The notes beneath the pieces were generated by a model. It did not search any database and had not been told where the DNA came from. It saw nothing but the letters and a program-made list of their open reading frames with translations. Shown here in pieces: positions 1-64,000 of a stretch of 64,000 bases of DNA (position 1 is its first letter; each line of letters opens with the position of its first letter). The stretch is from Tubiluchus corallicola. Its lineage: Eukaryota; Animalia; Priapulida. Made by a program: the position numbers and the translations under genes. The DNA lies in the NCBI GenBank assembly GCA_030141605.1, contig JAQGDQ010000286.1, forward strand, positions 234,626-298,625, read 5' to 3'.

Positions 1-10
1 TTCATTTTAC

Positions 11-79
11 CTGTATGAAAAGTAAGCCTTGCAGTTGAGTCCACAGACGTTGTCCAATCGTTATTATCCGTACCATCAT
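11..79 (-). CDS. Putative first coding exon of a gene continuing left of the window (MMVRIITIGQRLWTQLQGLLFIQ)
   Basis: ATG at 79, 23 open codons ending at CAG|gtaaaa donor; a candidate upstream non-coding exon ends at a GAT|gtaagt donor near 858. No recognisable domain. Confidence 0.3.
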
Positions 80-1519
80 AAACGGAGGTCTTACACAGAC
101 TGCGACAAATCAACGAACGCATGCCGTTTCAACCTTTTTACTTCTAGTACTGTACACGTATTTACCACAGAAACCTTGATAACACAACATCTCCAAGCAT
201 GTGATTTTAAAAACACCTCCTGTACGTCAATAAACTAATTCTCTTAAAAAAATGAGTAAATGTTGAAGCAATTGCAGTGAGTTTCTTATTGCCGAGTTGT
301 GATATTTCCACGAGCATAATGTAACACTCGTATTTCCGAACCACATCACCGTGCTTTCAAAATATGTATATGTACTATTATTATTGACGTGCTGACAATA
401 AGGCGCATATTTCTAAACTAGGTAGCAACCACACACTGCAGCTTCGTCATCAATACAACCACGCTGTTAACTATACACACTGCGACTCGTGGTAGAACAA
501 TTTTGTGATCACCCCCGTGAAAATACGGGCGAGTATCTTATAAATAGCGCACTCCCCAATCCTGTGCGACGTGTATTACCAGAAACTTACTGTACTACAG
601 CCAGACATACAGCCTACGCAAAACTCAACAGTGAATTGACGAACACGAGTACGCTTCTAATCGTTATTATACACGTCATAGCTTTTGTCTTAGCAGCTTC
701 TTCTTGCATTTCCAATCAGCTAAGTGCTGAAGTAGCTCAGCTGAAGATGTACAAGCAGTGGAGTCTGAGGCCCCTTGGGAGCATCGTATGCAGTTTGCTT
801 AAAAAAAGCGCACACCATTAATTTTTCTGCAAAACGGGTGGCGACTGAGTAAACTTACATCTGCTTCGGTCGCTCGCAGCAATACAAAGAAATAACTATG
901 ACCTCTTCATCTCGTTTCCCGAGCAGGTCCTGTAATGCTCAAATTCTATAAACAGAGCGCTGCATGAGCGGCTGTGTATACTCATCGATAAAAATTTCAC
1001 TGACCCACGAAAAAAAATCACACATCCAAATGGCTTTATGCTGGTGGCTCATTGATATAATAGTACCACTTGAGTACATGAATAATCAAAAATTAAGTGC
1101 TAAGCGTTAAACTTTTTATGAACGCTAATGCTGTGTCTCTATATGCAGTTTCGTTTAGCAATCTCCGTCTAACACAGCACAAGCAGTTCATGGAAACAAG
1201 GATATATTAAGAAACCATATTGTAGACAACCATGAAAACTAATGTGATAACTAACCCTATTACTGTAAATGTGGCTGATTTTCATAACATGGCTATTGTG
1301 GTTTTCTTGTAAAAAAACTCAACAAAATCAGTAAAAATCTAAACTTCTTTAAATTTAATGCAATATTTTTTATCATCGCTAAGCAGTTGCGCTCTCCTGT
1401 CTCAATTTATTATGTTTTGCACTGCACAAGAAATTTGCATAAACGAATTTTACAGCTGATCATCTACTGATAGCAAACGTTGCATTTTAAATGATCAGAG
1501 GTTGTTTTTCTATTACTTA

Positions 1520-1631
1520 CAAATAAAAACACCACACTTCAAGACGGAAACAATCACGTATTAAAACATAAAATAAAAACACCACACTTCAAGAAGGATA
1601 CAATCACGTATTAAAACATAAAATAAAAACA
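1520..1631. repeat. ~50-bp direct tandem duplication
   Basis: aaataaaaacaccacacttcaag...caatcacgtattaaaacata occurs twice, plus a partial third copy. Confidence 0.8.
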
Positions 1632-2489
1632 CAGAAGCAGAAAAGAAAATCACAGACCACAATCACAGAAACTGGAAGATTGCGACACAAACTTTTTAAA
1701 AATTAGTACTAGCATCCTTTTGTTATTTTACCTTTCTTCCTCTTGTTTACCGCCTGATGACAAACGCCATTGCCATTTAAAACGCAGAGCTTTTTCAATG
1801 TTTTGTCAGTGGAATTTTTTTTAATAATTATGACTGTTCTTGTCATTAAGAATTAAATTTGTATCTAATTAACTCATTTCATTTAATAACAGTTTTTTCA
1901 CAAAACTGAATCACAAATTTTCAATACAGAAAAGCATCATTTAGCAGTTGATTAATGGGGCAAGGTAATCAATACTTACACTTTTTCAACAAGTAAAATT
2001 AACCGCTGGAGCTTGAGATCTATGGGAAAGACTAGAAGTTTTATGACAGGAAGTTGGGCTACAAACCTGAAGATGATTCAATTTTGTCAAAATTTATAAA
2101 ATACTGTATATTTATATGTTTTATATATACAGTACATATAAAGATACGTAAACTTGCTAAATTTGCATAAGTCTAGAACTAGCTGTAAAAACCTGGGAGA
2201 TTTTTTCTGTGGAATGGGAAAACTATTAAAAATTGCCTCTGAATTTCAAGTAAAAAAGCATCTCGAAGTTTGATTATGATCTCTCAACTATCGTACCAAG
2301 TTGATGACTGTTTTTCGTATATTTTAGTAAATTTGTTCAAAGGCGAACCAGGAAGATGCAGAAAAGGAATGTCAGCCAAACTGTGACAGTCCAGGCAAAC
2401 CAAATGGCTGACCAAGAAAGCCAGAGGTGGCTAATTACTGCATTTTACTGACCATATACTGAACTAATCAATTATGGTACAAATTGGTG

Positions 2490-5192
2490 TTATTTTGCAA
2501 AACGATGTACATCCAGCATCGTAGCAGACCTTTCTTTTGCAATTACTTTACTTAAGTGATGATGCTTTGATGACTTTTCATCAGATTCTGGAAGACGAAA
2601 TAAAGTTTTAATTGCATCAAAACGTAGATTACTGCCTGCTCTTTCAGCTTCTGCAATATCAGAAACAAGGTCAACATTTTCAAAAGAGTTAATTTTCAAA
2701 TATTCCGGAGTTGACGTCGGAAGCATATTTTCATTGTAACGCACGACATCCATATTAAAAGTAGTACCTGTGTGAATATTTGACACCTGCGGCAAATGTT
2801 CCATCGCTTCCTGCCATTTCTCGAAGGTTTTCAAACCTTCACGATATTCTTCTAACTGTAAATCAATTGGTTTATTTGGAAAGTAGTAATCAGTCACTGA
2901 ATAAGGGAGCTTTCTTGCAGTGGGTTGTGTCCCAGGAGCAGGATCAAATATATGCAGAGGAGAATACTTTGGCGCATTTATCAACTCCTGTGGAACTGTA
3001 AACTCACTGTGCACTGTACGAGGTTCTGTTTCTTCCACACTATGTTTGCTGCTAGGTTTTGATATGGTTACACTTGACTCAACTGATTCGGCTAAATCAG
3101 TTGCTAATTCACCTTCAAGATGTTTTTTGCTCAAGCACTTATTAGCAAAGTAAAGGTACATTACTTCCACCCGTTCAATCCCAGGAAAATCAGCAAATTC
3201 TGGGAACAAACATTCGTGATTTTGGGGAAAGTTGAAATTAATATCGTGAAGAGAGATATCTGGTATGTTACTTGTGGCGACATCTGGCATAGGTAGCTTA
3301 TTGTAAATCCCAAGGTCACATTTGCCCACTCTTGGAGGTGCTGGGAACTGCGATAAGTCATACTGGCCAGGCATGTGGCCTGTCAAAAAATCTACTTGGG
3401 GAAGACTCTTTGTTTTGCTAATTTTCTCAAAACTAAGGGCTTTTTTACTTTCGACACCCGTAATGTCAGAGACATCTTCAGACGACATATCGCCCTCTAT
3501 ATTGACAACAGAACACTGTTCAAATTGGATTTTTGCTAAATAATCTTTGATCTTTCTTAATCTTTTCTCCATCCTACATCGATATATCACTTTCCATGTA
3601 GCAGCGATAAATCTTTCTAATGTTCTTTGTCGCTGGGCCCACAGATTAATCTTTCCTCTGTCAAAAGATGGCTGACGTATAACTGTATCATCAGCACTTC
3701 TACAGGTTCTTCCTGCTAATGAAACTGTAGCAACATCAGAGCCTAACACTGATTGCTCTGACATGAAGACCATTGCCTCTTCTGTCTGTGATAACTCAGC
3801 CTTAGTTTCAGAAGTAAGAGGCAAAAATCCATGTTTTACATCAATTTTTTCACTGTCCTCCTTATCGATTTTCTTGCACCTGTCCAAGAAAATTTTTTCT
3901 TTGTCCATTCTACTCAGTTTGCTGCTTGCATATTTTTTATTTACCTTTACTAAGACATCTTCACATCTTGAACTACTCTTGCTTTTGTGCTTCTTTAAAA
4001 ATAAAATATTCTTCTGTTGACCTGCTTGATGTTTCCGCTCAAAAACTTTGTCTTGAAAAACTTGTTTTTCTGGTAATCTTAGGTCACTAGTTTCATGTTC
4101 AATTATACTTGCAATATCTCTTTTTAGTGAGTCCATGCTTTCCTCTAAAACAGACTGCTGAAGTTCCATGAGTGCTAAGCCAGCGCTTTCAACAACATCT
4201 GACTCACTTCTGTCACAAGGCTGCAAAAGACTTTCATTTGATGTTGTCAGTAAAAGTCTACTACTTTTGCTAGCAGCAGTTCCATCCACGGCTTCTGTTG
4301 ATGTTTCTGTGGCATCGTTCACACTTTTTAGCGCAGCAGAACTATCACCTAAAACTTTCTCTGTTTCGGATATGAATGGCAGTTTTTCCGTTGAACCAGT
4401 TATAACACAGGTCAATGGAGTACTGTCAAAATGCAGTAAATGCAAATGAATTTCTGCACAAGCTGCTTCCAGATTTACTGGTTTAAATGTGATGAAAAAC
4501 CTTTTCTCAGACATTCCAGGAATTACACCATCACGAGGATGATAGGTAAATGCCGGATGATCTTGTACAATGGTCACCCAGAAACTACATTCTGCAGCCA
4601 TATCATTCTTTAGAGGAAGAGCAAGAGTTTTGCTTTCTCCACATTGTAAAGCAGGAAACGTTAAAGCTTCGGGAAAACTTGGCAGCAACTGTGCTTCCGT
4701 TGCATGGATTGGAATTAGTAAATTCTTATTATTCTGGCAATGTATCCTAATACAGTCATAGTAATAGCGTGTTTCTTGAGGAGTAAACACAATGTTAACA
4801 GTCATTTTCAAACCTGGCAAAATGGTTCCTTTTTTGGTATAAGAAATCGAGAAAAACTCTGTCTGCGGAGGAATTATGTGTATCTTTTGGCTTCTCACAG
4901 AGGTATTTATGATTTGCAAAGTTAACTTTTGAGAACTTCCTGACACAAACTTGGAAAAATGTAACACGGCCGGTTTAACAAATATGTCTTCATTCTTTTC
5001 TTGTGTGAATACTTTGGTTTCCAGTAAGTGGTTAGGGACACCTGCACATGATGCTGGTTCAACTTCTCCACACAAGAAAGTGGACAAGCTTCCTTGTAGG
5101 AGTTTGGGTGACAATGACAGATTTTCTACCGCAATTTGACCTTCATTTGGTATATTGCATACGTCAAGCGAGAAGCACTCAGAACTAGCCAT
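2490..5192 (-). CDS. CFAP221: Cilia- and flagella-associated protein 221 (PCDP1)-like, uninterrupted 900-aa CDS
   Basis: N-terminal ASH/Ig-like segment VPNHLLE...KPAVLHF...HIIPPQT..F...PGL...F.P.E.RYYYDCIRIHC...LLIPIHA recognised as CFAP221; IQ-like RQRTLERFIAATWKVIYRCRMEKRL segment; splice acceptor (tttttacag) ~40 nt upstream of the ATG. Confidence 0.85.
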   Translation of the reverse strand: MASSECFSLDVCNIPNEGQIAVENLSLSPKLLQGSLSTFLCGEVEPASCAGVPNHLLETKVFTQEKNEDIFVKPAVLHFSKFVSGSSQKLTLQIINTSVRSQKIHIIPPQTEFFSISYTKKGTILPGLKMTVNIVFTPQETRYYYDCIRIHCQNNKNLLIPIHATEAQLLPSFPEALTFPALQCGESKTLALPLKNDMAAECSFWVTIVQDHPAFTYHPRDGVIPGMSEKRFFITFKPVNLEAACAEIHLHLLHFDSTPLTCVITGSTEKLPFISETEKVLGDSSAALKSVNDATETSTEAVDGTAASKSSRLLLTTSNESLLQPCDRSESDVVESAGLALMELQQSVLEESMDSLKRDIASIIEHETSDLRLPEKQVFQDKVFERKHQAGQQKNILFLKKHKSKSSSRCEDVLVKVNKKYASSKLSRMDKEKIFLDRCKKIDKEDSEKIDVKHGFLPLTSETKAELSQTEEAMVFMSEQSVLGSDVATVSLAGRTCRSADDTVIRQPSFDRGKINLWAQRQRTLERFIAATWKVIYRCRMEKRLRKIKDYLAKIQFEQCSVVNIEGDMSSEDVSDITGVESKKALSFEKISKTKSLPQVDFLTGHMPGQYDLSQFPAPPRVGKCDLGIYNKLPMPDVATSNIPDISLHDINFNFPQNHECLFPEFADFPGIERVEVMYLYFANKCLSKKHLEGELATDLAESVESSVTISKPSSKHSVEETEPRTVHSEFTVPQELINAPKYSPLHIFDPAPGTQPTARKLPYSVTDYYFPNKPIDLQLEEYREGLKTFEKWQEAMEHLPQVSNIHTGTTFNMDVVRYNENMLPTSTPEYLKINSFENVDLVSDIAEAERAGSNLRFDAIKTLFRLPESDEKSSKHHHLSKVIAKERSATMLDVHRFAK

Positions 5193-6773
5193 TGGGTAGA
5201 AGTTTCACTTACAAAGCTCAAGTACAGTAATCTGTAAAAATAAATAATAAATACCTTTACACAAAACTCGTTTGATATGTCGATGTCCAACAATTAGCAA
5301 AGCAACCTTTAGTAATCTTAGGTAAAAATAAACTAGTACACATGAACAAAATTACATATTACAGAATAGAGGTAGTCTCATGGCAAAAAATCAAACAGAG
5401 AAAGAGCAGTTCAGAGTCTTGACAACAATGTCAAATACCTAAAACTGCTGAAAGATTGTCTCAGAAGCACAGGAAAATTTTCATATAAACCATTAATTGT
5501 TAAAAGTTATCAATCATGCTATATAAAAATGAGCTAACAAAGGTTATCCTACAGGTTAGGGCCAGATTATAATTATTTAAAAATTCCTAACCATTCACAG
5601 GCATTCACATTCACATTCCTAAACATAAGCATGCACAGATTGAAATGGCAGCCGTTTTTCGCCACTTGTCTGTTTTATAAATACAATGATACCTACACAT
5701 AAACAATCCACAGTTACAAACAATCGTCAATTTTTTAAATATTTTTGTAGACCCCTGAATTAAAATTTCACACATGATACACGCCTGCATGGTTAGGTTG
5801 CATTTTAAGTTATGTTCTGCACTTCTAACACAACACAAATTCCTTAAGTTTCCTACATTTTTTGAAATTGCGTAAAACCCTAAAAATGACTAAATATAAT
5901 CATTAACATATTGTCTGCCTCTATGAGCATTTTATTTATTTATTCATTTTATTTTATTTTATTTTTATTTTTCACTTCAGCACAACAGTACAAAACAATG
6001 TACAAAAAAAAATAAAATGACCAAAATAACAAAACAATTAACATCAAATCAGAAAAAATTACGTAAGTCGTACATATTGTGTAACAATACCATAGATATG
6101 GTTTATGTAGATCAAAGATCTTGGTGATTGCTTAGAAGTGTTCTGCATTCTAGACTGTCTTGCTGTTCTGATCTTCTTTGTTTAAGTTCCTTATTAGTTT
6201 AATAAATACTATTTTATTATGCACGCATTTGTCTGGTTGCTGATATAATTGTAGCGTGTAACATATTGTACTGCAGAACACTGAAGAAGCTGAGAGCTTG
6301 TAAATGCTTTCTGGAAATGTGAAAAAGAGAAGGAAAAAGGTGGTAGTAGTAATAAACGTTTGGGAAAAATAGTGTGAAGAATGGCGATCGATGGGGTGGG
6401 GTGCATTGCAAAAAAACCATATTCTTGAATGATAAGTACAACATATAAAGACATAGACAAAGACAGACATAAACTACAATTGATGTTTGCAAATTTGACA
6501 ATTAACAAAGATATACGTTATGTACATATAATATATATTAACAAGATAAACAAACTATAAGAATAGACAAAGATAGACATAGCATTTAGTTTACACTGGT
6601 TTCAGTTTTAAATAGCAACTGCTCTTAGACTTTGAATACCAAATCTAACGGAATCATACCAAAATAATATCGTGTTATCCGTTTTTATTATAAGTTAGTA
6701 CGCGCGTTGCACAAAGAAATTGTACGTGTCATCGAATTTGAACCTCTTTCGATAAAATCAATGTTGTTCAGCC

Positions 6774-6792
6774 GTTGCTATGGTTATAAACA
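6774..6792. promoter_or_regulatory. RFX X-box with overlapping forkhead (FOXJ1-type) motif, probable CFAP221 promoter
   Basis: GTTGCTATGGTTAT resembles the X-box consensus GTTGCCATGGCAAC and overlaps ATAAACA; lies in a CpG-richer patch ~1.6 kb upstream of a motile-cilia gene. Confidence 0.6.
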
Positions 6793-8144
6793 AGTTATTT
6801 TTGCAAAGTGCGCGGTGAATATTCCGCCAACGTATCCCTCGTACGCGCGCGACCACACGATGCTGCGTGGAGCCTGCATGTAGTCCATGTACCTCAAAAC
6901 CACATGTTTACGTCAATCGCTTCAAACTAGGCTAGCGCCCACGCAGGACAAGAGGTACCAGTAGAAAAGTGAAAACATGTCAAAGAAAATATAATAATTA
7001 ATTGTGATAGTTTGGTATCACGTTAATTCGTTACCATTAAAGGCAAAAGCCAAGTCTTTCGGGAAGTTGAGCTTATTTTGATATTTGAGAAAAATCTTAG
7101 AAGGTCTCACCTATAAGATTGTGATAAGTGACTAGTGTAATTGGTAACATCAATTTATAAAGTCGTGATCGTTCAAAATTGGACGTCCTCATTTTGAAGG
7201 AATAATGCCGTCATCAGATTAATGTACAATTACATCCGTTTCAATCTAAGACTATCCAGGCTATTAGGCTAGGCCACTTAATTGTAAAATTACTCAAGTG
7301 CTTAGTGCAGTGGGAAAAACGAGTCCACCAAGTCTTCTATAAGTAAGTGGCTTAATTTTGAAAATATGCAAATCCATTTGCTCTAAATAGAAACTTGGCA
7401 ATATCTACAATGGGAAATTATAATGTATTATGAACTTCTTCAGTTCTTTGAACTACTTGACAATAAATATACTGCGCTACTGTTGCACAATACAACTTCG
7501 AACACCATTGCGCAAACAACACCATTTGCTCCAATCAAGCGGCTTAAGCCTACTGGCAATCTGCACTAAAATTAATCTGACTATCCCGCGTTCAATGTTA
7601 CATTTCAACATACAAGAAATTGAAAAAAATGCATACAGAGCGCATATTATACAAGCCTGCATTACTTACATCAGTCATACAATGCAAGTTCGAGCACCAT
7701 TAATTTGTGTAAATAACACTATTTTCACCAGTCGAGTCTACTTTCAATCGGCATTAGAGATGGCTATCTTGTGTTTAATGGAAAATTTGTTTCAGATCTG
7801 CTCAAATTTGTTTCAACTAACCAGCCGAAAGAAATAGACTTATTTGCCTGATGTAGAATGAATAATTAACCAATTCAACCCGAATGTAGCTAAAACAACC
7901 AATTAATTCTGGCTGCTTCATTTTCTTATTTTACGGGATTACGCTGTCGTAAATAATAAGCTAGATCCGGTCTTACTATTAACGGACATATGTAATTGTT
8001 TAGGAGTTGTAGAGAAAATAATATACAGAGAAATAAAGTCATTTTACGTTATTGACGCTATATACCTAAATTTCATTTTTTCACAGATTTTCTCTTCTCA
8101 CAATTTGAGACGTGCTGCTTCCAAAAACTATAAATTATGGTGAT

Positions 8145-9312
8145 TAAGATTCTGCATAAAACATTATAGCAGTATCTTCTTGTTTTACCACCGGATTTTA
8201 TTTATATATTTATTTATTTATTAAGATTCTGCTTACAGCTGAATCTCTTTGTTTTACCACTGATTTTTATTTATTAATTATTTATAGTACGCCTTTTTGT
8301 TTCATCAAAAACTCGCACATGCACAGGGCAAGGTTCACAAAACTTACAGGGCACACTCTCCTGGTAAGAGGATTTATGTTCGCACATGACCCGTCACCCT
8401 TGGATCAAAGGTCACAGAGCGGGCAGAACATTTTGTTTTTTTTCGTTAGGCTGGATTTCCTCCTACAGTTTTTGAGTTAGGGCCACAATGTGGCTAGGTG
8501 ATGTCGAGTTGTTATGCACGGCTGAATATGAGCGAATTGGGTGTGTGAAAATTTTTCGGTAAGAGGCAAGGGTGTCGGGGACACCAGTACTTCCAATTTG
8601 GGGTAACACTGTCGTGTAATATATCAAATGAAAGGTCTTGTTGAGACGAATCGAATGGTATAACTTTCGCTGATTTTGGCTAGCCCATGACCCCACTAGG
8701 GGACAGAAACCGAAATCACGGGTTGGGACACTAATGCTTCCGTGTCAAGTAGCAGTAGCTTGTACTACGTCAAATGAAAGGTATTGATGAGCAGAATGGA
8801 ATGGTATGAAGTTACGCCCAGATTTGTTGACTCTTGACCTGCTAGGAGGCAAAAAACAAAATTGAGGGTCATGTAGACAAATGCTTTTCAGTGTCCAGCA
8901 GCATCAGGTTGTCAGTATATCAAATGAAAAGTATCAATGAGACTAATCGAGTGGTATAAGTCATGCCTGCATTTGTTGACCCTTGACCTCGAGGTCAGAG
9001 GTAAAGTGGAAGTCCCAGTTTTAGTGTCTTACAATACATCAAATGAAAGGTCTCGATGAGACGAATTGAATGAGACAACCTAAGCTTAGACTGGTCAACC
9101 ACAGGCCCCACTAGAGGATGATAAGTGAAATTGTCTGGCAGTAATACAAAATCTTCCTACGTTGAGCAACAGTATGTTGTAGCATATCAAATGAAAACTC
9201 TTGATGAGAAGAATTGAATGGTGTATCTTGACCCGTATTTGGTCAGCCTTGAGCCACTGGTCACTGATCAAAAAGTTACAAATTCTGATTTCATTGAAAC
9301 TGTTAATCGAGT
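8145..9312 (+). mobile_element. Non-autonomous Helentron/HINE-like element with internal ~140-bp tandem repeats
   Basis: tcaaatgaaaggt(c/a)t..atgag...aat.gaatggtat recurs at ~8624, 8770, 8920, 9040, 9187; starts ttaagattctgc...tttattt; a reverse-complement relative lies at 55066-56165. Confidence 0.55.
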
Positions 9313-9399
9313 CAGACACAACCGTACTTACGTAAATTGACCAACACACAGTGTTGTTAATTATTTTGAAAACAATTTTATTTGTAGATACAAAACAAA

Positions 9400-10682
9400 A
9401 TATGTCATTTAAAGCACCTCCTGTCACAGAAGCAGAACCTTACCACAGTTTTCGACACAGTCAAAGACGTCCAGTAGTTTATTTTTATTCTCCGCTACGA
9501 CGCTTAATAGCTCTAAAACCATACTAGATAGAGACCCCAGACTTGCAGGGCAGACACCTGGGGTAGGGGTACAGACATTGGTATCATGACCGTTGACCTC
9601 CTGTCAAAAGGTCAAGGACACTGGGCATCGGCTATTTTTTCGATTATCATTCAACCGATTTCGATTTCGAACAACTTCTCCTAGGAGTTTGAGTCAAATT
9701 CAAATTTTTTTCACAGGTATTTAGATCTTTTGGTGTAGATGTGCATTAGGTATTTTTCAAAAATTGGTGTGTGGAAAATTCCGAGTTAGGAGCCGAAATG
9801 TGAAAATTTGGGCAAACGGCTTTGTCGTTCAACTCCTCTTAGTCGATTATGGGTCTAGGGGGTCAATGTTTATGTATGTTTGGGTAACCGGGTAGGTCTA
9901 GATGTGCATTCAGTATTTTCAAAAAGTGCGTGTGGTCAAGTCACGTTACATAAGCGAAAGTGTTAAAATGGGTTCACGTCAATAACTCTAAAAGTACAAG
10001 AGCTAGAATCACAAAACTTGTAAAGCGGACACCTGAGGCAGGCAGTCAGACGTGACATCAGACGTGATGTGGGTCAAAAGTCACACAGTATTTGAATAAC
10101 AGTCCATGTTTTTGCATGTATTGGTAGCGGGGTAATGATAGATTTGCATTAAGTATTGTTTGAAAAATAGGCATGTCCAAGTCACGTGACATTGGTGAAA
10201 CTGTTAAAATTTTGTCAATACCTGGAAAAGTAAACAAGCTGGAGTCACAATATTTACAGGGTGGGTACCTCGCGTCAGGGCACAGACAACGGAAAACCAG
10301 ACGGTGACCTATGGTCAAAGGGTCAAGGACAGTAGACAGTAGACATAGTTTTCGTTAGGCTTTATTTACTATTACAGTTTTTGAGCTAAGGCACAATTTT
10401 TGGTATGCGGCTAGATGAGCCCAATCTCTTATGACTGACTGAATTCAGGTCATTTGGGATAGCAAAAAAATTTCGATGAGGAACCAAAAACTGAAAATGG
10501 GTGGGTTGTCACAGATGTTTTGCCGGTCTTGAAGAATAGTGGCTTGTAGTGCATCAAATAAAAGGTTTCGATGAGATGAACTGCACGGTATAGGTTGGCC
10601 CGAAATTGGCTGACCCCTGACCTACGATCACGGGTCTAAATGTCGCAAGTTGCGATTTCGTTGAAACGAAATGCAAGCATTG
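9400..10682 (+). mobile_element. Second related HINE-like element
   Basis: Shares tgacc..tgacc/caaaggtca motifs and the catcaaataaaaggtttcgatgag unit with the adjacent element; ends in hairpin-like gatttcgttgaaacgaaat. Confidence 0.45.
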
Positions 10683-11087
10683 TGAATACACTGAAGACAA
10701 TACTGAGACCTTCAGATCCAAGACCCATGGGGTTGCGATCCGAAAGTGGCATGTTCCAATTTCATCGAAACAAAATGCAGCTACGTTACTTTAAAGTAAT
10801 GTATTATCACATTGCACTACATTACATAATTTTGATATTGCTTTTCTCTCAGTATATAGTTAAAGGACTTTACGAAAACAGCAGAGCTACTACAGCCACC
10901 TGTGAGTGCACTTTCAATGTGTTTACTGTGCTTACTTTCCCAGGTAAGTAAGACCTTGACTTACGAGGCATGTAGGCTATTAGTAAGTAAATATCAGCCT
11001 CAAAAAGAAGGCGTGCCATAAGATTTATTACCCTGATTCCCAGACTCCGAATTTTCGTCAGTTGTAGTAACTTTTGTATATTTGAAA

Positions 11088-21973
<10,886 letters not shown>

Positions 21974-22281
21974 GCAATGACTGATTAAAAGTGCTACAGT
22001 CTGTCTATCTGTCTAGCCTATAGACATAGGGATAGTTTTTATATAAACTATTCCGTTGGTCTTGTAAATGTAATTATAATTATCTGGAAATAATAAAAAT
22101 TGATAAAACTCTATTGACTTTTGTGTTGTATCAACTTTTTGACATAATTATTATCATTAATTTTAAGTTTTATCCTTATGTTTTTTATATATCGAAGCAA
22201 ATGTGGCAGTCGTACTAATCATTACAGGGAAGAAAAATTAAATGGCTGTATTCAATCTAAAGTCAAATAGAATACATTAAC

Positions 22282-22420
22282 GATGATGACAATCATGACG
22301 ATGATGACAATGATGAAGATGATAATGGTGATAATGTTGTTGATGATGACGTGTAAAATGATAACAATGATGTTGACGATACATGTTGATGATGACGATG
22401 ATGAAAATGACCTCAATGAT
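22282..22420. repeat. Degenerate (GAT)n microsatellite
   Basis: Seen directly. Confidence 0.85.
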
Positions 22421-23114
22421 AGCTGCGTGCTCAGGGCAGTAGTGGCAATAGTGCCGACAACATTTATTGCTTTTCTATGGCTTTCGTTAGGTTGTTATTG
22501 TAGCCATCGTCAACTGCCATTATTGTTGCTGTTGTGTAATGTGTGTTGTTGATTTTATTTAGAATAGGTTAGGTTGAATTGGTATTTTCTAAGATCTTTT
22601 GTCATCTGGCTTTTTTAAATGTATTTTTTCCTCCAACTTTTATTTTGTTACTTCTCGTATCCATAATCACAGAAGTTTGTTTATTATCGTGATGCAACAA
22701 TAATAATTATTATGGTAATGTGCTTGTTCTACTTTGTAGTAGTAGTAAATCTCCAGTGTTATAATTCTTTTGAGACAAATGTTCTTCGACTGTAATTGCG
22801 ACAAATTGCACATTCAATAGATTGTCATCAACACAGGTTCCATGGCAAGTTTTTCACTATAATTGTTTTTGTTTGGTGTTTGTTTTTTGTGGTGTTTTTT
22901 AATTTGTCTCCCGATATGACTAGATTAGTAATTTCTAATTTCTAATCTATCTAATCTCGATTTTGTACACAATCATGTAATTAACAAAATATTGCTTCTT
23001 CATTTTTGTTGTTATTTTTCTAAATATACATGTTTTGTTTCAGTGCAAGCAAGAAATGCTATGCGTAACTTGAAACAGAGCAGTGCACTCTTTTCCTGTA
23101 GAAATTTCTGAAAT

Positions 23115-26100
23115 ATGGCGCGCTCCTATGAGGTTGTAGACTTGTGGTTCGTTATTCGTGGGACGGGAATGAGTTTTCTCGTTTTGAAATGGACGGAAAG
23201 CCAAAGCCATTTAATTATGAATTAGAACTTTTTGTATCTGTGTAAGAAAAGTTTAATATTATTCTCTGTTTACGAAAATAATTTAAAAAATACATTGGAT
23301 TTATTAGAAACGTCTGCAAACACCGAGTTTTGTACAGCATGATACTACTAGTACCCTTAGTTATAGATGCCTATGTTTTTGCTCTATGTATGTGTATATA
23401 CTGTATATAATATATCAAGTCGTTATAATCTTTCTACTTAAAGTGCAAGCGCCACAAATAAGTTGTTTTGAGAATGAGTGTATGATATACCCTAATTTTG
23501 GGTTTCGTAATCTTACACAATGCCTACCAAAATTAAAACAACAATAATATTGATGGGGGTAGCTGCAAAGGTGAGTTAAAGTGTTCCCTTGACAAATGTT
23601 TCATCTTGATAGGCCTATAAATGTAATTCTAGTACCAGATATCTGAATGTAGATACTGCAGCATTCTTTTAGGAATAGACATAACCATAGACATAGACAA
23701 TATTATTGGAGCGGACATCGATATAACACTATCTGGCCTACGTTTATACGATTCTTATCCAATGTCAGGTCACTACTGTTCTAAATTTTGCAGTATCTGA
23801 CATTTGCACAAAATACAAGGCATGTGAAGACTTGTAGATCATTCCCCTGGATGACTCAACATTGGATAAATGAATGTTTAAAGCATTCCTTGTTGCACCC
23901 CTAGTGCCATAGTTTAGATTTTTAATGCATGTATAAATTTTAAAAAAAATTATTTTTATTTGGCTTTGAGCTGATGTAAGCTGACAAACTAAACTGGTAT
24001 TGGTCATGTTGAAGCTTATATTGATACGAATTATTGCTTTCCTTGGTAAATAATGTATCACATTAATGTCTACATGATGATGTAAGATTTGGTCAATGGT
24101 GTATAAAATGTTGTTCTGTACGTCACTTTTCTAAGCTTAGCCTCTCAAGAGAGTCTAACATAGATGTTATGCTCGCATCTTTATGGTGATATACATTATG
24201 CACAAATCTTGCCGATCTACACTGTACTCATTCAAGTTCAAGAATGTTGTGGCTCATGTATGGATCCAATACTGAAGAAGCGTATTCTAATTTTAGCCTT
24301 AATATTGACTGCATAGTCTTTGATAGCTTTTGGACACTCCTTGAAATTTCTGCTACTTTAGTTGCTACTTTGTGAATTTGTGAACTCCATTTTAAATCTT
24401 ACGAAATTGTGATGCATAAATCTTAAATTGATGAGACCAAATTTAATGGTTTATGTCTAGTATTCAACATATTGGCGATCTGTAACAGTGGAATGAGTAT
24501 GCGAAAAACATATTTAAAACTAAAACATAGTCACACTTGTCAAAGTTAGAATGTATTAGCCAATCCTGCTCCCATTTATGTGATGTATCCAAGTGTTTTT
24601 AAAATCCAGTTATTATCAGATTTGAGACAATGATGCATAATATAATCATCAGTAGAAAGCCTTCTGTCAGTAGAAACCCATCATGAGACTTTAACAGCAA
24701 GATTATGCATGTCAAAAATAACCAGTTTCAAATTCCCAATACTGTCTGTTGTGGAACTCAGAAATTAAATCAATAGGCTCAGAACAGGCTCCAGCCAGAA
24801 CAATGCTCTGTGCCTTTTCAATCAAAAATGGTCTTTTCCAAGACTACAACAAACCTTTACAGAATAAGATGTTGATATAATGGCTGATACTTCACAAGGG
24901 CCAGTATTGGGTGCTTTTGTCAGTTTTGATGTTTTTGCTGTACTCTGTGAATTATTTCCAAGAGAATATGTAGACAATTTTATGTTTAAGATGTAATTTA
25001 GTATAGTTGTTAAATTAGCAAAATTAATTATACTCTCTATAGCTTGAAGCTTTTAGAAAAAGTTGCTTGACTGTCATTACTTGCCTTAATCAGCAGATTA
25101 ATGTGCAGAAATTCTTTTATTTTGATAGGTGACAAAGTGTGCAGTGGGAATTCCTATAAATAGACTACTCAGTATGTTGTGTTACAAAAGATTGAAATAT
25201 CTATTAAAATTTGTTACTCGACATAACATTGGGAATGAATCAGGAAAGTCTGTGCAATGGAAGCCAAACTTACATATGATACATTCTTGCTCTAGTTGCC
25301 ATTCGTTGTGTCAGAGCTTATTCCAGAATGTGTTCCATTTCTGCAGTGTTAATTTTGGTTCACGTTTAGCGCACACTTCTTTCTACTTGCCTCCTCCGGT
25401 ACTTGATTATGATTACCTTCTAGCTGACAAAAATGTGTCAAAGATAGAGGAGAATGTGACAAATCGCAAAGGTGTGGGAAATATCCATACTCTGGTGAGC
25501 TATTTTTCCACATCCATTTTCAGCGAGCACTAGTTTTACTGAACAGATTTTACTGCATTCAATAGCACTTGCCATTTTCAGATTGCTAAGCTTCTCCTAG
25601 TAGCTAGTTGTACTTATACTTTATTATATATGTAAGTTATGTGCTTTGCAGTCTACTAAGTTTTCCTTATATTGATTTCTACAGCAAAAATTTATATTAA
25701 TGCACCCTTTCATGAAGTCGTTGCAGTACTTTTCCAATCATAATTTATATCTTATCTGTTAGGCATTTGTATAACTGACCAAAGGCTGCCACTGAATTGG
25801 AATCTGTTTATCTGCTTTAGTTCTGGATAATGGTGCCATTAAAGTCAGCGCTTACAACATTTTTTACTGTATGAAAAGTACCAAAATATATACTTAATGC
25901 TCAAGGCATGGTACTACATACATTGAAATATATGTTAACATAGGTTTTTTTATTATTATTTCAAGCAACATTTACATAAGAAAAAACTGAGTCTTCAAAA
26001 ACAGCTGCAAAATACAGAAGACGACTGTCTAAAGGTGAGCTTATAATATATTTAATTTTGTAAGTTAAAAGAATAATTCCTTTTGACTTTTCAGCGAATG

Positions 26101-29100
26101 TTCAGATAAAATTCAAGTATTGCAAGATTTGAACTTGCTGTTATCATGTTTGCTAAATCTGTTGGAAAATTGTAATTTTAAAAATCATCCATGAACAATT
26201 GTTCAGTTTATAGTTCAGAAACAATTCTGTACTATTATGTAAGTATCTCTCCTAACTTGATGCTACATGTTTACCTAATGTTACTTTACTGCGTGACTAT
26301 GTCACTTTAATTCAAGCAAAATTATTATTCAAAAATCCTCAATGATTAACTAAATTCTCATTTAGTTTACAGTTTATTTAAAGTTGTCTTCGGATCAGTT
26401 ATCTTGTACCCGATGACACACGATTTAGTGCACTGTAAAATATGTATATGAGCAGGCAATCACAAATGTGAAAATACAATGTCAAATTAATAGTGAGATA
26501 TGTATAACATAGTATAATATGTATAATAATATTAATAGTATAATATGTTTTACAGGGTAGAGGTGCTGACAGCTAAACTTTATAGGTCTAAAATGAATCT
26601 AACTTGCTGTCCAACTTCTAGTCTTATAAACAAAAATTATTTCAATTTCAGATTTCTAAAACTAAATTAATCATTTTTGAGGGCATTGTCGGAATCAATG
26701 TTTTAGCACAACGTAGCGATCATGAGCATATGAGTATCAGATCATTAATAATTAATATTAATCAGATTAATAATCAGATAAAAGTCAACTGTAAAATCAA
26801 CATGCTGTTGTGGTACCATAAAAATTACTTTATACAAAAAGCAGACTTTTTATTTTCAGAATGAACTGAAAGATGTCTGTGATAAGCTTACAGAGGCTGC
26901 ACTACTTATTCCAAATAAGACCCATCCTGACGTGGTGAGCTAATTTTTTATACTAAGTATTTTATGTTTAACAAGTTGAACAAAGAGTTTTTTAACACCT
27001 TTGCACACATGCATGCATTTGCTAGTGTTATGTTGTGCTGTATTTCATTTTCTTAAGCACTGATGGTATGAATGCACAAAGATATATTCTCATACTTGAC
27101 ACTGTGACCTTCATTCATTTTGGAAATGCACTAAATGTTCATCTGTTGCTTACGAGTTGCATAAGTTAATCAAGTTTACGAGCTTTATGTTAAGTAGATT
27201 TATAGAGGCTTTGGAAATTCAAAGTTCTAGAAGAAGTTTTAAAACATTGAAGTTGAATATCTTTCAGACACAAGCACTAAACCAATAGTGTGCAAAATTT
27301 TTGTCAAGGTTGCTGTTACAATAAAATTATTTTAAACAATTGTGGGTAAAAAGATTCAATCATATTTAGGTCTGTGAACCTGATGCTCTTCCTGTGATAA
27401 CTGAGACTATCGGAGAGAAGCCAGGTAAGATATTGTGTCACACAACAGTTTATTTCATATTTTCAGAGTAAAAGTCTCAGAAATTATTTTAAACATTATG
27501 TAATAAGAGATGTAATTGTTTGATGTTGTTCCTTATGGGTGCTGATGGTTTTGGGTATCAATATAATTTTCACAAAAATTTAATGTTACTTATGAAAACC
27601 AATGAGCATTTCTGTCAGTTACACTAAACTTGGTAATTGTGATGTTTAATTTTATGTGGAAATGATCACTAGATATTCTTTCAAATAAAAGATAGATAAG
27701 CCAGTTTTCATAAAAATTGTTTAGCTTCTAATGCTATACTTAGGTGGATTATCCATTTGTTTGGAATATTAAATTTATTTCTTGATTTATTTTAAGAGTT
27801 CTCTTTCAAACCGAAAGAATTTCATGAGATTGCAGAAAAGCTTGGTCTACTCAGAACTGAGTAAGTACAAGTATTTCTTATGCAATTGATTGTCATCACT
27901 GTACCAGCTTTTGTTCTTCTTTAGAACGCTCTTAATTTTCAAATCAACCTTTTCACATGTTGGATTACTGCAGCAACAATATTGCCTTGATGCAGAGTAG
28001 AATCAGAAATACACCAAGATCTTTTCTTGTAATGTCTGATAGAAGTATAAACTAAATAAGCTAAAGCTTAGGGCCTCACAATCTGCATGGGGCCTAAAGG
28101 AGATTCCAAATTGGGTTTTATACTCATTTTTATAATTAAGAAATGTATTAGTCATAAAATAATAAAATAATTTATATTGTTCACTTTGCTATTAAATTAT
28201 TAAAAGGCATATATATGTTTTTAAGTTTTCTTTGACCAGACGAAGTAATTTTAATAAAGAGGATTTTTAGAGTAATTTTGCACTCTGTTGCAGAAATGTC
28301 GGTAACTTGACCGGAACACGCACTTATTATCTCAAGAATGAACTTGCTGAAATGGAACATGCTTTAACTAGATTCACTGTTGACAGATTAAAATTGAAGG
28401 TCTTACAATAGTTTATAATTTTTCTCACTTATTGTACTTTTCTTTTGTGAGAATTTAATAGTAAAAGACATTTTTACTAGCTGACATATTGTGGTCAATG
28501 TTTTGTCGGATCTGATAATGCCATTCACTTTATTTACATAACTTCTTGATTAATTACTCTTCTGTCTATAATTTACTCTATTGTATCAATGCAAATCAGC
28601 GTTTCAGAGCTTTAGAGAATGTAATCTGCTTTAATAGCATTATCAGTTAATGAACTGTCGTTTGGTAAACTTGTTTATTAATGTAGCGTTACACCTTCTT
28701 ATATGTAGCAGTTAGTATTAATTTTTTTTTACTATATTATAGTAATTATGTAGCTAAAGTAATTAGTGATTCTCTAGGCATTTGCTTATTGTCTTTTTTA
28801 ACTTGACTACTATATTAACTGTACAAATACCTTTAATTTTTTTATTCTTTTGAAAGCATTCTTGTTTTATTAAAAAAAATTATTCCTTTGGCTATAAACT
28901 TTTGATATTCCCTAACTAAACTGGTAAACGTTTTAAATTACCAAAAAAATGTTCAGATGTTATTCTGCTTTTGACAGATTGTTTTATTCTTATAGGGATA
29001 TGCTTTAGTATCAGTTCCAGACTTACTACATCCAAAGATAATAGTAAGTATTTGAAGATGTGTAATGGAAATCTGATGAAGTGTGAACATTCAAGTTTGA

Positions 29101-32100
29101 CACCGTATAATGTACATAAAAATTTGATTACATTTTGCCTGTTGTAGGTTATTTACCAAATTTTTCTTTTCCAAATACAAAAGAAAATCTGATTTTTTAA
29201 TATGTATATATATTTATAGATATATTAAGCTTTTTTAAGTGTTTTACTTTGCTCAAGAAATAACTGTCATGTTTTCTTTTTGATGTTGACAACTCATAAA
29301 TTTTTTTTTTGCTCATGAATAGTCGGGCAACTTGCATCTTTATGTGTTTTTCCATACTTTGTTGTTTGGTCCTAACTGTGACTGTCAGACTTGTTTCTGA
29401 AATTACTATATTTTGTATGGTAAATGTATTCAATGCATCTGTGAAAGACTGTATTATTATACATATACGAGCTTTCCGTAGGTGAGTGTCTTGATAGTTT
29501 AAGCTAAGATGCAAAGCCGAAACTTATCTTGAGATTTTGATTTACAAAGTCATTAATAATAAAAATGACCATCTAGACAAATAACTGGAAACAATTTCGG
29601 CTTCTCGTTATCGCATCTTTAATCCCATTATCACTTGCTGACGTGTCAAAAAAAGATCTGCTTTTGTAAACTGGCTTTTATGTTTTGGGCGTGTGCATCC
29701 ATATTAACTGGACGCCCATTAATTGTTGCTTTAAAATGCTTAAAGGATCAAAAAGGAAATTTAGATTATATCCCAAGGAAATTTCCATACGAAGTTGTGT
29801 TGCCTAGCATTACTTAGCATTAAAAGACTTATGTAATTAAAAAAGAAAATTCTTAACAATTGAAAATGATTGTGTCACCTGGTAAAACATCACTGTACAG
29901 CCATCCCAGTATGTGCCAGAGATTCACCAAAAAATGCATTGTTGATCTTAATGACAAAGTAAAGAAATTTAAACTTTTTATTAGCTAGAGAAGAGTGTGC
30001 TACAAATGCTTATTTTTTTAAACTTTATACAATGTTATCTAAACTTCTTTTTCAAACGACTAAAAATGCCCATACCTAACGGTCATCGTGGGAGTTTACA
30101 GGGTTACTGCTAATGTAAGCTCTACGTATAATAAGACGGCATGCAAGTGATATAAAATTTCAAGATCAATTTTTTAAGCTGTGTTTATGAAGAATGTTTT
30201 CACGTGCTTTAAAGAATAAATTTGTTAATGTTTGATGTCTGCAGGGATTATTGATGTACTAAATTAAAGTAAATTTACAGGAAGCCTGTGGTATGCCAAC
30301 AACTGGTGAAAAAACGTTGGTTTATAGGCTTGACAAAAACCTTCACGGAATTGATGTCTGTCTTTCTGGTACTGCTGAAATGGCACTTGCAGGTAAACTC
30401 AGTGCTTTTTACACAAGGAAGGTGGCATATAAATTCTAAAGGCATTTCATTCGAGTGACTTGCCAGTGGTTTTGATAATGTCTTAAAACCTATGAAGATT
30501 TTTCTCCTTGCAACTCATAATTATATAGTTTTCCCAGGGCATTTTTAAAGAAATAGAATTTTTCGTTTTAGAATTCTGCCTGCCCAATGTCTACGATTGA
30601 CGTAATTGGCGTAAAATGATGATGTCTCTGAGCATGCACGTAAAAAGCTAAAACTGCCAAGAAAGAAATTTAGACTATTTATGAATGCAGAAAATACTGG
30701 TTATTATCGCTTATTATTGGCGCATGTGTTGTATATTAACCGGTGAAAATATATTGGTATAAAAGCAAAATTTCTTGTACTCAAGTTGTAACATGAATTG
30801 CTTATCAAATAGGAACTAATGTATGCAGAAATGCATAAGCAACACGACCAAAAATGAATACCACAGTTTTGTACTATTAAGATAACCTATCCCAAAAATG
30901 AAGTTAGTATGTAGTTTAAATCATTAAATTTAACTCATGGGTGCAATAAAATTTCTAGAATTTGTCTGCTATATTTGAATTACATATCTTTGCTCATCAG
31001 GCTGTAAACTTACTGCTGGATCTTAAGTTAGTTGTTTGGCACTCTTACAATAATTTCTTGTACATTTGTATAGAGCTATATTTTGTAACTCCAAGATTTG
31101 TAGAAAACATGATTGCCTTTTAACTGCTAGTTTGAATTGTGGTGAATGCATTTTCCACATTTTTGTTTTTTGTCGAAAAAATTTCAGCAAATTGTCACTA
31201 TGTTTTTAAAAGGTTGATTTTTTAGGTTTCTTCATGAACAAAAGCCTGCATATTGATGAACTGCCTAAAAAGTAAGTGCATTTTGCAAAATTCTATGTAT
31301 GCATAATAAAAAAAAATAAATATGAAAAGAGGTTCACTTATATTCTTAAAAGATTGTTGTAGTCAGGATAATAATGTATGTGATTAGTGATTTATCAAAA
31401 ATTCCATATTATATGTTTATTTTCTGAAGTGACTAGCATCGTCTAGCACTAATAATTTTATTCATCCACTAGCTTTTAAGTAGTCCTAAAAATTTCAAGC
31501 ATCTTGTCTGGTTAGCGCATTATTTAGCACATTGTTCTCTTTAACCAATTGTTTGTGTCTAGTGTCATTGTTCTCTTTTTATCTCATTGTTTGTGTCTAG
31601 TCTCATGGCAGTCAGCAGATGTTACCGAGCTGAAATCTCGACTGCAGTGGAGGAGAAGGGATTATACAGAGTGCATCAATTTACAAAGGTAATTTATACT
31701 GCTCATTAACTATCAACACAACTGTACACCGTGGAACAAACCCAGAATTAATTAAATTTTGATATTAAACATCAAAGACAGGAAATCTAAAAAAATTGGG
31801 ATACACTCTGGATTTGAATCAGGAACTTTTTTCTTACCAAGCAGATGCTTTAAACCACTCGACCACCGTACAACCATTGAGCAAGGCAATCTAATGTTCA
31901 TCCCTGTAGCTGGCCAACCAAACTCAGCCTTTCTAATGTTAGGACGCTCACTAGAGTGAATCTAACTGTAGGTATGAACTTTCTACTGCATTGACAACTG
32001 GGAGATAGTGACCAAGTGGTCTAAGGAATCTGTGACGTGAGCAGTGTTTCATCATTAATAATAATCACGACATTAAGATTATCAAAACTAACGACCCGTA

Positions 32101-35100
32101 GAAATTTCAGTCTTAAAATTAACCACAATGAATTTAATTAATTAGTTAAGCTCTTTCTATAGTGAGTGATCTAACATTGGAAATGCTGAATTCAGTTGGT
32201 CATCTATAGGGATGAACTTGTAAGGCCTTGACCACTGTGAGATACAGTGGCTGAGTAGTCTACGGTGTCTGCCTTGTAAGCAAAAGTGCCCTGGTTCAAA
32301 TCCGGGCTCTATCCTAACTTTTCGCATTTCCTGTCTTTCAAGTTTAGTATCAAAATTTAATGAATTGTGGATTTGTACCATCATTAATAATAATCTTGAC
32401 ATTAATGTTACTATAAGTAATTATACTTGTTCTTTAATGCGTGGGCGTGTTGCTTGCCCACACATTTAATTGACATGCGTACGCAAGAGATTGATAAAGT
32501 TACTCAAATAGTGAAGCAAATAATGGGTGCCATGTTGTTGGACAAAACGGTATTATTTACTATTAGGCAAACAACAGATGCCATTTTGTTAGGCAAAAAC
32601 AGCATTCTGTTTAAGGCAACAGCGGCATTCTGAAGACAAAGTATTGATGCTATGCAGGCTGGCAATCTTTTTCTCTTGTACAAGCAGCATTTAAATCTGT
32701 GCACATGCCATAAAATATTGCGTAGGCTAATTAAAATGTACGTGTAATTTCAATGCACTGTTCTTTGCACGATTTAGCAGCAGTGTTCTACTTTTTGTCA
32801 TTCGGGGAGTTCTGTATTTAAGTAAGTCTTTTAATTGTAAGAATGGTAATTACATTCTAGTAACCGGTTATGCCTGTTTATTATTAACAAGCCGATGCTG
32901 GTACCGAAGCCCATTAGCGAATTTTTTGATATTTTTGATATAGAGTTTTAACTTTCCTAACAATGACTTACCTTCTGCATTGAAGTAGCATTTTTAGCAA
33001 CTCTGAAAGACTGCAATGTGTAGTCATTGTTTAATATAGGTAGAAATGTTTTCAGTCACTGCTGATGAAACAGGTGAAGAGAGTAATCGAAAGCTAGATG
33101 AAATTGTTGCAACACAAAAAGAGCTTTTCCAAGATCTGGGATTAAACTTTGTGTGAGTTTTTATACGTCATATGAGGCATTTATAATGTATGGAAAACTG
33201 TGAACAACATTAAATTTTTTTGTACAAATCTCTTAATTATTAAATTAAATTAAATTGCTAACGATTAAATTAAGGCCTTCACAAATGTACTAGAGGAATT
33301 TTTCTACTAAATTAAGTATCGATTAAATGAAATATTCCTGCAGTACTTTTAAGTTTTGCCACCACAATTCATTCAAGATAAACAAACCATCAAACTCCTT
33401 TGTAGTTAATTTAATTGTAGAATCAAATGGAACAGCAGTTATTTGATATGTTCCTTTTTCAAATTTAAATTTTATTTGCTGCAGTAACTGCAGTTTTTAT
33501 ATTTACATGTACTTGAATATTGATTTAGTTTCTATGAATTTATGTTTAAAATTCTCATTGAATTTTGTCATTTCTCAAATAATAAAGAAATTTCTGTTTC
33601 TTTGTTTGCAAAATTATCATTCTTCTTCACCTAAAATTCATTGTGCAAGATGCATCTTCTGCCTCCAACACTCTTAATTTAAATCAGTATTAATTAGTTT
33701 CATTCATTCTGTTTCTACTCATTGATTTGTACCTCCCAGGCTGTTGGACATGCCTTCTCATGAACTCGGAGCGGCGGCCTACAGAAAATATGATATAGAA
33801 GCCTGGATGCCAGGACGGAACATGTATGGAGAGGTCGGTGTGCTAAAATTAATTTCAGCTGTAATAATTATGACACAGAACTAAACATGAAATGGTAATT
33901 TAGGTGATAATAGAGATATTTTTTTTCAAACTAACAGAAGAAGCGGATTCAAATTTATAAAAAAACACTAAGTACTAAAAAAACTCCCATCTCAGCCCCT
34001 CCGTTTTATTTTATTTTGTTCAGGAACTCCCGCTCCGTTAGGTAGCTAAGTCACATATATTTTTTATACAATTGTTATAAAAAATTAAAAATTATAATTA
34101 TAATATATGATTTACTAATAATTTACTATATATTTACTTGAACATTTTATTTTCTTACTTATTATTTATCCTAAAAATCCATTAGCATTCGTGTAATGGA
34201 CATACTGTATGAAAAGTTCAGTTTTTCCTAGCAAACAAAGGCAATTTGGTGTCAACCTATCAGGATCGTCCCAGGAATTAGAACCCAACCAAATGGCAAC
34301 TCTAACTTTACTGTAGTTTGGACCTCTCCGTTTGTACTTGTTTGGACATTACCAGACATTTGAATAGGGCTATCTTTGCAATTTACCTGTCACCTTTTCC
34401 ACAAGCTTAAGATATCAGAGAATGAGCTTGATTCACCATCTAAACTGGAGACTTAAAACTTTCTGTAATCTGTTTACTGAAGCACTTTAGCCACGTATGA
34501 TTTTAGGCAAATGAGAGAGACAGAAAAGGGTATATTTATTCAACCAGTTACAGGGATGTGATCATCTGTCTGTATTCTTTGTCAGTCTATTTCCTGTGTT
34601 AAACTTTCACTGAACATATTGATTTTATGCAAAGTGCTAAGTTCTTTATTTTCTTCTGTTACTGAAATGTTTAATTTATAATCATACTAAACCTTCACTA
34701 TAATATAAGCTTTTGCAAGCTAAAATCCTACTTTCATTACGAATATTCAGTTTATTTTATTATAAACTTACTGTAGAACTTGTTTCTTTTGATTCTTTAT
34801 CACTTCATTGGTATTGGTATTAAATTTGTGCGAGATGATTGAGTCCCGAGGTCACCAAAGATCACCAAACAAACATTGTAACCAGGGATGCTTTCTGTAC
34901 CTCATACGTCGTTCTCGCTCACGTGCGCAAAAGATACGAAACCTGGCAATCTTAACGGCAACGCACTTGTTCGAAATTCGCCAGAAAAAAGGCAAGTTAT
35001 TTAATTTATAAGTTGCTTTTCTTTGATAATAACTACTAATTTTTGTGTAATCATAGTAGTGTGTTAATAAAACTTCAATGTCTGTTAGGGGTTATTTTTA

Positions 35101-35969
35101 TATGAGCCTTTAACGGTTTAACGAATCTGTAATATGTAATTCAGCTAGGTGACCTTACTTGTTATTCTTGTCAGATTTCCAGTGCCTCGAATTGTACGGA
35201 TTATCAAAGCAGACGACTACACATTACCTACAGGAACCGTGATGGAGTAGAAAAGTTTGCACATACGGTAATGTCATGCTCTGGTACACATTAAACTTAT
35301 GTGGAAACAAAATTGTTGAAAATTTTCAAGTTTGTTAATGTGATTGAAAAATACATTTCAGTTGCTGATAAAACAAACTTGTGAAAGAGAGCAAGTGATA
35401 CAAGCAACATTGTGAGACATTGATGCTTGGTTTAACCCTTTTAAAACTACATACTTATTGTACAATATATCTCAATTTTAGGTTTTTGCAAGCGCACAGA
35501 TTATATCTTTTCAAACAGCTTCTTTTATTCATTTAAATTAGCTAATTTTAATTAAATGACCATTCGCCATTAATAGTTATTGGATGATGCAACCAAGTTC
35601 AATTCTTACTTCTTACTGTTATTGTGACAGTTAATGTGCAGTGACCAATGTCAGTGATATTAAAAGAATACCAAAGGTTGCTAAACTTTACAGGTTAATG
35701 GAACCGGTTGTGCTGTACCAAGAATGCTCATCTCAATTCTAGAAACTTGCCAGTTACAGGTACTGTTTGTTTTCAGCTGCTAATAAAACATTTTTACCAG
35801 TTCATGTTCCCATAAAAGCCAAAACACTCGCCATTGTTTCTTATTGTTTCAGAACGGAGACGTCATGGTGCCCAAAGTGTTACAGCCGTATATGAGAGGA
35901 CGGACAGTAATAAATCAACCAGCCAAAAAAGAACATATGCGATGGATAAAGTTTAAGTCTCAGTCATGA
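23115..35969 (+). CDS. SARS2: Mitochondrial seryl-tRNA synthetase
   Basis: Exons ~(23115-23132 tentative), 25129-25494, 25966-26034, 26860-26934, 27370-27424, 27797-27860, 28294-28399, 28995-29043, 30281-30392, 31226-31271, 31601-31688, 33040-33152, 33740-33833, 35175-35267, 35694-35759, 35853-35969. Class II SerRS motifs [79 protein letters not shown]. Start codon uncertain. Confidence 0.92.
23700..24860 (-). mobile_element. Decayed CR1/L2-type LINE 3' fragment in SARS2 intron 1
   Basis: Minus-strand remnants such as [17 protein letters not shown] and a degenerate RLF(S)ADD-like RT motif, with many stops and frameshifts. Confidence 0.7.
31730..32405. mobile_element. Foldback element with two inverted tRNA-derived (SINE-like) heads
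   Basis: ~31745-31960 is the reverse complement of ~32156-32370; the right arm has A-box tggctgagtag and B-box ggttcaaatcc (~32247-32303). Confidence 0.65.
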
Positions 35970-36918
35970 CAACAGATGTTTTAGTGTTAATATAGGCATG
36001 CTGGTATAAATTTCTGCCAACAATTTAGTGAACATCTTGTTCTTGCTCTTCTTGTTTCACAAAATTATTTTCAGATCTATCTTCAATATATTTTTTACTT
36101 CTTAGAGTAGCATTATGAATGTATTACATTGGTTAATTATCATGTGATACAAATCTGAGCTAGGTTTTTGAGTACACTCGCCTTTTCGTAAACTGAGACA
36201 TATTTCTTAATGTTTTTCATTTCATCAATAAGTTAATATAAATTTAATTATTTTTTCCCTTGTGAAAATTTTAGTCTTGAGTTATATTTTGCATTTGTCG
36301 ATCCCACTTTTTGAAGTAATTAGCTAGATGCTGGTCCCACCACAGCACTGGCAGTCCCTGCCATAAAATACTGGATTCTGCCTTGCAGCATACTGAATAT
36401 CATATACAAAAAATGTATGTAGATATAGGAAAAAAAAACCAACGTTAACCCATTAGCGTCTACTTATGTAGAGAACACATACCAATGAAAAACAAGAAAA
36501 ATTTTTAAATGCCACAGCCTCTAAATAGGCAGTATATATACAGTCAGTAAGATTTTGTGACTATTTATTTATAAATACATTACAAAAAGTCAATATTATC
36601 TATAGGCTAGTGATACCAAACAAAAAATCAGACAAAATTAACATAACTCTCATCATTATTTTAAGGCAAACCATGAATTTAACAACAGCAACTCAACAGA
36701 CTTGTGCTCATTTTGAAACGATACGAAGCGGGACAATTTTTTTTAATACCAAACTCTAAGAAAATTAAATTGCAAAGCATCAATGTCAAAACGGTACTGA
36801 CACTGAAAAGTATTATTGTGCATAGTTGATTTGTGTTACCTGAATAAACTCACCATAGCATCAGCTTCATTCAATTTGTACTTGGGAAGTGACACCAATA
36901 ACAACCTCACGCTTGTCC

Positions 36919-37197
36919 GTCAACATAGTCGAATCTTTCTGTACCGCTGAGTCTGGCCATAACCACATTCAATGTCAACATAGTCAAATCTTTCTGTACC
37001 GCTGAGTCTGGCCATAACCACATTAAATGTCAACATAGTCAAATCTTTCTGTACCACTCTAGGTCTGGCCATAACCACATTCAATGTCAACATAGGCAAA
37101 TCTTTCTGTACCGCTGGGTCTGGTCATAACCACATTCAATGTCAACAGTCAAATCTTTCTGTACCACTCTAGGTCTGGCCATAACCACAATCAATGT
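36919..37197. repeat. ~55-bp minisatellite, 5 copies
   Basis: gtcaacatagtcaaatctttctgtaccgctgagtctggccataaccacattcaat repeated in tandem between the convergent SARS2 and CARM1 3' ends. Confidence 0.95.
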
Positions 37198-38986
37198 TAT
37201 CAACCTAGGTTTATGGCGTAACAGCTAAGAAATTATAACTGTGTGCTGCAAACAATTGGTAATCAAAGCACGCTAATCTCAGTTTGACGTATTTCTTAAC
37301 TTTAACTTACTTTGCAAGTTTAAATAATCATCAAAATTATCTTTTCGATCAAGATTGATGTTTTTACAATGGCTGTTTCGTGTAGTAGCAATTTATTCTG
37401 CTGCTCAGATTACTATGGCTTTGATTTACGTAAAAGAATTTTTTAACAACCAAAGCAAACATTTAGTAGACAGGGACGGACATAAGAAAGGAGCCATCAG
37501 TCTAGCAAGTTTTGACTGATTATACTGGAATGATCATATCTCTACCAGTTCTCCAAATATACAAGCTTTTTTTGGTTCAACATGTATATCAAAGATCTAC
37601 AAGTCAGATAAAATTTGACAAATGCATATAATTAAAAATTTCATTTACATCGAACAGACCACGCTGTAATATTTCATGGGTTTCCCTTTCTTCAATTTTG
37701 CAGCAGAGAAACTGACAGATTTAAGATTTAAGTTGAAATCCTTGAAAAAAGACTGTTGTTTGTGCACAAATTGTAACACACATGTAAAGAGTATTTCTCA
37801 TGCAATTTTTTTCACTAACCAGCTCACATGTTTCATTTTGAACAGAATGTTGGGTGGCAGAATGTGCTGCAGGCATACTGAGCAGTGAACAAAAGTTATT
37901 GCGCATTTCAGTTTGTCTGCCAAACAAAAAACGTTTTTCACCATCTGTGCAATTCTGCTAACAACCTCCCAAATTTTTTTTTCATAAAACTGTACAAAGT
38001 TATCTGTAAATTAAGAATGCTATCATTATAAAGACAAAAATACTTTCTAACTTTGGCATACTTAACACATCTCATTATCTTGCAATTCCAATGTAAACAT
38101 TGCAAATTTTCAAGACAAGTGAACATTATTCATAAACCACCACTCACATTTTGTCAAAAACACAAAAAAACCGCAAATACCATTAATAATTATCAAAGTT
38201 ATTAATCACTTATTAATCAAAAGAACAGTATCGTTAAAAACTATTCTAATATTTCTATACAAAAATGTACAATCAACTGTCTCTAACTTTGAACCATATA
38301 CTTCACCAAACAGACAACTATTATTCAAAATTTAAGCTTCCATAGGAAACGAAGTTGTACAAATATCATTCAATATGCAAACTTCCCTAGGAAGTATTGA
38401 AACCAAATTAACGTTGTAAAACCTATGTCAAAGCGAAACTTACAACCTACTTGAATCCAGATGCAAAATATAAACATGACTTTTGTAATTTGAAAGTTTA
38501 ATTAATTTTTCTATTACATACTATTCTGTGATATCGCCATTCCACAGATTTCCGTACAATATCAACGTCTCTACATAAAAATTCAAAAGCACGATTTGAT
38601 GACGCTCTCAACATCTTAGATTTCTTAGTAAAGCAAAAACTGTCAACCTTCAAATTTTAATATGACAAATACAATCAAAGAAAGGAGAAAAAAATTAACA
38701 TAAATTCCAAAACAGTGATGTACAACAAGTTAGACAGTGTACACAAATCAAGGTGTGCAGTGAATCTGTCACAATAAAGCTCTTGCATAAGGCAACCATT
38801 ATTATGTACAAAACCTGTTATTCGTTAGCGTTTTTACACGTGTTGCCAAGTTACAATGTGATTAAGCAATAAATAAAGAGTGTAGCATCAGTCCATGGAT
38901 TAGTTACAAGAATTTACAACTGTACAACAATGTCCTGCCAAGTTCATTGACGACAAGGCAATTAGTAATTACCTAAAATTTGAACC

Positions 38987-50907
<11,921 letters not shown>

Positions 50908-51069
50908 TTTAACAAACAAAAGACTATTCGCAACTAGCGCGCCCTATGGAGGAATAATTAAAGCATATAACATGACTCTAAAATTCTAACCATAGTACCT
51001 ATTTAACAATACAGCAGGTCAATTAGCTTACTATGTATAGTAGAAGTAATAAAAGAAATAAAAATAAAA

Positions 51070-51329
<260 letters not shown>

Positions 51330-54043
51330 TAATTCTTTATTTGTCATAAAACCGGTTCCCTCATTATAATAGAATTGAGTTAGCCTCAGCGTAATGTTAA
51401 AATAACAACACTATTCAAGACAAATGCGTCCAGTGCATACTAAAAAAAACTAAAGTGCAAACTATATACAATATAATGAACATATTTACAAATACCATAT
51501 TAAAATATTTTTACAAACAATTATAGGAAAGTACATTAAATTTTACATTACATAGTGCACACTATTTATACATTTAACATTAAGAAACACGAAACTAACA
51601 TAACACGTATTACATTACATAATTTTTTTTAAAAATTTCATTTTTAATCATTATATGGAGTCAGGGGCGGGGGTATATGAAAGTGGAGTCTGTGTAATTA
51701 GTATCAGATGCACAAGGTGGAAGTTGAAACCTGTTATATTGATATTCTTTTAATTTCTTTTTAAAGTGGTGGAGAGATTCTATTTGTTTTATTTCACTGG
51801 GTAGTAAGTTCCATAAATGTATGGCCTGTTTTGATATAGAGTTATTTCCAAATTTATTGTTTACCGTAATTTGCTTTAAATTGTATGTTCTAGTGTTCAA
51901 TGTGGTATCAGCAATAAATGCTAAGGGATTGTTTATAAATGGAATGCTCAGTTTATTTATATATTTATAAAGAAATATCAGTGTTTTGTAATCTCGATAG
52001 GCTTCTAATATTGGTATTTTTGTGGACGTTCTTAAGCTTGTTGCAGAAGCAGCATGTTGTTTAGCAGTTTTGTTAGAGTAGCCATGAATTAATCTAAGTG
52101 CGTAGTTTTGCATTGTATTTGGTTTCATATTTGACGTTTTGAAGTAAAGTGCAACCATATAGATAATGTGGTAATATTAGACTTTTGTAGATGAGAATTT
52201 TTGTTTTCTTGGTTAGATGGCCTCTGGTTTGGCGTAAGAATGTCGTGCTTAATGCCATCTTGTTGTGTATTTGATGAAACTGTTCATCCCAAGTGAGTTT
52301 ATTGTCGACAGTAATGCCTAAAAATTTTACAGTTTTTGCTTGTTCTATGGAACAGTCACCTACTTTTAGTGTTGCATTAGAAGTAATGTCATTTGATTTG
52401 GGTAATATTACCATAAATTCTGTCTTATCATCATTCATTTTTAAACCAAAATAGTTATATGCTGCATTTATATTTGTTATGTCTTTTTCTAGATTATTTT
52501 TTGATGTTAGAAAGTCTGCGTGTGCTGTATAGAGTGTTGTATCATCGGCATATTGTGTTAAGTCTGAATTATGTAAAACTAAATGAATTTTATTAACGTA
52601 TAAACAAAAGAGTAATGGACCTAATATCGTACCTTGTGGGATGCCTCTCTGCGGTGTGTCCCATGTTGAAAAAGTGTGTTTGTTCAGTTTGACTCTTTGT
52701 TTTCTATTGTGTAGGTAATTATTAATTAGTTTGAGAGAAGTATAATCGAATCCTAGTTGGCGTAAGTTGTCTAGTAGTAAATTGTGATCGAGGCTGTCAA
52801 AAGCTTTACTTAGATCTAAAAATGCTGCTGTTATATATTTATTTTTATTTAAGTTGTAACGCCACTTTTCAGTGGCATCAATTATCGCGTCTATTGTAGA
52901 ATGTAGTTTTCTAAAACCAAATTGATGATTTGACAGTAACTTATTATTTTCAATGTAATGGTTTATTTGGTTGTAGATAACTCTTTCAAATACTTTGGCT
53001 AGTACGTGCACTACTGAGATTGGTCTGTAGTTTTTAGCATCATCTTTAGCATCTTTCTTGTGTATTGGAGTTATGTTTGCTTGTTTACACACTGCTGGAA
53101 ATTCTGAGCGCATTAAGACTTGGTTTGTGATATATGTTAGATGAGGAGTAATGATGCTGGCACAGTCTTTTAAGATCTTTATTGGCATGTCTCAGGGTCC
53201 ACTTCCTTTATTTATATTTAAACTGTTTAATATTCTAAAGATGTCGTATTCTGTGACGCTAGTAAATGAGAAAGTGGATTGTATTACTGATTGGTTTTTG
53301 TATATATTGTGTATATTTGCATTATGTTGGTGTGGCAAGTTGTCAAATTTTCCGAGATTGATAAATGTGGAATTTAATTTGTTAGCAATGTCAACTGGAT
53401 CAGATATTATACTGTCATTTTCTCGTAAACTATTTATTTGTAATTGATCGTTTCTGTATCTGTTAAGTACGTCATTAATTAAACGCCATTTTTGCTTAGG
53501 TGTAGTTGCGTCATTGCATTTATTAATATAATATTTATTTTTGAGTTTCCTGTTTTAGCTATTAAATTTATTTCGTGCCTTTTTGTAATTATTGTAATTG
53601 CTTTTACCTTTTAAATGTAAATATGTTCTATATAATTCATTTTTATTGTGTCTTAGTTTTGCCAGTTCTGTATCCGCCCAAGAGCAGGCAGATTTTGCAT
53701 TAAATTGCTGCTGATGTATTTTAATTTTTCTATACGGTGCATAGATATCCAGGCAGTATTCCATATTATTTATTAGTGTGTTTATTTGTATGTCAATGTC
53801 AGTCATTGTGTAAACATTACTCCAATCCAATTTGGTTAAAGTATCTTGAAATATACCTTTATTATATGTAGAATAATCTCTGACTGTTTTCCAGACTGTG
53901 CCTGTATTGTTTTTGGTTGGTTCTGTTTTGTCTACTATTATTATAAAATAATGATCAGAATAATCACACGAGAAGTTTTCTTGTACTTGGAAATTGTCTT
54001 TAGCGTTTGAGATAAAGTGGTCTATGGTAGTAGATGATGTTTT
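51330..54043 (-). mobile_element. 5'-truncated CR1/L2-clade LINE (end of APE endonuclease plus reverse transcriptase), frameshifted
   Basis: TTIDHFISN...DYSDHYFI (APE end), NYRPISV, QFGFR, FLDLSKAFD, GIPQGTILGPLLF, YADDT, KFLGITVD; split over ORFs 53555-54040, 52094-53188 and 51661-52158; 3' end has AATAAA followed by (TA)n. Confidence 0.92.
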
Positions 54044-54082
54044 AGCAGTAGTAGTAGTAGTAGTAGTAGTAGCAGTAGTAGC

Positions 54083-54180
<98 letters not shown>

Positions 54181-54220
54181 CAGTAGTAACAGTAATAATA
54201 ATAAGAACAACAACAACAAC
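54044..54220. repeat. (TAG)n/(TAA)/(CAA) microsatellite abutting the LINE 5' truncation
   Basis: Seen directly. Confidence 0.98.
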
Positions 54221-54560
54221 ATTTATTTTGTGATCAAAAGCATAACACAGTGTTATGGGCTGTGTTAGGAAAGTCCAAAAACAGAAACATTTCTGCAAAA
54301 CCATGACATTGTGTATATACTGCCAAAGTCTAAACAATAGAAAGCAACGAGTGTAAAACATGGCCCAGGGGCCCGTCTATTATAATTTCGCAAATTCGTG
54401 CAATTGAATATATTCTCAGCCATATTATACTATTAAAAAAAGTCTTACTAATATAACCCTTCAGATCACTTGACTATAGTTTCCTGCATTATAAATTTTG
54501 ATGAAGTGTGTATTCAGGATGTATAATGTCAACATACAAAGACCACAGCTACTCATTATA

Positions 54561-54609
<49 letters not shown>

Positions 54610-55065
54610 GTATATCCTATTACGTGTATTTTATAACAACAATACTTCATGCTGGGACGTCAAGGTAGAGAAAGCTAAATGTATTCATAGCTACTTTGTA
54701 GTAAAATCAACTTGTCTAATTTTATTTTACAATAATAAAATAAAAATAATTTTCATATCTAAATTATTCAAGAAAACTAACATTATAGCTAAGAGGACAT
54801 TTTCGTATTGAAAAAGCAGTTAGTGATCTATTGTCTCCTTGTTGTTTTGCTGATACCGAAAATTGCTTACAATGTTGAACTAACTTCTGAAATTTAAGGT
54901 TATATTAGTTGACAATGTTTCTGACCAATTGACAATGGTCAGAAACTGAAAATTTTGCAACAATAGTTATAAAATTGAGCCTTAGCAATGAAGAGATGAT
55001 AGCCTTTTACTTGAAAGTGCTTATTTCCTTTCATTGAATTCACCTTGCTTGAATACATGGGAAGT

Positions 55066-56165
55066 GCATTTCACAAAGAAACTTCAACATTTATATTCAA
55101 CCCATTACCTACGGGTCAAAGTTCAACGAATCCCGCCATAACTTATACCATTCAATTTGTCTCATTGAGACCTTTTTTTTGATGTGCAACAAGCAACTTT
55201 TGATAGACCCTGGAAGGCATTTGTCTCCTCAACCCCTATTTTGCCCCTAAAGGGGTCACGGGTAAACGATTCACACTGTAACCTATACAATTCGATTCGC
55301 CTCATCAAAACCTTTCATTTGATATGCTTTCAAGACCATATACCAATGGTCTTGATATCGTACATCGTACTATTCATAAACACAAAGGCTTTCTGTTCCC
55401 GACCCCGATTTTTCGATTTTTGCCCCCTACTGGGGTCAGAGATCAACCAGTCTCGGCATAACTTATACCATTCGGTTTGATTCACCGGACGGCATTTGTA
55501 TTCTCAACCTCCATTTTGCCACCTAGCGGAGTCGCGGGTTAACTTTTCTCATTGTAACCTATGCCATTCGATCGCCACATCGGGACCTTTAATTCGATGT
55601 GCTACAAGGTACCATTGCTCAACACTCGGTACACTTCTGTTCCCGACCCCGAATTCTCGGTTTTCGCCCCCTAGCAGAAAAAATATCCCATGTTTTGTGA
55701 TGTGCAAGGCTACGACACCACCTAGCAACACACCAAATATTGAGGCCCTAGCTCGAAAACTGCGGGAGCAGATGGCAATTGCGGGACCCCAAATATTACA
55801 TTTTGGCCCCTCCCCCGGGCGTTTAAAACTTGTCAGCTTTTTAAAACCCCAGGTGCACATCTACGGCACAGTGCCCAAATACTTGTGAAAAAAATTGTAA
55901 AAAAACGAAATCCTAGGAGGTGCGACCTAAAGGAAAAACGCCCACTGCCCTTCCCCCTTGATCAACGGTCAGAGATCGCCATACTATTGTATGTCCCCCG
56001 CCCAGGACTACCAACCCTGTGAGTTTGATGACCCTAGCTTGCAAGGTTTACGAGTTATTAAGCGTTAAATTTGTGGAGAATAAATAACCGTATTTTGCTA
56101 TGACAGAATCTTAATAAATAGCTCGACGAAAACAGTAAAATTGTGCTATAGCAAAATCTTAACAA
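55066..56165 (-). mobile_element. HINE-like element related to 8145-9312, opposite orientation
   Basis: tataccattc.att.gtctcat..agacctttcatttga units and terminal cagaatcttaa are reverse complements of the 8-9 kb element. Confidence 0.55.
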
Positions 56166-56824
56166 GTCTCTGTAGCCTAAAGAATACTTAACTAAAATAG
56201 AAGCATACAAAAGCAATTCATTTATAAGATTAAGCGCTGCCACACTTGAAATATTATTATGACACGTAATATAACCAGTCAATGTCATCATTTGGGCAGT
56301 GAGCAGCTCAGGCTGTTCAGTAGCCAGAATCTCGATGCCCATCTGTACCGTCATATTGTAAACAAACAGAAACCGCTACACATATTGCGGTATATTTTAC
56401 TTTTGGGTAATTATTCGATTTGAAAAAAGCGTATGGAACTTCCCTTCTCCTAAGGCTGTAAGGACGTACTTATTTTGCTGTACAGTTTTTCAGGGTTGGT
56501 AGAAACCAAAACAACGGAAATTTCACTTCTAAATGAGATTTTCCCTCTTGTTGGACGTTAGTTGCCTTGTAGTTAGTGTTAAAGTTTATCAACAAGAGGT
56601 TGAGAGTTTGTGCAGTGTGCAGATAATTTACGACATTTCAAAAATAAGAAGAAAACAATTTTGTTTTTGACATCCCAGTTCCCGATGGAAAGACGGTGAA
56701 AGATCTCATAATTATGAGTCATCAGAAATTTGGAATAGCCTAATGCTAGGCTTACTGTTGTTTAATTGATTAACCAGTGCAAAAACGAGACATATAGCAG
56801 TTTTTGCGATTTTTCACTGCTGTT

Positions 56825-57110
56825 AAGCCAGTTATTCTCATTATCATGATCATCATCACCATCATTGAAGTGTCATTCCGCCTGTTGTAGACACTCATTA
56901 CCATTCATTAGAGCACCTCCAACCACTACTATCTGCAGCTAATAGCACAAGTTCTTCTACTCCTAAAGAGAGACTTGGTTGAAGCTCTTGAGTATCGTTA
57001 TTTATTTTAGCTATCCCAGTTGTTTTTGGTTTGGCAGTTAGTTTCTTTGCAAGGTTCAAATGCGGATTCTTACCTGTGTTTCATTTGATAATCTTAGAAG
57101 ATGTGCCGGG
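56825..57110 (-). mobile_element. Decayed RTE-like 3' fragment
   Basis: Shares tgtagacact, tatctgcagcta and agttgtttttggtttg with 41308-41700; (TGA) tail on the minus strand. Confidence 0.6.
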
Positions 57111-58371
57111 TGACATTCTATATTAAGTGTTTATATTTACCATTTATTTGCATGCTAGAAAACTAATGATTATTACCAGAGGGCGTCAACACTTTACGAC
57201 GCCCTAGGCTGACAGTTCTGTCCAGCCTATCTGTATTGTGAATGTTTGGTTGTTTATGCAATGAGCAGATTAAACAATTACTTGTGGTGTATTAGAAACA
57301 TTATTAACATAGTTTCTACGAGGCCGTTATTAATTACATATATTTGCGTAGCATTTTTATTCAAGTAGGCTGCGCAACTGCTTGTTGTGTAATACCGTGT
57401 GCCTGTTCTTTGTGTGGCACTTATATAGAAGGTGCGCTCAGTAACTGCCTGTGGTGTGATATAAAGTGCGCAATTTATATGAATATGAAAGCACACACAT
57501 GTTCCGAGGAGGATAAGAATTTTTTCTAAAATGTGGCGCCCCTCAAACTTTGGCGTCCTAGGCTATAGTCTAGTTAGCCTATTGGTTAATATGCCCCTGA
57601 TTTATTACTAATGTTGTTGTGTATGCAGCACTGTTACGTCATCCTAGCAGCAGTTGTTGCCTGTAACACTGTAGTGTGGCGCACTTGGTGTATGGTGGTG
57701 TTACGTATGCTTGTCTAGGGGTATGGTGGCACACACTCACATTTGTTAGTCTTGAAGACCAACAATAATTTACAATTGTGGATCCATGTGTACAATTAAG
57801 CCAATTTTAGCAAGTTATAGTGAAACAGTGTGTTTGTTCATGTCATAAGGTGTATTGTCATAATGCACAACCAGAATAATTCAAAAGCAAAGTCAAAGTT
57901 AAATGTTTAATTTTATATTTTGCATTAAATAAGAATCTAGCCAGAGCATTTCAGTTCATGTATGAGCATAATACATTACAGGTATCTATGGTCTCTCTGG
58001 TACACTTGCCCTAGTCTCCTAGATTTTCAACACTGTGCAACCAACTCAAGACAGGAGAGCCTTCTATTTACATGCCAACCTGCTGCCTACACAACACTGC
58101 TCCACTAGTAGAGAACAGCATAACTATACTTATTCAGTATGGCACTATACTTGTTCAGTATCTATGACTATGGAAGCAGGTCTATGACTAGCTTTATCCA
58201 AGCCAGAGACTCTCCTGGAAGGGTTACCTGACAGAGTTAAATCTTGTGTATTTCTACACTGGTCCTGTGCATATGCTGCACCTTACTTACTAGAACCTGT
58301 GCATTTTCTGCACTGGACTTAGTAAATAGCACTTACCTTGTTCAGGTAGTGAAGACAGCTGCTCAGTCCTC

Positions 58372-58558
58372 CTGCTTATCCAGCAGGGCTGCTTATTCAG
58401 CAAGGCTGCTTGTTCAGCAGAGGTTGCTTATTCAGCAAGGCTACTTGTTCAGCAGTGGCTGCTTATTCAGCAGTGCTGCTTATTCAGCAAGGCTGCTTAT
58501 CAAGCAGGGCTGCTTATTCAGCAAGGCTGCTTATCCAGCAGGGCTGCTTATTCAGCAG
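58372..58558. repeat. ~17-bp minisatellite (gctgcttattcagcaag)n
   Basis: About 10 degenerate tandem copies; possibly inside a solo LTR. Confidence 0.9.
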
Positions 58559-58844
58559 TCCAGTCGTTTGCTCCTGAAACTCCTATTTTTATAGGAGGCT
58601 TATCTGCTCTCGTCACGTGACTTCTGTAGAGTTTGTGTACCTGGCGTCCTGGCAACAAATTGCCAGCTATTGCCCAATGTATATTTTGTTGATAAGTGAT
58701 TATTCTAATATTAATTTTACATAATAAACGTATTCTAGAATTATTTAAACACTTTACAGGTTTCATTTTAGTGTTATCGAAGATATAATGTAATTATTTA
58801 ACATATTTAATTTAATTTTGGGGTATGTTGGTTTGTTGTCTCGA

Positions 58845-58890
58845 TCCGCATGTAAACAAACATGGCGGCGTCCTGACGGCGGCTGTTCAT
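58845..58890 (+). promoter_or_regulatory. CpG-rich core promoter with YY1-like motif
   Basis: tgtaaacaaacatggcggcg (forkhead site plus AACATGGCGGC) in a CpG patch, followed by donor-like sites. Confidence 0.45.
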
Positions 58891-59111
58891 GCAAGTGCAT
58901 CTATTTATTAGAATCGCCGCTGATCCCATTCTTAGGGCGTTTATTAGCTAATTTACCGTTTTCAAAGGTGAAATAGCTGTTCTTCTTCAGAACAATTAAG
59001 GCAAGGGGAGGTGAATAAGTGTAAAACACTATTGCGCGCCTTTATCTTAACCACCATAATAATAATGCGGCTCCTTGAGTTACTTTAACGTGCGAGTTGA
59101 TGATTTTGTAG

Positions 59112-59226
59112 GAAGATTGCGTAAAAATTCGTTGTCCGAAGACACTATTACTATTAGACTTGATAAACGGAGAATAGAAAGATAAGATGAAGTTAACGAC
59201 AATAAAACAAGACCAACTTGAGCCAG
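59112..59226 (+). CDS. Putative early exon of a plus-strand gene (5' UTR plus MKLTTIKQDQLEP from ATG 59187)
   Basis: Acceptor tgattttgtag| and donor CCAG|gtatgg; lies downstream of the promoter-like patch; no homology recognised. Confidence 0.35.
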
Positions 59227-59787
59227 GTATGGGTTATCGTTGATCTAGAATCTAGATTTGCTAACAATTGACAGACTGTATACAACTTGTTTACAAAGTC
59301 AAAGATTTATTCAAAACCATCTATCCATGTAAGTAATCAGTTTCTTTCATTGTTGAATTGATTCATAGAAAGCTTTAATAAGTGGACTATCTCTGGTAAC
59401 GTCAAAGCATGATCCAACTTGCAGTTGAAGTCTAACTATGAAAGGAGAAAGGAACTGATGTTAAAGGAGCAATACTCGCTAAAAGTTAGTAAGTCTATTG
59501 TTCTACATAATATACAATGTACTAACTTAGGTGTAACATTCTAATCATGGCACGACGTGGTGGAACGATAAATGGTCACTACCATGATGTGAATATGAGT
59601 GATAAGATATAGTAGATGTAGGTAAACGTAAACATATTTAGATAAAGTATACATTGCGTTAAATTAGGTGCAACAATCTAATCATGGCACGACATGGTGG
59701 AACGATAAATGGTCACTACCACGATGTAAATATGAGTCATATGATATACCAAGTAATTTAAGTAAAACTAAACATATTAGACCTTAC

Positions 59788-59853
59788 TTGCCTAACCTTT
59801 GTAAGTAAAGAGCTTGACCAAGGTCCCCATTTCTCTTCCCAGCCTTAATCAGC
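59788..59853 (-). other. 66-nt exon-like segment A, repeated in every unit (LIKAGKRNGDLGQALYLQRLG)
   Basis: Acceptor cttttactag| and donor AA|gtaagg; only the phase-2 frame is open. Confidence 0.55.
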
Positions 59854-59912
59854 CTAGTAAAAGTTTAAATTATTTTCATTCAGTTTCATTTCTGTGAACT
59901 CGTGTGGGCTGT

Positions 59913-60086
59913 GTGCAGCTCTTCGCATGATTTGGCATGAGGTTTTGGCCCCTAAGCTACCAACTGCCCAACTAATGTGCATGCATTTTGCCCAACAACA
60001 TCATCATCATTATTATCAACAGTGTTCATGTCTCATGCCAAATCATCCCAGAACTCACCACGAGGAGGTGGCTGCACTTGAGTTCC
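59913..60086 (-). ncRNA. HDV-like self-cleaving ribozyme, copy 1
   Basis: Minus strand: P1 GGAACUC/GAGUUCU (G1.U wobble), J1/2 AA, P2 GUGCAGC/GCUGCAC, P3 ACC/GGU, L3 UCCUCGU, P1.1 CC/GG, P4 AUGAUUUGGCAUGAG/CUCAUGCCAAAUCAU, J4/2 GCGAA with catalytic C at 59925. Confidence 0.88.
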
Positions 60087-60189
60087 ATCTAACTAACTTA
60101 ATTAAAAATGATAATAAAATATTACCTAAGAGATCGATTAAATAATTACCGTAATAAATTTGTCAAAAAACTAATCCAGCATTGCCTAC

Positions 60190-60249
60190 TTGCAGTTGAA
60201 GTCTAACTATGAAAGGAGAAAGGAACTGATGTTAAAGGAGCAATACTCG
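60190..60249 (-). other. 60-nt exon-like segment B, repeated in every unit (NEYCSFNISSFLLS*)
   Basis: Branch-point-like tactaac plus ttttag| acceptor and AA|gtaggc donor; the last copy (from 59478) lacks the donor and runs on to AATAAA at 59311-59306. Confidence 0.5.
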
Positions 60250-60683
60250 CTAAAAGTTAGTAAGTCTATTGTTCTACATAATATACAATGTACTAACTTA
60301 GGTGTAACATTCTAATCATGGCACGACATGGTGGAACGATAAATGGTCACTACCATGATGTGAATATGAGTGATAAGATATAGTAGATGTAGGTAAACGT
60401 AAACATATTTAGATAAAGTATACATTGCGTTAAATTAGGTGCAACAATCTAATCATGGCACGACATGGTGGAACGATAAATGGTCACTACCACGATGTAA
60501 ATATGAGTCATATGATATACCAAGTAATTTAAGTAAAACTAAACATATTAGACCTTACTTGCCTATTCTTTGTAAGTAAAGAGCTTGACCAAGGTCCCCA
60601 TTTCTCTTCCCAGCCTTAATCAGCCTAGTAAAAGTTTAAATTATTTTCATTCAGTTTCATTTCTGTGAACTCGTGTGGGCTGT

Positions 60684-60890
60684 GTGCAGCTCTTCGCATG
60701 ATTTGGCATGAGGTTTTGGCCCCTAAGCTACCAACTGCCTAACTATGATAAATAATTATCGCAAAATCTTACATGTGCATGCATTATGCCCAACAATATC
60801 ATCATCATCATCATCATTATCAACAGTGTTCATGTTTCATGCCAAATCATCCCAGAACTCACCACGAGGAGGTGGCTGCACTTGAGTTCC
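60684..60890 (-). ncRNA. HDV-like self-cleaving ribozyme, copy 2
   Basis: Catalytic core identical to copy 1; longer P4 loop. Confidence 0.88.
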
Positions 60891-61486
60891 ATCTAACTAA
60901 CTTAATTAAAAATGATAATAAAATATTACCTAAGAGGTCGATTAAATAATTACCGTAATAAATTTGTCAAAAAACTAATCCAGCATTGCCTACTTGCAGT
61001 TGAAGTCTAATTACGAAAGGAGAAAGGAACTGATGTTAAAAGAGCAATACTCGCTAAAAGTTAGTAAGTCTATTGTTCTACATAATATACAATGTACTAA
61101 CTTAGGTGTAACATTCTAATCATGGCACGACGTGGTGGAACGATAAATGGTCACTACCATGATGTGAATATGAGTGATAAGATATAGTAGATGTAGGTAA
61201 ACGTAAACATATTTAGATAAAGTATACATTGCGTTAAATTAGGTGCAACAATCTAATCATGGCACGACATGGTGGAACGATAAATGGTCACTACCACGAT
61301 GTAAATATGAGTCATATGATATACCAAGTAATTTAAGTAAAACTAAACATATTAGACCTTACTTGCCTATTCTTATAAGTAAAGAGCTTGACCAAGGTCC
61401 CCATTTCTCTTCCCAGCCTTAATCAGCCTAGTAAAAGTTTAAATTATTTTCATTCAGTTTCATTTCTGTGAACTCGTGTGGGCTGT

Positions 61487-61684
61487 GTGCAGCTCTTCGC
61501 ATGATTTGGCATGAGGTTTTGGCCCCTAAGCTACCAACTGCCTAACTATGATAAATAATTATCGCAAAATCTTACATGTGCATGCATTATGCCCAACAAT
61601 ATCATCATCATTATCAACAGTGTTCATGTTTCATGCCAAATCATCCCAGAACTCACCACGAGGAGGTGGCTGCACTTGAGTTCC
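61487..61684 (-). ncRNA. HDV-like self-cleaving ribozyme, copy 3
   Basis: Catalytic core identical to copy 1. Confidence 0.88.
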
Positions 61685-62279
61685 ATCTAACTAACTTAAT
61701 TAAAAATGATAATAAAAAATTACCTAAGAGATCGATTAAATAATTACCGTAATAAATTTGTCAAAAAACTAATCCAGCATTGCCTACTTGCAGTTGAAGT
61801 CTAATTACGAAAGGAGAAAGGAACTGATGTTAAAAGAGCAATACTCGCTAAAAGTTAGTAAGTCTATTGTTCTACATAATATACAATGTACTAACTTAGG
61901 TGTAACATTCTAATCATGGCACGACGTGGTGGAACGATAAATGGTCACTACCATGATGTGAATATGAGTGATAAGATATAGTAGATGTAGGTAAACGTAA
62001 ACATATTTAGATAAAGTATACATTGCGTTAAATTGGGTGCAACAATCTAATCATGGCACGACATGGTGGAACGATAAATGGTCACTACCACGATGTAAAT
62101 ATGAGTCATATGATATAGAAAGTAATTTAAGTAAAACTAAACTTATTAGACCTTACTTGCCTATTCTTTGTAAGTAAGGAGCTTGACCAAAGTCCCCGTT
62201 TCTCCTCCCAGCCTTAATCAGCCTAGTAAAAGTTTAAATTATTTTCATTCAGTTTCGTTTCTGTGAACTCGTGTGGGCT

Positions 62280-62480
62280 GTGCAGCTCTTCGCATGATTT
62301 GGCATGAGGTTTTGGCCCCTAAGCTACCAACTGCCTAACTATGATAAATAATTATTCCAAAATTTTACATGTGCATGCATTATGCCCAACAATATCATCA
62401 TCATCATTATCAACAGTGTTCATGTTTCATGCCAAATCATCCCAGAACTCACCACGAGGAGGTGGCTGCACTTGAGTTCC
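62280..62480 (-). ncRNA. HDV-like self-cleaving ribozyme, copy 4
   Basis: Catalytic core identical to copy 1. Confidence 0.88.
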
Positions 62481-63077
62481 ATCTAACTAACTTAATTAAA
62501 AATGATAATAAAAAATTACCTAAGAGATCGATTAAATAATTACCGTAATAAATTTGTCAAAAAACTAATCCAGCATTGCCTACTTGCAGTTGAAGTCTAA
62601 CTATGAAAGGAGAAAGGAACTGATGTTAAAAGAGCAATACTCACTAAAAGTTAGTAAGTCTATTGTTCTACATAATATACAATGTACTAACTTAGGTGTA
62701 ACATTCTAATCATGGCACGACGTGGTGGAACGATAAATGGTCACTACCATGATGTGAATATGAGTGATAAGATATAGTAGATGTAGGTAAACGTAAACAT
62801 ATTTAGATAAAGTATACATTGCGTTAAATTAGGTGCAACAACCTAATCATGGCACGACATGGTGGAATGATAAATGGTCACTACCACGATGTAAATATGA
62901 GTCATATGATATACCAAGTAATTTAAGTAAAACTAAACATATTAGACCTTACTTGCCTATTCTTTGTAAGTAAAGAGCTTGACCAAGGTCCCCATTTCTC
63001 TTCCCAGCCTTAATCAGCCTAGTAAAAGTTTAAATTATTTTCATTCAGTTTCATTTCTGCGAACTCGTATGGGCTGT

Positions 63078-63278
63078 GTGCAGCTCTTCGCATGATTTGG
63101 CATGAGGTTTTGGCCCCTAAGCTACCAACTGCCTAACTATGATAAATAATTATTGCAAAATTTTACATTTACATGCATTCTGCGCTACAATATCATCATC
63201 ATCATTATCAATAGTGTTCATGTTTCATGCCAAATCATCCCAGAACTCACCACAAGGAGGTGGCTGCACTTGAGTTCC
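63078..63278 (-). ncRNA. HDV-like self-cleaving ribozyme, copy 5 (L3 variant UCCUUGU)
   Basis: Same core with one L3 substitution at 63254. Confidence 0.82.
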
Positions 63279-63875
63279 ATCTAACTAACTTAATTAAAAA
63301 TGATAATAAAAAATTACCTAAGAGATCGATTAAATAATTACCGTAATAAATTTGTCAAAAAACTAATCCAGCATTGCCTACTTGCAGTTGAAGTCTAACT
63401 ATGAAAGGAGAAAGGAACTGATGTTAAAGGAGCAATACTCGCTAAAAGTTAGTAAGTCTATTGTTCTACATAATATACAATGTACTAACTTAGGTGTAAC
63501 ATTCTAATCATGGCACGACGTGGTGGAACGATAAATGGTCACTACCATGATGTGAATATGAGTGATAAGATATAGTAGATGTAGGTAAACGTAAACATAT
63601 TTAGATAAAGTATACATTGCGTTAAATTAGGTGCAACAATCTAATCATGGCACGACATGGTGGAACGATAAATGGTCACTACCACGATGTAAATATGAGT
63701 CATATGATATACCAAGTAATTTAAGTAAAACTAAACATATTAGACCTTACTTGCCTATCCTTTGTAAGTAAAGAGCTTGACCAAGGTCCCCATTTCTCAT
63801 CCCAGCCTTAATCAGCCTAGTAAAAGTTTAAATTATTTTCATTCAGTTTCATTTCTGTGAACTCGTGTGGGCTGT

Positions 63876-64000
63876 GTGCAGCTCTTCGCATGATTTGGCA
63901 TGAGGTTTTGGCCCCTAAGCTACCAACTGCCTAACTATGATAAATAATTATCGCAAAATCTTACATGTGCATGCATTATGCCCAACAATATCATCATCAT
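63876..64000 (-). ncRNA. HDV-like ribozyme copy 6, 3' half only (cut by the window edge)
   Basis: P4 3' strand, J4/2 GCGAA and P2 3' strand present. Confidence 0.75.

Follow-up and report, generated by a model that had tools for sequence, protein, structure and literature searches.

Animal non-LTR retrozymes have been described in coral, mussel and axolotl (accessible parts of PMC7229834, PMC7761336 and bioRxiv 10.64898/2026.07.22.740005), with a layout in which each unit has a single ribozyme, on one strand, and lacks an ORF, the GC content being below 50 % (PMC7229834, same part); their circles are described as self-paired (PMC7761336). The array reported here fits this layout, being made of abundant, head-to-tail, non-coding repeats without an ORF, with a GC content below 50 % and one same-strand ribozyme per unit. 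However, whereas animal retrozymes carry a type I hammerhead in units of 150–450 bp, form highly self-paired monomers and have their kin in Penelope pLTRs, the array carries a predicted delta-type ribozyme in units of 794–804 bp, its monomer is no more structured than shuffled sequences, and the kin of its ribozyme are hATm-type DNA transposons.

Ribozyme satellites (newt transcripts, Schistosoma SM-alpha and W-elements; PMC6765202 and PMC8490949, accessible parts) also form long tandem arrays in which an embedded ribozyme gives rise to monomers, as predicted here, but those of newt and Schistosoma are hammerheads and that of the array is HDV-like; the term "HDV" is absent from the accessible text of PMC8490949. 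The HDV-like ribozymes at the 5′ end of non-LTR retrotransposons (R2, RTE, Baggins, L1Tc; PMC6765202, PMC7936874) are of the same class and cut the element from a longer transcript; in contrast to them, the array ribozymes are not followed by an ORF, are in tandem, share their upstream sequence, and have their nearest relatives 3′ of a transposase. The P3/L3 core is also shared with RF02682 (HDV-F-prausnitzii) and theta ribozymes (PMC10879173, in part), and the Rfam consensus likewise continues from J4/2 through a G and a single A to the P2 3′ strand, but these ribozymes have a prokaryotic or phage setting and a short P4 or none, and the array copies score below the gathering threshold. Finally, hATm DNA transposons, with termini as defined in PMC6004678, contain putative ribozymes with a core like that of the array, the unit of which has neither hATm termini nor transposase.

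In the accessible parts of these sources, animal retrozymes and ribozyme satellites use a hammerhead in every case, and genomic HDV-like ribozymes occur at retrotransposon 5′ ends or as single motifs. Our literature search found neither tandem HDV-type arrays nor hATm ribozymes, although older surveys of HDV-like ribozymes may mention such cases, and the main text and eight supplementary files of PMC6004678 contain no ribozyme terms. What is new here is the kinship, as judged by sequence, of the array ribozyme with hATm-type elements, in which the ribozyme lies 3′ of the transposase.

Structure of the array and its ribozymes

The window, that is, the whole stretch of 64,000 nt that was analysed, contains the following features:

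59340..59417, no strand: array junction; the last unit ends at 59417, adjoining a short dispersed repeat
59417..64000, minus strand: tandem array of ca. 796-bp non-coding units, 5.7 of them in the window; continues past the window end
63876..64000, minus strand: ribozyme copy 0, 3′ half only (part of the P4 loop, P4 3′ strand, J4/2 with C at 63888, P2 3′ strand)
63078..63278, minus strand: predicted HDV-like ribozyme copy 1, L3 variant UCCUUGU, predicted cut 5′ of 63278, 45 bits
62280..62480, minus strand: predicted HDV-like ribozyme copy 2, predicted cut 5′ of 62480, 49.3 bits
61487..61684, minus strand: predicted HDV-like ribozyme copy 3, G1 at 61684, P4 arms at 61631–61644 and 61501–61514, catalytic C at 61499
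60684..60890, minus strand: predicted HDV-like ribozyme copy 4, predicted cut 5′ of 60890
59913..60086, minus strand: predicted HDV-like ribozyme copy 5, G1 at 60086, 27-nt deletion within the P4 loop with the core intact, catalytic C at 59925
61239..61323, minus strand: internal duplicated block, first copy, 85 nt, 92 % identical to the second, ends in CACCTA
61102..61186, minus strand: internal duplicated block, second copy

The units are spaced, from G1 to G1, by 798, 796, 794 and 804 nt and are 95–99 % identical (1–5 % divergence), with a GC content of 35 %; the longest listed stop-to-stop frame between 60000 and 62000 has 94 aa. The duplicated block occurs twice in every unit, with 12 matches in the window vs. 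none in 100 shuffles, and the sub-window containing its second copy folds into a hairpin with z −2.95, vs. z 0.71 for that containing the first.

One HDV-like ribozyme per unit is predicted on the minus strand, amounting to five complete copies and one partial copy. This is the number given in the original prediction, whose G1 positions and cut sites, at 60086, 60890, 61684, 62480 and 63278, also hold. As criteria for an HDV-like ribozyme we used the helix sizes of HDV and CPEB3. The array copies have a P1 of 7 bp with a G1-U wobble, a J1/2 of AA, a P2 of 8 bp with one bulged A, a P3 of ACC/GGU, an L3 of 7 nt, a P1.1 of GG, and a P4 consisting of a perfect 14-bp stem with a loop of ca. 92–125 nt. 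J4/2 reads GCGAA, a C followed by the conserved A, in all six copies, the predicted catalytic C being at 63888, 63090, 62292, 61499, 60696 and 59925. The L3 sequence UCCUCGU, which had been assigned to every unit, is correct except for the copy at 63278, which reads UCCUUGU. The nested double pseudoknot typical of HDV-like ribozymes (PMC10879173, in the part available), with P1, P2, P3, P1.1 and P4, is complete in the five full copies.

An HDV descriptor matched exactly five times in the window, vs. 13 times in 1659 dinucleotide shuffles (0.008 per shuffled window). An Rfam search matched nothing at the gathering score; at E up to 10 it did retrieve all five copies as RF02682, with 17.5–20 bits against a cut-off of 44, in a match that stops short of the true J4/2 across the long P4. 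At the same E limit, Rfam revealed no second ribozyme, no hammerhead family and no other known RNA in the unit, and the hammerhead core CUGANGA was absent from both strands. On the evidence of its elements, the array motif is an HDV-like ribozyme with predicted self-cleavage.

Folding and conservation of the ribozyme

The pairing probability of P1 is 0.89–0.96 in the nascent 5′ half of the ribozyme, and that of P4 is 0.84–1.0; in a nested fold of the full-length ribozyme P1 drops to 0.03, such programs being unable to hold P1 and P2 together. In an alignment of six hATm-type ribozymes and one window copy, which left out L012 because its ribozyme is identical to that of L011, 96 % of 174 cells pair, vs. 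28–41 % in slid-alignment controls. Both sides changed in 6 of 25 pairs, four of them in P4, a result equalled by 3 of 500 shuffles; the P3/L3 core was fixed by the search pattern and is uninformative for covariation. With helices and catalytic C intact, and P1, P2 and P4 covarying in relatives, the earlier assignment of the ribozyme stands element by element. The P4 of the window has no sequence in common with the P4 of the relatives, yet it starts and ends in the same register, is longer and pairs perfectly over 14 bp, which suggests that the ribozyme fold has been under selection after its capture.

Among the window copies, substitutions affect 1 of 82 core positions vs. 12 of 116 in the P4 loop (Fisher p 0.016), to which the 27-nt deletion and length changes in an ATG repeat are also confined; of the changes in this loop, roughly half occur in a single unit each. 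The core does not differ significantly from the rest of the unit outside P4 (1/82 vs. 23/596, p 0.34), nor from all non-core positions (p 0.10). A weak hint in favour of a retrozyme comes from run X5, of another study, in which a contig covering the 5′ half of the ribozyme differs at 1 of 56 positions, vs. 35 of 370 in five listed pieces from other parts of the unit (p 0.07).

Relatives of the ribozyme in hATm-type DNA transposons

A 20-base core copied from the window was found at 16 metagenome loci, in collections that are poor in eukaryotes, such that closer LINE kin may exist. Seven of these loci are hATm-type (L004, L005, L007, L009–L012), although L004 and L005 have mismatches each and failed a strict ribozyme filter; three are ribozyme-like with other P1 sequences and lack hATm marks (L002, L013, L015), and six are not ribozymes (L001, L003, L006, L008, L014, L016). 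The window core is 90–95 % identical over 40–48 nt to the ribozymes in loci with hATm-type ends or transposase. A hATm-type 3′ end was present in four of the five loci with at least 600 nt downstream, exact in three and reading CGCCCTA in L009, and was absent from L005; L010 has a 5′ end and stops inside its inverted copy, and L012 is too short. None of the seven loci includes both ends in full. The ribozyme lies 39–96 nt behind the transposase ORF in the three measurable loci, and 335–418 nt before the CACCCTA-type end in four loci.

A hAT-like DDE transposase is found upstream in four of the seven loci (L004, L005, where it is broken, L010 and L012). It had no match in Pfam and no sequence match in PDB, and PF05699, the domain named for hATm (PMC6004678), was not seen in it; however, the structure model of a 62 %-identical relative (pLDDT 87) had Hermes as its best PDB match (E 2.8e-5, TM 0.28–0.39). 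The closest relatives found sit in hATm-type DNA transposons and not at retrotransposon 5′ ends. No relatives of the transposase were found in viral contigs, where three ribozyme patterns had no matches and a shorter core had 17, none of them a full ribozyme by the filter applied; the three core matches in prokaryote genomes were not full ribozymes either.

The likely origin of the array ribozyme is the 3′ untranslated region of a hATm-type DNA transposon, from which it would have been captured. The likeness of the unit to these relatives starts at G1, and the 15 nt upstream of G1 contain 3 G in the unit vs. 5–12 G in all seven hATm-type loci, a combination that weakly hints at a 3′ cleavage product as the captured piece.

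An alternative that would explain this kinship is that the units are an expanded internal part of a single non-autonomous hATm element, moved by cut and paste, with termini located beyond the array. Consistent with it, CACCTA, the hATm end minus one C, closes the duplicated block at 247 and 384 nt after the ribozyme, to be compared with the 335–418 nt of the four relatives. Nevertheless, neither TAGGGTG nor CACCCTA occurs in the unit, and the nearest CGCCCTA (58933–58939, minus strand) was rejected as an element end, being inside another, contig-spanned repeat beyond a low-depth stretch (59056–59283). Outside the ribozyme there is no convincing likeness to hATm-type loci: one of 14 comparisons beat shuffles, through an AT-rich 27-mer reached by 4–5 of 500 shuffles, and was dropped as not significant. 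We regard an internal hATm array as very improbable.

Contig depth and reality of the array

Summed contig depth is ca. 2,300-fold higher in the unit than in the flank in run X1 and ca. 420-fold higher in run X4, from another study, ratios that do not equal copy number. With such deeper cover in two studies, and with distinct variants in each unit, the predicted array is real and not an assembly artefact. Additionally, an X1 contig (59107–59446) spans the array junction, crossing it by 30 bases; the flank repeat at 59340–59392 is also covered by contigs with other flanks. Of 1790 X1 contigs, only 145 match in part, a number that includes flank repeats and adapters, and those continuing into unlike sequence make up a share that rounds to 0, which suggests a small number of long arrays rather than many dispersed insertions. 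X5 contains fragments of both the ribozyme and the duplicated block, and its missing cover at 59797–59967 and in the flank is no evidence. A relative with a short P4 also occurs in run X1.

R2, RTE and L1Tc are known to carry HDV-like ribozymes at their 5′ ends, and the remains of a LINE, including an RVT_1 domain, are found in the same orientation at 51661–54031, which could make the array the repeated monomers of a LINE 5′ end. However, the start of this relic is separated from the array by over 5 kb that include other repeats, and the nearest RVT_1 frame (52097–53191) is found over 6 kb past the last ribozyme instead of directly downstream. A LINE 5′ end or an assembly artefact is extremely improbable and already largely excluded.

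Proposed readings: a retrozyme-like repeat or a DNA satellite

There is, in our judgement, about an even chance that this repeat, with its probably captured HDV-like ribozyme, behaves as a non-LTR retrozyme does. Transcripts reading through the minus strand would self-cleave into ca. 800-nt monomers, which a host ligase would turn into circles, and these would occasionally found new arrays through a reverse transcriptase supplied in trans; no partner reverse transcriptase was identified for the array. The retrozyme- or satellite-like system originally proposed is still the best reading, although mosaic units and an unstructured monomer speak against it. The 794-nt monomer folds with z 0.24 (20 shuffles), 11 of the 20 shuffles being equally good. 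Among the six window units, all four gametes occur in 7 of 21 informative site pairs; the units are recombinant mosaics, and these violations indicate that the array is not a fresh one-step product and that DNA-level turnover is active. However the array was seeded, DNA-level exchange has mixed its units since.

Since hATm-type DNA transposons contain the closest relatives found for this ribozyme, a passenger ribozyme is a serious rival, quite possible though short of probable. An 800-bp piece carrying a hATm-derived ribozyme would have been amplified as a DNA satellite, by unequal exchange or rolling-circle DNA replication; the ribozyme would be intact because the family is young and homogenised, and cleavage of stray transcripts would be irrelevant to spread. 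The four-gamete violations and the unstructured monomer agree with this, as do the few partial contigs relative to depth and contig joints that reach back over the duplicated block by 251 (X5) and 270 (X1) bases. The end of the array, at 59417, falls at position 693 of the 794-nt unit, 101 nt from the next cut site, which, like the lack of significant core conservation relative to the rest of the unit outside P4, argues for a satellite and against a retrozyme. A passenger would not be expected, in turn, to have its P4 replaced and lengthened yet perfect and in register, nor to have lost the G-rich leader of its relatives; neither is there a transposase or remnant in the window (tblastn; profile of 99 transposases, best E 0.083, outside the unit), even though the ORF ends 39–96 nt upstream of G1 in the measurable relatives.

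The array could also be a device kept by the host, either for termination or processing of read-through transcripts or as a heterochromatic block that yields a structural non-coding RNA, the ends of which the ribozyme would set. HDV-like ribozymes determine where the RNA upstream of them ends at its 3′ side, as do theta ribozymes for phage tRNAs (PMC10879173, accessible part), and the presence of ribozyme and duplicated-block pieces in another study (X5) is consistent with such a role; but one or two ribozymes would be enough for termination, the high abundance is left unexplained, and no host gene running through the array was found in the window. We regard a host device as very improbable.

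If the retrozyme-like reading is true, a high-copy tandem repeat with a delta ribozyme would mean that these elements, too, can use one ribozyme class in place of another, and the array would test whether monomer cleavage alone, without a Penelope pedigree, can found such a family. A broader proposal, which we consider doubtful, is that a hATm transcript cleaved itself and its 3′ product gave rise to an RNA-circle retroelement, which would be the first delta-type retrozyme, and that hATm transposons in general have an HDV-like ribozyme at the end of their transposase mRNA. Such a retrozyme would represent a path by which a class II transposon turned into a class I parasite. A conserved ribozyme behind the stop codon of hATm-type transposases would, if active, make an mRNA 3′ end without poly(A), and is a simple candidate for self-limiting transposase expression.

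Possible transcription signals in the unit

No promoter was identified for the array; a sigma-70 scan is not applicable to a eukaryote. X6, which is an RNA run only by guess, covers only the short flank repeat. A peak of X4 depth just downstream of G1 was rejected as a transcript start, since the X4/X1 ratio tracks regional GC content (Spearman 0.80 at ±150 nt, 0.62 at ±75 and 0.30 at 0). Words resembling splice signals (GTAAG, TACTAAC), an Sm site and A/B boxes also occur in the unit and were given no weight.

A tandem array of HDV-like ribozymes

The minus strand of the window carries, between 59417 and 64000, a tandem array whose units are 794–804 bp long and 95–99 % identical to each other. 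The five full HDV-like ribozymes and the partial one that had been claimed for this array were all recovered, the sixth copy being truncated by the window edge. Each full unit starts at G1, the first nucleotide after the predicted cut site:

G1 at 63278, minus strand, HDV-like ribozyme motif at start of full unit
G1 at 62480, minus strand, HDV-like ribozyme motif at start of full unit
G1 at 61684, minus strand, HDV-like ribozyme motif at start of full unit
G1 at 60890, minus strand, HDV-like ribozyme motif at start of full unit
G1 at 60086, minus strand, HDV-like ribozyme motif at start of full unit

In the window copies, P1 is 7 bp long and includes a G1-U wobble, P2 has 8 bp and one bulged A, and P3 has 3 bp; L3 has 7 nt, P1.1 is supplied by GG, and J4/2 reads GCGAA, including the catalytic C. 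P4 is a 14-bp stem without mismatches, enclosing a loop of ca. 92–125 nt. A descriptor search of the window returned exactly these five copies and no others, versus 13 matches in 1659 shuffles. The GC content of the host DNA is 34.5 %; a CFAP221-like ORF, microsatellites and a LINE relic indicate a eukaryote that is likely an animal. The array with its HDV-like ribozymes is a real feature of this DNA.

Contigs covering the stretch were found in four of the six listed sequencing runs, from two studies; run X1 may represent the source sample. Among contigs aligned to 58600–60300, the summed depth over the unit exceeded that of the low-depth flank ca. 2,300-fold in X1 and ca. 420-fold in X4, from the other study; summed contig depth is inflated by overlapping contigs and is not a copy number, and we read these values as hundreds to a few thousand units. 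Partial fits amounted to 145 of 1790 X1 contigs, counting flank-repeat and adapter contigs, and this low number suggests that most copies likely lie in long arrays. When the six window units were compared at informative sites, 7 of 21 site pairs showed all four gametes, indicating sequence exchange among units or recurrent mutation. The array ends at 59417, whereas the next cut site would lie 101 nt further on, and adjoins a short dispersed repeat. The following repeats lie beside it:

59340–59392, dispersed motif of ca. 53 nt, covered by contigs of all four aligned runs
58600–59055, moderately repeated element, at ca. 10–25 times the flank depth in X1

Relatives of the ribozyme in putative hATm-type transposons

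A 20-base core pattern taken from the window ribozyme matched 16 loci in metagenomes (L001–L016) and three in prokaryote genomes, and none in the viral collection. Ten of the metagenome loci showed a ribozyme-like fold, none of them in tandem. The P1 sequence GG(A/G/C)ACUC occurs in seven, listed below, and the 5′ strand of P1 is identical to that of the window in five of these seven hATm-type loci versus none of the three other ribozyme-like loci:

L004:896–971, HDV-like ribozyme, transposase strand, hATm-type 3′ tail
L005:2989–3072, HDV-like ribozyme, transposase strand, hATm-type 3′ tail
L007:682–763, HDV-like ribozyme, hATm-type 3′ tail
L009:2957–3032, HDV-like ribozyme, hATm-type 3′ tail
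L010:197–272, HDV-like ribozyme, transposase strand, hATm-type 3′ tail
L011:1589–1672, HDV-like ribozyme, hATm-type 3′ tail
L012:11–94, HDV-like ribozyme, transposase strand, hATm-type 3′ tail (ribozyme identical to that of L011)

These ribozymes are preceded by a G-rich leader and, in four of the seven loci, by a related ORF on the same strand, which ends 39 nt (L010), 54 nt (L004) or 96 nt (L012) before G1 and is broken in L005. A search with its product recovered at least 929 relatives (E ≤ 1e-20), of which those with names come from insects. The product conserves D, D and E residues plus a CxxH motif; the top structural match to the predicted structure of a close relative was the Hermes hAT transposase, with modest TM-scores. 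Additionally, CACCCTA or CGCCCTA occurs 335–418 nt past the ribozyme in four of the five loci with enough sequence, and L010 starts with TAGGGTG; hATm termini are conserved as 5′-TAGGGTG and CACCCTA-3′, according to PMC6004678. The ORF and these ends identify the closest relatives found as putative 3′-UTR ribozymes of hATm-type DNA transposons, in collections poor in eukaryotes, and closer kin may exist in other elements. Such ribozymes would cut the transposase mRNA ahead of any poly(A) site. They constitute a second finding beside the tandem array: we found no report of a ribozyme in hATm elements in the accessible parts of the literature on retrozymes, ribozyme satellites and HDV-like ribozymes, including PMC6004678 and eight of its 14 supplement files.

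An Rfam search of the window yielded no match to the ribozyme copies at gathering score; RF02682 reached only 17.5–20 bits, and the Rfam alignments end within the long P4. A model built from six hATm-type ribozymes scored the five window copies at 45–49 bits and the rest of the window at 13.4 bits or less, scores that are partly circular because the search pattern fixes 20 bases. When the six were aligned with one window copy, 96 % of cells paired, and 6 of 25 pairs showed two-sided changes.

Three other loci (L002:517–573, L013:730–787 and L015:2958–3029) hold HDV-like ribozymes, either minimal or with a short P4, that have the common core and other P1 pairs. Downstream of the one in L013 lies a tRNA-like T-arm, in the fashion of theta ribozymes; ARAGORN called no tRNA there.

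Despite this relatedness, it is quite unlikely that the array is internal to an hATm element: neither hATm termini nor any remnant of a transposase could be found in the unit, and nothing convincing resembled the hATm-type loci beyond the ribozyme. An 85-nt block duplicated within the unit (92 % identity) ends in CACCTA, 247 and 384 nt downstream of the ribozyme, and this end may be a worn hATm end, a 6-mer being weak evidence. One X1 contig departs from the unit at 60038 and continues with 255 unlike letters, so that the 5′ half of the ribozyme is as in the unit and the downstream sequence differs. Read by eye, 30 of these letters would close a P4 that is shorter, with a stem of at least 7 bp and a loop of 23 nt, which points to a short-P4 ribozyme relative in this sample, possibly the parent element of the unit.

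Cleavage and spread of the unit

HDV self-cleavage is established chemistry. Minus-strand transcription across two units would thus allow the release of ca. 800-nt monomers with 5′-OH and cyclic-phosphate ends. Such ends are the substrate ends for circularisation of hammerhead retrozymes (PMC7761336), and a C-to-U change of the catalytic residue inactivates HDV-type ribozymes (PMC10879173).

Several observations favor a role of cleavage in this family. P4 was rebuilt yet kept in register; variable positions number 1/82 in the core versus 12/116 in the P4 loop (p 0.016); relatedness to the hATm-type loci begins at G1, their G-rich leader being absent; and an X5 contig (a further run) is more conserved over the ribozyme than five pieces elsewhere in the unit (p 0.07). 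Against it, the core shows no significant excess of conservation over the remaining unit sequence (p 0.34), the monomer folds no better than shuffled sequence (z 0.24), variants are mixed among the units in a mosaic pattern, the arrays appear to be few in number and long, and the one array end seen in the window does not coincide with the cut site. On balance, a retrozyme-like route of spread has about an even chance, whereas a ribozyme that is a passenger in a DNA satellite is a less probable, if serious, alternative. That the array is a device of the host appears quite unlikely. The unit includes no frame longer than 94 aa.

In the accessible parts of the literature, retrozymes and ribozyme satellites carry hammerheads (PMC7761336, PMC6765202, PMC7229834, PMC8490949), and genomic HDV-like ribozymes either mark the 5′ termini of non-LTR retrotransposons or occur inside introns and as dispersed motifs (PMC6765202, PMC7936874); L1Tc, which carries one, can itself form tandem repeats. 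No reverse transcriptase linked to the array was found in the window, and it is extremely improbable that the array is a LINE 5′ end or an artefact. The hammerhead core is absent from the unit, which differs from animal non-LTR retrozymes in ribozyme class, size and fold. The retrozyme- or satellite-like system originally proposed is still the best reading; the unit may work like a retrozyme but falls outside that group as defined. The same literature, together with PMC4870747, PMC5680766, PMC11721086 and bioRxiv 10.64898/2026.07.22.740005, contained in its available parts no report that we found of a non-coding tandem HDV-type repeat.

Other features of the window

A CFAP221-like single open frame of 904 aa occupies 2490–5204 (minus strand). 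CFAP221 has many exons in vertebrates, and the single frame may be a retrogene or reflect an intron-poor genome. An exon-like frame at 20466–20927 (plus) has a weak Amidase match (E 2e-5, under the Pfam cut-off), and a tRNA-like sequence at 32241–32314 (plus; Rfam 43 bits), whose anticodon loop reads UGU, may represent a pseudogene of a tRNA or the head of a SINE. A broken LINE with in-frame stops (51661–54031, minus; RVT_1 domain, E 3e-37) is flanked on each side by trinucleotide microsatellites. Related, internally repeated elements lie in opposite orientations at 55108–55673 and 8621–9225 (70–89 % identity). Finally, a 17-bp tandem array of 10.9 copies (58372–58558) is flanked by a TATA-like word at ca. 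58590 and a splice-donor-like word at ca. 58335 (minus).
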